Source: an uncultured Acidobacteriota bacterium (GTDB lineage Bacteria; Acidobacteriota; Terriglobia; UBA7540). From it: 64,000 nt of DNA. The translations under genes and the position numbers were made by a program. How positions within the stretch are numbered: position 1 is the stretch's first letter; each line of letters starts with the position of its first letter. The DNA is taken from NCBI GenBank assembly GCA_963804995.1, contig CAWDSK010000006.1, positions 352,001 through 416,000 on the forward strand, in the 5' to 3' direction. Positions 1 to 64,000 of the stretch are shown one piece after another. The notes beneath the pieces are model-generated. The model was not told where the DNA came from, searched no databases, and saw only the letters and a list, made by a program, of their open reading frames with translations.

Positions 1-27
1 AATGAGCAGATAGTAATCACTGGGCAT
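1..27 (-). CDS. hcp: 5' end of probable T6SS tube protein Hcp/TssD (runs off window)
   Basis: ATG at 27 gives MPSDYYLLI, resembling the Hcp N-terminus. Strong RBS (GAAGGAGG) and position directly after tssC. Only 9 codons are visible. Confidence 0.6.
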
Positions 28-118
28 TGCTCTTTCCTCCTTCTCGCCGAATTGAATTTACAGGTCGACGGCAAAGGCGCACCCTGCGGAAAATCCCGCT
101 AGAACTGAAAACCGAAAA

Positions 119-1609
119 TCACCTCTTCGCCGGTTCCGGCAAGTCAGCTACCAGCCGGAGAGAAACGCTTAGCTCGTCCAACTGAAAGTGGGGGCGAAGA
201 TAAGTAATCGCCCGGTAGCAGCCCGGTTTGCCCTTGATCTCCTCAACGTCCACACGCGCCTCCCGCAGGGGGAATTGGGCTTTGGTGGCTTGATCGGCAT
301 TGTCATCCTGGGTGACGTATTGGCCAATCCAGCGATTCAGGAAGCGCCAACAGTCGTCTCGGGACATGAAGCTGCCGATCTTGTCGCGCATCATGGCCTT
401 GAGGTAGTGAGCGAAACGGCAAGTGGCCATCATGTACGGTAGTTGCGCCGAAATGCGCGCATTGGCGGTGGCGGCATCGCTGTCGTAGATCTTGGGCTTA
501 TTGCAGGATTGGATGCTGAAGAATGCCGCCTTATCCGTGCCCTTGCAATGAACCAGCGGCACCAGCCCCTGGTCTGCCAGCTCCTTCTCGCGCCGGTCGG
601 TGATGGCGATCTCGGTGGGGCACTTGAGCGCCACGTCGCCCTCGTCGGTGTTGAAAGTGTGGGAGGGAAGACCTTCCACCAAGCCGCCGCCCTCAACTCC
701 CCGGATGGCGGTACACCAAGCATACTGCGAGAACGCTGTTGTCATCCTGGCGCCAAGTGCGTAGGCGGCGTTTCCCCAAAGGTATTTGCTGTGGTCCGTC
801 CCATCCACGCCTTCTTCAAAGTTGAAGGCATCGACGGGCACGGTATCCCGGCCGTAAGGTAGGCGCATTAGAACCCGGGGGCAAGTGAGGCAGACATACT
901 TCGCGTCTTCGCTCTGCCGGAATCCCTTCCATTTGGCGAACTCGGTGGTATCGAAGATCCGCCCAATGTCCCGGGGTTGGTCCAACTGCGTGAAGCTTTC
1001 CATGTTCAGGAGCTGCGAAGAAGCCGCGGAGAGGAAGGGGGCATGCGCCGCTCCCGAAATTGCTGCCATCTTTTCCAGAAGCTCAAGGTCTTCCGGATGC
1101 TTGCTGAACTCGTAATCGCCAATTAGCGCGCCATACGGTTGACCGCCGAAAACCCCGAACTCCTCTTCGTAAACTTTCTTGAACGCCGCACTTTGATCGA
1201 ATTCTGGGGCGCGTTGAAGGTCCCGCAGAAGGTCCCTCTTGGAGACATTCAACACCTTGATCTTCAGCATGGCGCTGGTTTCGCTCTGGCTGATCAGGTA
1301 CTTTAGACCTCGCCAACTGGCTTCCAGCTTCTGAAACGTGGGATGGTGCAGAATTTCGTTGAGCTGGATGGAGAGCAAATGGTCAATCTGCGCAATGCGC
1401 GCATTGATCATCGCTTCGGTGTCTTTGGAGACGGTTACCTCCCCCTCCAAGACCTGGGAGATGAACTCTTTCACAAGACTCTTGCCGCGTTCCCGAGTGG
1501 CGGCATCCGTTCCCACCCTCCCGGTCTCGACAATCTGATCGAGAAGAGACTTTTCACCGACCTGCTCGGTGGTCTGTGGTTGTGCGGCCGCTTTTGATTC
1601 CTTAGCCAT
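119..1609 (-). CDS. tssC: Type VI secretion contractile sheath large subunit
   Basis: 496 aa with TssC/VipB motifs FQKLEASWRGL, YEEEFGVFGG, CPTEIAITDRREKEL, LRPHFQLDEL. Confidence 0.97.
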   Translation of the reverse strand: MAKESKAAAQPQTTEQVGEKSLLDQIVETGRVGTDAATRERGKSLVKEFISQVLEGEVTVSKDTEAMINARIAQIDHLLSIQLNEILHHPTFQKLEASWRGLKYLISQSETSAMLKIKVLNVSKRDLLRDLQRAPEFDQSAAFKKVYEEEFGVFGGQPYGALIGDYEFSKHPEDLELLEKMAAISGAAHAPFLSAASSQLLNMESFTQLDQPRDIGRIFDTTEFAKWKGFRQSEDAKYVCLTCPRVLMRLPYGRDTVPVDAFNFEEGVDGTDHSKYLWGNAAYALGARMTTAFSQYAWCTAIRGVEGGGLVEGLPSHTFNTDEGDVALKCPTEIAITDRREKELADQGLVPLVHCKGTDKAAFFSIQSCNKPKIYDSDAATANARISAQLPYMMATCRFAHYLKAMMRDKIGSFMSRDDCWRFLNRWIGQYVTQDDNADQATKAQFPLREARVDVEEIKGKPGCYRAITYLRPHFQLDELSVSLRLVADLPEPAKR

Positions 1610-2135
1610 TGCCCCCCTCCTTCCCTTCTTCCTTCTTGGGTCCGATTTCCGACCGCAATTTGTTTAACTTTTCGGTATTGGTGACGGCGTCCAGCAGGAC
1701 CTCGTCCAACTTATCATTGGTCTGCAACGCGCCCTTTAAATCATTGAGACGGGTACGGAGATCGAGCAGTTCGCGCAAAGGTTTCACCTGCCGGGCGACC
1801 TTCTCGGGCTCGAAGTCTTCCATACTCTTGAAGTTGAGATCGACCTTCAACTGTCCCACATTTTCGTCATCACTCAGCTTGTTGTCGACGGAAAAGGCCA
1901 CGTGAGGTTTCATGCTTTCGAGCACGCTGTCAAAATTATCCAGCGTTATTTCAACAAACCTTCGTTCCTTCAGTTTGGGTAGTGGATCGACGGGCTGGCC
2001 AGTAAAATCACCTAAAACTCCCATTACGAAAGGGAGTTCTTTCGTTTCAATCGCACCACCCGTCTCCACTTCGTAGGTAACGTGGACACGCGGGGGTCGC
2101 ACCCTTGCAAGCTTCTTCTGGACGCTCTCTGCCAT
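1602..2135 (-). CDS. tssB: Type VI secretion contractile sheath small subunit
   Basis: MAESVQKKLARVRPPRVHVTYEVE...ELPFVMGVLGDF. ATG at 2135 with an AAGGAG RBS; overlaps the tssC start. Confidence 0.97.
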   Translation of the reverse strand: MAESVQKKLARVRPPRVHVTYEVETGGAIETKELPFVMGVLGDFTGQPVDPLPKLKERRFVEITLDNFDSVLESMKPHVAFSVDNKLSDDENVGQLKVDLNFKSMEDFEPEKVARQVKPLRELLDLRTRLNDLKGALQTNDKLDEVLLDAVTNTEKLNKLRSEIGPKKEEGKEGGNG

Positions 2136-2187
2136 GGGGTACTCCTTACCTAAGCGTATTTGATGAGCATTTGATCTATGGTGAGCG

Positions 2188-2217
2188 ATTATTGACAAAT
2201 GCCAATGCATTGTCAAT
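2188..2217 (-). promoter_or_regulatory. Sigma70-like promoter for tssBC overlapped by an inverted repeat
   Basis: Minus strand TTGACA-17 bp-AATAAT. Perfect ATTGACAA-N11-TTGTCAAT palindrome at 2191-2217. Confidence 0.65.
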
Positions 2218-2765
2218 CGAAAAGCGACCAGGACTTTCCTCGGCTTTTTAGCTCCCCGAGCGCCCAAGAAAGGCTCAAATTGCGGCTGAGGAGGCGGTGC
2301 TGCGGGAGGACCGGATATTGTGGGCTGCTAAAGCCTGACCGGCTCGAAAGAATCGCAAGCCAACGCTTGGCCTTCATTCCCGCCTGTCCCGGCATGGCCT
2401 CCAGAAATCCCCTTTCGGGGCGCTCCCAGAATCCACTCGAAACCCCAAAGTCAGGGGGCAGTATCTCCAACGCCTTCCCGATCCCTGGTGGAAGCCATTC
2501 AGGTAAGCCTTGGAAACGGTTTGCTTGCGGCAGGTTCGTGGATATTGCCGGACTCTGCCACAATTTAGGGCAACCCGCCGTACGTTTCGTGCCTACCCAG
2601 ATCCAGGGCAGGGGTGTTTTCTTTTGGCCACTAACCTCTAAATACAACAAAGAGCAATTATGAAGGGCAAAGCCCGCAAGAACCACACGCCACATCAAGC
2701 GACGATTCCCTTTGCGGCCTTACTTCTGTTAGAATCAATGCAACACGACGGTTTCATTAGCGCCC

Positions 2766-4799
2766 ATGAAGATCTGCCCGAATTGCCAGCAAAGCTACTC
2801 CGATGAAATTGAGTTCTGTCCGCACGACGGCGCTCGGCTTGCTACCCAAGCGGCGCAAGCCGAAGTGCAGCTTGCCGCCGGACTCTCCCACCGTTTCAGC
2901 ATTGTCCGCCGCCTGGGTGAGGGGGGAATGGGCACGGTCTTTCTCGCCAAGCAGATCCATGTCGGGAATCGCCCCGTGGCCCTGAAGGTTCTGAACCGTA
3001 AGCTGCTGGATGACCCTGAGTTCCTGGAGCGTTTTCAGAATGAAGCGGGTTCGACGGGGAGCATTCATCACCCCAACGTCGTCACCATCCACGAATCCGG
3101 CCAAGCCGATGACGGCACACCCTACATCGCCATGGAGTTTCTGGATGGCAAATCCTTGCGACAAGTGCTCAAAACGGTGGGGGCTTTAAACGTGACGGGG
3201 TGTGCGGAAATTCTGATGCAGGTGGCGCGGGGGCTGAACGCCGCGCACAAGCTCGGCATCATTCATCGCGACCTCAAGCCTGACAACATCTTTCTGATGC
3301 AGGGCGACGAGGGCGAGTTGATCGTCAAGGTCGTCGATTTCGGCATCGCCAAACTGCGCGAGTCAACCACCCACACGCTGACCGGCATGGTGCTCGGCAC
3401 GCCTGCTTACATGTCAGCCGAACAAGCCGCCGGAATGCCGAGTAACGAACTCAACGCGCGCTCCAACGTCTATTCACTGGGGATTGTAGTTTACGAAATG
3501 CTGAGCGGGCGCGTGCCCTTTTATTCCACCACACCCCTCGGCTACGTGCACAAACACATGCTGGAGGCCCCACCGCCTTTTCGCGCCATCGACCCCGGCC
3601 TACCCGTTGCTCCTCAAATTGAAGCCGTGGTGATGAAGGCACTGAAGAAGGACCGGGAGGAACGCTACCAGTCGGCCTTGGAATTCGCGCGCGACTTCGC
3701 GGCAGCCGCCCAGGCATCGCCCCCACCGGAGGTCAGTCAGCCGCTTCCCACAATGAACAGCATCTCGCCGCCAGCAGCGCAGGAGCCCGCTGTGCCCATG
3801 CCGCTGCCCGGGAGCGCATCGGCCCAAGCCGATATTGCCGTTCAAACTACGCCTCCCGCTCCGCCGGCAAGAATTGTTGAAACTCCAAGTACACGGCCGC
3901 AAGGGAGCGAGCCTGCAACGGCAGCAAGCCGCCCGTCCGCTGTGGCTAAACCGCCGCATCTCCGGGCCGTAAAAGAAAGGCCAAGCCGGGTCAAGTACGT
4001 TGTCTTGGGCGTGGTTCTGCTAGCCGTCATCGCGGGCGGGATTTGGTATTTCTCCCGGCCGACGCCGGGGCCCCCACCCCATGTAACGGGCCGGACGGCG
4101 GACGCAGGTAAATCCCCATCTGCGCCGGAAGGCCCGGGTGCGTATGACCCCATGATATCCATCCCCGTCGCGACCTTCGCGATGGGTCGCGACAATGCCC
4201 GCGACCCGGAAGAGACCCCCGCTCATCCCGTCAGCGTCGCGGCATTTAATATGGATAGGAGACCCGTCACGAACGCGCAGTATGCCGAGTTTGTGAAGAG
4301 CACAAGCCACGCTGCCCCTAGTGGGTGGGTGAATGGAACCCCGCCGGAGGGCCAAGCTGAGTGGCCAGTCACGGGCGTTTCCTGGGACGACGCGAACACT
4401 TACTGCACCTCGAAAGGCTTGCGTCTGCCGACGGAGGCGGAGTGGGAATACGCGGCGCGCGGCATGGACGGCAGGCTTTATCCGTGGGGCAATGATTTCA
4501 GCCCGGCACTAACGAACAGCGTCGAGGCAGCTCTGGGCCATCCGGAGAAGGTGGCCTCCCATCGCGATGCCGCCAGTCCGTTCGGCCTTCTCAACATGTC
4601 AGGGAATGTGTGGGAATGGACAGCGGACGATTACAAGCCTTACCCCGGCCATCAACCGGCATTCCAAATCCCCGCGGATGGCAAAGCCATCCGTGGCGGC
4701 TCTTACCAATCGGACAAGCTGCACGTGACCACGACGACCAGAAACCTCAACCACGCCTCCACGCGGTCCACCTCCATAGGTTTCCGCTGCGCCAAGTAG
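2766..4799 (+). CDS. Hanks-type Ser/Thr kinase with transmembrane helix and C-terminal FGE-sulfatase domain
   Basis: GEGGMGTV, VALK, HRDLKPDN, DFG, GTPAYMS; Pro-rich linker; hydrophobic helix; RLPTEAEWEYAAR, NMSGNVWEW, IGFRC. Confidence 0.95.
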   Translation: MKICPNCQQSYSDEIEFCPHDGARLATQAAQAEVQLAAGLSHRFSIVRRLGEGGMGTVFLAKQIHVGNRPVALKVLNRKLLDDPEFLERFQNEAGSTGSIHHPNVVTIHESGQADDGTPYIAMEFLDGKSLRQVLKTVGALNVTGCAEILMQVARGLNAAHKLGIIHRDLKPDNIFLMQGDEGELIVKVVDFGIAKLRESTTHTLTGMVLGTPAYMSAEQAAGMPSNELNARSNVYSLGIVVYEMLSGRVPFYSTTPLGYVHKHMLEAPPPFRAIDPGLPVAPQIEAVVMKALKKDREERYQSALEFARDFAAAAQASPPPEVSQPLPTMNSISPPAAQEPAVPMPLPGSASAQADIAVQTTPPAPPARIVETPSTRPQGSEPATAASRPSAVAKPPHLRAVKERPSRVKYVVLGVVLLAVIAGGIWYFSRPTPGPPPHVTGRTADAGKSPSAPEGPGAYDPMISIPVATFAMGRDNARDPEETPAHPVSVAAFNMDRRPVTNAQYAEFVKSTSHAAPSGWVNGTPPEGQAEWPVTGVSWDDANTYCTSKGLRLPTEAEWEYAARGMDGRLYPWGNDFSPALTNSVEAALGHPEKVASHRDAASPFGLLNMSGNVWEWTADDYKPYPGHQPAFQIPADGKAIRGGSYQSDKLHVTTTTRNLNHASTRSTSIGFRCAK

Positions 4800-4906
4800 T
4801 TATAAAATACGAATGAAGGATGAATTATGAAATGCCAAACTACAGCCGACGTGGTCTTTTCATGATTCAGAATTCATAATTCAGAAAAGCGTCAAGGGAA
4901 AAAGGG

Positions 4907-6466
4907 TCAAGGAGCGAACACTTCCCCGCCACAACGGAACCCGACGCCGAGGAATCTGTCACCTGGGGCGCCCCCGTCGCGGGCGGAAACCCGCACGAAT
5001 TTGGACTTGTGGGCAAAGTTCCCGCCACGAAAAACGCGTTTGGTCCCGCGCGTTGGCCCCGCAGGGTCTTGAGCGGGGTTACTCCGATAGTACTTCTCGT
5101 CATTCTCGGGTCTGTTTCTTCGGTTCCCCCAAGCTAGAACTTGAGCGGGGTTACTCCGATAGTACTTCTCGTCATACCAGTCATTCACCCACTCCAACGC
5201 GTTTCCCAGCACGTCGTATAACCCGAATCCGTTGGCTCGTTTCTCGCCCACCGGGTGCGTCTGGTTTCCGCTGTTGGCATCGTACCAGGCGACTTCGGCG
5301 AGCGGCCCATAGCGTGCCGCAGTGCTTCCCCCTCGCGCCGCATACTCCCACTCCGCTTCCGTGAGCAGTCGCCCTCCCGCCCACGTGCAGTATTCGTGCG
5401 CTTCATTCCAGGTTACCGTCACGATCGCCAGACTGTCATTCGCCCAACCGCGATTGAAAGTGGGCGCCGGCGGCAGCTGCCGCCCGGTGGCTGCTGCGAA
5501 GCGTTTGTAAGCGCCCACCGTAACCTCCGTTTGCCCCAGCCAGAAACCTTTCGTGATGGTCACTTGGTGCGGCGGTTTCTCGTCACCGGCGCATTCGTTG
5601 TCCCCGGGCGAGCAGCCCATTTGAAAGCTGCCCGGCGGAATCCACACGTACTTTAGTCCGTCTTTCGGGTTCTCTCGCACTGTCCCGGGCGGCGGTGGAC
5701 CCGCATCCTCCAGATGTGCCTCGATCCTGGCCCCTTGCCCTGCGGGCACGGAAATGTTCTGCCGATATTCCCTCTTGCCCGACGCCGTTATCCGTAGCTC
5801 GTGCGAGCCCGCAGCCACTTCGGGGATGGCGAATTGTCCCCTCGCGTCCGTTGTGCCCCGGCTGGAATCGTCGAGGAAAACCGCCGCACCAGGCGAGGTC
5901 TGGACCTCTACAGTTCCAGCAAGGCCCGCTAGGGGTGCGTTGACACTGGCCTCTTGCCCAGCCGATACGGTAACCTTCTGCCGATAATCCTTTTTGCCAC
6001 CAGCTGAAATTCGCAATTCATGCGGGCCCGCGGCCACATCGCGGACAGATAGTTGTCCCGCCGCGTCCGTCGTGCCCCGGTTGGAACCGTCAAGGAAGAC
6101 TGCCGCACCGGGCGAAGTCTGGACCACGACAGTTCCTCCAAGGTCTGCAAGCACCGCCGTGATTCTGGTCACTTGCCCCACAACCACCATAACCTTCTGC
6201 TCATGATTCCGTTTTCCGGCAAGCGTAACTCGCAGGGCGTGATCTCCGGGCTTGGGATTTTCAATCACCATGCGGCCTTCCGAATTCGCCTGCCCTTTCA
6301 AAGCATCGTCCAGATAGACTCGCGCATTCGGGGAAGTCTGGATGACGATTTGCGTCGGCTTGTTGGTCTGGGATGTTACTTGAGGGAGAAGTTGGGCGTA
6401 AGCGCACAGGACATTAACCAGCGCCAAAGTCATAGCCAGCAGGGAACAACGGATTCTCGTGCCCAT
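4907..6466 (-). CDS. Secreted protein with three PEGA-like repeats and an FGE-sulfatase domain
   Basis: Signal peptide; three QTSP(G/N)AxV(F/Y)LD repeats; TEAEWEYAARGG, NGFGLYDVLGN, VGFRC. Confidence 0.9.
   Translation of the reverse strand: MGTRIRCSLLAMTLALVNVLCAYAQLLPQVTSQTNKPTQIVIQTSPNARVYLDDALKGQANSEGRMVIENPKPGDHALRVTLAGKRNHEQKVMVVVGQVTRITAVLADLGGTVVVQTSPGAAVFLDGSNRGTTDAAGQLSVRDVAAGPHELRISAGGKKDYRQKVTVSAGQEASVNAPLAGLAGTVEVQTSPGAAVFLDDSSRGTTDARGQFAIPEVAAGSHELRITASGKREYRQNISVPAGQGARIEAHLEDAGPPPPGTVRENPKDGLKYVWIPPGSFQMGCSPGDNECAGDEKPPHQVTITKGFWLGQTEVTVGAYKRFAAATGRQLPPAPTFNRGWANDSLAIVTVTWNEAHEYCTWAGGRLLTEAEWEYAARGGSTAARYGPLAEVAWYDANSGNQTHPVGEKRANGFGLYDVLGNALEWVNDWYDEKYYRSNPAQVLAWGNRRNRPENDEKYYRSNPAQDPAGPTRGTKRVFRGGNFAHKSKFVRVSARDGGAPGDRFLGVGFRCGGEVFAP
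5068..5175. repeat. Exact 36-bp direct repeat separated by a 36-bp unique insert, in frame within the CDS
   Basis: CTTGAGCGGGGTTACTCCGATAGTACTTCTCGTCAT at 5068-5103 and 5140-5175. Confidence 0.95.
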
Positions 6467-6568
6467 CGGACGGGGCCCTCTTTCGGAAGCTCACGTGTGC
6501 GCATCTTACCACATTTCGCCTGCGAATTTGAAAAGCCGTACTCTCCGATAGTGTCTCGGTTTGAGGAT

Positions 6569-6616
6569 GTAGCGTCGAGTTTACCTCGCCAAATGGCGGC
6601 GTAAAGCCGCCTCTAC
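6569..6616. repeat. GTAG-type REP doublet (family A)
   Basis: GTAG..CGAGTTTACCTCG..GGCGGCGTAAAGCCGCC..CTAC; near-identical copies at 49235, 49317 and 59144. Confidence 0.85.
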
Positions 6617-6817
6617 AGTCCGTTGATTTCCGCCAGCCGTGCCAATGGGCCAGGCCTACGCGCCGTGGTGTTTTTCCAGGGATGCAAAGGCGGGCGTGTT
6701 GGCTGTTGGAACCCACGAAATCATCTGTTGTTGCAGTTCAATGGTTTAGGTAGAGTTCCGTGCTTGCGGTAGGGGCTACATATTGCTAATGAATACAGTG
6801 AGGGAGGTGATGACCAA

Positions 6818-7057
6818 ATGACCTGTCAAGATCCACGTGATGCCATGATGTTGGGAAGGACTATCAAGACTACCGGCATAACAGTGCTAAGGGGCGATCC
6901 ATCGGAGGGCAAAGGTTGCTGGGTATGCGGATGCCGGTGTGGTAGAGAGTTCGTTGCCCATGGATGGAGTGTAAGGCATGGACGTACCCGGAATTGTGGA
7001 AGTGACGAACATAAAGTGCAATCAGAAGAGCATCAAGTTCTCGAATCCGCGATATGA
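6818..7057 (+). CDS. Small Cys-rich protein resembling the zinc-ribbon module of phage HNH/AP2-associated proteins
   Basis: GGAGGT RBS; ITVL...WVCGCRCGREF...VRHGRTRNCG matches the pattern WxCxCxCG...GxTxSCG. Confidence 0.55.
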   Translation: MTCQDPRDAMMLGRTIKTTGITVLRGDPSEGKGCWVCGCRCGREFVAHGWSVRHGRTRNCGSDEHKVQSEEHQVLESAI

Positions 7058-7416
7058 CAAGAGTGTCCAAGCCTGGCCGTCGGGCCATGGCGGGTTGGTC
7101 GATTCAGCATATTCTTCACTGTAAGGTCCACTTTCCCGAATGCAGCTACATGATGGAAATCGGTTCCACCATGGGGTCTGGTCTGGATTCCTCACTATAA
7201 ATCTATCCCTGCCTGGCAGAAGTGTTTCTTGATGTTCTGTCCTGCCAGCAGTCCTTCCAGTACCAGTCCCGATCAACTCACTCTTCCGCGGTGGGACAGG
7301 TTCCTGAATGGGGGTTTGCAGCCAAGTGGATGACTTCCCTGTACGCCGTCGTCCTCCTCGCCCCCGCCGGGCATGAGACCGAAACTAACACGACGGCAAG
7401 GTCGAGTTAAGCAGGC

Positions 7417-8475
7417 TTAATGAAAGGGCACCATCCGAAAGGTAGTGTTTAGACCATCGAAGTAAGACGCGCAAACCATAGGACTCGGCGCTCGCAAAGC
7501 ATGCAGCAAAAAGCAGTATAAGTGCGTCGCACCAAGGGTCACGAAGTGGCTTCGAAACGCCCGTTCAACGTCTTCCTCACCGCCGCCTTCCATGGCCATC
7601 CCGACAAGCTGCTTCATGGTTTCGCCTTCGAGTTCCTCACAGGTGCGGCAGTCGATAATAATCGCGAGGCTCGAATTCGCAGCCATCTCTTTGAACGCGG
7701 CTAAATCCGGGCCCTCGCGATTCCCCAAAACCGCGCCAACCACCTCGCACCGGCCGCCCGGGGCGAGGGCTTCCGGCAGCCCGGCCATCAATCGGCGCAC
7801 AATCCCCAGGCCGTCGCCTCCACCGTCCGCAAACCGCGGATACCGCACACCCGGCGGCACCGGCATGAACGGAGGATTGCAGGAAATCACGTCGAACCAT
7901 CGCCCCGCCACCGGCCCGAGAAGATCGCCGTTGACCAGTTCCACCTTGTCCGACAGTCCATTCACAGCGGCGTTGATCCAGAACAGCTTCGCGGCCAGCG
8001 GCTCGATCTCGACCGCGGTTACCCGCGCCGCGGTCCGGGCGCATACCAATGCCTGCGTCCCGACACCGGAACATAGGTCCAGCACGCTGCCCTCCACCCC
8101 TACAAGTGTGCGGCTGAGCTCTATCGAATCATTCCCGTAATAGAACCTTGCCAAGGGCGACACCTTTTCGCAGAACAGCCAGAGCCCCAGGTGGTACACC
8201 AGTCGGTACGCAGGCGCGACCCTGTCCCCGACCCGATTCACCAGGCCGAGCGCTTCAGCCGTCGAGAGCAGTTCGTCCGGCACGCACGCTTCGAAGTCGC
8301 GTCTCTCAACGTCCTGGCCTTCGCCGAACAGACGCGCCAGAACCTGGAATCTCTCCGCAATCTGCGAGGGCCCACTCCCCGGATCGCGGATCAACAATCG
8401 ATTCAATCCGGCCTCCGCCAGCAGGTTCTTCCACTGGACTAGCGTGCGCTTTTGTTCGCTTGTGAGCATCCTCAA
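7417..8475 (-). CDS. Class I SAM-dependent methyltransferase (HemK/MTS-like)
   Basis: VLDLCSGVG motif I, VEIE, NPPF, DGGGDGL. Confidence 0.9.
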   Translation of the reverse strand: MRMLTSEQKRTLVQWKNLLAEAGLNRLLIRDPGSGPSQIAERFQVLARLFGEGQDVERRDFEACVPDELLSTAEALGLVNRVGDRVAPAYRLVYHLGLWLFCEKVSPLARFYYGNDSIELSRTLVGVEGSVLDLCSGVGTQALVCARTAARVTAVEIEPLAAKLFWINAAVNGLSDKVELVNGDLLGPVAGRWFDVISCNPPFMPVPPGVRYPRFADGGGDGLGIVRRLMAGLPEALAPGGRCEVVGAVLGNREGPDLAAFKEMAANSSLAIIIDCRTCEELEGETMKQLVGMAMEGGGEEDVERAFRSHFVTLGATHLYCFLLHALRAPSPMVCASYFDGLNTTFRMVPFH

Positions 8476-8735
8476 CTCAGTGCATCTCGGTCATTAACTT
8501 GCGATAACTTAAGTTGTAACGCGACGTTTTCAGAACGTTGGATTGCTTGGAGCTTGCGATTATTCTGCCAAATACGGACGCCGAAACAAGAGTCCCCCAC
8601 CACACCAATCGCGACGATTGCGCCGACGATCTGCGCCCAAATCTCCAGATGTCCGATCAATGTTTCCTGAGCTGCTTTTGTCAGAACACCTTTAGGGACC
8701 GAAGACGGGTCGTTTAAAGTGAACTCTCTCTGCAA
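8472..8735 (-). CDS. Small hypothetical membrane protein, possibly truncated
   Basis: GGAGGG RBS, one hydrophobic helix; overlaps the methyltransferase start. Confidence 0.45.
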   Translation of the reverse strand: MQREFTLNDPSSVPKGVLTKAAQETLIGHLEIWAQIVGAIVAIGVVGDSCFGVRIWQNNRKLQAIQRSENVALQLKLSQVNDRDALS

Positions 8736-8749
8736 TTAATCATTTACCC

Positions 8750-8827
8750 TCCAAATCAACTTTATCGAGCATTTCGTCGATCGTCCACACGTGATCGGTT
8801 ACCCCAACTGCTATCGTAGGAGTGCAG
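8750..8827 (-). mobile_element. IS1-family transposase C-terminal remnant
   Basis: Minus strand reads CTPTIAVGVTDHVWTIDEML, similar to the TPAMAAGxTDHVWxxxEL tail of IS1-family transposases. Confidence 0.6.
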
Positions 8828-8871
8828 CTACGCCCGCAGGGTGAGGGGCGTACGGGTCAGTTCCGCAGCGG

Positions 8872-9100
8872 TCACTTATTGCCCACCTTCTTTGCCTCAT
8901 CGTCCTCGTATTGAAGTTTTACCCCTGTCCTCACTTCCAGGATCTTCGGGAGCGTTCGGATGGCCTTCTTGCTCACCATGAAGATGACCGTCTGCGCTTT
9001 GTCGTGGTCGTCCTTGAACGCGAGGGTGACATAGTGCCGGCGCTTCTTGGGGCAAGGCCAGGAGCAAAAACAAAGTCCCTGTCTGACGGACAGACACCAG
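8872..9100 (-). pseudogene. Fragment of a hypothetical protein (3' part only, frameshifted)
   Basis: LFLLLALP then KKRRHYVTLAFKD...EVRTGVKLQYEDDEAKK across a frameshift in a C run; no convincing start. Confidence 0.45.
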
Positions 9101-9171
9101 CGGTCGCAGCTGAGTCCGAGGAGTTTTGGGCTCAACTGACAAACGCATGTGAGTCGTGGCGTTAAGCCGGG

Positions 9172-9576
9172 CTATGTGGCCGGCGCTGTGGCTTGTGCCT
9201 CGCTGGCTTTGGCCTGGGTCTCTACGGTGTAAACCACAACCACCTTTTTCCCGCCCTTCACGGCCGTGGCATGGATTGAACTCAGATTGGCCCCTTTGGC
9301 TGCAAGCTTCTCCAAGTGCTGCGCCAGCGCACCGGGCTTGTTCGCCAACTTGCGTTGCTCCGCCCCGGTCTCCTGGTATACAAGCTTGGCTTCGTTGAGG
9401 ACCTTCTTTGCTCGCTTGAGGTCTTCGACCAGAAGGTGGACTGTACCGGTTGCCCCTTGGGCCGTTCCTAAAAGCGCCAGGATATTCACCTTCGCACTCC
9501 CCAGTGCTTTCGCGATCGCCGCGACGGCGCCGGGCTGATTCTGAACAGTGATTGTCAACAATTTGGTCTTGGCCAT
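9172..9576 (-). CDS. Tandem ACT-domain protein
   Basis: LTITVQNQPGAVAAIAKALGSAKVNI and LANKPGALA...GANL; GGGGAGG RBS. Confidence 0.85.
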   Translation of the reverse strand: MAKTKLLTITVQNQPGAVAAIAKALGSAKVNILALLGTAQGATGTVHLLVEDLKRAKKVLNEAKLVYQETGAEQRKLANKPGALAQHLEKLAAKGANLSSIHATAVKGGKKVVVVYTVETQAKASEAQATAPAT

Positions 9577-9809
9577 TTCGTCGCCTCCCCCTGGTTATGC
9601 CGAGAGATTATACGCCTTAGAATTCAACGCGCCACGCTGGACTTGTCCGGGCGGAGCGTAGATGACAACTTGAGCGGCACGCTGAATCGGGGATGACGGC
9701 AAGTGGATCTGGGGGCCAAATTGGGGCTGCGAAATGACGAAACGCGGGTGCTGTCGACTCTTTCTGTCACGAACCAGCCTGCTCCTGGCTCGAAGACTAT
9801 GGCAATTCC

Positions 9810-9915
9810 CTCGGCACCCTGCCTGAGTATGGTCTCGGCGCGGACCGGCACAACCCCGTCCTTGCGAATGATTGCAGCCAGAGTGCAATTGGCGGGCAAG
9901 GTGAGGTCGCGGACC
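9810..9915 (-). pseudogene. TrkA-C (RCK-C) domain fragment
   Basis: VRDLTLPANCTLAAIIRKDGVVPVRAETILRQG. Confidence 0.55.
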
Positions 9916-9919
9916 ATTT

Positions 9920-10015
9920 CCCCTCCCCGCCAGAAAATCCGCACACACTGGTCCCAGGCAGTAACCCCGCGAGCGCTCCCTCCCCACCATCCGCGAGGCC
10001 ACGTACCGGGCCCTT
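9920..10015 (-). repeat. About 95-bp diverged direct repeat, copy 1 (remnant of a mobile-element hypothetical gene)
   Basis: Similar to 11242-11337; both encode YVASRMVGxERSRGYCLxxxCAxFLAG. Confidence 0.8.
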
Positions 10016-10144
10016 TCCACCACCGGCAACTGACTCTCGACATGAGTTTTCCGGGCAGTCATCGTCGCCGAACATTTCCCAGAAGATCTTCCCTTCGGGA
10101 GAGTTGTGCAGCCACGCCAGTGTTCCGGGAGACGACCTGCTGTC

Positions 10145-10173
10145 TTGACATTGTCGGGCAACAACGATAATCT
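10145..10173 (+). promoter_or_regulatory. Sigma70-like promoter of the toxin-antitoxin operon with possible operator
   Basis: TTGACA-17 bp-TAATCT; spacer holds the imperfect palindrome TTGTCGGGCAACAA. Confidence 0.55.
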
Positions 10174-10193
10174 GAATATCACAAGGAGGGGCC

Positions 10194-10484
10194 ATGCAAT
10201 CAAGGACCACGCGCACCGAAAAACTCAACCTACGCCTTACCCGCCAAGCCAAACGGACGCTCCAGGCAGCGGCGGCGACTTCCCATCGCTCCGTGAGCGA
10301 ATTCGTGTTAGAGAGCGCGTTAGCGCGCGCGGATGAGACCCTTGCGGACCGTAAGACCTTCAGCCTGAATGACGGGCAGTGGAAAGCCTTCTTAGCTGCC
10401 CTCGATGCGCCCCCCCGTCCTCTGCCTCGCCTGGAGCGTCTCTTAAAAGAGCCGGGATTCTTTGATGCCGGATCCCATCAGTGA
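10194..10484 (+). CDS. DUF1778 ribbon-helix-helix antitoxin (TacA/AtaR-like)
   Basis: RTEKLNLRL...AAA...SVSEFVLESALARADETLADR...QWKAFLAALDAPP. Confidence 0.92.
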   Translation: MQSRTTRTEKLNLRLTRQAKRTLQAAAATSHRSVSEFVLESALARADETLADRKTFSLNDGQWKAFLAALDAPPRPLPRLERLLKEPGFFDAGSHQ

Positions 10485-10983
10485 GCGCGGACCGACGCGT
10501 TGAAAAGCTACGCCCCGAGCACCGAATCGAAGGCTTCGATTGCGGCCGGGAAGAATTAAACCGTTACCTGATGCGCTACGCATGGCAGAACCAGCAGGCA
10601 GGCGCCGCACAAACATACGTTGGACTTGTGGGCGACACGGTCGTTGGATACCATACCCTCGCGGTGGGCCATGTAACCCGGGAGGAAGCGCCCGAGCGTT
10701 TAACTAAGGGCTTGGCGCGCCATCCGGTGCCCATCATGCTCCTGGCGCGCCTGGCAGTAGACCGTCACTGGCAAGGGCAGGGGATCGGTAAGGCACTTTT
10801 GAGGGACGCGATGCAGCGCACGCTACAGGCGGCTGATATGGCCGGCATCCGCGCGTTCGCGGTGCACGCAAAAGACGAGGCCACCAGGAGTTTCTACCAG
10901 AAATTCGATTTCATCCCCTCCCCGACGGACCCGATGCACCTGTTCGTTCTCTTGAAAACGTCCGGCGGATGGTTTCGGGGTAA
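10481..10983 (+). CDS. GNAT acetyltransferase toxin (TacT/AtaT-like); apparent 1-bp deletion near the 3' end
   Basis: FDCGREELNRYL, LLARLAVD, QGQGIGKALL, VHAKD..FYQKFDF. Restoring a G at about 10958 gives LLKDVRRMVSG and a stop at 10983 instead of run-on to 11173. Confidence 0.9.
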
Positions 10984-11241
10984 TAGACCCTCACTTCGGC
11001 GATTAGCTGCTTCCAGGCAGTCCTGCAACCACGCTCATCCAAGATTGCACTCGGAATCTCCGCGCATGTCGGTGGGAGGTCCTTTTTCCCAACTTGATCC
11101 GCTTCAGTTTCTTCAGCATTTTCCGGGGGTGTCCAGTTCCCTGCCCCCATTCTGGCCGGCAAGGCGCGCCTGATACTCCCGCGGCAGCAGATGCACAAGG
11201 TGGTGGATCACCATCAAGATCTCCTCGGGCGTTGACTCCTC

Positions 11242-11337
11242 CCCCTCCCCGCCAGAAAACCCGCGCACGCCAGTTCCAAGCAATACCCCCGCGAGCGCTC
11301 CGTCCCCACCATTCGCGAGGCCACGTAAAGGGCCCTT
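11242..11337 (-). repeat. About 95-bp diverged direct repeat, copy 2
   Basis: See 9920-10015; continues as ...PEEILMVIHHLVHLLPREYQARL. Confidence 0.8.
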
Positions 11338-11399
11338 GACGGTGCTGATCCCAGAGGGCAATCTCCCGGTTGGAGGAGCGAATCTGTCGCACCCTGCCC

Positions 11400-11837
11400 G
11401 CTACTGCAATCGCTTGGTTTCAGCAGCGTGGCCGCTGTCGTTTGCATTCCGCGGACCGACTGCTTTGGGCTTGGCTTTCCCGCTTCTGGTTCCCTGGGGC
11501 TCGGCATTGCTCATAGTGAAGCCCGACACGGTGATCGCTCGACACCGAAGAGGATTCCGGATTTATTGGACATGGAAGAGTCACCCATCTGCACCCGGGC
11601 GGCCGACAGTTGCTCTGGCGGCTTGAAGAATTGTTCTCAGACTGAAGAGGGGTGTTTTCCGACATCGAGTCGACTGAGATCCGCGAAGACTCCGGCCCGG
11701 TGGGACCAGGACTTCCCACAAATTCGCACCGACATCTAATCTGGAGCCCGCGCCCGTTCTGTAACCCGCTCGCCCCCTGACGCCCCCCGGTAAATAAACC
11801 GCTCATTTTGGTCGATTGAGTTTTTGGCAGGAACAGG
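11400..11837 (+). mobile_element. Internally deleted integrase-core IS remnant
   Basis: LLIVKPDTVIARHRRGFRIYWTWKS is homologous to the 12178-13209 transposase. End-like sequence GAGTTTTTGGCAGGAACAGG at 11818-11837. Confidence 0.7.
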
Positions 11838-11997
11838 CAGAAAGCGCAGCTCATCCCAGCTCAGACACCGGCAGCGCCCGGAATCCATTGATGAGTGGAA
11901 AACTGTTCGGCGTGCGAGAGACGATCGCGCCGCTGACCACCCGCGCTTCCCCCACAACTTTGCGGACAAAATCGAGGTTCACCGCGTCACTCTCGGC

Positions 11998-13296
11998 CAC
12001 TATCTCGCCAAAATCTCATCCGCGCAGGAACTGGCGCGAGTCGCTTTGTGCCTCGGATTGAAAAGAGAACCTGGACTCGGTTAAGAGTTGCTTTGAGGAG
12101 CGCGAAGGTTCTATTTAGACGAGGACCTGGGCAGATGCGACGTTCTTATCTAAGGATGGGCGAAAAGTTGGCCCGGATCAGGCAGCCCGATCGTAACGAT
12201 GATGCAGCCCGCCAAGTCGATCCTGAGATAGGATGCGCCCCGAGGCTTTGGAGCGAATTCTGTGGTCGGGGGTTCCCTTCCTCAACCCAAGGTGCGTGCG
12301 GTCTTCGTGGTAGTAGTGAACGTATTCAGAGAGCATACGTTTCAAATGGCGTTCATTCACCGCAATGACGTGATCCAGTAGATCTTGTCGGCAGCTTTCA
12401 ACCCAACGCTCCCCTACGCCATTCTGCCACGGGCTTTCGAAGGACGTTCGTACCGGGCTCATCTTCAGGGATCGAACGGCCAATGGCACCTCCCGCCCGT
12501 ACTTCGCGTCGCGGTCGAAGATGAGAAACCGAGGAGCCATCTCAAACGGGAACGCTTCTCGCAGCTGCTGGACAACCCACAGGCTAGTCGGGTGCTTGGT
12601 GACGTTGAAGTGCAGGATACGTCGCCGGCCATGGCTGATGACGAAGAAGCCATAGAGCACGCCAAAGGTTAATGTTGGCACGGTGAAGAAATTCATGGCC
12701 GCAATCGCTTCCCTGTGGTTTCGGAGGAAGGCGAGCCAACGTTGGGCTGGCTCGGGATCTCTCGGCGCCCGTTTCATCCAACGCGAGATCGTTCTCTCGC
12801 AAAGATCAAAACCGAGCATAAGAAGCTCGCCGTGGATGCGCGGCGCTCCCCAGGTTGGATTCTCAACAACCATCCGGAAGATCAACTCTCGGACTCCCTT
12901 CGGTGTCGGCTTCCTCCCAACCCGCGTCCTGACTTTCGAGATCAGATTCCAGTACAAGCGAAAACCAGCTCGGTGCCACCGAATTACGGTTTCAGGTGTG
13001 ACAACGATCAGGGCTTGTTCCCATCCTGACCAGTATCGACGAACGGCAACCCAGAACAATTTGTCGAACGGGCTCAGGCACGGGCGTCGACGCCGCCGCT
13101 TCAATACGGCGAGTTGTTGGCGTAACGCAAGATTCTCAAGGAGGAGACTTCGTCGCATGCGAAAGAAGCGAATCAGCGTTCCGACGCACAGGCCGATGAA
13201 TTGAAGCATGGCCAGGAGTTATAGCAGAAAGCTGGTGGGACGGCGGCAGTTATGTCATTGATTTCAGAGTCGGCCAGGGTTTTGGCGAACCACAGG
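11998..13296 (-). mobile_element. IS element with integrase-core (rve) DDE transposase, IS481/IS3-like
   Basis: Imperfect terminal inverted repeats sharing TCGCCAAAA at about 12005-12013 and 13280-13288 flank the transposase. Confidence 0.75.
12178..13209 (-). CDS. Integrase-core domain transposase
   Basis: LENLALRQQL, NPTWGAPRIHGEL, FDRDAKY, SPWQNGVGERW, YYHEDRTHLGL, LGGLHHRY. First catalytic position reads AMNFF rather than AMDFF. Confidence 0.93.
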   Translation of the reverse strand: MLQFIGLCVGTLIRFFRMRRSLLLENLALRQQLAVLKRRRRRPCLSPFDKLFWVAVRRYWSGWEQALIVVTPETVIRWHRAGFRLYWNLISKVRTRVGRKPTPKGVRELIFRMVVENPTWGAPRIHGELLMLGFDLCERTISRWMKRAPRDPEPAQRWLAFLRNHREAIAAMNFFTVPTLTFGVLYGFFVISHGRRRILHFNVTKHPTSLWVVQQLREAFPFEMAPRFLIFDRDAKYGREVPLAVRSLKMSPVRTSFESPWQNGVGERWVESCRQDLLDHVIAVNERHLKRMLSEYVHYYHEDRTHLGLRKGTPDHRIRSKASGRILSQDRLGGLHHRYDRAA

Positions 13297-13790
13297 GTCT
13301 CCCATTCCGCATCAGGTTACAGCAAACATCACGGGTATGGCTATGATCCTTCTGCCGCGGCGATGCCCAATGTCAAGACCACCATCGCGGAAGCCTGCTA
13401 GGGTTTTTCAAGTTTCTGCCGTTTCGGAACAGTGAATTCTCTCTCATTTCACTTGGTACAAAAAACCCCGGTCACATCAGCCGCAACTGTGCATCGGCGC
13501 CTCAAATTTCCGAAAATGCCGCTTGACAAATCATAAATATTACTGTAGAGGCGTAATACAATATTTCAGTCATTTCTTAGAGGAAGGCTGAGAGACTGTG
13601 ACCTCTACCAGCACGGTTTTTGTTGCGTCAAGGAATTGAGTAGCACGCGGCAGATCCAGCGATAGCCGGGCGCGAGGCAATATGCAGATGCCCTTCAGAC
13701 CGATTCTCGAGCTTGAGGAGCGAGTTCAAACACTACCCCACATTTCCATCCTAGAGGGTTTCACAAAACTCTAAAAGGAAGGAGAATGCA

Positions 13791-15164
13791 ATGTCTGGAA
13801 TTACCCGTCGTGATTTTGTTCAGGCGGCTGTGTGGACCAGCGCTCTGAGCTATTCCCGTATTCTTGGCGCCAATGATCGGATTCGTTTGGGCTACATCGG
13901 CTTGGGCAACCGGGGCGACCAGGTGCACCAAGCCTTCCTGCCCCATAGCGACTGTCAGACCGTGGCGGTTTGCGATCTTCGGGAAGACTACATGGATTTC
14001 GCCGTGAAAATATCACGGACCAACCCGACCAAGTACAAGGATTACAAGAAACTGCTGGAAAGCAAGGATGTGGATGCGGTGGTTATCGCCACGCCGGACC
14101 ACTGGCATGCCCTCATGTTCGTGGATGCCTGCAATGCAGGCAAGGACGTGTACGTGGAGAAACCCCTGAGCCGCACGGTCCGGGAGGGGCGGAAGATGGT
14201 AGAGGTGGCTCAGCGGACCAATCGTGTGTCACAGGTCGGCATTAACTGGCACTCCTTCCAGACATACAAGGATGCGGCGGAATTTGTGCGCGCCGGGGGC
14301 ATTGGCCACGTCACCGTAGCGAAGTGTTGCCATCTCACGAACGAATGGCCCAACGGGCTCGGGAATGTTCCGGACGGCCCGCCGCCCAATGAGTGGGAAT
14401 GGGACCAGTGGCTGGGTCCGGCGCCGAAAGTTCCTTACAACCGCAACCGGATGTATTACAACTTCCGGTGGTTCTACGATTACTCCCCCGGCCAAGTTGC
14501 TAATTTTGGCGTACATGATATCGATACGATCCGCTGGTGCCTCGGGCTGGAGGCCCCGAAATCCGTCGTGGCAATGGGCGGGAAGTTTGCAGGCATCAAG
14601 GACAATCGCGAGGTTCCGGACACATTAACCGTCGCGTGGGAGTACGCCGGTTCCACTATGGTGGTCTTCGAACAGTGCGATGGAAACGACGCGCTGAACC
14701 AGCCGGACACCGGGGAAATGAATACGCTGGAATTGCGGGGCACCAAAGGGACCATGTACCTCCACGATGGCAGTTGGGACGTTGTGCCGCAGAACGTCAG
14801 CGAGCTTTGCCTTGGCTATGACGGAGGCAAGGGATACGGCAATCCAGTCAACCGTGCCGGCGGCAGGCTGCGGTCTGCTGCGGCAAAGCAACTGATCGAG
14901 CCAAGGACTGTCAGGGGAGATTATCATGATGAGGGAACGACCGAACACGCGAGGAATTTCCTGGATTGCATTAAGAGCCGGGCCAAGTGCAACTGTGACA
15001 TCCTGACAGGACACGTAACCACGACCACGACTCTGATCGGCGAAATCGCACACCGAACCAAATGTTACCTGGAATGGGACGCGCGTGCGGAGCGCTTCAC
15101 CAATAACGTCAACGCAAACAAGTTCCTGGAATATCATTACCGCGCGCCGTACAAGCTTGCTTGA
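13791..15164 (+). CDS. Gfo/Idh/MocA oxidoreductase with Tat signal
   Basis: TRRDFV, IGLGNRG, IATPDHWH, YVEKP, WLGPAP. Confidence 0.93.
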   Translation: MSGITRRDFVQAAVWTSALSYSRILGANDRIRLGYIGLGNRGDQVHQAFLPHSDCQTVAVCDLREDYMDFAVKISRTNPTKYKDYKKLLESKDVDAVVIATPDHWHALMFVDACNAGKDVYVEKPLSRTVREGRKMVEVAQRTNRVSQVGINWHSFQTYKDAAEFVRAGGIGHVTVAKCCHLTNEWPNGLGNVPDGPPPNEWEWDQWLGPAPKVPYNRNRMYYNFRWFYDYSPGQVANFGVHDIDTIRWCLGLEAPKSVVAMGGKFAGIKDNREVPDTLTVAWEYAGSTMVVFEQCDGNDALNQPDTGEMNTLELRGTKGTMYLHDGSWDVVPQNVSELCLGYDGGKGYGNPVNRAGGRLRSAAAKQLIEPRTVRGDYHDEGTTEHARNFLDCIKSRAKCNCDILTGHVTTTTTLIGEIAHRTKCYLEWDARAERFTNNVNANKFLEYHYRAPYKLA

Positions 15165-15819
15165 CGATCCCGTGCCCCGGGCAGCAGGCAGAGTTTTCTT
15201 CAGAAGCTTCCGGTTTTTGGCCGACTGAATTTAGAGTTTCATGACATTTTTCTTTCTCGTCACCCGAATCGCATCTTGTGTACGTGGTGCAATTCTCTGT
15301 ACCGCTTGCATTACACCTTGCCGGTCCACCAAACCTCGGTGGTTGAGTGGTCGGAGAAAGCCGTTTAGGAACGCACCCAGAGCACCCACTTGGTTGAGGC
15401 CGCGTCACATATTTATCCGGCAGATCATGCCCTGAAAAGCCAGGTTTGGAAGGAGCCGTACATTCGCCATGACAGCCGGCAGGTCTACAACAAGGACGGG
15501 AGCAAGGGGCCCAGCGTGGAAAGCCCTGGGAAAAGCGAAAGCGGCCTGCCTCCGTACGACGAATGATGGCACTGAATTAGGTTGAAGTGGAAGCGGAAGC
15601 GGCGAAATCTGTTCTGGTTTAATCAGGACGCCTTCAGCAGAAAGGGCGATGTCGTATTTCCGAAGTTCGGTTGGTTCACGGCCTCCTGCTGAGGTGCCGA
15701 GGCGGCTAACATCGCAAAGAGCTGCGGAGGAACCGCGCGCGCTTCTAGCCCTTCGACCGATTCCGTGCACTTCCAAGAGACGGGGTTCCTTGGTTTTGTT
15801 AGTGGGAGGGAGAGGGAAA

Positions 15820-17277
15820 ATGATGAAAGAATTTGGACGGCGTGGGTTTCTCAGAACTGTGGCGGCAGGTTTGGCATCAGGTCCCACAATTCTTATGTCG
15901 ATTGCACCCAAAGATACCGACATCCGGATCGAATACATCAGTACCGAATACCAGGCATTCAAATATCGTGTGCCCATCAAGTTCGGCGGGCGCGTGACCG
16001 ACCGGGTCACCCTTCTTAACGTGAACTGCGTGGTTAGTTCCGTGGGGGGCAAGACCGCCAAGGGCTTCGGCATGATGCCACTTGCCAATACCTGGGCGTT
16101 TCCTTCACGCAAGTTGCCATTTGACGTCACCCTGAACGCCATGACAACCCTGGCCGAGCGCATCTCAAAGATTTCGGGAAGCTACAAGGAATACGGCCAC
16201 CCCATCGACCTGACCTGGGCGCTTGAGCCCGAATACTTGAAGGCTGCTGATGAGATTTCAAAGGCGCAGAAGCTTATCGAGCCGATTCCCAAGCTTTGCA
16301 CCCTGGTCACCGCCAGCGCGTTTGATGCAGCCCTCCATGACGCCTTTGGCAAGCTGCATGGCCTTAACTGCTATCACACCTACGGGCCGGAATTCATGAC
16401 CCACGACCTTGCCTATTACGTGGGGTCTTTGGATAAAGAGAATTACAAGGGAGAATATCCGAACAAGTACATTCGGCAGGAGCCCAAAGCGCGCATGCCG
16501 CTCTACCATTTGGTTTCAGCCATCGATCCCTTGGTAGACTCCGACATCACGCATCACGTGAACGATGGCCTGCCCGAGACGCTTCCCCAGTGGATCAATT
16601 ACAACGGATTGACCCATTTCAAAATCAAGCTGGACGGCGACAACCTGAAATGGGATTCCGAGCGGGTGCTCAGCGTCGACCGCGTGGCCACTGAAGCCGA
16701 GAAGAAGCGTGGCACCAAGGATTGGGTTTACTCGCTCGACTTCAACGAGCGGTGCCCGAACGTCCAGTACCTGGTGGATTTTCTGCACATGGTGAAAGAA
16801 AAGTCACCGGGAGGATTCGAGCGGATCCAGTACGTCGAACAGCCGACGGCGCGCGACCTTGAAACTCACCGCCAGAACGTAATGTTCGAAGCCGCCAAGC
16901 TCAAGCCGGTGGTGATCGACGAATCGCTGACCGGCGTCGATGCCCTCATGCTGTCGCGCGAGATGGGCTATTCCGGGGCGGCGCTGAAGGCTTGTAAGGG
17001 GCAAAGTGCCATGATGATCATCGCGTCGGTGGCGGAGAGGCACAAGATGTTTCTGTGCGTGCAGGACCTGGCTTGCCCGGGTGCCAGCCTGATCCAATCG
17101 GCCAGTCTCGCGGCGCACGTCCCTGACGTCAGGGCCATTGAAGCCAATTCGCGCCAGTTCGTGCCTGAGGCAAATAAGGGTTGGGAAAAGCGTTTCCCGG
17201 GCGTCTTCATCATCAAGGACGGCACCATGGACACGTCCCACTTGAATGGTCTGGGGATTGGCGCTGTCCAGAGTTAA
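15820..17277 (+). CDS. Enolase-superfamily (mandelate racemase/MLE) protein with Tat-like leader
   Basis: GRRGFL, SAFDAALHDAFGK, FKIKL, SLDFNE, YVEQP, VIDES, LKACKG. Confidence 0.88.
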   Translation: MMKEFGRRGFLRTVAAGLASGPTILMSIAPKDTDIRIEYISTEYQAFKYRVPIKFGGRVTDRVTLLNVNCVVSSVGGKTAKGFGMMPLANTWAFPSRKLPFDVTLNAMTTLAERISKISGSYKEYGHPIDLTWALEPEYLKAADEISKAQKLIEPIPKLCTLVTASAFDAALHDAFGKLHGLNCYHTYGPEFMTHDLAYYVGSLDKENYKGEYPNKYIRQEPKARMPLYHLVSAIDPLVDSDITHHVNDGLPETLPQWINYNGLTHFKIKLDGDNLKWDSERVLSVDRVATEAEKKRGTKDWVYSLDFNERCPNVQYLVDFLHMVKEKSPGGFERIQYVEQPTARDLETHRQNVMFEAAKLKPVVIDESLTGVDALMLSREMGYSGAALKACKGQSAMMIIASVAERHKMFLCVQDLACPGASLIQSASLAAHVPDVRAIEANSRQFVPEANKGWEKRFPGVFIIKDGTMDTSHLNGLGIGAVQS

Positions 17278-17338
17278 TTTCGCAGGTCCTTTTCCTGAAG
17301 GCAGGGCAGGGGCGATGGCTTTCGGAGGGATTGCAGGT

Positions 17339-17831
17339 ATGGACGCGATGGAAGTGTTGAAGACCCGGCGAGCTGTGCGCGCCTACACGCGCGAACCAGT
17401 GCCTAGGAACGTTATTGAAGATATCATTGATTGCGGACGTATGGCGGCCACCGCGATCAACATTCAGCCTTGGGAATTTGTGGTGGTGACAGACCCCGGG
17501 ATACGGCTCAGGATCGCCAATGCCACCGACTACGGGAAGTTCATCGCGGACGCCCCAGTGTGCGTTGTGGTCCTATGCCGGGACACAAAGTATTACCTCG
17601 AAGACGGAAGTGCCGCAACAGAGAATATCCTGCTTGCTGCTCGGGCGCACGGCCTAGGTTCCTGCTGGGTTGCCGGAGATAAGAAGCCCTATGCGCCGGA
17701 TATCTGCCAGATGATCGGAGCACCGTCGGGCTACAAGCTGATTAGCTTGATTCCGATTGGCTACCCGGCGGAGAGTCCGGAAAAGGCTAAGCGGCCTTTG
17801 TCAGAACGTCTTGCATTGGGAGAAGTACTGA
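17339..17831 (+). CDS. Nitroreductase family protein; apparent 1-bp insertion near the 3' end
   Basis: TRRAVRAY, NIQPWEFVVV, ENILLAARAHGLGSCW, IPIGYP. Removing one A at 17805 gives KRPLSDVLHWEKY and a stop. Confidence 0.9.
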
Positions 17832-18278
17832 ATCCTCCGCGAGCGTTTCGCCAGCAGCGACTTCGAGAGGGCACATTGCTTGGAAATTTATCCGCCGAGG
17901 ACGACCTTTGAAGAAGTAAACGTGTGAGAGGCAACTGCAATCCGAGGCTCCAAATCCCGGCAGAGGGATTGTTGCCCCGTTCAGCTTCTGCGTCGCGCGT
18001 GCCCACTCGTGTTCGCGTCGTCTCCCATCGTAGTTAAGCCACACTGAATGCAAGCGTGTGTGCGCTCTCAAATAGTCGATGTGCCAGTGCGGTCGTGTGG
18101 ACAGCTTTTGATGGTGGGCGATCCGGGCACGCAAGCCCCCTGGTCCCAACGCGCTGCCCAGGTAAACGTAATACCCGCGCTGAAGCTGCATTATTCCTAG
18201 GCGCCCGATCTGGATCCGGGCATTGCTCGCGCAGAAAAGTATCAACGCGTATGTTCCAGGCTTCGACTCAATAACCAT
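17787..18278 (-). CDS. GIY-YIG (Uri/DUF123) endonuclease
   Basis: GTYALIL, GYYVYLGSALGPGGLRARIAHH, HWHIDYL, GFGASDC. Confidence 0.88.
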   Translation of the reverse strand: MVIESKPGTYALILFCASNARIQIGRLGIMQLQRGYYVYLGSALGPGGLRARIAHHQKLSTRPHWHIDYLRAHTRLHSVWLNYDGRRREHEWARATQKLNGATIPLPGFGASDCSCLSHVYFFKGRPRRINFQAMCPLEVAAGETLAEDSVLLPMQDVLTKAA

Positions 18279-18408
18279 TCCGCCGAACTTCCTCTTTTCT
18301 GCGAGAAGATCCTCAATTTCGACTCTAGCTAAGTAAATCGCAAGGAACCTCGATAACCACGTGGCCGACCCTGTTCAAGCCGCCGAAAGCAGACTTGGCC
18401 GCCAGGCT

Positions 18409-18990
18409 TCACTTTATTCGCCATATCGGCTTCGGGAAGCGGAACGGTGGATCTGGTTTCTGGTATCCGTAGTAATGGGAGTGTGGCGGCTCCACCTCGC
18501 CCTTGCGGTCACGGATCGACGTGGGGCTTTCCTTAAGCGGATCAATCCGGTCTGCCTGCTGCTCAGCCCACGCCAAGAAGTTACCAAATGGAGTTCCGAC
18601 CTCGCTGGGTTGTCCGCCTTGCCGGGCGGAATCACGGGCGGCTGAAACGAATGATCGCAACTGCTCAGCACGCAGCCAGCTCGCCGCGGCGCGACGCAGC
18701 GCGCGGACTCGCGACTTTTCGGCCATGATCCTCTGATGGAGCCGGGCACGTTCCTCGGCTCGTCGCTGGGATTCCCGCTGCTCGGCTGCCTGTTTCTCCT
18801 TACTCGTCCTCTCGGCGGCAGCAATTCGAATGAAGCAGGCCATAATGGGTGACTCCGAAAGCCGATAGAGAAATCGTTCCATCGCGTAATACTGCAGCAC
18901 TTCGTTGAAGGGGCGGGAAGTCTGATGAGCCTTGTTCAGAAGCCGTTGGTGAACCGACGCTGAGATATTGGTGCGTGTTCGTTTGGTCAC
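18409..18990 (-). pseudogene. Chimera: AbiEii toxin N-terminus fused to the C-terminus of an unrelated coiled-coil protein
   Basis: ASVHQRLLNKA...LQYYAMERFLYRLSES stops at about 18850, then ...LAWAEQQADRIDPL; the nucleotidyltransferase core is absent. Confidence 0.8.
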
Positions 18991-19604
18991 ACCAGCGCCT
19001 CCAGGTAGGGGCGCATCACCCGTGATACTCGGCACAATGCGGCGGCTTCGAGCAAGGTGTCTAGGTTTTTCTTTCTTCTTTCAAGATACAGTTTGAGCGC
19101 CTCGCTTGCAGTGTCCATGCCTATTTTGTTTCGGTACTTGAAGCAGTCGGCGATGGTCTTTTCGGGGCTGTAAACTCGTATTGTCATCCCGTCGATCTTC
19201 CTCGTATCTACGCCGAACTCGAAAACGTCCTTGGTGAACCAAAACGTTCGAATGGGCGGCCTGTCAAGCCGCGGCGCCTCAGCACCGCGCGGGAGGGCCA
19301 CGTAGACCTCGTGCGGAATCTGTGTTGTCAGTTCGTGAAAAGCCAGCGCGGAGATGAGACAGATCACGCCGCGTGGAACCTTCATCGCCACCGTGACAAG
19401 ATCCGGATTGCCAAACGGAGGGAGATCGGACAGCCGGTATAGCCCACGCCCAAGACTTATCAGGCTACCAGAGTTGCGCATCCCGTAAAGGGTCTCGGGG
19501 TGAATGCCAAAGCGCAGAGCGTCTCTGGTCCTAAGCACGCCGCCGTGATGCAGGAAAATATTCCTGGCGCGGGCGGGCCGGTCTCGTTTGGCTTGAGCTT
19601 CCAT
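18987..19604 (-). CDS. Type IV toxin-antitoxin AbiEi antitoxin
   Basis: GRGLYRL, GVICLISALAFHELTTQIP, YSPEKTIADCFKYRNKIG, MRPYLEAL. Confidence 0.92.
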   Translation of the reverse strand: MEAQAKRDRPARARNIFLHHGGVLRTRDALRFGIHPETLYGMRNSGSLISLGRGLYRLSDLPPFGNPDLVTVAMKVPRGVICLISALAFHELTTQIPHEVYVALPRGAEAPRLDRPPIRTFWFTKDVFEFGVDTRKIDGMTIRVYSPEKTIADCFKYRNKIGMDTASEALKLYLERRKKNLDTLLEAAALCRVSRVMRPYLEALV

Positions 19605-19838
19605 GCCGATAATATTACCAGCAATTGTAGAGATTTGGTGGTTAAATTATCGGATTCTCTAACCCGTGATAGGACCTTTTACAGGCTAAGCCCAACGTCG
19701 TTGGGCTATCGTTGGGCTAGAATTTGAAAACAACTCAAAGAACAAGTTGAGAACAGAATACCCCAGAACAGGGTGGAAAACCGTAGAACAACCTCAACGT
19801 AACTCATTGAGAGGCAAAGACGGGCCATTGATAAATTT

Positions 19839-19885
19839 GGCTCATAACCCAAAGGTCCCGGGTTCAAATCCAGCCCCCGCAACCA
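19839..19885 (+). other. 3' half of initiator tRNA-Met, probable att scar rather than a functional tRNA
   Basis: GGCTCATAACCCAAAGGTCCCGGGTTCAAATCCAGCCCCCGCAACCA: CAT anticodon loop, T loop and CCA; no 5' half and the T stem is mismatched. Confidence 0.85.
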
Positions 19886-19923
19886 AACGCCTTTATATTT
19901 CTTCCACATGCAGATTCATGATG

Positions 19924-19952
19924 AGGCCACTCGAAAGCGAGTGGCCTTTTCT
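19924..19952 (+). terminator. Rho-independent terminator
   Basis: AGGCCACTCG-AAAG-CGAGTGGCCT followed by TTTCTT. Confidence 0.8.
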
Positions 19953-20276
19953 TCTTGTACTTATTGGGGTCGTTAGAAACGAACCTCAATTGTTCAGTTT
20001 GCCAAAGTCCTTGTATTACCATTCGTTGGAATTTTCGAAAGAACCGGGACCTTTGGGAATTGTACAAAGGTCCCGGCCAGGCGCGAACATCCTCCGCAGC
20101 ACGGCGGACCCGGGAAATAACACTTACAACGTCCAGGGGGCATGATTATTGGGTTTCAACAAAACTGGCGAAGAGGTAACTTTTCTGGCAGAGCCCAAAC
20201 CCGGCGACCCACGAGAAGAAAACCAACTCATTAGGCCTGCCCTTCGAGGGGCCCTGGACCACCGGGGTTCGTGGGC

Positions 20277-21486
20277 TTATTCCGGCGGTTCAGCAGTCTG
20301 CGGTTGTGAGACGTTCACGGCGGCTCCCTGCCGGATAGCCTGCCGATCATGTTCCTGTCGTTTCTGGATATCCCGGAAGATCGCCATTTGCTTCTCCGCT
20401 TCTGCTCCCCGCCCCACGCGGCGGTAGGCAAACGACAACTGGTAATGTGCGACAGGCTCATCGGGAGCCACACTCGCAGCCTTCTCAAGTGGTGCGAGGG
20501 CCTCAGCAGGCCGGCCCGCGGCAATGAGGGATTTGCCCAAGCCGATGAGCGCTTGATGAAATCGCGGGGCGATTTTAGAGGCGCGCTCGAAATGCTTGAT
20601 GGCCTCGTCCCATTGTCGAGCCTCGCGCGCCATTTCGCCGAGCTCGTACTCTGCTCCCTCATCCGCCGCGTTAAGTTGCAACTCCTCCTCAAACTCCCGG
20701 CGCGCCGCGTCCTCGGTGGCGGGATCACGCTTACCGGCCAGGAGTAGGCGGCCGATTTGGTAGTGAATCCCAGGAACCTGGGGTTCCTTCGCGAGGATTT
20801 CGCGATACTCGGCAATCGCCTCAGCCGTTTTTCCCTGCATTTCCAGTATTTCCGCCCTCATTTGTCGCGCCTGATAGGAGTCAGGCATACCGACCAGCAA
20901 CTCTTGCGAAGCGCGCGTGGAGAGCTCCGAGAAAATGTGCATGCGCAGATAGAGGACCTCCGGGTCCTTCGCAAAATCGTGTTTGAGCCATTGCAGAAAA
21001 TTGACCGCTTGGTCGGGATCATTGACCGACATGGCGCAACGCGCACCATCCAGCCCTACGACGCGACGCAGGGAGGGATATTCGAGGCGCGGGTAGTCTT
21101 CTTCAAGGAGCGGGAGCGCCCCGGCGCAATCCCCTGCCTCCGACAGGCTGAGCCCCAGGAAATAGTGGGCGAGCGCGAGTGAAGGTTTCAACTTTAACGC
21201 CTTGCGACACGGGGCGATGGCATCCTGCGGAACGTCGTGCGGAGTAATAGGCCATTCCCAAGTCGGCCTGAAACTCGGCCACATCAGGAGCCACCGCCGT
21301 TAGCTTTTCCAGTCGCGGGATGGCGGCTGCGTAGTCGCCCTTGTACAGGTCGTCCGTAGCCAACCTGATGAGCTCGTTTAGCTCCTGAGATTGACCTGGT
21401 TCCTCTCGCGTGAATGCCTGAGGGCACACTAGCAGCGGAGGCAAGAACACCGCGATGAGAATCAATCCAAGACGTGGCCCAGCCAT
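20277..21486 (-). CDS. Secreted TPR protein (split by a 1-bp insertion at about 21231)
   Basis: Signal peptide in 21103-21486, TPR helices in 20277-21284. Removing one base joins YYSARR to PQDAIAP. Confidence 0.85.
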
Positions 21487-21590
21487 GAATTAACTCCACT
21501 TGCCGGAATCGGGCAAGAATATGCTAGCCGACAGCGCCCCCCTTACAACGAAACCGGGATTGGCGTTGGTGGGGCGCCAACTGCTTGCGA

Positions 21591-23054
21591 CTATTGGGAG
21601 TCGCTAACATGCACCCAAAGATGGGTGATGCCCTTTTGGCCCAAGTGGTTCGCGCGCTCTACACGCACGACGTAATCACCCGGCTTGGAAAAAGTGTGCG
21701 TGATGACAGCGAAGCCATTTGGTGCATGCTCGTCAACGTCACCATCGGACTTGGTCTCAGCCGTCGAGCCGTCACCGAATGACCAGGTCTCTTGTCCTTC
21801 CGTCGTGCCAAAGGCTCGAACCTTAAAGGTGACGGGCTTCCCGGGCCGGATGCCGGTCGTGGGCCAGTACGCCGCCTGGACAGCGGGGGGAACCTGGTCA
21901 GGATGCTTGGGGTCAACCACGTCAACCCCTTCAAAATCGTAAGCAACGCGGCCGCGGTCGTCAGTAACTTTCAAGATCTCACTATATACGCCCGCCTTCG
22001 GGTAGGACCGGTCGACTTTCGCTCCTGAAGCTTTCTCCCCATCGGTGAAGGTCCACTCGTAGCTCACAAGGCGTGACTCTCCCCAGGACCGCGACCCATC
22101 CAGAGTCACCTTCTCACCTTCGAGTATGGCCTGATGAGGCCGCGCCACGGCGATCAGGTGCGGCTTATATTGCCGTTGGTAGGCCTCCCACAGAAACGCA
22201 TACCCCTCCAGCGTCCCCAATTTTCCCGAGGCTTGCGGGCTCAAAATTTCGTAGTGAAGGTGCGACCATCCCCCGCTATCGCCCTCTTTCCCGAGCGTGC
22301 CGATCTTCTGCCCCATGGCCACCCTTCCTCCCAGCTTCACCGATGGGTCAAAGGAGTGCAGGTGTGAGTAGCGATGATACCAGCCGCGCTCATCCAGTAT
22401 ATAAATCGTGCCGCCGACAACCAACTCAAGAGTTGTGTTGTTCTTTTCCTTATCGATTGCGTCATGCCCCATCGCCACAACGAGGCCGGGAGTCGTGGCC
22501 ACAACATCCACCAACCCTTCCGCCCCGCCAATGTCGAGCCCCGCGTGATAGTAGATTTTCTTTGAGCTGATTCTTTCGCCGCCGTCGACGTGAGTTGGCT
22601 CATTCGCCATTTGGGTCCGCGTGGCGAACCAGACTTGCCGGACCGGGTAAACCATCGATCCCGGGGGCATGAATGGCGATCCCGCAGGCCAGATGCGCAG
22701 ACGGGCGTCTTTGTTGGCGAGCGCCCAGTGATCGAAATCGCTATTCTGATAGTAAGCCTTGGTCACCGCGCAATCAGCCTGCACGCCCCCGATACTTACT
22801 GGCAGGCGGTAGTTTCCACAAGAGAGAGTTGCGTGTTCCCCGTTGATTTCAACTTCCGCGCGGGCATCCCAAATCGCGGACCGAACCTTGTTGCGGCTAT
22901 CGGCAATGGCGAGCAACTTTACGGTTGCGGCCTTGCCGTTGGCTAACTGGATGCGCTGCGTTTCGCCTACATTGATATCCACGACGCGGAAGAGCGGCTG
23001 TTGTGCGACCACCAGACTGGCAAAGAGGAGCATGAACGCAAGTGTCTTGTACAC
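21591..23054 (-). CDS. M23-family peptidase with two PKD domains
   Basis: HAGLDIG, YSHL, HLHYE; WTFTDG and WSFGDG PKD motifs; signal peptide. Confidence 0.88.
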   Translation of the reverse strand: MYKTLAFMLLFASLVVAQQPLFRVVDINVGETQRIQLANGKAATVKLLAIADSRNKVRSAIWDARAEVEINGEHATLSCGNYRLPVSIGGVQADCAVTKAYYQNSDFDHWALANKDARLRIWPAGSPFMPPGSMVYPVRQVWFATRTQMANEPTHVDGGERISSKKIYYHAGLDIGGAEGLVDVVATTPGLVVAMGHDAIDKEKNNTTLELVVGGTIYILDERGWYHRYSHLHSFDPSVKLGGRVAMGQKIGTLGKEGDSGGWSHLHYEILSPQASGKLGTLEGYAFLWEAYQRQYKPHLIAVARPHQAILEGEKVTLDGSRSWGESRLVSYEWTFTDGEKASGAKVDRSYPKAGVYSEILKVTDDRGRVAYDFEGVDVVDPKHPDQVPPAVQAAYWPTTGIRPGKPVTFKVRAFGTTEGQETWSFGDGSTAETKSDGDVDEHAPNGFAVITHTFSKPGDYVVRVERANHLGQKGITHLWVHVSDSQ

Positions 23055-23179
23055 AGGTTGAACCCCTATTCAGATTTTATGGCCCCGATCATCCGTCAGA
23101 CCATACCCCCACTTCTCGCACCGGTCAAGTTCGGAACGCAGCCTGGGAACATCGCGGATGCAGTCGCAACTATTGAGTG

Positions 23180-23334
23180 CTGCAGAATACAATGACGGAT
23201 AAACCCCCTCACCCGGCGCTGCGCGCCACCCTCTCCCCCAAGGGGGCGAGGGCGTAAACTCAATTTACTTCTCCCCTCGCCCCCTTGGGGGAGAGGGGCG
23301 GGGGTGAGGGGGTCTTTGTCACTCAATTCTGCAG
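23180..23334. repeat. Palindromic CCCTCACCC-type repeat inside imperfect terminal inverted repeats
   Basis: ACCCCCTCACCC...GGGTGAGGGGGT core shared with 50363-50500; CTGCAGAAT/ATTCTGCAG ends. Confidence 0.75.
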
Positions 23335-23353
23335 TAATCAGTAAATGGCCTTT

Positions 23354-23451
23354 CTCCTGACTCCTGACTGCTGGCTCCCGTCTACCGTTTACTGCCTACT
23401 GCCCACTGCCTATTGCCTTCTGCTTACTGCCTTCCGCCTACTGCCTACTGC
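23354..23451. repeat. Degenerate heptamer tandem array (CTACTGC-like)
   Basis: About 14 consecutive 7-mers such as ctactgc, ccactgc, ctattgc, cttctgc. Confidence 0.85.
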
Positions 23452-23720
23452 CCCCCGGGCCCCGTTCCTCAACCCGCCCGGCCTTAGAAAATGCCCACAA
23501 GCAGAAGGGCGCTGACCGTGGTTGTCCGCTCAAAGTCCTGGCGAACCTGCGCGATGTGTCAATCGCTGTTTTGCGAGCGGAGCGGCTGAAATAAGAGGAA
23601 GCGAAACCAGTGCGAAGCTGAGGGCTGAGAGCTGTCAGCCTTTAGCTATCGGCTGTGAGCTGTAAGCTACCGTGGGGCATCGGGCGGGAGAAAAGGCCTA
23701 CGGGCAGGACGGCTCGCCGG

Positions 23721-23749
23721 CCATTAAGATCGGTGGACTTTCAGCCGCG
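23721..23749 (+). repeat. 29-bp direct repeat, left border of the defence cluster
   Basis: CCATTAAGATCGGTGGACTTTCAGCCGCG; one mismatch to 33037-33065. Confidence 0.9.
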
Positions 23750-23849
23750 CCGGCGCAGCGCTTTTCCGCCAGCCGCCATTGATGCTATCTTAAAGGCATT
23801 ACTTGAAAATAAAAGGGGGGGGTGTATACTCCCCGCGACGGGAGTGACG

Positions 23850-25166
23850 ATGTTTTTCAAGACTTCCCTCCGCCAACTCTACCTGGAAGACGAGCGGCCC
23901 TGGCTGGTGGGCTTTAGCGGCGGCAAGGACAGCACCATGCTGGCGTCGCTGATTTTCGACGCCGTCCTGTCCATTCCCACTGAACAGCGAAAGAAGCCCA
24001 TCTCGGTCCTTTGCTCGGACACGCGCGTGCAGATTCCCGCCATTGCCGAAATGATCGAAGGCACGCTGGACCGCATGCGGAAGTGCTCCGAGCAGCACGA
24101 CCTCAATATTGAGGCCAACCATGTAGCGCCGACCTTTAGGTCGGCACGTGCTGACCTAAAGGTCAGCGCTACAACCGAAGAATCCTTTTTGGGTCAACAT
24201 CATCGGCCGGGGCCACCCGCCCCCCAACCGCGTCTTCCGCTGGTGCACGCAGCGCATGAAGATTGATCCGGTAAATGCCTTGGTGAAACAGCGTGTGGGC
24301 CATTGGGGAGAGGCCATCCCGCACCTCGGAGCGCGCCGCGCCGAAAGCTCCACCCGCGCCCAAACCATGGCGGCCCGCCAAACGCGCAACGGATTGCGGC
24401 GTCATCCTGACTTGCCCCGCGTCTGGGTGTCGAATGAATTCCTCTCCGCCGAGGACGTTTGGGCCGACAGAACCCCAACCCCCGAGGCAATCGCCCCCTC
24501 TACAAGCTTTACGCCAGTGCCTCGAACGGTGAGTGCCCCATCCAAATTGACACCAGCACTCCCAGTTGTGGCAACAGCCGCTTCGGCTGCTGGACGTGCA
24601 CGGTGGTTGACCGCGACAAGGCCAGCGAAGGACTGCTGGCCAGCGGCGACGAGCGCATGGAAAAACTGATTGAATTCCGCGAAAAGCTCCTGTTTTTCCG
24701 CGACCCCGCCAATGGCAAGCGCGACACCCGGCGCATGAACGGCAACGAAGGCAACGGCCCCTTGCTGATTACTGCCCGTCGCGAACTGCTGACCCAGTTA
24801 CTAAAGTTGCAGGAAGGGGTTCAATTACAGCTCATCAGTCCCGAGGAACTCCTCCTAATTCAGCAATTGTGGAAAGCCGCCCGCGACCCCGACGACGGGC
24901 GCGGCGTGGCGCGCATCGTCAACCGGCAGAGAGGTGTGATCATGAATGCCGACCTGAGCGAACTCAGCCGTTTGCGCGAAATTGAAAACAAAGTCGCCGC
25001 CGAAAAAGGCATTAACGTCGAAACCCTCCGGCGCATGGTCGCCAAGGTGGAAGAATACAGCGAAAGCCACCGCGCCCACGGCCTCCCCGGTGATTTGCTG
25101 AATATCCTCAAGGACGATCTAGAAAACGAGTCGGTGGTCGCAATGCAACAATCCCGAGTCATGTAG
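23850..25166 (+). pseudogene. dndC: DNA phosphorothioation sulfurtransferase DndC-like, frameshifted
   Basis: PWLVGFSGGKDST, FWVNIIGRGHPPP..FRWCTQRMKIDP, GARRAES, GECP, SCGNSRFGCWTCTVV spread over three frames, with small deletions and a REP insertion. Confidence 0.88.
24122..24173. repeat. GTAG REP doublet inserted in dndC
   Basis: TGTAGC GCCGACC TTTA GGTCGGC..GCTGACC TAAA GGTCAGC GCTACA. Confidence 0.85.
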
Positions 25167-25349
25167 GGGCCAATATTATTTGGCCATATACAATGCCAAC
25201 CAGCCGCCCGCAGTCTATTTCTCTTCACTCAGTGATCAACCTACTGATCAAGAGTGTTCAATTGATCGCCTACCAACCGTGGATCAACTTGACAACTAAC
25301 ACGCCTCGATCAACGATCCCAACAGGCGCGGCACTTGGCGCCACCCAGC

Positions 25350-25965
25350 ATGGCAGACACCCTACCCAACGTCCCGGAAGTCGCAAGTGCGTTACCCCCG
25401 CCGGTCTTTCATGACGCGAAGCACCACGTAAAAATTTACCAGGGTGACTGCCTGGAGATTCTGGCCGCCATTCCCCCCGATTGCGTTGACCTGATCTTCG
25501 CCGACCCGCCGTATTTCCTGTCGAATGACGGCATCACCTGCCACGCGGGCAAGATGGTTTCGGTCAACAAGGGGAAGTGGGATAAGTCCCAGGGGGCTGA
25601 CCTCGACCATGAATTCAATCGTGCCTGGCTTGCCGCCTGCCAGCGCGTGCTGAAGCCCCACGGCAGCATCTGGGTTAGCGGCACCAGCCACGTGATTCAC
25701 TCCGTGGGCTTTGCCATGCAGCAACTGGGATTCAAGCTGCTGAACGATATCAGTTGGGTCAAGCCCAACCCGCCGCCCAACCTTTCCTGCCGCTACTTCA
25801 CCCACGCTACGGAGACACTGATCTGGGCGGCCAAAAATAAGAAAAGCAAGCACACGTTCAATTACAAGCTGATGCGGGAAATGGCGGGCGGAAAACAGAT
25901 GAAAAGCGTATGGCAGATTGCCGCGCCCGGTCGCGCCGAGAAACGCTTCGGCAAACACCCTACAC
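25350..25965 (+). pseudogene. Beta-class amino-methyltransferase (DpnA/M2.DpnII-like), 3'-truncated
   Basis: IFADPPYFLSN, VSVNKGKWDK, PNLSCRYFTH, KQMKSVW. Homology ends at KHPT, before QKP and the FxGxG SAM-binding motif. Confidence 0.85.
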
Positions 25966-26075
25966 GAACAAACCAACGCGATTGCATTCAGGGACGGTCA
26001 GTTGTATGTTATGCGTCGGTCGACCTTTAAAAGCGGAAATATTGGCTGGAGAAACGGGAGGGTAACAGGCCTACC

Positions 26076-27572
26076 ATGGCAGAGCACAAAGTATTACTCG
26101 TTGCTAACGAAGGCATCTTCGTGGGTCTCGCCAAACAGAACATGCTATTTCATCAGTGCATCAGTGAACTGGTAGACAACTCAATCGCTGCGACGCCGCA
26201 AAACCGGAAGTTTCGAATCGAAGTTCTGTTTTCGCCTAGACAGGACTCACCCGAGGTTGTGGATGTATACGTTGCAGACAACTGTGCAGGAATGACTTTG
26301 GAGCATTTAAAGAAAGCACTTCAACTGGGCGAATCTGCGAGTACGGAGAGTCGGCTCAACGAGCATGGATTCGGTCTGAAGAACGCACTGGCAACCCTTT
26401 CGGGAGGTAATGGACCCTGGAAGATATGGACAAAAACCGCTAGTTGCCCACAGGTTTCTTCGGCCGAGGGTCCGTTTAGATCTGAAATGGTAGTTAATGA
26501 CTCAGATGCTTTTCCCACCGATAATTTCCTGCCTCCCGATCTAGGAACATTGATAAAAGTCCCCGTCAAAAGAAGCTTCATTCAATCTGTTCAGGGTAGA
26601 GGTGCACCGACGATAGACCTGAGCCATTTGCGCGACTGGCTAATCGAGCATCTCGGAGTTTTCTACAGAGGTTACCTCGAACAAGATGATAAAACCTATG
26701 ATAACAGCGGAGTCATAGTCGTATCCATTGGCAATAACACTTTACAGGTACCACCAGTTCCCGTGCCGTTGGGAAATGTAAAAACTGATTACATAGACCT
26801 TGAGCTTGGCGGCACCGTGCAGAGGCTCAAATACAGGAGCGGTACACTCGACTTGGTAAAACGCGATGTGCTCGTGCGAGGCAATAAAGCAAAATTTTAC
26901 TATCAGAACAACATCCCGAGCCAAGGAATCGACATACGGCTTGGAAAGAGGGTCATTGCTACTAGGCAGTTCGAAACCATTTGGAAAACGAAAGATGGAC
27001 AAGATCGGCTGGCCCGACATAATAACTACAACGATTTCGCTGGGGAATTGCTTATCCCCGAATTGCCAAGAGGAGTGCTGACAACCGTAAACAACAAGAC
27101 GGATTTCAATTTGGATGACCCTGACTGGGCAAAGATCTTTTCCGAGCTCGGCAAAATACCCCCGCCGAAGCAAGTTAGGGAGATGAGTGAAGCAGAAATC
27201 AAGAAACAGTGGATCAAGATGCTTAGAGCAACAAATCCTGAGGATACGGTAACTGATGAAACATGCGTGTGGCCTACAGGTACTGCGATCGACGTTTACC
27301 GCCGAACGCCACAAGAGAAGATAATTATTTACGAGCTTAAGGTGGGATCAGGAGCACCCTTAAACCTCTACCAATTGAAAATGTATTGGGACGGTCTCGT
27401 AGTTGACAAGAAGGAATACCCGAGCGAGGCGGTTCTAATTGTGGAGGACTTCAGCAATAATTTGGAAGAGATGGCGAACATGATGAATAAACTGTCGCCG
27501 CCTGAGGGGAGTAAGCCCTATAATTTCAAGATTGAGAAATTGAAAGACAAAGGCCTCACCGGGAAAGATTAG
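26076..27572 (+). CDS. GHKL/MORC-like ATPase fused to a C-terminal PD-(D/E)XK-like nuclease
   Basis: ISELVDNS, DNCAGM, HGFGLK, GT; C-terminal IDVY...IYELK...QLKMY. More AT-rich than the flanks. Confidence 0.8.
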   Translation: MAEHKVLLVANEGIFVGLAKQNMLFHQCISELVDNSIAATPQNRKFRIEVLFSPRQDSPEVVDVYVADNCAGMTLEHLKKALQLGESASTESRLNEHGFGLKNALATLSGGNGPWKIWTKTASCPQVSSAEGPFRSEMVVNDSDAFPTDNFLPPDLGTLIKVPVKRSFIQSVQGRGAPTIDLSHLRDWLIEHLGVFYRGYLEQDDKTYDNSGVIVVSIGNNTLQVPPVPVPLGNVKTDYIDLELGGTVQRLKYRSGTLDLVKRDVLVRGNKAKFYYQNNIPSQGIDIRLGKRVIATRQFETIWKTKDGQDRLARHNNYNDFAGELLIPELPRGVLTTVNNKTDFNLDDPDWAKIFSELGKIPPPKQVREMSEAEIKKQWIKMLRATNPEDTVTDETCVWPTGTAIDVYRRTPQEKIIIYELKVGSGAPLNLYQLKMYWDGLVVDKKEYPSEAVLIVEDFSNNLEEMANMMNKLSPPEGSKPYNFKIEKLKDKGLTGKD

Positions 27573-28038
27573 CGGGTTGGATACTGCCAACTCAATCTTG
27601 AACCTGGTCTACACGCCAATCGCCTAGGCAGGTTTCATTACCCGTAAAACAGCAATCGCAATGCGCCTCGGGATGGGACGGGCGGCCAGGTCAGGTGCAG
27701 TCCACCCTCCTCCGTGGTTTTTAATTCATCGCGCATTCAAATGTTTATTTTACTCACGCGAAACGGCGAACGATCGACAGACGAACGCAAATTACGCGTA
27801 TGTCTGCGCTTCCCTCGATGACAAATCCGCAGTCAATTGGGTTTGTACTGACCTTTGCTTGATATACAATGCTGGCTTCTGGCTGTTTGCCCTTACACAG
27901 GATCTTGTTGCATAGGCGTCCTCGGTATACAATATCTAGGGGTCATGTTACGGATGCTTTCTGTCGATAAGATCCTGCGGCAACAAAGCAACCAGGATGC
28001 CCTCGTGGACAACCGACCAGAGGTGTTCATCCCAATGG

Positions 28039-28938
28039 GTGACTGACTTGAACCAACAATTGCACGACATACAAAACACGCCTCATCAGCCCTACCTATT
28101 CAACTGGAGAGGGGATGACGTAAGGCCAAAACCGTTCCTCAAGTGGGCTGGGGGTAAATCCCACCTTTTACCCCTATTGCAGCGGTGTGTGCCTAAGAAC
28201 TTCGGTCGATATTTTGAACCTTTTTTGGGAGGAGGCGCTCTATTCTTTGGCCTTTGTCCTCCAAATGCCGTATTAAGTGACTCTAACCAGGAGTTGATTC
28301 ACTGTTACAAAATTATCCGGGACCGCCCTGAAGAAGTAATTCAAAGACTTACCAAAATGAAAGTCGGTGAAATCGAGTTTTACAAAATCAGGGCGTTGGA
28401 TGCTGAGTCACTTTCCGACATCGCCCGCGCTGCCAGGTTCATCTATCTTAACAAGACCTGTTTCAATGGTCTTTACAGGGTCAACAAACAGGGCATTTTT
28501 AATACTCCATTTGGCCGAAACAAAATCGCCTCATTCGTGGATCCCGAAAACTTGAGACGGGTCAGCAGGGCACTTCGAGAGGCAAGGCTAGAGTGTGCCG
28601 ACTACGGTGCCGTGCTAGAATCTGCGGCAGCGGGCGATTTTATTTATCTAGATCCCCCATATATGCCGATTGGAAAATATTCAGATTTCAAGCGGTATAC
28701 GAAAGAGCAGTTTCATGAGGCAGACCATGAGGAATTAGCCGAGACCTTCCGTGTTTTGGCGAAGAAAGGCTGCTTCGTTCTTATGAGCAATTCCCATCAT
28801 GAGAAGGTCGCGTCCCTATTCTCGGATTTCAACCAAGTGACTGTATCAGTTCCTCGCTTCGTGAGCTGCAAAGGGAATGGGCGGGGAAAAGTTAACGAAC
28901 TCCTTATTTCCAACTGTTCGTTGCCTGAGATTACATGA
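28039..28938 (+). CDS. D12-class DNA adenine methylase (Dam/DpnM-like); start uncertain
   Basis: PFLKWAGGK, EPFLGGG, FNGLYRVN..FNTPFG, YLDPPY, MSNS. Confidence 0.93.
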   Translation: MTDLNQQLHDIQNTPHQPYLFNWRGDDVRPKPFLKWAGGKSHLLPLLQRCVPKNFGRYFEPFLGGGALFFGLCPPNAVLSDSNQELIHCYKIIRDRPEEVIQRLTKMKVGEIEFYKIRALDAESLSDIARAARFIYLNKTCFNGLYRVNKQGIFNTPFGRNKIASFVDPENLRRVSRALREARLECADYGAVLESAAAGDFIYLDPPYMPIGKYSDFKRYTKEQFHEADHEELAETFRVLAKKGCFVLMSNSHHEKVASLFSDFNQVTVSVPRFVSCKGNGRGKVNELLISNCSLPEIT

Positions 28939-29948
28939 GCTTTCCGGCCACCAAATACATGGGTAGCAAGCAAGCTATTCTCCCCTTCATCTTGGAACAT
29001 GTCAGGAGACTCGATTTCAAAAAGGCGCTGGACGCATTCTCGGGGTCGGCCTGCGTCGCTTACGGTCTCAAGCAACTCGGGGTTGAGGTGCATGCAAATG
29101 ATTTCCTGCAATTCACCTATCATATAGCCCGAGCCACCATTGAAAATAACGCGACACGTCTTACCGATGCAGACCTCCGTCAGCTCTTGAAGCCGAACAA
29201 AAGTGCGCAAGACTTTATTCATAAAACCTTCGGGTCACTCTATTTTTCTGCGGAAGATGACCGTTTCCTTGACGATCTGTGGGCGAACATCCAGGAATTG
29301 CGAAGTCCGCTGAAAAAGTCGCTCGCACTGGCAGCCGCCTGCCGCGCGGCCATGAAGAAACGACCCCGCGGAATCTTTACGTTCACTGGTAAGAAGGGTT
29401 GGGACGGTCGACAAGACCTTCAGTTAACCATGAGAGACCAGTTCTTGCGCGCGGTGATGCAATTTAACAATGCTGTGTGGTCTAACGGGAAAGCCAACCG
29501 CGCAATGTGCGGGGACGTATTCCATGTGGAGCCGGATCGATACGACTTAGTTTACATCGACACTCCGTACATTAGCCCCTATTCGGATTGTGACTATACG
29601 CGCCGATACCACTTCGTGGAAGGTTATTGTAGTTACTGGCAAGACTGCGAAATCATGGCCAGCACAACTACCAAAAAGATTCGGTCGTATGAAACTTCCT
29701 TCTCGACCAAGGCTGGTGCATATGATGCGTTCCAACGATTGTTCCATCACTTCCGGAAATCGAAATTGGTAGTCTCGTATTCGTCCAATTCCATTCCGAA
29801 TAAAAAAGAGATGATCGAGTTGCTTCAGCACGAGAAGAAAGATATAACCGTTTACGAAGCGGCTCACCGCTACAATCACGGCAATCACCGACACAAAGTC
29901 GGCGATAACAATAACGCGGTCATCGAATATCTGTTCGTTGCGACATGA
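28935..29948 (+). CDS. Second D12-class DNA adenine methylase
   Basis: KYMGSK, DAFSGS, YIDTPY (DPPY variant), DYTRRYHFVEG, SYSS, EYLF; ATGA overlap with the upstream gene. Confidence 0.9.
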   Translation: MSFPATKYMGSKQAILPFILEHVRRLDFKKALDAFSGSACVAYGLKQLGVEVHANDFLQFTYHIARATIENNATRLTDADLRQLLKPNKSAQDFIHKTFGSLYFSAEDDRFLDDLWANIQELRSPLKKSLALAAACRAAMKKRPRGIFTFTGKKGWDGRQDLQLTMRDQFLRAVMQFNNAVWSNGKANRAMCGDVFHVEPDRYDLVYIDTPYISPYSDCDYTRRYHFVEGYCSYWQDCEIMASTTTKKIRSYETSFSTKAGAYDAFQRLFHHFRKSKLVVSYSSNSIPNKKEMIELLQHEKKDITVYEAAHRYNHGNHRHKVGDNNNAVIEYLFVAT

Positions 29949-31183
29949 AAATCATACTGAATGACCACACCGCGGCGGCGAATTTTTCAACCGCTCTTGG
30001 AGAACTGATCGAGGGCGCTGACACGTTGTCCATGGCAGTCGCCTACCTTCAACGAGGCGGCTGGGACCTGTTGCGGCGGCGCATCGCCGGACTGAGTCTC
30101 GCGAAGATGCGAATGGTTTGCACCGATCAATTAGGTATAACGCAACCCACGGCTGTCAGCCGGGCATTGTCCAGCGGCGTTCAGATTAGGAACTTTACTG
30201 GGAACGTCACCTACCACCCAAAGGTCTATCTGGCCCACGACGCCAAGGGTCGGCCAATACGGTTCCTGGTATCAAGTGCCAATTTGAGCTTTTCGGCCTT
30301 CACTCACAGCGTGGAGGCCGGCATCCTAGGTTCCGACCCGACCGGCCTACGTACCCTTAGCGGATGGTTCGACGACCTGTTTAGGAATCGAAGCTCCCAG
30401 TTCACGCCTGAACGGCTGCTTGAGATGGAAGCGGCGTGGCGTGTCGCGGCAGCCCGGCGAACGCAAGCACGTCTTCGCGTCCGACGTGCGCTGGTGATTC
30501 CGGAGGGCGTGGCCCCTGCCCCACTCGAGCCTGAAGATATTGATGCTTTGGAAGACGTGTTCGCGACAATCCAGCTTCCCATCGGCCTTTTGAACATGGA
30601 CTATGCTGGGAACAACATCCGAAATGTCGGGCGAGCTCGGGAAGTACTGGCCGACTGGAACAGGGTGCGGATCGGGACGGGTGGCGCCTCTGGCAAACAG
30701 CGAAGTGAATTGAAGCTGCTGGGTTTTGCGGAAGGGCGGGACTTGACCCGACTAGGCCGCGCCGCTTCCGCTGCTGGTAGCAGGGAGGAAGTTGCGCGCC
30801 TGTGGTGCATGTGGCTACAGCGGACTCCCGACGGTGAACTGGCAGCGATCAATGAGAGGCTCTTGGTCGCGAAGCGCGTGTTCGCACAGTTCTGGCGGTT
30901 GCAGCCCGAAGTGCGGGATTATTTTCTCGCGAATGCCGAGAGTCCGGCAGATCGCCCGACGGCCCAAACTATCGAACTCCTCTGCAATGCCCGCGACGTT
31001 GTTCAGGAATTGTCTCTCGATGACATCCGAACCCTCACGCCGTTGCTGGAGCAGCCTCAGCGACTGCCACAGTTTGTCAGAGAGGCGATTGCGGACTACC
31101 AGGACAACAAGGGGATGCGTGGTTGGGATTTCCCTGACCGGCGGATTGTTCCTGTCGCGTGGCGGGAAGCTGCAGGTGGGTGA
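29945..31183 (+). CDS. Phospholipase D-family nuclease, putative restriction endonuclease
   Basis: AVAY, YHPKVY, SSANLS, VEAG in the N-terminal 150 aa; C-terminus unrecognised; ATGA overlap with the methylase. Confidence 0.8.
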   Translation: MKIILNDHTAAANFSTALGELIEGADTLSMAVAYLQRGGWDLLRRRIAGLSLAKMRMVCTDQLGITQPTAVSRALSSGVQIRNFTGNVTYHPKVYLAHDAKGRPIRFLVSSANLSFSAFTHSVEAGILGSDPTGLRTLSGWFDDLFRNRSSQFTPERLLEMEAAWRVAAARRTQARLRVRRALVIPEGVAPAPLEPEDIDALEDVFATIQLPIGLLNMDYAGNNIRNVGRAREVLADWNRVRIGTGGASGKQRSELKLLGFAEGRDLTRLGRAASAAGSREEVARLWCMWLQRTPDGELAAINERLLVAKRVFAQFWRLQPEVRDYFLANAESPADRPTAQTIELLCNARDVVQELSLDDIRTLTPLLEQPQRLPQFVREAIADYQDNKGMRGWDFPDRRIVPVAWREAAGG

Positions 31184-31218
31184 TCGGGCACTTAGGTGAG
31201 ATATTCTATTCGTTAAGA

Positions 31219-31416
31219 TCACCGCTTTCGTGCTTTGGCAATCGCTCTCTCAGCGATTAGCTTGACGCGGTGGCCCGTTTCAGTGTTTGGGTTTCCTACG
31301 GTCAATAAGATGTCCTCAAGTGCTGTAAGCACATCGTCCAGCTCGGATTTAAGTTGTGCGGGAGTTTTCCGTTTGATTGGTTTGTCACTCTGGATTGCTT
31401 TTCCCATCGTTACCAT
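31219..31416 (-). CDS. Small hypothetical protein
   Basis: 65-aa helical ORF with GGAGG upstream. Confidence 0.45.
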   Translation of the reverse strand: MVTMGKAIQSDKPIKRKTPAQLKSELDDVLTALEDILLTVGNPNTETGHRVKLIAERAIAKARKR

Positions 31417-31460
31417 CCTCCGCCTACGAAGCGGGTCATTTTAGGACGTAGCTCTATACG

Positions 31461-31649
31461 TTATTCACACCCCTCGTAAAACCTGAGCCTGGGAAACTCT
31501 GAGAGCATGTCACGCCAAGCTAATCGGTCTGCTTCGGCGTCCGATTTGCCCTCATCCAAGTAGAAGCAGAAGGCGAATGCCCAGCAGTGATCTTCCTGCG
31601 GTGTGAGTATCGCGCGCCGTCTTTCCGTACGCCGAACATTTCCCGCCAC
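31461..31649 (-). CDS. Small hypothetical protein
   Basis: 62-aa ORF with GAGGAGG RBS and GTG start. Confidence 0.5.
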   Translation of the reverse strand: MAGNVRRTERRRAILTPQEDHCWAFAFCFYLDEGKSDAEADRLAWRDMLSEFPRLRFYEGCE

Positions 31650-31711
31650 AGCCGCCCTCCTCAGTCAGAATGCATTTCTCAAGATAATCGGCAATATTTT
31701 CAAACACTTTA

Positions 31712-31897
31712 GTTCGTCTTCGGGCGCTCAACAAGAAAGATTTTATCCTTCAAGAAGTTTACGCGTTCGCCGCCCAGCTTCAAGCGCTGCATCCCGACAA
31801 CCGGCACGTGCCGGACAAGATCCGGCAGCAATTACAAGTCTTGCGCGACCTGGGGTTCATCGAATTCCTGGGCGGGGGGCGGTATCGGTGCTTGTAG
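31712..31897 (+). pseudogene. DpnI (Dam-replacing) C-terminal winged-helix remnant, not in the ORF track
   Basis: FILQEVYAFAAQLQALHPDNRHVPDKIRQQLQVLRDLGFIEFLGGGRYR then stop; no start codon or catalytic domain. Confidence 0.88.
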
Positions 31898-31994
31898 CGC
31901 AGGGCCCGCTCTCCGGCCCTGCGGCTCTTCCCCGGGGTATGTCAAGGCCGCGCCGTGAAAAACGCATCGCGGTGGAAAAGCCGCAAGGCCGGAG

Positions 31995-32718
31995 AGCGGG
32001 CCTTGCCGCCGCCCGTAGGTACGGTCAGCCGAAAGAATCCGGGAAGCTGCTCGGCGGCGCTTACCGCAGCAAGATAAACTTCGTGACGGATGCGGTTTAA
32101 GGGGTCAGCTTGCTTCCCACTCAAGGCAAGTTGGTTCAATTCAAAAACTCGCGACAAGTCCTCAAGAGAGGTCGGTCGCGGTCGGATGGCTGACTTCTCG
32201 GGATTGAAGTGACGCTCTGTATCCAGAAAGTCGCTGTCTACCAACGCTGAGAACAGCATTCGGAGGAAGAAGTCGGCCCCAAGCTCTGAGCGAACAAACA
32301 CGGGCAGCCGAAGGGGGCGCTCGGGCTCAAGCAACAAACCGGAACGCTGTGCGATGGCCAACGCCTCGCCCGTGCGCCCTTCATTGGTTTTTTCGCGTAG
32401 CCAGTTCTTCAGGTCTGCGCGGGACGGCAAGCCTCCATGGTGTCCGGCGACGAGGAAAGCCAGCGCGTCGCAAACCTTCGAGGCCATCAGCGCACCTGCA
32501 CCCTTGTGATCCGGTCCGTGGGGGGCAGCAGGTGCGCTTAGGTAGGCTTGGAAGTCGGGATGAAATTTGCCGAGGTCGTGCCACAAACCAACCCAGTGGC
32601 CCAGCTCTTCGGCCTCAAACTCTCCGCCACATTTCGACGCAAGCTTGGCGACCTCTTGTAAGTGGGTCGCTAGGTCGTGCCTGACGCCACGATAGTTCTC
32701 TGAATGCGCGAAGGCCAT
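31995..32718 (-). pseudogene. cas3: Cas3, HD nuclease domain present, truncated at helicase Walker A
   Basis: AHS..LATHL, LWHDLGK, DH, GHHGGL, RMLFSALVDSDFLDT, LTVPTGGGK, then homology is lost. No other cas genes or array nearby. Confidence 0.9.
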
Positions 32719-33036
32719 TCCGCGCAATTCTCGCACATGGCCTGGAGATTTCGTACTGATTTTGGAAAGGCGAAGCAGGCAGCCATCAGAGTTGTCCTTC
32801 ACCTCCGCCGCTATTTGCTTTGCCCGCACAAGGCCGCAGACTTCATGGACAAGTCTGCGCTACAACCTGCGGCTTCAGACCCAGAGGATTTTGAGGGCAG
32901 TGCCCCCGCGCTCGAAGTCCTGGATAATGGTCAGCAAGCGCTGGGCGTTAGCATGTGCCGACCTCCCGACCAAGTCCGGTTCCGGTCGGCGCTACAAAGA
33001 CAGGCGATGCGGTCCGGGAGGCCGAACAGTCGCCCA

Positions 33037-33065
33037 CCATTAAGATCGGCGGACTTTCAGCCGCG
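33037..33065 (+). repeat. 29-bp direct repeat, right border of the defence cluster
   Basis: CCATTAAGATCGGCGGACTTTCAGCCGCG. Confidence 0.9.
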
Positions 33066-33629
33066 GCGACCCCTACATGACGCCGTTCCCGAGCCCGGCA
33101 AGATCACTTTCGTCTTCCCTCAAGCACGGGACACGGGATATGGGGCACGGGAAACTGGATTCGGGGTTGGGATTTCGGGCAAAGTGGGGGCTGCCCCAGC
33201 CGCGCCCGCCAGCGATCACGCCGCGTTCCTCAGGCGCGCCGCATAGGCCCTGGCTTGTTGCCGCGCAGCAAACGCAAAGCTGTCGGAAATCACTTTCCGG
33301 TTAGCCCCTCAATTTTTCGCTCGCTTGTTCGTCTTTTATTCGCCTAAAGCCTCCTTTGAACTGATGCCGGGAGTTGCGGGGATGTGCGGGGATTTGTGGG
33401 GTAGCCACAATGCATTCGGCCCAAAACCTGCTTTCCTGAAATTTGACCCACGGCCAAAATTCAAACTGTACCGAAATCTGGCGGGTGCCCCCGGGCCGCG
33501 CTTTTGCGAGCTTCGTGTATAATTGCCTGCACCTCATCGTCACCCAGAGATTTTCCGGCAATGCTAAATCGCGACGTTCCAAAAAGCGCTGTCGTCGGGT
33601 ACAATCCAACTTCTCGTGGGAGGGTTAGA

Positions 33630-35582
33630 ATGCGCAAGCTAACGCGGCGGGAATTTGCTCACATGGCGGGTCTTGCCACCGGCACTTGGGGTGCGACCGC
33701 GATATACCCGGACTGGATCCGAGCGGCGGGGAAACCACTTGGATCTCCAACTCCGTCCCCCCAGCCGCAGGTTAATGCCAATCTGTACTCTGACCTTTTG
33801 AAGAGCTGGTGCGATGGGTTGATGTCCGTGCAGATCCTGAGCCCCCGCAGTCTCCATCACGGGGGAATTCTGTGTCCGGTTTGCGGGATGATCCATGGGT
33901 GCTGCGGCAATGCGCTCTATCCGTTCTTGCGCACGGCGCGAACCACCGGCGACTCCAAATACATCGAAGCCGGACTGCTGGTGCACGACTGGATGGATAA
34001 GGTCGAAGGCCGTCCCGACGGCAGTTGGCTCGAGGAAGTCGACAAGAGCCCCTGGAAAGGGCCGACGGTTTTTCAAGCCATCGCGCTGGCGGAAGCCCTT
34101 CAGCACCACGGCTCGCTGGTGGAGGCACGTATCCGGCAGGGATGGACTGACCGGCTGGCGCGGGCGGCGAATTGGCTCGACCTTAACATGAACATTCAGA
34201 CGGGGAACATCAATTACCCGGTGACCGCCACCTACGGCTTTGCGGTCTTAGGTCAGGTGCTGGATAAACCGCATTATACCGACCGTGCCCGCCAGATTGC
34301 CCACACCACCCTGGACTATTTTACCGACAACGGTTTGTTGTTCGGGGAAGGCCATCCGCTTAAAGCCGTCACTCCCAAGGGCTGCCACCCCGTGGATTTG
34401 GGCTACAACGTCGAGGAATCGCTGCCCTCGCTGACGCTCTATGCCTTGGCCACCAACGACCAGCAAGTCCTGGACCGGGTGGTCAGCTCGCTGCGAGCGC
34501 ACATGGAGTTTATGCTTCCCGACGGCGCCTGGGATAACAGTTTCGGCACCCGCAACTTCAAGTGGAGTTGGTGGGGAAGCCGCACCAGCGATGGGTGTCA
34601 TCCGGCTTATGAACTGCTGGCGGACCACGATCCCAGGTTCCGCGAGGTCGCCTGGCGCAATCTGCAATTGCTGGACGCGTGCACTCACAACGGCATGCTT
34701 TACGGTGGCCCGGATTACTTTGCCCATGGGGACTGGCCGTGTATACAACACACCTATGAACACGCCAAGGCCCTGGCCACCGTACTGGACCGCGTTCCCG
34801 ACGCGCTTGAACCCAAGCCGCGCGTGAGTTTGCCGCGCGAGGAGGCTTATGGTCTGAAGAGTTTTCCCGAAATCGGCACCCGTCTGGCGGCCATCGGGGG
34901 GTGGCGGGCCACCGTGACCGAATATGACTGGGGTTATTCGGGGTTCGGCGTACCCGGTGGCGGGCATGCGAGTGGCGGAGCTCTGTCGCTGCTCTATCAC
35001 CTGGCGCTCGGCCCCATCCTGGTGGCCAGCATGACCGAGGAGGAGATGGTCGAACCCCTCAATCAGCAGACCTACCACGATCGTCCGCACATGACCCTGA
35101 CCACCCGGGTTGAGTGCGCGGCCGAGGATCGGGTCTACACCAGCTTGAGCGACCTGGACGCGGTGGTAACCGCGAATACCGCCCCGCAGCAAATTACCAT
35201 CGCCGCGCAGGGCCGATTACTGACGGCTGCGCACCAAACTTTTGTCGAACGTGACGTGCACTATAATTTGATCTACCGGCTGAGCGAAAATAAAGTTGAG
35301 ATCGTCGCCAGTACAGACAATAGCGGGCCCGCTCCCGTGCGATTTATCCTGCCCGTGGTCGCCTCCCAGGGGGAGGCAGCCGAGCACGTCGATCCCAAGA
35401 CAGTTCGCGTGACGAAGCGAGGCAAACATCTGCTGGTTCGCACCGACGCACCGCAAGGCTTCGAATGGCAGTCGAGCGAACGCACCTTCAACCTGATTCC
35501 GGGGTTCGAGTGCCTGCCGCTCGCCATCACCCTGCAGCCGGGCCGGGAAATTCGGGTGGAATTGAGCGTCGAGAGCGCGTGA
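33630..35582 (+). CDS. Tat-exported hypothetical protein, possibly carbohydrate-active
   Basis: TRREF signal; conserved-looking DLGYNVEESLPSL and DNSFGTRNFKWSWWGSRTSDG; function inferred from context only. Confidence 0.75.
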   Translation: MRKLTRREFAHMAGLATGTWGATAIYPDWIRAAGKPLGSPTPSPQPQVNANLYSDLLKSWCDGLMSVQILSPRSLHHGGILCPVCGMIHGCCGNALYPFLRTARTTGDSKYIEAGLLVHDWMDKVEGRPDGSWLEEVDKSPWKGPTVFQAIALAEALQHHGSLVEARIRQGWTDRLARAANWLDLNMNIQTGNINYPVTATYGFAVLGQVLDKPHYTDRARQIAHTTLDYFTDNGLLFGEGHPLKAVTPKGCHPVDLGYNVEESLPSLTLYALATNDQQVLDRVVSSLRAHMEFMLPDGAWDNSFGTRNFKWSWWGSRTSDGCHPAYELLADHDPRFREVAWRNLQLLDACTHNGMLYGGPDYFAHGDWPCIQHTYEHAKALATVLDRVPDALEPKPRVSLPREEAYGLKSFPEIGTRLAAIGGWRATVTEYDWGYSGFGVPGGGHASGGALSLLYHLALGPILVASMTEEEMVEPLNQQTYHDRPHMTLTTRVECAAEDRVYTSLSDLDAVVTANTAPQQITIAAQGRLLTAAHQTFVERDVHYNLIYRLSENKVEIVASTDNSGPAPVRFILPVVASQGEAAEHVDPKTVRVTKRGKHLLVRTDAPQGFEWQSSERTFNLIPGFECLPLAITLQPGREIRVELSVESA

Positions 35583-35603
35583 ACGGTTCGCATGTATCTC
35601 GGC

Positions 35604-35653
35604 TGTAGCGGCGCTCTATGAGCGCCGACCGGCGGTCATAGACCGCCGCTACA
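35604..35653. repeat. GTAG REP doublet
   Basis: TGTAG CGGCGCTC TAT GAGCGCCG..GGCGGTC ATA GACCGCC GCTACA. Confidence 0.85.
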
Positions 35654-35767
35654 ATTTATGGCGCTCTGTATAGAAATCAGGATTTAGAATCTCAGCGCTG
35701 AACCTGCCCTAAGCCTTCCATCTTAGAGTCCGGGTCCGTTCGCATCGCCTCATGGAGGTTATAGATA

Positions 35768-38152
35768 ATGGGAAACAAAACCTTTTGGTGTTGGGTCGTC
35801 GCAGCCGGTACGACGCTCGGGTCACTCTCGGTAATTTTCGCGCAAGCCGCAGGCCAAACGCCCATCTACCTTGATCCAAAACGGCCCGTCGAAGAGCGCA
35901 TCGATGACTTGATGAGCCGTATGACGCTGAAGGAAAAAATCGGGCAGCTTAATTTATCCCATGGAGCGCTGGAGCACTATGGCATTCGCGCTGAACATGA
36001 CGATGAGCCGGGAAGAGAGTCTCGGAGGAAGATGGAGACGTACAAGAAATTCATTGCCGGGACGTATTCTGAGAAGATCGGGCCGGCCTGCGGAATCTGG
36101 AGGCTGGGCAGTGAGATGCCGACTGAAAACGCCCAACAGTTAGCGGGGTATTTGAACGAGCTGCAAAAGGTTGCGCTGACCGAGACGCGCCTGAAAATAC
36201 CGGCTATGGCGGATGAAGAAGGCGTGCATGGCGCCATGTTCGCGGGCGCCACAGTTTTCCCGGAGGGTCCTGCCATCGCCAGTTCCTTCGACATGGACCT
36301 GGTACAGGCAATTTACGCGGCGGCAGCGGCGGAGGCGCGAGCGGTGGGGATTCACAGTCTTTCCTCCCTGGTGATGGAAGTAAATCGCGATCCGCGCTTG
36401 GGCCGGCTCGAGGAAGGCTACACCGAAGACCCGTACCTTCTGACGCGCCTCGGCGAAGCCCTGGTCCGTGGTACGCAAGGCTACGATATCTCGGCTCCGG
36501 ATAAGACCATCGCCTTGCTGACAAATTTTCCCACCCAAAGCGAACCCTCGAGCGGCCTGGAGCGCGGGGCGGTTGAGGTATCGGAGCGATCCTTGCGCGA
36601 GAACTTTCTGCCGCCCTGGATCGGAACCATCTCGAAAACCGGGGCCTTGGGGGTGATGGCGAGTTACGCGGAAATCGAGGATGTGCCGGCGCACGCCTCA
36701 GTGAAGTGGATCAACAATGTCTTGCGGCAGGAACTGGGTTTCCAAGGATTCGTGATTAGCGAAGGCAACGGCTTCGAAACCTTGCTCTATGAGAGCATCG
36801 TTCCCACCCAAAAGGAGGCTGGACCACTGGGCTTGAAGGCGGGAATCGATTTGGATAACTCCTACGTTACCTACGGGCCCGCCTTGGTCGAGAACGTGGA
36901 AGAAGGGCGGGTCCCCATGGCGCTGGTGGATCGGGCGGTGCGCAGAGTTTTGGAAGTGAAGTTCCGCCTCGGCCTTTTCGAGAACCCTTACGCCGACCCG
37001 GACCGGGTGAAAATCGTGCACTCGAAGGAGTATCAGGACCTGGCGCTGCGCGCGGGCCGCGAAGGAATCGTGTTGCTGAAAAACGACAAGAACCTGTTGC
37101 CGCTCAGGAAGGATTTGAAATCGGTGGCGGTGATTGGGCCCGACGCGGACAACATCGTGAACCAACTGGGCGACTATTCGGCGAGGGCGCCCGCGGAGCA
37201 GGTGACGACGGTGATCCAGGGAATCAAAGCTGCAGTCTCACCCCAAACCAAAGTCACCGCGGCGCGCGGCTGCAAAATACTGGGCACGGATAAGAGCGGG
37301 TTTGCGGAAGCGGTGCGGGCCGCCAAGGGCGCGGACGTCGCCATTGTGGTGGTGGGAGAAAGCCAGCGCACGTGGAACGAGGCTGATCGTCGGGACTGGC
37401 CGGCCACGGACGGTGAAGGCTACGACGTGGCCAGCCTGGATTTGCAAGGTGTGCAGGAGGACCTGATCCAGGCGGTCTTCGAGACGGGAACTCCCACGGT
37501 GGTGGTGCTCATCAACGGCCGGACCCTTTCCACGCGCTGGGAGTCGGAGCACGTGCCGGCGCTGGTGGAAGCCTGGTTACCCGGCGAGCGCGGCGGCGAA
37601 GCGGTGGCCGACGTGCTGTTTGGGAATTACAACCCCACCGGACGGTTGGCCCTCTCGGTGGCACGGAGCACCGGCCAATTGCCCATCTACTACAATTACA
37701 AGCCGGGCAAAGCTTACCGGATCAGGGTGGGGCAAAACTACGTTGACATGCCGGCGACGCCGCTTTACCCCTTTGGTTATGGGCTGAGCTATACCAATTT
37801 TGAGTATAGCAATCTGCGGATTGAGCCGGCGGAAATTCGCCCGGGCGGCGAGGCGCGCGTGACCTTGGACGTGAAAAACGTGGGCAGCCGGGCAGGCGTG
37901 GAAACCGTGCAACTCTACCTTCACGAGAAATACGCCCCGGTGGCAACCCCCGTCAAACAGCTTCGCGGATTTGAGCGCGTGCCGCTTGACCCCGGAGAAA
38001 CCAAGACCGTCACCCTGAAGCTGACCCCGGAAGACCTCCAGTTACTCAACATCGATATGCACTGGCGCGTCGTGCCGGGCGATTTTGAGATCATGCTGGG
38101 AAAATCGTCAGCGGATATAGCTCTGCAGGGAATACTGAAGGTAACGCCGTAG
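35768..38152 (+). CDS. Glycoside hydrolase family 3 protein (BglX-like) with Fn3-like domain
   Basis: EEGVHG, RDPRLGRLEEGYTEDP, IVLLKN, VAVIGP, YPFGYGLSYT, VKQLRGF. Confidence 0.93.
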   Translation: MGNKTFWCWVVAAGTTLGSLSVIFAQAAGQTPIYLDPKRPVEERIDDLMSRMTLKEKIGQLNLSHGALEHYGIRAEHDDEPGRESRRKMETYKKFIAGTYSEKIGPACGIWRLGSEMPTENAQQLAGYLNELQKVALTETRLKIPAMADEEGVHGAMFAGATVFPEGPAIASSFDMDLVQAIYAAAAAEARAVGIHSLSSLVMEVNRDPRLGRLEEGYTEDPYLLTRLGEALVRGTQGYDISAPDKTIALLTNFPTQSEPSSGLERGAVEVSERSLRENFLPPWIGTISKTGALGVMASYAEIEDVPAHASVKWINNVLRQELGFQGFVISEGNGFETLLYESIVPTQKEAGPLGLKAGIDLDNSYVTYGPALVENVEEGRVPMALVDRAVRRVLEVKFRLGLFENPYADPDRVKIVHSKEYQDLALRAGREGIVLLKNDKNLLPLRKDLKSVAVIGPDADNIVNQLGDYSARAPAEQVTTVIQGIKAAVSPQTKVTAARGCKILGTDKSGFAEAVRAAKGADVAIVVVGESQRTWNEADRRDWPATDGEGYDVASLDLQGVQEDLIQAVFETGTPTVVVLINGRTLSTRWESEHVPALVEAWLPGERGGEAVADVLFGNYNPTGRLALSVARSTGQLPIYYNYKPGKAYRIRVGQNYVDMPATPLYPFGYGLSYTNFEYSNLRIEPAEIRPGGEARVTLDVKNVGSRAGVETVQLYLHEKYAPVATPVKQLRGFERVPLDPGETKTVTLKLTPEDLQLLNIDMHWRVVPGDFEIMLGKSSADIALQGILKVTP

Positions 38153-38578
38153 CGAGCGCGCAGCGTGGGGGGTGGGGCGCGTTCGCCTCTGCGCCGGCGC
38201 CGGGCGGACAAAGGTCTCGCCGCGATGGGGAATTCATCCTGAGGTTCGGATCCGTGACTGGCAAGAGCCGCCCCAGGCGCCCGAACGCTATGGGCTGGTT
38301 TGACTCGAATACCAGACCCTCCTCCCGCCATAAGCTCACAGATCACGTCCTAACTGACCCGGACATTTCATCACGCGCTAATGACAGCCATGCAAAGCTT
38401 TCTTGACATACCGCATTTCATTATGATAAAAGTGCTCGCGAAATATTAGTCAGCACCAAGATTCAGGTTATGCACAGCTAAAATTGATAGTATATGCGGC
38501 CAAGATCACAGCGGCCGCTTGGCGTCCAAGGGTCAAAGGGCAAAACAGGGTAGATTCAATCCGCGGGAGGATTGCCAT

Positions 38579-41500
38579 ATGCTGCGAAAATGCTTGGGCT
38601 TATTCATGCTCGTCTGCTTGAGTGCCGCCGGTGCCTTCGCTCAGGACACGGCAACAATTGTTGGCACGGTTACAGACACATCCGGGGCGGTTATCCCGGG
38701 CGCCAAGGTTGAGGTGGCGCAACCTGCGAAGGGTTATCTGCGGGAATTGGTGAGCAACTCGGCAGGAGAGTTTAACGCCCCCGGGTTGCCCATTGGATTG
38801 TATACCGTCACCGCCGAAGCCACGGGCTTTGAAAAGCTTGTCCACACCGATATCGCCCTTACCGCCGGCCAAATCCAGCGCGTGGACATGAAACTGACGG
38901 TGGGCCAGGTCACCCAGGAGGTTACGGTGGCTGGAAATGTGACCACCGTGCAGACGGAGAACGCGACCATTTCCGGAGTCATATCCGCCACGCAGGTGGA
39001 GAATCTCAATTTGAATGGACGCAACTTCCTGGCTTTGACGGTTCTGGTCCCCGGCGCCGTGCCCGACAATAATTTCACTCCCCAGCACTTGGGTCACTTG
39101 GGCTCTTGTGTGGGAGTTTACTATGACGGGCTGCGATCGGAATTCAGCAACCTGGAGATTGATGGCGGTAATAACTCCGACGAAGCGGGCGGCGGCAACG
39201 GCGGCGACACCACGCCTTCCTTGAACTCCATCGCGGAATTCCGTCTTTCGACTTCCAACTACGGCGCCAACGTCGGACAACACGCCGGCCCGATCATCGA
39301 AGTGGTCACGAAATCCGGCACCAAAGACTTCCACGGCAATATGCACGAATTTGTGCGCAATGACGTCATGGATGCCAACGCCTTCTTCTTGAATCGAGAG
39401 ATCGCCCCGACGGGCGGCAACGCCCCCAAGCAACCCTTGAAGTGGAACACTTACGGCTTCACCTTTGGCGGGCCGTTCTACATCCCGAACCACTACAATA
39501 CGAGCAAGTCCAAGACTTTCTTTTTCTATTCCGAAGAGTTTGCGGCCTATCGGGAAGGGGCGACGATTTCCGGGACAGTTCCTTCACTGAAGATGAGGCA
39601 AGGGGACTTCGGGGAGTGTGACCCGAACTCCGCTGAGGCCAATCCCGTCATTATCTCACAGGGATGCACTCTGCCCACCAATCCCCTTACCAATCAACTC
39701 TACGCGGGAAATCAGGTTCCGGTCGACCCCAATGCCACCGCCTTGTTGTCGCCTTTCATTCCGGTCCCCAATAGCGGCGTGGATTCGTATGTGTCGGCTC
39801 GCACGGTTCCGGAGAACTTCCGGGAAGAGCAGCTTCGGGTAGACCAGAATATCAGCGACAAGGCCCGCATTTTCGTCCGCTACACCCATGACACTTGGGA
39901 GCGGACGCAAACGCCCGCCCTCTGGACAAGCTCCCAATTCGACACCACCGCCACGCGAGTTCAGAACCCCACGGTGGCCGCCGTGTTGAACCTCACCTAC
40001 ACGTTCAAGCCCAACTTAGTCAGCGAATTCGTCATGGCGTACGGGGATGATCCCCACAACTACGTTCCTGTCCCCGGTCCTGCCAACCCTATCAACTCGG
40101 TAAACAAACCGTCCGGCTGGAACGCCAGTAATCTCTTCCCTGCCAACGCTTCCCAGGCTTTGCTTCCCGGTATCAATGTCTCGGGCGGAATACCCGGGTC
40201 GTTCGCCGAGGACTCCGGGGTCTACCCGTTCGTCAACACCAATCCCGTCACGACCGTTAAGGAAAAGATCGCCTGGTCGGTGGGGAAGCACACGCTCAAA
40301 ATGGGAATGTACCTGGAAAAGTACGAGAAGAATGAGGTTTACGGCTATGCGCCCCAAGGAGAACTGACGTTTTCCAGTTCCAGCGCGATTAGTACCGGCA
40401 ACGGGCTGGCCGACATGCTCCTGGGAAGGATTGGGCAGTACACGGAGGGCTCACCCTTCTATAATGGCATCGCCGTGGGTGGGTACAACAAGGGACACTA
40501 TCGTTCCACGCAGTTTGAGCCTTATATCCAGGATGACTGGAAGGTTACCCGGAAGCTGACCCTCAACCTGGGCTTGCGTTACTACTACCTTTCTCCCCTC
40601 CACAACGTCTCGCACCCCATCACGGATGCGAATTTTGTTCCCTCTCTCTATAATGCCAGTGACGCCCCGCAGTTGAATGCCTCCGGAAACCTGATCATCA
40701 GCCCCAACACCGTCAACTACACAACCTTCGGCAATGGGTTGGAGCAGTGTGGTAAGACTATCCCCACCGGGTGCACTTATGCGCACCAGGCCAATATTGC
40801 CCCCCGCTTCGGCTTTGCTTATGATCCCTTCGGCCATGGGACCAGCGTCATTCGAGGAGGGTATGGTATCTATTATGAGCCGCCCAACTTGATCAGTACG
40901 GAACAAATGGAGGGCAACCCACCTTTCAGTTTGACCAATTCGAACTATAACGTCCTCGGTTACCAGAATATTGTTCCCGGAGCCCTGGGGCCGGATACCA
41001 TGCATGCCATCCCTCTGTATGGGGTCTCAACTTACAGCCAACAGTTCAGCCTGGGGATGGAGCATCAGTTCTCCCACAATAATCTGGTGACGGTATCCTA
41101 CGTAGGAAGCCTCGGTCGTCATTTACCGAGACAACGTAACCTGAACCAGGTTCCCGACGGGGTGGGTATGGTGAACGCGCCCGCTCTGGCAGGGACACCC
41201 GGATGTGACGTTTCGGGCAATTGCAATGTGCAAAGTTTGTTGATCAATAATGTCCAGCCCACTATCTTTTTCGCCCCCTACCGTGGTTATTCGACCATGA
41301 ACATGCTGGAGCCCACGGCGATCTCTAGTTACAACGCCGTGCAGGGCAGTCTGCGGCATATGGTAGGTCACGGTCTCACCCTCCAGTTGATGTACACCTA
41401 TGGGCACACCCTGGACAACACCAGCGGTTACGCTCAGAGTTATGGCACCGACAACCAGAACTTGTCGCGCTGGTACGCCACTTCCAATATCAACCGGACG

Positions 41501-42109
41501 CATGTGTTTCAGGCGAGTTACGTCTATGACTTGCCTTTCTTCCACAATACCACTCACCCCTTCGTGAAAGAAGTGGGGGCCGGCTGGAAGATCAGCGGCA
41601 TTACCAGCTTCTTTAGCGGTCAACCCGTCGATGTCACCTGTGGGGTCAGCGGATATAGCACCGGTGTCGGAACGAATGTTCGTTGTGATTCTATAGGGAG
41701 ACTGGTCAAACAAAAGGGTGTCTTCAACGACCCGCAGTTTGGCCCGACGGCGACATTCTTCAACCCCGCCGTCGTCACCCAGCCGTTCCTCAGCCAGTTC
41801 GGCGCCAACGGCCAACCGGGCATGTTCGGCTATGTGGGACGCAACGCGCTGGAGGGCCCCGGCCGGAACAATTCCGACCTTGCCCTCCTCAAGAACTTTC
41901 CGATACCGTGGTTCGGGGGTGAGCACTCCGACTTGCAATTCCGTTTGGAGACCTTCAACTCCTTCAATCACACGCAATTTAACGCCATCAGCGCGAGTTG
42001 TAGTTCCTCCATATCCTTCGGTCAGCCTTGTACGAACCTGGGAAATGGCGAGGTAACGGGCGCTTTCAGTCCGCGTCAGATTCAGCTTGGTTTACAATTC
42101 GAGTTCTAA
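38579..42109 (+). CDS. TonB-dependent (Oar-type) outer-membrane receptor
   Basis: GTVTDTSGAVIPGA, LNGRNF, KSGTKDFHG, YIQDDWKV, APRFGFAYD, terminal RQIQLGLQFEF. Confidence 0.93.
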   Translation: MLRKCLGLFMLVCLSAAGAFAQDTATIVGTVTDTSGAVIPGAKVEVAQPAKGYLRELVSNSAGEFNAPGLPIGLYTVTAEATGFEKLVHTDIALTAGQIQRVDMKLTVGQVTQEVTVAGNVTTVQTENATISGVISATQVENLNLNGRNFLALTVLVPGAVPDNNFTPQHLGHLGSCVGVYYDGLRSEFSNLEIDGGNNSDEAGGGNGGDTTPSLNSIAEFRLSTSNYGANVGQHAGPIIEVVTKSGTKDFHGNMHEFVRNDVMDANAFFLNREIAPTGGNAPKQPLKWNTYGFTFGGPFYIPNHYNTSKSKTFFFYSEEFAAYREGATISGTVPSLKMRQGDFGECDPNSAEANPVIISQGCTLPTNPLTNQLYAGNQVPVDPNATALLSPFIPVPNSGVDSYVSARTVPENFREEQLRVDQNISDKARIFVRYTHDTWERTQTPALWTSSQFDTTATRVQNPTVAAVLNLTYTFKPNLVSEFVMAYGDDPHNYVPVPGPANPINSVNKPSGWNASNLFPANASQALLPGINVSGGIPGSFAEDSGVYPFVNTNPVTTVKEKIAWSVGKHTLKMGMYLEKYEKNEVYGYAPQGELTFSSSSAISTGNGLADMLLGRIGQYTEGSPFYNGIAVGGYNKGHYRSTQFEPYIQDDWKVTRKLTLNLGLRYYYLSPLHNVSHPITDANFVPSLYNASDAPQLNASGNLIISPNTVNYTTFGNGLEQCGKTIPTGCTYAHQANIAPRFGFAYDPFGHGTSVIRGGYGIYYEPPNLISTEQMEGNPPFSLTNSNYNVLGYQNIVPGALGPDTMHAIPLYGVSTYSQQFSLGMEHQFSHNNLVTVSYVGSLGRHLPRQRNLNQVPDGVGMVNAPALAGTPGCDVSGNCNVQSLLINNVQPTIFFAPYRGYSTMNMLEPTAISSYNAVQGSLRHMVGHGLTLQLMYTYGHTLDNTSGYAQSYGTDNQNLSRWYATSNINRTHVFQASYVYDLPFFHNTTHPFVKEVGAGWKISGITSFFSGQPVDVTCGVSGYSTGVGTNVRCDSIGRLVKQKGVFNDPQFGPTATFFNPAVVTQPFLSQFGANGQPGMFGYVGRNALEGPGRNNSDLALLKNFPIPWFGGEHSDLQFRLETFNSFNHTQFNAISASCSSSISFGQPCTNLGNGEVTGAFSPRQIQLGLQFEF

Positions 42110-42212
42110 TAGAGTGGGGGACGGAAGTCCTCCACCTCACCACGGGAAGACCAGCGCCCAAACCATCTTGAGCGATGGCAAAAGGACGCATGGTCTTCCT
42201 GGGCGGCCTGGC

Positions 42213-43187
42213 ATGAGTCTCGGAACTCAACGGGTGCTAACGGAACTCGCCGAAAAGTTATCCTGGGTTATTCTTCTGGCCTGCCTCAGTGGCGATTGCC
42301 TGGGGGGATGGGTCGTTGCCTCGCCCGGGCCATCGAATGATGAAACCCCGCCTGCCGACCTCCAGGAAGTAAAGACCCTCGCCCGCCAGCACCGCTGGAG
42401 TGAAGCGGCAACTCATGTCGACGCCCTGCTTAAACAACATCCCGATGACCCCCGGCTCTTCTACTGGCGGGGGGTCGCGCGCTTTCAAATGGCAGACAGC
42501 ATCGGGGCCATCATGGCGTTTCGCTCGGCGGAGCGCCTGGGCCTCGACACCGCGGACCTGCACAAGTCACTGGGGTTCGCGTACTGGAAGATTCATCAAT
42601 ATATTCTCTTCGAGCAGCAAATCGAGAAGGCCATCCAGCTCAATCCTTCGGATTATGAATCCTATTATGCACTTGGACGCCATTACCAAAGTATAAGAGA
42701 TGACTGCACAAAGGCGGAGGAATATCTCCACAAAGCGATCCAACTGAAGCCGGATGAGCCGAAGATCATCTTCAGCCTGGCGGTTTGTCAGGAGATGTTG
42801 GGGCACCGCGACGATGCCATGGCGACCTATACCGAGGCCATGCATCTGGTAGAGGCCAAACACGAAATGTACCCATGGCCGTTCCAGGAAATGGCCCGGC
42901 TGCTCCTCTCGCAAGATCCTGAGCAGGCGTTAAAACTGGCGCAGAGGGCGGTGGAATTGGCTCCGCAGTTGGATGCCGCCCACCAGATCCTGGCCAAGGT
43001 TGAGGAGTCGATGGGCAAATACCCTGAAGCCATCGCGGAGCTGCTTACCGTAGCGCGGCTGGATCCTGCGAATCCTTCCCCTCACTACGCCCTCTTCGTG
43101 CTTTATAAGAAGACCCACGATCTGGAAGCAGCCCAGGCCCAGTTGAAGCAGTTCGAAGAACTCAACGCTCTCTATGCGCAACCCTAG
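42213..43187 (+). CDS. TPR protein (start uncertain)
   Basis: Repeated KAIQLNP/KAIQLKP/RAVELAP helices. Confidence 0.85.
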   Translation: MSLGTQRVLTELAEKLSWVILLACLSGDCLGGWVVASPGPSNDETPPADLQEVKTLARQHRWSEAATHVDALLKQHPDDPRLFYWRGVARFQMADSIGAIMAFRSAERLGLDTADLHKSLGFAYWKIHQYILFEQQIEKAIQLNPSDYESYYALGRHYQSIRDDCTKAEEYLHKAIQLKPDEPKIIFSLAVCQEMLGHRDDAMATYTEAMHLVEAKHEMYPWPFQEMARLLLSQDPEQALKLAQRAVELAPQLDAAHQILAKVEESMGKYPEAIAELLTVARLDPANPSPHYALFVLYKKTHDLEAAQAQLKQFEELNALYAQP

Positions 43188-43968
43188 GTTTATTGAAATC
43201 GTGTTCGGTTGGAGTATCGTCCTCGCCACGGCGGGATCGAGCGGCACGCCCGGCGCCTTTGCGCAGTTTGGGCCGCTGGTGGACACGATGAATGCTCCCC
43301 AGGCGAAGACCGAGGAGGAGCTTGACCTCTATCTGGAATTAACGGTCAGCACCAACCCACGAGCCAGCGTGGAGATTGCAGAACGTTTCGCCAGGGAATA
43401 CCCAAAATCTGAACTCCTGGGCTTGGTTTATGAGTATGAGATGCAAGCTTGCCAGCGCTTGGATGACTTTGAAGGAACCCTGCGCGCCGGACGAAAGGCT
43501 CTGGAGCTTCTGCCGGATAACGCTGATACGCAACTGACGCTGGCGAGCGTCATCCCCGACCATGCTCAAGGCCGAGCGGACTCGACCAAGTTGTTGCAAG
43601 AGGCTGAGGAATACGCCCGCCGGAGCTTGCGCGAGCTTGCCACAATGCGCATTCCCAAAGAGATTTTGCCCGACCGCTGGAAGACCCTGCGCGGCCAGCT
43701 TGAAGCTCAAGCGCACGAAGCCCTGGGGAAGATTGAAAGAGACAGGGGTAACCTTGAGGGTGCGATCTCGGAATTCGCTTTGGCTGCCTCGCAAAATCCC
43801 GTCCCCCAGGGTACCCAATTCTTGGAGCTCGGCGCCGCTTACTCCCAGGCTCGGCAACCTGAGGAGGCGAAGAAAGCTTTCGAGCGTGCTATAGAACTTG
43901 GCCCGGCCCGTGTCCGCGAGGTGGCTGAGCGCGAATTGGCGAAAGTTACCAGCAACCGCACCCCGTAG
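43174..43968 (+). CDS. Secreted TPR protein
   Basis: Signal peptide, KALELLPDN, FERAIELG. Confidence 0.8.
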   Translation: MRNPRFIEIVFGWSIVLATAGSSGTPGAFAQFGPLVDTMNAPQAKTEEELDLYLELTVSTNPRASVEIAERFAREYPKSELLGLVYEYEMQACQRLDDFEGTLRAGRKALELLPDNADTQLTLASVIPDHAQGRADSTKLLQEAEEYARRSLRELATMRIPKEILPDRWKTLRGQLEAQAHEALGKIERDRGNLEGAISEFALAASQNPVPQGTQFLELGAAYSQARQPEEAKKAFERAIELGPARVREVAERELAKVTSNRTP

Positions 43969-43977
43969 GCTTCCGCC

Positions 43978-45537
43978 TTAGACTTTGTACTCACCACGGT
44001 AGGGCGGGTTCACGTAAGCGTTGGCTTTTTCGAAATTGGTCACGCGCATGTTGGCCGAGTCCCATTCGAGTTTTTCGCCCGCGAAGCGCTGTGCCAGCAC
44101 GCCGAGCAGGAGAGATTCGGTCGGTCCCACCTGGAGCCCGTAATGGGTGGCTGGAGCGGCTCCGCCTTTGACGGCTGCGATCCACTGCTCGATGGCGACG
44201 TCGCGACGTTCATCCTCGCGGGAGCCCCGTTGCCGGGGAGGCAGTTGGTATTTCGTTGACTCCGGGTAGACCCGCGGGTTGGTTCCGTTAAACCCGCCGA
44301 GGATAAATCCCTTGTCGCCAACATAGAGGATGCCCTCGTTCTGCTCGCCCGGATGAAAGTAGTGATCGTCCTCAGGCCTCAACCCGGCGGGACGTGGCGG
44401 CCGTATTGCTCCTTCGTACCAGGTAATGCGCAGGGCAGCCCGGCCGTTGTGCGCCGGGTAATGGAGATGAATCACTGAGGCTTTCGGGTAGCTCTCAGCA
44501 CGCGCCGCGGGAGTGGAGTCCCACCAGCCGGTGGCCGAGGCCTCAACCGCCGTAGGCGCCGTGAGGTCGAGGATCTTGTACAAGCCGGCGAAGCTGTAGG
44601 ACCCCATGTTGCCGATGGCGCCAGTACCGAAGTCCAGCCAGCCGCGCCATTGGAAGGGATGGTAGAGCGGATGGTAGGGACGCATCGGAGCGGGCCCCAC
44701 CCAAAGATCCCAGTCGAGACCCTTGGGAACCGGGGGAGCTTCGTGCGGGCGCTCGATTCCCTGCGGGGTATTGGGGCGGCTCGACCAGTTGTGGACTTCC
44801 CGCACAGTCCCGATGGCGCCATCCGCGATCCAGTCCTGAATGGCCTGGGTGTCCCGCATCGTGGGATTGTTTACGGGCAACGCTCCGACCAGGTTCATCT
44901 GTCGGGCCACGTCCGCCATGCGGCGCGCCTCACCAATATTGTGCGCCATGGGCTTCTGCGACAGGACGTGCTTGTGCTTAAGCAGGGCGGCGATGGAGAT
45001 ACCGGCGTGCCAATGGTCGGGAGTGGCCACGTAGACGGCGTCCACGTCCTTTTCCTTTTCCAGGAGCTCGCGGAAATCGCAGTAGGCAGTGCAGCCCTTG
45101 TAGCTGTGGTTGTTTCGCGAGCTGTAGTACGCCTCCACCATCTTCTTGGCGGGTTCGCGGCCAGCGGCCCCCATGCTGCTTTTCCAGTTGGGAAGGAGCC
45201 ACTTGTCTCCCGCCGCAGCCAACTCCTGCCCCCAGTTTTCGTAGCTAGGGCCCAGCAACCGGCGTTCCTGCTTCAACAGGTCATTCGAGCCATACTCGGC
45301 ATAGTCCTTGCTCATTTCATTTGGGTCCGCGACCGCCACCACCTGGATGTCCGGACGCGCCAGGAGCTCCATGGTAACAACCATTCCCTGGAAGCCCATG
45401 CCGATTGAGGCTATGGTAATCTTGTCGCTCGGCGGGGTGTAACCGCGTCCCCCCAAAACGTGACGGGGAACTATGGTGAATGCCGCCGCGCCCATGAAGG
45501 CCCGGCGCGTAAAGACGTGACTCTTTTCATTGTTCAT
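43978..45537 (-). CDS. Gfo/Idh/MocA oxidoreductase with Tat signal
   Basis: TRRAFM, PPSDKI, IGMGFQG, ATPDHWH, QKP, WRGWLDFGTG. Confidence 0.92.
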   Translation of the reverse strand: MNNEKSHVFTRRAFMGAAAFTIVPRHVLGGRGYTPPSDKITIASIGMGFQGMVVTMELLARPDIQVVAVADPNEMSKDYAEYGSNDLLKQERRLLGPSYENWGQELAAAGDKWLLPNWKSSMGAAGREPAKKMVEAYYSSRNNHSYKGCTAYCDFRELLEKEKDVDAVYVATPDHWHAGISIAALLKHKHVLSQKPMAHNIGEARRMADVARQMNLVGALPVNNPTMRDTQAIQDWIADGAIGTVREVHNWSSRPNTPQGIERPHEAPPVPKGLDWDLWVGPAPMRPYHPLYHPFQWRGWLDFGTGAIGNMGSYSFAGLYKILDLTAPTAVEASATGWWDSTPAARAESYPKASVIHLHYPAHNGRAALRITWYEGAIRPPRPAGLRPEDDHYFHPGEQNEGILYVGDKGFILGGFNGTNPRVYPESTKYQLPPRQRGSREDERRDVAIEQWIAAVKGGAAPATHYGLQVGPTESLLLGVLAQRFAGEKLEWDSANMRVTNFEKANAYVNPPYRGEYKV

Positions 45538-45621
45538 TGCATACCTCCGTGCGGCTGAAGAGCCTGCGGAAAAAACCGTTGGCGCTGTCCTTATCAGCAC
45601 CACTCTGGCTTCTTGGTCAGC

Positions 45622-45811
45622 ACCACCCCGGCGCTCGGCCCCGATGATCAATTTGGAAAGAACACGCTATCGGGGCTCGGCCCCGATGATCAATTTGGAA
45701 AGAACACGCTATCGGGGCTCGGCGCGCCACCCCTCCTCAACTGAGGAGGGGAGTTCTGCAACAACTCCCCTCCTGATTCAGGAGGGGTGGCGCCGAAGGT
45801 GACGGGGTGGT
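45622..45811. repeat. Palindromic repeat containing a tandem 42-bp duplication
   Basis: ACCACCCC...GGGGTGGT outer inverted repeat; GCTCGGCCCCGATGATCAATTTGGAAAGAACACGCTATCGGG at 45633-45674 and 45675-45716. Confidence 0.88.
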
Positions 45812-45942
45812 TACAGGGGCGCCCAGAGCGCAACGGTGGAAACCGTACCGCCTGGACCTCCGGTCCGGCCTGCAAGATACACCTGGCCCCAGTTGAATGC
45901 AACTGGCGCAGCAGCACAAAAGTTTTTCGTCGAGGAGGACTT

Positions 45943-47811
45943 ATGCAGAGGCGTAGATTCCTTCAGAGTTCAGCCCTGGGAGCTTCCCTGGTGATGAGCA
46001 ATCTGGGAGGTTCGACCTCAAAGCCCGCAGCCGCCCCAGAGGCGTCATCACCGCAAGCGGCCACCACCCATCAACTGGTTGAAATTCCGGGGAAGAGCTT
46101 CGAGACGACCGACGGACTAACCAGTGTCACGGTAACCGTTACTCTGGGAAAATTCCTCATCTCTCCCACCGAGGTGACGCAGCGCGAGTTCGAAGCCATC
46201 ATGGGGTATAACCCTTCCTTCCACCAGGGTCCCGACCTCCCCGTCGAGACCGTCACCTGGTGGGAGGCGATTCGCTACTGCAACCTGCGTAGCATTAAGG
46301 AGAATCTGGATCCGTGCTACGACCTGGATTCAGGATCCTGTGACCTGGAGCAGAATGGGTACCGCTTGCCCACTGACGCCGAGTGGACCTATGCGGCCGA
46401 TATGGAATCCCAGCCCGCCTCGGCGAGCGTCGCGGGAAACCTGGGATCTTCAGACACCAAGAGTGTCGAGCGCCTACTAGCCGCACTCAAGACCACGGGC
46501 ACCAATCCCGTGGGCAGCTACCCTCCCAATCGTTTTGGCCTCTACGACATGCTCGGCAATGTTTGGGAGTGGTCAAACGACTACTTCAATCCCGTGCGCA
46601 CCATACAAGGCTCATACAACCCGGCCGGCCCCCTGCGAGGGTTGGCGCGCATCATTCGAGGCGGTTCGTTCATGAGCACCACCAGCTCCGACTGGGCGCG
46701 CGGTTATCGATCCTCCCTGGAACCTGAGTATAAGAGCCGTTTCACGGGGTTCCGCGTTTGCCGGACCTTGGAGCCGAAGGCGGCGCTTCCCGCGGCGCAT
46801 CATGACCCCAAGTGGTACGACACGTATCACCAGCCCCCGGCCGGATATGAAAGCGCCACCGGGGATTTGTCCTCGCTGGTTTCGGGGGTCAGTACGGTGG
46901 ACCAATGGGAGACCCGCCGGCGAGAAATCAAAGCGAAATGGCTGAACCTGCTGGGCTCGATGGAAATGAGCCCCCTGGCGCCTCGGACCCGGTGGGTCGA
47001 GACAGTCAACGACCAGAATTACACCGCCAGGCTTATGTACCTTCAAGTCGAGCCGGATTATTGGGAAAAGATTCTGGTGATGATGTCGTGCGAAAGGCTG
47101 AAGAGACCACGCCCTGTGGTTATTGTGCCCTTCTATGATGTTGACACTCCGGCCGCGCGAGACTTATCGGGACGCGACTTCCTGGGAGCGGGTGTCGATT
47201 CCTATGCCTACTCCGCGGTGCAAAAAGGCTACATTGCCGTGGCGATTCGCTGGTGCTTCGAAAGCTATGGTGAGGCCTACAGCGAGGCGGTGGCAAATCT
47301 CAAGCTGCGGCATCCCCACTGCGCGGGCCTCGGGAAGTGGATCTGGGATGCACAGCGGCTGGTCGATTATTTGTACACGCTGCCCGAGGTCGACCGAGAG
47401 CACATCGGAATCATTGGGCATTCGCTCGGCGGGAAGATGGCGCTGTACGCGTCGGCGTTTGATGAGCGGATCACCGCCGTGGTTTCAAATGAGGGCGGCA
47501 TCGGGCTTACTTTCTCAAATTACGAAGACTATTGGTATTTTGGCGACTTCATTCAGAAGCAGGACAAGGCGACGGATCAACATGAACTACTCGGGCTCAT
47601 TGCGCCCAGACCGTTCCTGTTGCTGGGCGGCGATGCCTACGATACGGCTGAGAGTTGGCACTACATCAACGCGGCGCGGCAAGTTTATGATCTCTACCGT
47701 AAGCCCCAGAACCTGGGTTACTTCAATCACCACAAGGGCCACATGCCCACCCCGGAAGCAGTCTGGCGCGCCATGGAGTGGCTGGCGCACTTCCTGGGCC
47801 CACCCCAATAA
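45943..47811 (+). CDS. Tat-exported FGE-sulfatase domain plus alpha/beta hydrolase fusion
   Basis: RRRFL, GYRLPTDAEW, YDMLGNVWEW, TGFRV; GHSLGGK nucleophile elbow, LIAPRP, KGH. Confidence 0.88.
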   Translation: MQRRRFLQSSALGASLVMSNLGGSTSKPAAAPEASSPQAATTHQLVEIPGKSFETTDGLTSVTVTVTLGKFLISPTEVTQREFEAIMGYNPSFHQGPDLPVETVTWWEAIRYCNLRSIKENLDPCYDLDSGSCDLEQNGYRLPTDAEWTYAADMESQPASASVAGNLGSSDTKSVERLLAALKTTGTNPVGSYPPNRFGLYDMLGNVWEWSNDYFNPVRTIQGSYNPAGPLRGLARIIRGGSFMSTTSSDWARGYRSSLEPEYKSRFTGFRVCRTLEPKAALPAAHHDPKWYDTYHQPPAGYESATGDLSSLVSGVSTVDQWETRRREIKAKWLNLLGSMEMSPLAPRTRWVETVNDQNYTARLMYLQVEPDYWEKILVMMSCERLKRPRPVVIVPFYDVDTPAARDLSGRDFLGAGVDSYAYSAVQKGYIAVAIRWCFESYGEAYSEAVANLKLRHPHCAGLGKWIWDAQRLVDYLYTLPEVDREHIGIIGHSLGGKMALYASAFDERITAVVSNEGGIGLTFSNYEDYWYFGDFIQKQDKATDQHELLGLIAPRPFLLLGGDAYDTAESWHYINAARQVYDLYRKPQNLGYFNHHKGHMPTPEAVWRAMEWLAHFLGPPQ

Positions 47812-47965
47812 CGTGTGGGTCTGGATGGGTTGAGGTTTGGCGCCATGCCCCTCAGGTTCGGCCTATTCATTGTTCCCTGTTTCCGTCAGGAGGGACGAGA
47901 AAAACAAATCAGGTCACGCTCGTCGGTCCAAACCCTCTAAGCGCGCCAAAGGGATTCTGCCCCTC

Positions 47966-49178
47966 TCAAGAGCGCCGTCCGCCCTCGCGCAGAATTCCGC
48001 GCAACCGGAAGCCGACAATGCGCTCCTCGCCCGGATACAAATTATAGGAAGCGAGTGAGAGCCCATCCTCGCCGACGTTGACCTCAATCGAGGGATCGCC
48101 GTCACGCAACTGCTGGGCGCAGTCAGCATATTTGAGGTTCAGCCGGTCCTGGGCCCACTGCACACGCAGATAGGGAACCGGGTGTCCGCCAGGGCCGGGG
48201 ACGTAAACCTCAGCCGTGACGGTGGGAATGCCACTGAGGTCGCGGGCGATGCTCTCCACAAAGCCACGCCACAGACGGAGGTCGGCATCGTGATCGCGCT
48301 CGAACGTACTCCTCAACCGCCGCCAGCAGGCCCATCATTTCCTCTTTGCCGACCTTGCACGTCCGGCCAATCGCATCCTCGACGGGATTGTTGTTGAGGA
48401 GGGCGGCCTGAATCAAATCCTTGCGGCCCAGCAGCAAGCCCGAGCTTTGCGGCCCGCGCAATCCCTTGCCACCGCTGAAACCAACCAGATCGAAGCCCTC
48501 GTGTACGATACTGGAAAGATTGGTAGCAGGCGGCAATTCGGCCGCAGCGTCGTTGAACACGGGAATTCCGGCCCGCTTGCCCGCCTCGATGAACTCCTTG
48601 CGCTTGATCGGCCCCTTGTACTCAAAAATGTTGGTGAAGTAGAGCATGGCGGTTTGCGGGCCGATGGCGCGGTGGAGATCGTCCAGGGTCTCAACTTCCA
48701 CGAACTTGACCCCGACGTTTCGGGCAGCGTGATCAAAGCCGTTGCGATGCGCGCGGGGAACGATGACCTCGCTCTTCATGCCGTCAAGGTTGGGGACACG
48801 GCGGATATTCTCGGGGTCGGCGCCGGTGACGCAGGCGGCCGTGGCCAGCATGATCGAGCCAGCGCCCCCGGACGTGACCATCGCCGCCTCGACATCGAGC
48901 ACCTTGGCGATGCGCTCGCCCACGGCTTTTTGCAAATCCTCCAGCCGGACAAAGCTCTGGGCAGCTTCTTGCATGGCGAGGCGGGCTCGCTCCCGCAGTA
49001 GCGAACCCGTCAGGATCGTGTAAGTGCCGGCGGCGTTAATCAAAGGGCGCACACCGAGCTTGCGGTAAATCTCCCCGTGCTCAGCCGCCAATTTCGCAGC
49101 CCGAATATAGCGCGGGCGGAAACCCGCGGCCGCGATCGAGGCCGCGGCGCTACCCCAGAAAAATGTCCGCCGGTTCAT
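47966..49178 (-). CDS. SelA-like PLP-dependent enzyme (DgaE family), split by a 1-bp insertion at about 48303
   Basis: INAAGTYTILTGS, DAAAE, FSGGKGLRGPQSSG, IGRTCKVGKEE. The corrected junction reads EEYVERDHDA. Confidence 0.88.
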
Positions 49179-49234
49179 GATGTTTCCTTTCTTCGTTGGT
49201 ATTCACAATATCGCCGGCCGCGATTCAGTTTGCC

Positions 49235-49385
49235 GTATTGGCGAGTTTACCTCGCCATATGGCGGCGTAAAGCCGCCGCTACGACAGGCTGCCGCGCGAC
49301 CGCGATTCGATTTGACGTAGCGGCGAGTTTACCTCGCCATATGGCGGCGTCCCGATCAGATCGGGATGAATGCCGCCGCCGCTAC
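49235..49385. repeat. Two family-A REP doublets, the second with a nested palindrome
   Basis: GGCGAGTTTACCTCGCCATATGGCGGCGT twice; CCCGATCAGATCGGGA at 49351-49366. Confidence 0.88.
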
Positions 49386-49429
49386 GAGAGCAACCAGGAC
49401 CACTACGGGCCGCAAGGCCGTACCGCCGT

Positions 49430-50215
49430 TCAACCCTTGGCGCCCAGTAGATCGTAGACGGGCGGTTTGGGGGCCCAGCGCACAAAGGCCTCCGCGTACT
49501 GCTTGCCGCACTCCAGGCCGCGCCAGCGGTTGCAGACGGTGTAATCGGCAACCAGCCAAGGCTGGGCGGTCAGGGTCTTCAGAGCCTCCACCTTACGATC
49601 GAAGGCCTCGCTAATGTCCACATAGTGGTCGGGCACAAACCCCACCCGTGACGCGGTCCCAATCGTCGGCTCAAAGAAGTGGATATCCCAGGAGACCCGT
49701 GCCAACTGCGCCGCTTCCACCACGCTGCGCGATGTCCGCCAGTGGGTGGGATAGGTCAGTTCGTCTTTCCAATGAGTCAGGATCAGGTCAGGTTTGAAGT
49801 CCGCCATCTCCTGGGCCAGCATCTCCATACGCTCCGGCGTCATCCGCAGCGGACCGTCGCCGAACGCGAACATTTTCCCTTCGGCGCCAATCACTTCGGC
49901 GCAGGCAAAAGCTTCTTTTTCGCGCATCCGCCGGACTTCCTCCACCGAGATATCTGGCCGTTGCTTGTACAGGAAAGCGCTCTCGTCCGTCTCGCCCTGA
50001 GTAAGCCAGATGACCTTCACCTTGGAACCGGCGCGAACGTGTTTAATCAAGGTTCCGCCCGCCCGCGAACAAAAATCAGCCGGGTGGGCACTGACGGCCA
50101 GAACCCTCAGGGGGGACGAACCAGGCGGCCTGCCCGCGTCCACCACACTCCGGGCAACGGCCGCAGGCGCGCCCGCCCCCAACGCTGCCGCAAGAACGAA
50201 TTCACGACGCTTCAT
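49430..50215 (-). CDS. PIG-L family protein, GalB (4-oxalomesaconate hydratase)-like, with Tat signal
   Basis: KRREF, VSAHPADFCSRAGG, GETDES, KPDLILTH, FFEP, PDHYVDIS. Confidence 0.85.
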   Translation of the reverse strand: MKRREFVLAAALGAGAPAAVARSVVDAGRPPGSSPLRVLAVSAHPADFCSRAGGTLIKHVRAGSKVKVIWLTQGETDESAFLYKQRPDISVEEVRRMREKEAFACAEVIGAEGKMFAFGDGPLRMTPERMEMLAQEMADFKPDLILTHWKDELTYPTHWRTSRSVVEAAQLARVSWDIHFFEPTIGTASRVGFVPDHYVDISEAFDRKVEALKTLTAQPWLVADYTVCNRWRGLECGKQYAEAFVRWAPKPPVYDLLGAKG

Positions 50216-50324
50216 GCAGTGTACCTCCAACGGGAACCCGGAATTGACAGGGAAATTTCGATATTTACTATACCTGACTGTTCTTCTAAGAGATTCAATA
50301 TTTAGGCCCTACCCGTCGCACCCT

Positions 50325-50553
50325 CTAGTGTCGTGTCTCAGAAGTTCGCTGATTACCAGAGAACCCCCTCACCCGTCCCGCCCCGGCTGATGGAAACGCC
50401 GGTGGCGGTCCACCCTCTCCCCCAAAGGGGCGAGGGCGACAAATTCAGATTAACTCTCCCCTCGCCCCTTTGGGGGAGAGGGGCCGGGGGGTGAGGGGGT
50501 CGCCTTTGAACCCAGTGAGACTTTTTCGGCGAACTTCTGAGACACGACACTAG
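50325..50553. mobile_element. 229-bp MITE-like element with perfect 25-bp terminal inverted repeats
   Basis: CTAGTGTCGTGTCTCAGAAGTTCGC ... GCGAACTTCTGAGACACGACACTAG enclosing a palindromic core. Confidence 0.85.
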
Positions 50554-50573
50554 CGAAGCGAGAACAAGGTTTG

Positions 50574-51953
50574 CTATTTCGCTGGCGGTTCGGTGGTGCG
50601 AACCTGCTCAACCAGTTCGTGTACCTTTCGAATGATCGTCTCTTCAATGGAGGGCGCGAAAGCGGCGGGCAGGCCGGTATAAATACCCGCTTCGCCCCCT
50701 TCGTAACCTCCTTCTTTAAGAACCCGCAACGAGGGTATGTAAGCGAACGCGGTATCGTTCGAGTAACCCGCCACCCAGAGTTGTTGCCGGCCCAGCTCCT
50801 TCTTCAGCCGCAACGAATAATCCACCACGCACTCGCCGGACAGCGCCACCAGGGTCAGATCCGAACCGAATTGCCAGACTTGGAGCGGGTAGGGGTAATC
50901 ACTCGGCAGGCGCCCATCCCGGTCCAGGAACCTGAGCATCTGCTGCGCGTGCCGCCGGTGGTATTTGTTCGCATCCCCTAATTGCGACTCCAACTCCGCC
51001 CGGGTTGGCGGGGGCGCAAATGCTACAGGGAACTCTTCGTAAGCCGACTTCAGAGGTCCGGCGACTTTTCTCAATGGACCTGCGGCAGTTTTATCAACTG
51101 CCACGGCCAACTCCTCTCCGTGCTGGCGGGCAAGCTCCAAGGTCCCCCGCGGATGCGCATTGGCATCGCCTCCGCAGCCCTGCACAAATAGCGCGGTAGC
51201 TCCGGGGTGGTGTTTTTCCAGCCACTCCTGGGCATAACCGGCATAATCGCCGGCGTACTGATAGAAGTCGTCGGTTAGCGTGGTGTTATGACAGGCATAG
51301 CCAAACACTACGGCTCGAAGCTTCCCTCGCCGTCCTTGGATTTTCAGGAAGGGGACGTCGTGGTCCACCGGACCTTCCTGGTTTGCCCCCGTCCGGCCCT
51401 CTTCCCGCCGGTTTGCCGCAAATTGGGCTGAGGTAATTCCAAAGCCCAGTCGAGCCGGGCCAAGGTTCTGTAACGCCTGGCCTATGACCGCCACGATCTT
51501 ATCCTCCAGTTCGAGAACATAACGATCCACCGCAGCCCATTGCTCGGGAGTCATGTCGTAGGTAATCTCTTCCATATGGTCGGTGACAGGACTGCAATGT
51601 GTGTGCGAGGCGTTCAAGAGCAGGCACCGGCGCGGGATGCCGTACTGCTTTTGGACGCGCTCGGCTATTCTCTTGCTAAGCACACCGGGCAAGTTCTCCA
51701 AGTCGGTTGTGACCATCACGGCCCGATTTCCCGCTTGGTCTTCCAAAGCTAGTGCCTTGGCGTAAAGATCCTGGGCCGTACCTTCGGATGGCTTTGTTCG
51801 GGCAGCAAAGCCAGCCAACCAAAGAGACTCATGGGGCGTGATAACCACCTCAGCTGAGCCTGCCTTCCAGCGCTGAGTAGTGGCGGAAAACGATAGAACA
51901 GGGAGCGTTAGCACGGATACTATCATTACAAATAAGGAAAGCTTCTTAGACAT
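50574..51953 (-). CDS. Neutral/alkaline ceramidase-like secreted hydrolase
   Basis: ITP..LAGF, LYAKALAL, NASHTHCSP, YACHNTT, QGCGGD, GYSND, GGYEG. Confidence 0.85.
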   Translation of the reverse strand: MSKKLSLFVMIVSVLTLPVLSFSATTQRWKAGSAEVVITPHESLWLAGFAARTKPSEGTAQDLYAKALALEDQAGNRAVMVTTDLENLPGVLSKRIAERVQKQYGIPRRCLLLNASHTHCSPVTDHMEEITYDMTPEQWAAVDRYVLELEDKIVAVIGQALQNLGPARLGFGITSAQFAANRREEGRTGANQEGPVDHDVPFLKIQGRRGKLRAVVFGYACHNTTLTDDFYQYAGDYAGYAQEWLEKHHPGATALFVQGCGGDANAHPRGTLELARQHGEELAVAVDKTAAGPLRKVAGPLKSAYEEFPVAFAPPPTRAELESQLGDANKYHRRHAQQMLRFLDRDGRLPSDYPYPLQVWQFGSDLTLVALSGECVVDYSLRLKKELGRQQLWVAGYSNDTAFAYIPSLRVLKEGGYEGGEAGIYTGLPAAFAPSIEETIIRKVHELVEQVRTTEPPAK

Positions 51954-52124
51954 ACTCTGCTCCTTGGGTCTTACCTAACGAAACCGGGGGGTCCGCGTAG
52001 CGGAAGAGGCCCCACGTTTTGCGGGTGGCCCTGAGGGGATCCTGACTTTCAGCGAATAGACACCATCAGCAGGAGCTTTTTCCCTTTTCCCTTTTGGTTT
52101 TTTGGCACGGCTTCGCGGCTCGAA

Positions 52125-55100
52125 TCAATCCGCCCAATCACATAACGATTCAACATAAGCCGCTGAGCCATCGCGAAGCCAGCCATCGAGTTGGGCCGCC
52201 TCCTTGAGCTGTTGCCCCCGCAGCCGCGGGACGGCTACGAAGCGGCAGGACAATTCCGGCAGGCCCGTCATATCGCCCCAGAGCTTTTCAAACTGCGCTA
52301 CGGGCAAGACATCTTCCTGCCCTTTCCCCCAGCGCTTTTTGACGTCCTTCAGCGTAATGTAGGTGGGCATGCGAGCGGCCAGGTTGCGAACCGCGCTGTT
52401 CAAGAGCTCAGAGTTCGTGAGGTCGCCGCGGGCGAGTCCAAGCATGGAAAGGAGCTGGTCGATGTCGATCCAATAGGTCGCGCTGTTGTACCAGGAAAGG
52501 TGCGATTCAATCTCTTCACTCGGCAGCGCGAGACCTTCAATCAGGCGGACGCGGCCATCGATGCGGCCCAACCCGCCACCGCGATCCTCAACTTGCCGGG
52601 CAATCACCTCCGTAGTGAGCGCCGCACCCTGCTCAATGTGGTAACCCAGCAGCCCAGGATCCACGTCGGCTCCCGTAGTATCGATGTTGTGAACCATCAG
52701 GTACTTTAAGCGCGGGCTTTCCTCAAACAGGCGAACCAGTGTGCCGTTGCGGATCAGGTTCGGCACTTCGTACCAGTGTCCGACCGGGTGCAGGCACTGC
52801 ATCGGCACATTATCAGCGTAGCTTGCGCCTTCGCCCATCTGTCGTGCCCAGGCAATCAGCGTGGCGTGCAGGCTGTCACGAACCTTCTGGGCCTGCTCAT
52901 CAAGCATTTGCTGAGGCAACTCTTCCCAGGCAAATCGCAAGTCGCGCTCCATGGGAATCAGACGCAGGCCGATGGAGCGTCCTGGCGATACCAGTAAGGG
53001 ACCGGGGTAGCCATAGTTGCCCGCTGCGCGGAGCTGCGCCTCGATCGCATCGTGCGTCAGGTAACTGGTAGTGATGACATGCGGCAGGGTGACACCTGAA
53101 ATGCGGCTGGTCCGGCGGCTCTTAGCCAAGTGCACTTCGATGAAGCTGCGGTGCCTGCCCCCCAACTTACAAAAAGGATTGAGCGCCTTGACAACCCCCG
53201 CACCTTTCGTCCAACGACTGCCCGCGCCCCCGGCGAAGGAAACCACAGCCACCCTGCCCGCGGCCAGCGCGTCCCTACCGGTTTCCTGATAGGAGGGCGC
53301 CATACCCTGGGTAGCATCAAACAGATCATCCGGGCCGACATCCGTAATCCGACTGCTGATGGGCAGGCGATTCTGCGCCAGCCCCACCCGCCCGCTCCGC
53401 AAGTCCGCCTGGATCTGTTCGTGCTCCATGCGGTCAAACCCATGGGCTTCCAGCAGAGCTTCCAGGCTTTGCGCACGGTCGGCTCCTGGCGCACTCTGGG
53501 GAATGAGGTGCTCAAAGACGTATTGCACCATACCCAGGAATTCCGGCACGTTGTGGCACGCGGCCGTGAAGCGCTCAAGCTCCGCCCGTCGCAGGGGTGA
53601 AAGCAAGCGGGACTCCATGCGCAGGAGGGTGGGCACGCCCTGCTGGTAGTAGCCTGGGGGCATCAACGCAGCGTCACCGCTGAAAAGCACCGCCTCAGTC
53701 CCGCGCTCGTTGACAGCGAAATCGTAGACCACGGGTTCCATGGCGAAAGGTATGGCGTGCTCCATCTGCCGCTTGGTATCGCTCATGATGGCCTGCAGCC
53801 GCTCTTGGGCTGCCGACTTCTGGCCCGGGGCAAACAGGAAGCCCATGCCCCCGCCTGACATGCCGCCGAGCATCCAAAAACCCCAGAAGCTGTCGCCCAT
53901 TTCCGCACGCACGCGGCGGATGAGCGTTTCCGTATAAAGATTGCCTGCCCAAGGAATAATGGATTGAATGGGGCCATCGTAGTTGCGCTGCGTCAGGCGG
54001 CCCAGGGCGCGGAACGTCACCTTTCTTCAGGTTTTCGATGAGCTCATCGAGAATGTGACCAGCTTCGCTGCGGCTCGCCCATTCCCTTTCCGACCGGAGC
54101 AGATATTTCTCCGTCACCATCTCCAGAATCGGACCCACATCCTGCGCCATGCCGCCATGCACGAGTACGAGGCTTTGTTGAAGTTGACTACGGGTCTCCG
54201 GCGAAACGTCCTGACGGCTGAAAATATGATGGTCCGGCAGCAGACGGCCGCGGCTGACTCCGAATTCGGGATCGCCTTCCCCGGCAGCGACCCCGTGGAT
54301 GAGCTTGATTCCCGGCCACACTCCGCCGGAATCCTGCCAGCCTCCTCCCGAGCCGGCCAACCATTCGCCCAGGATGGCGCGCGCGGCCACCAGGCGGCGG
54401 TCGCTCTCTTCGAGACCACCGGTGAGCGCGTGAATCTGGCTCGTGGCGCGCATGCAAACGGAGATCAGGCAGGCCAGCAGGCTGGTCGACACCGCCAGGC
54501 GCGAGCCTCGGGGGATATCGTTCACCTTGCTGACAATCTCAATACCATGGCCGGGCCTGCCCGTCAGATGTAGCAGCACATCAGCGAGGGGTTGAGTAGC
54601 ACCCTCCATCCCCGGTGGCACAATTCCGGAGGCAATCACCGCGGCCTTGAGCAGCCCCAAGTAGTCGCGCGCGAAATCAAAGAGCTCCGCAATCGAGTCG
54701 ATTTCCGCGCTGCTCTTGAGATCCACACTCACTAACCGGAGCACGGGCTGATCGATGACCCGGAGCCAAGCTTCCACGGGCGGCCGGGGTAGGCCGGAGC
54801 CACGCACGCTCAGGTCAATCGAAGTGTTCAGCACGCGGGCGCCTTCCGGAAAGTCCATCCCGAGAAAGAAGATGTCGCTCCATCCGCTGTGGCTCAAGTC
54901 CATGCGGACGGGCGTGGCCTCGCGCAGGATGGGGAAGAGCTCATCCGGGCTCTCACGCGTCAGAAGTTCGGGGCGAATCCGCAGCGGGGCATCCTCAGGG
55001 TGGGCGGCGCGGAACATCCACTGGTTGCCGCGCACCGAGCGCACACTGCGCCGCACCTGGTCAGCCAGAGTCTGAAATCCCAGGGCGCGGTAGCCCGCAG

Positions 55101-55449
55101 CCAAGGCGCTGGAGATGGCCGCGCTCGGGCCGTCAGCAGCTTGTGCGGCGAGGAAAATATCCAGGGCTTCTTCAAAGCGGCGCTTCAGAAGGCTCGTGTA
55201 ACCTGCGAAAGGGATCAGAGAGCGTGTGCCAGCCGACTCTTGCGTGGAAATGTGAAAGCGATGGATGGCGTAGAGGAAGAACAGGGCGCGGACGCGTTCG
55301 TAGAGGTTGTCGCTGCTCCGGCGGAAACGATCGAGCGCCTCGCATTCACGGAGCAAGTCTTCGATGGTTGCGGCGCGCGCCAGTACGTCGAGTGAACGAT
55401 TGCGTGTTTCGGGATCTTTTGCAGTGATGACGCTGGTAAAGGGGCTCAC
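52125..55449 (-). CDS. About 1100-aa GHMP sugar kinase plus UDP-sugar pyrophosphorylase fusion (split by a 1-bp insertion at about 54013)
   Basis: [31 protein letters not shown]; then [29 protein letters not shown]. The corrected junction reads KKGDVRALG. Confidence 0.88.
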
Positions 55450-56309
55450 CGCTCGCTCCCGGACGAGGGAGTTGACATCTCGCGCTCCGCGAGCAATTCA
55501 AGCAGGTGGGAGAGCACTTCCTCACGGTCCCGGCCGGACAGCGCCAGGGCCAGTTGCGCGGTGAGTAATCCGTAGCGGGCGCCCAGATCATACCGTCGGC
55601 CCGTGACTTCCAGCGCCAGGTACTGTTCCTGCCGGGCGAGTTCGGCGAGCGCCGCCGAGAGCGTGATGGAGCCACTGGGAGCACTTGTCAACATGCGCCC
55701 CAGCAGGTCCATAACGGTGGGTGTCAAAACGTGGGTGCCGAAGAAACACAGATAATAGCCGGCCCGGATACCCGGAACCATGAGTCGCTGTTCGGCTTCG
55801 GTTGGGGTCGGCTTCTCGATCACGGTCTCAACGCGATAAACGCCGGGCCGTCCGGACATGCGGCGTCCGGCCACCGCGCCAAACCGGGGCAGCAAACTTT
55901 CGCGCGTGGGCTGAACTCCGGAGGCTGAGCACGACTCGCTCTCGGCGAGTTCCACCAGGCGCTGCACGCCGGGCCTTGCGGCGCTGACGTACAGGTGATC
56001 TCCCACCATGTGCAAGAAGGGCTCATTGCCGACGAAGTCTCGCGCGCAGTAGAGGGCGTGACCGTATCCGCGCGGGGACTCTTGCGGGATGAACCGCACT
56101 GCGCCGGAGTGATTGCCGGCGGCCTGGGCGTAACGCGTTTCGTCACCGGGCCAGACAATCACGCAAATCTCCCCAATATTCGCAGTGAGGGCCTGCTCAA
56201 TCAGGATGCCGAGAACTGATTTCTCCGCTCCGTCGTGGATGAGAGTCTGCAAGGGAAGCGCCCGTTGATTCGCCCCCGCGGCGGTAATCACTGCCTTTCT
56301 GATCCGCAC
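55446..56309 (-). CDS. GalU-like sugar-phosphate nucleotidyltransferase
   Basis: [37 protein letters not shown] overlap with the downstream fusion gene. Confidence 0.88.
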
Positions 56310-56467
56310 GTTCCATGCTCCTCTTCGGTGATTGTGCCGGGCACTCAGGATTTCATGCGACCTGGGGCCCCATCGCAATTGGTTTACTTGTTGTAATCCT
56401 CAGGCTCCAGGCGGTCCGGGTATTTCTGTTGGCACACCCTATTGAGGCGTGCATTATAGCCATTGTC

Positions 56468-57106
56468 CTACTTACGCACCACCGCAGCGAACTGGTAACC
56501 CTCGTGACAGGCGGGGCCCCAGCAGCCCGGACCCGCCAAGCCACGTCCGCGCATGCCTCCTCCGAGGTACGCCGCCCCGCGCAGAGTTTTCCAGTCCTGC
56601 GACACAGGTCCGAGGGCCACAATCGGAGGAACTTCCTGCTGCTTGTCAGGGTAAGTCGCACCGAAGGCGAGGAGTTCCGGCAACCCGGCAGGACGTAAGT
56701 TGCGTTTGTTGAGCTCACGGAGGATTTCTTCAGACTCCATGCGGCGCCGGTGGATAGGCAGCAGCACCACGTCGACCTTGGAGATGCCGCGGCAGTTCAC
56801 TGGGAAATCGCCGGAGTTGATTTCGAGCTCCCTCCAGTCGTACTTCCCTGCCTTGATCATCTGCTCCACCGTCTGGCTACAATCAACCACCACCGGGAAA
56901 ACCGAGTTTCCGGCTTTTACGGGTGAGGCTGGCGGGTTCTTGTTTTCGTCGCCACCGACGATGCCGGCAACGCGCGCCTCGTTCCTGGTACGCCCGAAAT
57001 TCTCCCGTCCCTGGGCGACGCTCGAAAACCTGATTGAAAATAAAACGGCCAAGCCGAATGCACCGAAGGTGCAGAAAACAATAGTTTTCATTACGACCCC
57101 TTTCAT
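56468..57106 (-). CDS. Secreted hypothetical protein
   Basis: Signal peptide; LRPAGLPELLAFGATYP; ends FAAVVRK. Confidence 0.7.
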   Translation of the reverse strand: MKGVVMKTIVFCTFGAFGLAVLFSIRFSSVAQGRENFGRTRNEARVAGIVGGDENKNPPASPVKAGNSVFPVVVDCSQTVEQMIKAGKYDWRELEINSGDFPVNCRGISKVDVVLLPIHRRRMESEEILRELNKRNLRPAGLPELLAFGATYPDKQQEVPPIVALGPVSQDWKTLRGAAYLGGGMRGRGLAGPGCWGPACHEGYQFAAVVRK

Positions 57107-59047
57107 TTCTGTTGACCTGCGCTGGAATCAGGGTTCATCACGGAATCCCAGCGCGCGGCCGCCCGATCGGTGATCTTCCGGAACGTCGGCGGCAATCAAA
57201 AGGCGCGCGCGCACCAGCGTTTCTGCCGCGGCGCCGACCTTCTGCACGTACTCCTCGCGGCTCTGGTAGCGCTCTTCAATCGACAGGCGAGGATCCTGAC
57301 TCTTCTCGCGGTCGGCCCGGGTGCGTGGAAACGGAAGGAACGATCCCACCATGTCATAGGTCACATCGGGCGCGCCAATGGCGGGGTCGCGCAGGTTCCA
57401 ACCGGTAAAAGTCGCGAGCGGAACGATCTGTTCCGGCAGGCGGATACCTGAAATCTCATTGCCATCCGCGTCCACCTGCGGCACCAGAATGGGAAAAGGC
57501 TGCCCGAGCTTGGGCGGCTCGAAAGCGATAATGCCCTTGGTACGGAAATCGGGGCCAAAATCCAGGCGGTAGACGATGTACGGTTCTTTCGGCAAATGCA
57601 CTCCCGGGATTTTCGGGAACGCGAGCGCCGCCCGAGTCACCAGTTGGCGTTTGGCAATCAGGGGCAGCCGCGATTCGGGTGGAGTGGCGCCATTCGTAAT
57701 CCAGGCGTTCATGGCCAGCAGCAGCGCCCGCAGCGCATACCGGTAATCCTGGGGATTCGCCAGGTTTTCAGTATCGTGGCGGACTGGATTCGCATTGGCG
57801 CCGTGCTGCGTACCGGCGATATAGTAAATCCGCGATTCGGGCCCCGGCGCAAAATCGCGCCTGCCGTCAAGCGTGATGTGAGTCAGCGACGCCCCGCGGC
57901 CCCAGTATTCATACGAGCCATTGGTGTAGAAGATCTTGGGCACCACGTGCTGTGCGGTAGCGCGCCCAAGAATCGAATCGGTCACTCCGGAATCGGTCTG
58001 CGGCCGGTCGCTGAAGGGGAAGATGTCGGTCGGGTAAAAGCGATTGAGCCGCGCATGGCCGTCGCGCGAAGGCTGACCGAAACGGATATTGAAGCTGCCA
58101 CGGCCCGCACCGGCTACGTGCGGCCACACACCCTCAAAGACTTGGGATCCCTTTTCGTCCGCGTTGAAGCCATCGTACAGGAAGGTGCGCAGGAAGCGGC
58201 CGCTCTGCGATGAGCCGAAGCCGATAGCCCGTTTCACCGCACCGCTCTGTTTCAGGTACGAGATATAGTCACGGATGGCGGCTGAACCCAGTCCTGTAAC
58301 GACCGGATCCTTGCCTTGGTAAATCACCTCATAGATGCGGCCGGGCACAAAACCCGAATCGAACTCAACGCTCGCGCCGTCTTCAGAAAACCGCCACTGG
58401 CTGCGCGGGACCACAGTGGGCGCGGCAAGGGGATCATCCTGCCAGGTCATGGTTGCAGCGTCGGGGTCAGCAACTGCGTAAGGTGTTTGCGCGCGGTCCC
58501 CCAGTGAAGCGCGCGTGGTGCGCTCGTTGCGAATGATCTCCGCACGCACCGGGCCGGTGATACCTGGAATTCGAGGGGCATCCAGCGCCAGCATGCCGGG
58601 ACGCCTGGGCACATCCCACTCCCAACCGACCCAGACCAGCGTGAATCCCTGCTGGAAAAGCAGCGGATCGCCCAGGTCCTCGGCGGTGTGAGGGTCGGGC
58701 TTGCCGTCCAGATCGAACGTCCCGAGCAGCGACCTGCCACCGCGGTTCGATACCTCAAAAAGCGCGGTCCCGTTGCCCTTTGCCGGATCGACCGGCTTCA
58801 GCATAAACAGGTCTGCCGTAAATTCCACCAGACCCTGGGCGTTGCGCGGGGCAACGTCGATGTCAACAATGATGCGATTGGCGGCGAGCTTGGGGTCGAC
58901 GGCAAAGTGGATTTTCCCGACGATGCGTTCGTAGCCGGGGTAAGCGGGCAATTCGCCGCGCTCGGTGATGTCCACGCGGGTAACCGCCGCGCTGGCGGTG
59001 GCGGTGCATAAGGCGAACAAAATCGCGGCATTAACAAATCGACGCAT
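57103..59047 (-). CDS. Secreted alpha/beta hydrolase-domain protein (1-bp insertion at about 57182)
   Basis: EVSNRG, GSSQSGRFLR, EYWGR, AGTQH, PQVDADGNE. The corrected frame ends at a TGA overlapping the next ATG at 57106. Confidence 0.88.
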
Positions 59048-59143
59048 CGATCATCTTCCCCCGGCTCAAATTTCCGACAGCTTATCATTGCTGTGGCGGA
59101 AAGCAACTTCTGATCGGCAAGGAAGGTGGGGCAATTTGATATC

Positions 59144-59378
59144 GTAGCGGCGAGTTTACCTCGCCATGTGACGGCGTAAGGCCGCCTCTACGTAAGGGCG
59201 GCGTCCCGATCAGGTCGGGACAGTTGGCGAACTGTCGAAGCGTGCGCTGGGGTTGAGGAAGCCTTTCGCCCTCGGGGAACGGCTTGCCGTCAAACCTGAA
59301 AGCGTAGGGGTACCCCTCGTGGGTGCCCTAAGAGGGCCGACTCAGCCCCGGCCAGGGCAGGCACGAGACCGCCCCTAC
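59144..59378. repeat. Cluster of GTAG REP elements
   Basis: Family-A copy at 59144-59191, TCCCGATCAGGTCGGGA hairpin, and GTAGGGG...CCCCTAC at 59304-59378. Confidence 0.8.
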
Positions 59379-59529
59379 GTCTTCCCAGCCCCAACGGGGC
59401 GCAATCGGTCCTGAGGTGGTGTGACCCGGAGGTAGCGCCATTCGTCTGGGGAATTGCATTTGTCAGAAAAGCCCACGGTCACGAGAGGTCGCCGCGGCGA
59501 CACCGTAGCTACGCACTATATCGCGGCAC

Positions 59530-59843
59530 TCAGGGCTGTGGTCCCACTAACGGCACTCCCGAGGCGCGTGCAGCCATACGCAACTCTTTATCGAGCGTCG
59601 CTAGTGGATCAGGTCCTTGATTTTGAGCCCGCCGAGCCTCACGCCTTTGCGCAATTCCAGAATATCGGCGACGGCCTCAGCGGGAGATTTGGTCGCGGAC
59701 ACAGGATGGAAGGAAATGGACTCTTTTTGCGCGAGGGTTTCCAGTGCCCGCTCGATGACCTCTTCGGGTGAGCGATAAGGACCGCGGGTGAGCTGCTTTT
59801 GCAGCAACGCTTCGCCGTAAGGTGTCAGGCGTATGGTACTCAT
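59530..59843 (-). pseudogene. Antitoxin plus PIN/VapC toxin remnant joined by deletion
   Basis: RHH-like MSTIRLT..GPYRSPEEVIERAL..IKDLIH abuts LATLDKELRMAARASGVPL, a VapC-type C-terminus. Confidence 0.75.
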
Positions 59844-60062
59844 GAGTAAAGTATACGGGAAGTTTCAAATGCCTCGCAACGAAAAGGCCTTTCGCCGTAG
59901 GGGGAGTCGCCGCGGTGACCCACCCCCTGGTTCCGGATTCACCTTTTCCTTCGCAATTCTCCTCAAGTCATTGGGCTTAAGGGTCGATAAGTGTGTTTTA
60001 CAGGATGTCTGGGCGTTGCCAACCCCGGAACGAATCGGTCATCCACTGGGAGTAGCACCATA

Positions 60063-60686
60063 ATGTCATCAAGGCCAAAACTAAGCGTGTATTGGGCATC
60101 ATCGTGCGACGGTTGCGAAATCGCAATCGTCAACCTGCATGAGAAGTTTCTTAAAGTCGACGAACATTTCGAGCTGGTTTTCTGTCCCTGCCTCATGGAC
60201 ACCAAAAAGGCCGATGTGGAAGCCATGCCGGACGCAAGCATCGCCCTCACGCTTTTCAACGGCGCGATCCGCACGGAGGAGAACGAGGAGATGGCGCATC
60301 TATTGCGGCGGAAGTCGCAATTGCTGGTGGCCTACGGCTCGTGCTCTTCCCAGGGAGGTATCCCGGCGCTCAGTAATTTCCACTCCCGGGACGACCATTT
60401 CCGGGCGATCTATGGTGAGAACCCGAGCCTCGACAATCGCGCCCAAGTGGTTCCAAGGCCTCGCACCGAAGTCCCGGAAGGCGCCTTGGAATTGCCGGTT
60501 TTCTACGAGAGGGTCAGGACCCTGGCGCAATGCGTGAAGGTTGACTACTTCATGCCCGGCTGTCCGCCCGAGTCGCATCAGGTTTGGAACGTCATGGAAG
60601 CTATCATCAGCGGCCAGCCTCTTCCTCCGCCCGGAAGCGTGATTGGCGCGGGAACGTCGAGCGTCTGTGAGGAATGCGCGCGCACC
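60063..60686 (+). pseudogene. Group 3 [NiFe]-hydrogenase small subunit (MvhG/HoxY-like), 3'-truncated
   Basis: WASSCDGCE, FNGAIR, AYGSCS..GGIP, VDYFMPGCPPE, VCEEC then break; no large subunit follows. Confidence 0.85.
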
Positions 60687-60850
60687 GGAAGTTTCTAAAA
60701 AAGGCCACGACGCCTTGGCCCCCGGCGAAAAGGCAATTGACGATTCGTCTCGATGCGGACGTGCTCGAATGGCTCAAGGGTCAGGGCAAGGGCTACCAGA
60801 CGCGCATTAACCGCATTTTGCGCGTTGTGATGGAGAGTCAGCCCCCCAGC
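60687..60850 (+). pseudogene. BrnA-type antitoxin C-terminal fragment
   Basis: KRQLTIRLDADVLEWLKGQGKGYQTRINRILR. Confidence 0.85.
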
Positions 60851-60889
60851 CAAGTCATCGGTAGAACCTTTTGTGGGTCCTTTGCGCCA

Positions 60890-61055
60890 TGTCGCTGACT
60901 TGCCCGCTCCCGAAATGGCCGTGAGGCTGTCGAAGGTTTTCGGAGGCAGTGCCGAAACCTGGCTCACGCAGCAGGCGCACTACGAGCTTGCCCAGGTCCA
61001 CGCCGACCGCATCAAGCTCAAGCGGCTGGAATTGACCGTGGGTGTGTCATCATAG
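60890..61055 (+). pseudogene. HigA/VapI antitoxin C-terminal fragment
   Basis: PEMAVRLSKVFGGSAETWLTQQAHYEL. Confidence 0.82.
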
Positions 61056-61204
61056 GAAAGGCCCACGGGCACGAGAGTGCTGACGGTGGCCCCCTTTTCT
61101 CGCCGACCACACCCATCGCTAAAGCCGCGACGCACCTGTCCCGGCGTGCGAGGATACATCACCCCGCCACTTTTGACAAAGCACCCGTAGGAACTTAGAC
61201 TAAA

Positions 61205-61456
61205 GTGATGAGGAAGAATACCCAAGAACAATTGCGCTGCTTTGTAAATCTGCCGGACGGTTCGCAGCGCTTGTTTCCTACAGCGACCGAAATCCGGGAG
61301 ACGGAGGGCGGGGGGATCGAAATTATGAATGACTGGATCTTCCTCGACAGCTTTCGTAGGGGCGAGTTTTTGGGATATTGGATGAATCCCCAGTTTCTCA
61401 GAGCACACACAAAAAAGGCCGGCCGGGGTAGGCGGGCACCAAGACGGCGGAGGTAG
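61205..61456 (+). CDS. Small hypothetical protein
   Basis: Plausible 83-aa ORF with no recognised motif. Confidence 0.4.
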   Translation: MMRKNTQEQLRCFVNLPDGSQRLFPTATEIRETEGGGIEIMNDWIFLDSFRRGEFLGYWMNPQFLRAHTKKAGRGRRAPRRRR

Positions 61457-61483
61457 CGGCTGGAATTGGCTTAGGCAGGGTGT

Positions 61484-61939
61484 ATGACTGAAATTATTGC
61501 GGTTGTTTCTGCCAGTGCCACCGTGATCGGCCTTTACTTCGCATTTCAGCACCAGAGAAACGAACAATTAAAGATCCGGCTCGATGCTTACCCTAAGAAA
61601 GTGGCCATATTCAAGTGCACCGAGGAGTTTCTGGGTAGGGCTTGGACCGGCAACTACGCGTACATGCCCGCTCTCCTTGCAGAGTTCCACAACTGCACAA
61701 AGGAGGCCCGTTTTCTATTCGACAAGAAAATTGCTGATTATCTCGACTCCGTGTATGAAGGGGTGGAGCGCTATTTGCACTTACAAACAAGGATGGAAAT
61801 AGAGGGCGATTCGATGGGCTTTGACGAGAAGCGAGTATTGCAAGATCAAGTCTTCGCCTCGCGTCACTGGGTAGGCCAGCAATACATGCACCTGAAAGAA
61901 CGCTTCGCGAAGTATCTCGATTTAAGCGGGCTTCAGTGA
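61484..61939 (+). CDS. Hypothetical protein with N-terminal membrane anchor
   Basis: Hydrophobic N-terminus; EARFLFDKKI...FAKYL helical domain. Confidence 0.7.
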   Translation: MTEIIAVVSASATVIGLYFAFQHQRNEQLKIRLDAYPKKVAIFKCTEEFLGRAWTGNYAYMPALLAEFHNCTKEARFLFDKKIADYLDSVYEGVERYLHLQTRMEIEGDSMGFDEKRVLQDQVFASRHWVGQQYMHLKERFAKYLDLSGLQ

Positions 61940-62117
61940 GCTGCGCCACGCCGGAGATCCTCACCGTTGCGCAAAGTGGGAAGTTACAAGCGCGGCGATT
62001 ACAGTTCGAACGGCGCCTGAGGTCCTATCACCCATTTTGAATTCCGCCTCTTCAACTTGTTTCGGCGAGTAGCGCGGACCGGTTGGTAAGGTCCACGGCT
62101 CTTAACAGGAAGAATCT

Positions 62118-63026
62118 CTACAAGGAAAAACCGTAGACCTGAGAGGCAAGGTCTGCTCCAGCCAGCGTGCTATTCGACGGGGACGTAGCTTCCTTACCGA
62201 AAAATGCCCGCCTCATGTCCTCCGGGAGGCTGCAACGTTGTGATGCGTGGGGATTGAGAAATAGTCTCATGCCGTACCAAATCTCCCGGTCATTCTGCTC
62301 AATCCAGAAGATACCGATCCCCCCCAAGTTCTCATACCGGCGGTCAGAGAAGCATCCCTCCGTTCGCGCTGCGTACAGCGCCGCCCCGACCTGCATATCC
62401 GTATCATGCTGAAGGCTCACAAAGAAGTCATCCGCAACAATCAAGAGGTTAGGATTGTCAGAACGCAACTTCTTGTACGCCTTCGCCACGGCAGATTGAA
62501 CTTTCTGCCACGGAGCGACCCATCGTCCTTCGCAGTACAGGTTCTTCGGCTGCTTAAGCCTTCCACTCCTTCTTTCCTCCTCCGATACTTCGCCTTCCCA
62601 ACCAGGGCTCTTGACTTCAACGAATACCAGAACACCTGAAGGACCTGCGACTGAGAATTCGCCTTCTCCGGGCACACCCCGTGCGCCAACAGGTTCCCAG
62701 TTCTGGACTCGGAACTGGTTCCTATGCAAGTAAAAGGCTACGCGCAACTCGGCAAGTGCCGACTCGAACTGGTTCCAACGGCCCCGCAGCCGGGGAAGGT
62801 AGGCCGCAAATCGGTCTTGCGCAACTGCAAACGCAAGCACTTTCTCAACCTCGTCGGAAAACTTTTGGTGCGATGGAAAGGCTTTTTCGTCCCGCCAACG
62901 AGCGCCGTCTCTTACGGTTGCTACCAGACTATCGATGTGCACATGGTCCGGCGGTGACCTTCTTTCGCGCGCAGCCTGTTCGGCACGCCGATCTACTATG
63001 GTTCTGCTCAGTTCGTTAGGGTCCAT
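62118..63026 (-). CDS. Hypothetical protein with restriction-endonuclease-like motif
   Basis: AAGGAG RBS; ALAELRVA..GEFSV..VFVEVKSP..KAYKK. Confidence 0.65.
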   Translation of the reverse strand: MDPNELSRTIVDRRAEQAARERRSPPDHVHIDSLVATVRDGARWRDEKAFPSHQKFSDEVEKVLAFAVAQDRFAAYLPRLRGRWNQFESALAELRVAFYLHRNQFRVQNWEPVGARGVPGEGEFSVAGPSGVLVFVEVKSPGWEGEVSEEERRSGRLKQPKNLYCEGRWVAPWQKVQSAVAKAYKKLRSDNPNLLIVADDFFVSLQHDTDMQVGAALYAARTEGCFSDRRYENLGGIGIFWIEQNDREIWYGMRLFLNPHASQRCSLPEDMRRAFFGKEATSPSNSTLAGADLASQVYGFSL

Positions 63027-63123
63027 GGGCTCCTTGTCTTTTCTCGAAGCCGGGATCTCCAAATTTGATCTCCCGGCATCTAAGATTATACAACTCTTTG
63101 CCTCCAACCGAGCGGGTACCCGC

Positions 63124-63423
63124 CTAGTCAACGGAAACTTCCAGTAGAATAATGGATTCATCGCCACCGGAAAGCCTCACCGCTTTGGTGAATGACTTCC
63201 TCTCCAAGTGGGGAACTTTTTCGATAAGGTCGGCTTGTAAAAACGTGAATGATTTAGCGAAGCCTGAGAACTGTAATGTAAGCCATTCTTCGCCTAGCGA
63301 TACGATCCGCGCCGTATCTAATTCCCCAATAGGTTGGAACGATCCAGGGCGCTGGATTGATAATAGAGTTCCTTTGGTTTTCCACGCCAATAAAACACTC
63401 AACACTGCATCTTGTGAACGCAT
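63124..63423 (-). CDS. Small hypothetical protein
   Basis: GAGGAG RBS, 99 aa, beta-rich appearance. Confidence 0.5.
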   Translation of the reverse strand: MRSQDAVLSVLLAWKTKGTLLSIQRPGSFQPIGELDTARIVSLGEEWLTLQFSGFAKSFTFLQADLIEKVPHLERKSFTKAVRLSGGDESIILLEVSVD

Positions 63424-63541
63424 GTTTTGCCTTCTCCTCAAGCGAGTAGCGCGCACCTCTCGGCGAGGTCCGCAGCTCTTGCCCGGAAAAATCCCTACGA
63501 CGAAAAACCTCAGACCCGAAAAACCAAGTCTGGGCTGTTCG

Positions 63542-64000
63542 TCATTGATTCACCTGCTGCAACAGGCGCTCGTAATTCCGCTTATAGTCCGGGTTCTTGG
63601 GGTCAAGCATGTAGGCCGCGCGGTATTCCTCAAGAGCACCTTGGCGGTCGCCTTTCTGCTCCAGTGCGACGCCGAGGTTGTTGTAAGCCTCGCCGAGGAA
63701 GAAATGCGCCACGTCATTATTGGGGTTCAAGCGCAGGGCCTCACGGTATTCCGCGATCGCACCGGCCGTGTCGCCCTTGTGTCCGAGCGCCATCCCGAGG
63801 TTGAGGTGCGCCTTGTCATTATTGGGGTTTAGGCGCAGCGCTTGGCGTTCTTCAGTGATTTCTCCATTCCAGTCGCCCTTCTCTCCGAAGGCGGAGCCGA
63901 GGTTGTTGTGCACATCGGCATAATTGGGGTCAAGGCGTAGGGCTTCGAGGTATTCCGCGATCTCGCCATCCCGGTCGCCCTTCTCTCCGAGGGCGAATCC
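63542..64000 (-). CDS. TPR repeat protein, 3' part (runs off window)
   Basis: 34-aa repeats such as HNNLG...KGD..G.I.EYR.ALRLNP. Confidence 0.88.
   Translation of the reverse strand, partial: GFALGEKGDRDGEIAEYLEALRLDPNYADVHNNLGSAFGEKGDWNGEITEERQALRLNPNNDKAHLNLGMALGHKGDTAGAIAEYREALRLNPNNDVAHFFLGEAYNNLGVALEQKGDRQGALEEYRAAYMLDPKNPDYKRNYERLLQQVNQ

What the first reader, a model, noticed from the sequence alone, without database searches (positions are those of the whole stretch)
5068..5175. Exact 36/36/36 repeat-spacer-repeat inside a gene: possible ectopic Cas1-Cas2 spacer integration
Seen: two identical 36-bp copies flank a unique 36-bp insert (TCTCGGGTCTGTTTCTTCGGTTCCCCCAAGCTAGAA). The insert does not resemble either flank, so this is not a simple tandem duplication. 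The 72 bp keep the frame and change the usual FGE segment DWYDEKYYRSNPAQ-DPAGP by adding VLAWGNRRNRPENDEKYYRSNPAQ. The duplicated site holds a weak hairpin (CGGGG-TTA-CTCCG). Established: Cas1-Cas2 inserts a 30-40-bp fragment and duplicates a repeat-length target, and can do so off-target; IS target duplications are far shorter. Inference: a recent off-target adaptation event inserted a foreign peptide into a secreted lectin-like domain. A cas3 remnant shows the lineage has carried type I CRISPR.
Basis: partly seen in the sequence, partly recalled or inferred. Interest (0 to 1): 0.78.

Follow-up and report, generated by a model that had tools for sequence, protein, structure and literature searches.

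The report
Lone CRISPR-like insertion scar in gene
A soil-type acidobacterium has 36 bases of untraceable DNA, flanked by an exact 36-base duplication, inserted in frame into a secreted-protein gene; this is most likely a misplaced CRISPR spacer left by a CRISPR system the genome has since lost, a known kind of accident that cannot be proven here from one unconfirmed case.

Summary
The 36/36/36 unit is really in the assembly. It is a clean insertion: the syntenic orthologue (84% identical DNA) has one copy of the 36-mer, and 1 of 110 related FGE motif pairs has this length. The shape fits Cas1-Cas2 off-target integration (neo-CRISPR), and congeners have 36-37/33-38 arrays. A type I-C-like cas3, 81-85% identical to full-length proteins and without stops, is cut at residue 242, 27 kb away; in related operons cas1, cas2 and the array follow cas3. 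But this 92%-complete genome shows no cas1, cas2, cas4 or array, holds only this one such scar, the target does not resemble congener repeats, no protospacer was found, and no reads could confirm it. Best reading: fossil off-target spacer from a lost CRISPR system (0.55); rivals are an assembly artefact, template-switch filler and an IS remnant. The scan noted the same kind of scar before in other genomes, with many scars and their own arrays (unchecked notes). Known kind, weak example, low interest.

The parts
5068..5103 (.). 36-nt copy 1 of the duplicated target (coding sequence of the host gene, residues 455-467)
   Evidence: single copy at the empty site of G017, 32 of 36 bases identical
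5104..5139 (.). 36-nt insert of unknown origin (candidate spacer); 53% GC; read in frame as residues 443-455
   Evidence: best other ungapped match in the genome 24 of 36; no exact match in three collections; 0 of 300 other class genomes at up to 3 mismatches
5140..5175 (.). 36-nt copy 2 of the duplicated target (residues 431-443); which copy is the original cannot be told
4907..6466 (-). Host gene, 519 aa: likely signal peptide, three PEGA/carboxypeptidase-regulatory-like beta-sandwich repeats, C-terminal FGE-sulfatase domain
   Evidence: N-terminal helix 4-23 in the model; signal peptide judged by eye, not by a predictor
4931..5650 (-). FGE-sulfatase (SUMF1-like) domain that carries the 24-residue insertion; the cysteine-rich catalytic loop of FGE is replaced by a cysteine-free stretch
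   Evidence: PF03781 152 bits; alignment to solved FGE chains
31993..32718 (-). Truncated type I-C-like cas3 (first 242 of about 710 residues, HD domain, cut just after the Walker A motif); circumstantial witness of a lost CRISPR locus
   Evidence: 81-85% identical to full-length Cas3 P0137-P0139 with no gap or stop; no other part of that Cas3 in the genome

Best explanation
A single off-target, full-site spacer integration by a Cas1-Cas2 integrase. The integrase joined the two 3' ends of a processed 36-bp fragment to opposite strands of ordinary coding DNA, 36 bp apart, and gap repair duplicated those 36 bp. The likeliest source is the type I-C system whose cas3 stub lies 27 kb away and whose downstream cas5-cas8-cas7-cas4-cas1-cas2-array block has since been deleted; an unassembled or transient system with 36-nt repeats is the alternative source. 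The scar has no leader and no effector complex, so it has no immune function; it adds 24 residues to a non-catalytic FGE domain and is probably neutral or mildly harmful. Shown: the insertion, its geometry, its recency (identical copies, empty orthologue), the cas3 stub. Inferred: the enzyme, the order of events, the foreign origin of the insert, the effect on the protein.
For: Exact duplication with no target base lost, collinear with the empty site of G017. Insert has no source in the genome, no IS-end copy number (12-nt prefix and 11-nt suffix are single-copy), is no patchwork of local sequence (p 0.23-0.86 in 9 settings) and no adenine-mutated copy of a template. Unit period 72 is found in congener arrays: I-C 37/33-36 (10 of 43 spacers are 35), I-B/III-linked 37/35-37, and 36/35-38 in L105; I-C 37-nt repeats with periods 70-74 in L223. 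14 of 28 congeners have a Cas1 match. The cas3 stub is undecayed (195 of 242 residues identical to P0139, no gaps), and in L096, L222 and L223 the other cas genes lie downstream of cas3. Off-target integration is documented in vivo in E. coli (passages citing Nivala 2018 in 10.1101/148544, and PMC7054753) and in vitro (PMC6895254; PMC6698737).
Against: No cas1, cas2 (28), cas4 (47), RAMP (49), full cas3 (48) or array (8, 93) in a 92%-complete, 9-contig assembly, and no copy of eight congener repeat seeds (best 20-22 of 28). One scar only in 7.55 Mb. The I-C arrays seen in relatives have 37- or 32/33-nt repeats, not 36, and a 36-nt spacer is rare there (2 of 43). Target not similar to congener repeats (best p 0.05, family-wise 0.38; L223 p 0.61-0.97), whereas off-target sites in vitro resemble repeats or leader-repeat junctions and favour G at the attack site; here the two 5' bases are C and A. 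No protospacer. No exact scar of CRISPR size in 1.6 Mb of three cas1-bearing congeners. One contig on record, no reads.
Confidence: 0.55

Rival explanations
1. Assembly or base-calling artefact of a long-read metagenome assembly: a minority or single-read insertion carried into the consensus, or a short inverted triplication (A, reverse complement of A, A) whose middle arm is miscalled by nanopore in both read directions, which would make insert and repeat equal in length.
For: The sequence is on record on one contig only and no run holds it. Long-read metagenome assemblies contain false duplications and indels supported by few or no reads (10.1101/2025.04.22.649783, passages). Nanopore miscalls the trailing arm of inverted duplicates (PMC7229812, part 2 of 4). 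The insert matches the reverse complement of the repeat at 13 of 36 bases (p 0.054 shuffle, 0.096 genomic), and a 43/43/43 unit on C3 does so at 18 of 43 (p 0.012, 0.028).
Against: Those identities are weak, post hoc (four orientations tested) and fade with gaps (p 0.06-0.61); same-strand identity is also 13 of 36. The C3 unit is two copies of a REP family with 43 matches in the genome, so it is no independent case. Miscalled arms are reported to be shorter than the template. Perfect hairpins with arms up to 33 bp are intact in this assembly. The sequencing platform is not known to me.
Confidence: 0.2
2. Replication or repair accident: the nascent strand left the template, copied or captured 36 nt from unrelated DNA or cDNA, and rejoined 36 nt upstream, giving a duplication with filler. 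The equal lengths are coincidence.
For: Needs no Cas1. The genome has another duplication-plus-filler unit of non-CRISPR size (30/20/30 at C3:1021182) and 49 reverse-transcriptase matches.
Against: No donor in the genome and no excess of local short matches; no Ku; nothing in this mechanism favours 36 and 36.
Confidence: 0.16
3. Remnant of an insertion sequence that makes long target duplications, with almost all of the element deleted.
For: This genome has elements flanked by 20-29-nt duplications and a 21/16/21 scar whose 16-nt filler is the end of one such element (C2:613018). IS1549 and IS1634 make 8-514-bp duplications (PMC2266710, passage).
Against: Those local targets are strong hairpins, this one is not; neither end of the insert is multi-copy and it has no terminal inverted repeat beyond about 4 nt (and direct inspection).
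Confidence: 0.07

Closest known systems
Non-canonical (off-target) Cas1-Cas2 spacer integration, 'neo-CRISPR' units (Nivala, Shipman and Church 2018; paper not held; seen only through passages of 10.1101/148544, PMC7054753 and PMC6698737)
   Same: One spacer-sized insert between two identical copies of ordinary chromosomal DNA of repeat length, outside any array.
   Different: There Cas1-Cas2 was over-produced in E. coli type I-E with its own array present. Here no cas1, cas2 or array is assembled, the size is 36/36, the target shows no significant likeness to congener repeats, and no protospacer is known.
Type I-C CRISPR-Cas loci of Terriglobia relatives (L096, L101, L222, L223)
   Same: The window's cas3 stub belongs to this group by sequence; their arrays have unit periods of 67-74 nt that include 72.
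   Different: Their repeats are 37 or 32/33 nt, not 36; the rest of the operon and the array are missing here.
Insertion sequences with long target duplications (IS1549/IS1634; the hairpin-duplicating elements of this genome)
   Same: Long exact target duplication; a short filler can remain (21/16/21 at C2:613018).
   Different: No IS end in the insert; the target is not a strong hairpin.
FGE-sulfatase (SUMF1-like, PF03781) domain proteins; nearest solved chains 6muj, 2q17, human FGE, 5nxl, TvpA 2y3c, PvdO 5hha
   Same: Domain and core motifs of the host protein.
   Different: No catalytic cysteine loop; three beta-sandwich repeats in front; a private 24-residue insertion that 109 of 110 related motif pairs lack.

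Membership tests
Neo-CRISPR / off-target Cas1-Cas2 integration | Exact duplication of a previously single-copy target, no bases lost | tested here: met
   (empty site in G017)
Neo-CRISPR / off-target Cas1-Cas2 integration | Spacer-sized insert unrelated to the target | tested here: met
   36 nt
Neo-CRISPR / off-target Cas1-Cas2 integration | cas1 and cas2 present in the same genome | tested here: not met
   0 matches; assembly 92% complete; only a cas3 stub
Neo-CRISPR / off-target Cas1-Cas2 integration | Duplication and insert lengths equal those of the host's own array | tested here: inconclusive
   no own array; congener arrays 37/33-36, 37/35-37, 36/29-32, 36/35-38, 32-33/34-35, 29/31-35
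Neo-CRISPR / off-target Cas1-Cas2 integration | Target resembles the repeat or leader-repeat junction | tested here: inconclusive
   the cognate repeat is unknown; against 11 distinct congener repeats best p 0.05, family-wise 0.38; L223 not similar
Neo-CRISPR / off-target Cas1-Cas2 integration | Protospacer with a PAM | tested here: inconclusive
   no source found; collection scans were exact-match only
Neo-CRISPR / off-target Cas1-Cas2 integration | Present in the DNA molecules (read support) | not testable with these tools
   only runs with 5-6% of words, held as contigs of relatives
Functional CRISPR array | Three or more repeats, a leader, an effector module | tested here: not met
   two copies; flanks are coding DNA of 52-66% GC; no RAMP or cas operon match
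IS with long target duplication | Element ends (terminal inverted repeats, other copies) inside the duplication | tested here: not met
   single-copy 12-nt prefix and 11-nt suffix; ends unlike those of the elements listed
Diversity-generating retroelement product | Insert equals a template changed only at adenines | tested here: not met
   best site has 5 non-A mismatches, as for three shuffles (3-6)

The most novel reading that the evidence does not exclude
The unit is a real, fixed fossil of a CRISPR integrase that the genome has since deleted, and the in-frame insert has been kept as a new 24-residue surface loop on a secreted ligand-binding domain. Off-target scars would then date lost CRISPR systems, and Cas1-Cas2 would be a source of protein novelty.
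Probability: 0.1. Interest if true: 0.55.

Novelty: new member of a known kind. Interest (0 to 1): 0.27.

Why it matters
If real, it is one more natural case of a reaction shown mainly with over-produced Cas1-Cas2 in E. coli, with the twist that the scar outlived the CRISPR locus. Such scars could record which CRISPR type a lineage carried and show the mutagenic cost of adaptation. As a single, read-unconfirmed case without integrase, array or protospacer it adds little; genomes with many scars and their own array are better test beds.

Tried and rejected
Source of the insert: no exact match in viral, metagenome (19) or GTDB contigs; blastn gave 2 phage and 15 plasmid records at E 4-5, chance level; 0 of 300 other class genomes; the 16-nt best match in the genome is within the shuffle range (6 of 150 shuffles reach 16 or more). 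Same-species alleles: none among the 80 loci kept of 513 (best 63% protein identity; scan stopped at 26 of 64 parts); the three runs laid hold only relatives, one contig joint (5078 to 5159, 8 letters between) fits an empty site in a relative and says nothing on this strain. Equal-length rule: the 43/43/43 and 25/26/25 units are copies of REP families (43 and 108 matches), and congeners match only the intron part of the C3 locus, so I dropped them as parallels. Apparent likeness of the target to the L100 repeat was not significant. 72-nt tandem duplication with later divergence: rejected, the insert's peptide lacks the conserved DPxGP motif and 16 of 36 is post hoc. Paralogue gene conversion: rejected. 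DGR, Ku-type end joining and local patchwork: no support. Arrays beside the closest full-length Cas3 proteins could not be seen: the nearest GTDB hit (59%, G346) lies 3 kb from its contig's start. Literature: Nivala 2018 not held; a search for natural orphan scars with target duplication returned 0 papers at 5 of 6 terms, and searches showed none by title or abstract start; this is no proof that none is in print. Supplements were not read.

Full report
Observation. The repeat finder and a direct slice give two identical 36-nt copies at 5068-5103 and 5140-5175 around a 36-nt insert. They lie in a 519-aa ORF on the minus strand (4907-6466) with three beta-sandwich repeats and a C-terminal FGE-sulfatase domain. 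The frame is kept and 24 residues are added. The genome (G000, 7.55 Mb, 9 contigs, 92% complete) is a Terriglobia by the names of close homologues of a neighbouring protein.

It is a recent, private insertion. All 7 congener loci and 11 in-genome paralogue hits aligned lack the 24 residues. In 120 homologous proteins, 109 of 110 motif pairs are 15-28 residues apart and only this protein has 50. The syntenic orthologue in G017 (84% identical DNA) has one copy of the 36-mer (32 of 36 bases the same) with both flanks collinear, so no target base was lost. The exact protein is on record on one contig, in a cluster of one. No run holds this strain: three runs share 5-6% of words and, when laid, give only relatives. 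Read support is therefore untested.

It stands alone. Of 56 exact repeat pairs (23 nt or more, period 45-100), 6 have an insert unlike their surroundings. Of 1329 pairs of 14 nt or more, 78 are low-copy and isolated, and this is the only one of 16 nt or more with equal repeat and insert length. Allowing mismatches, 42 of 407 pass the filters, and besides this unit only a 33/30 pair with two mismatches, whose insert partly resembles its repeat, has CRISPR-like size. The 43/43/43 and 25/26/25 units are REP copies. One filter run on 2.0 Mb of four congeners and 0.23 Mb of metagenome loci gave 4 hits, none an exact unit of CRISPR size; the nearest is a REP palindrome, 35/36 with one mismatch.

CRISPR machinery. 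No match for Cas1, Cas2 (28), Cas4 (47) or RAMPs (49); the Cas3 helicase model gives 3 weak hits under its cut-off (48). The 17 three-copy periodic regions are all tandem or low-complexity repeats. ORFs from ten congener cas loci found no cas counterpart except the cas3 stub. That stub (31993-32718) is the first 242 residues of a type I-C-like Cas3, 81-85% identical to full-length proteins of 706-717 aa, without gap or stop, and cut just after the Walker A motif. In related loci the effector genes, cas4 and cas1 lie downstream of cas3, followed by cas2 and the array where the locus reaches that far (L096, L222, L223). I infer a deletion of that block, recent enough to leave the stub undecayed; that it overlapped in time with the insertion is plausible, not shown. 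14 of 28 congeners have a Cas1 match. Their arrays are 37/33-36 and 32-33/34-35 (I-C), 37/35-37 (I-B and III-linked), 36/29-32 and 36/35-38 (type II-like) and 29/31-35. A period of 72 is common among them, an exact 36/36 is not typical of the I-C arrays (36-nt spacer in 2 of 43).

Sequence signatures are missing. The target is not significantly like any of 11 distinct congener repeats (best p 0.05, family-wise 0.38) or the L223 repeat (my slice there was one base off). In vitro, off-target sites resemble leader-repeat junctions and favour G (PMC6895254, passages) or share features with repeats (PMC6698737, passages); here the two 5' bases are C and A. The insert has no source in the genome (best 24 of 36), in three collections by exact match, in phage or plasmid records or in 300 other genomes of the class, so no PAM can be read. 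Failing to find a protospacer is usual for soil organisms (own knowledge) and weighs little.

Rivals. Long target duplications are not unique to Cas1: this genome has elements with 20-29-nt duplications and a 21/16/21 scar that keeps one IS end, and IS1549/IS1634 make 8-514 bp (PMC2266710, passage); but the insert has no IS end. Artefact remains open: long-read metagenome assemblies carry unsupported duplications and indels (10.1101/2025.04.22.649783, passages), and nanopore miscalls the trailing arm of inverted duplicates (PMC7229812, part 2 of 4). The insert's likeness to the reverse-complemented repeat is only 13 of 36 (p 0.05-0.10). Template-switch filler is possible, but there is no donor and no local patchwork, no Ku and no DGR-type template.

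Effect on the protein. The domain lacks the catalytic cysteine loop of FGE, so it is probably a binding domain (the lectin-like fold label is recalled, not from a call). AlphaFold2 with 49 sequences gave pLDDT under 50 for residues 385-411 and 417-509 of the insertion protein, while the insert-free homologue P0047, folded with the other 47 rows, had block means of 54-92 over its domain. One pair of models is a weak hint that the insert disturbs the fold; it gives no support to a tolerated, displayed peptide.

Verdict. A clean duplication of CRISPR-repeat length around a spacer-sized orphan sequence, in a lineage that has lost a type I-C locus nearby, is best read as an off-target spacer integration (0.55). 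It works like a neo-CRISPR unit, but membership cannot be claimed as shown, because cas1 and cas2 are not in the assembly and no array, protospacer or read backs it. The reaction is known (Nivala 2018, not held, seen through passages). Earlier notes of this scan describe the same kind of scar, often dozens per genome with the host's own array; these are unchecked, but they did raise my prior from 0.25 and my tolerance for a one-base length difference. Interest is low.

Noticed in passing
L105 (G002:C97) 8324-8576: A type II-like 36-nt repeat, identical to the one that has 29-32-nt spacers in L103, here carries spacers of 35, 36 and 38 nt, beside a 1109-aa ORF and a cas1 in two pieces; perhaps filled by another Cas1.
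   Followed up: partly
G000:C2:613018, C5:1182915, C3:102334, C5:393700: Elements with 20-29-nt hairpin target duplications, a 163-nt miniature with similar ends, and a 21/16/21 scar that keeps only one element end.
   Followed up: partly
G000:C3:1070590: 43/43/43 unit: two identical REP copies around a unique 43-nt linker, next to a group II intron copy; other family members match at 39 of 43 or less.
   Followed up: partly
G000:C3:1021182: 30/20/30 duplication of what looks like a gene's 3' end, with a short filler that begins with part of the repeat.
   Followed up: no
window 23655-32829: Defence-island debris: dndC split in two ORFs, three adenine methylase ORFs, an ATPase, a PLD-domain protein and the truncated cas3.
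   Followed up: partly
window 119-6466: Type VI secretion sheath gene(s) and a Ser/Thr kinase-FGE fusion converge on the FGE-domain host gene; the arrangement is conserved in G017. The genome has at least 11 other FGE-domain loci whose C-terminal stretch varies strongly.
   Followed up: no
window 45629-45712: Near-exact 42-nt tandem duplication (98%); a similar 42-nt tandem is at G000:C6:1664486.
   Followed up: no
L098 (G022:C243): Cas12b next to a Cas4-Cas1 fusion in a congener; array not on the contig.
   Followed up: no
G000, whole genome: 49 reverse-transcriptase matches, 38 of them with a 528-aa open frame, consistent with a group II intron burst.
   Followed up: no
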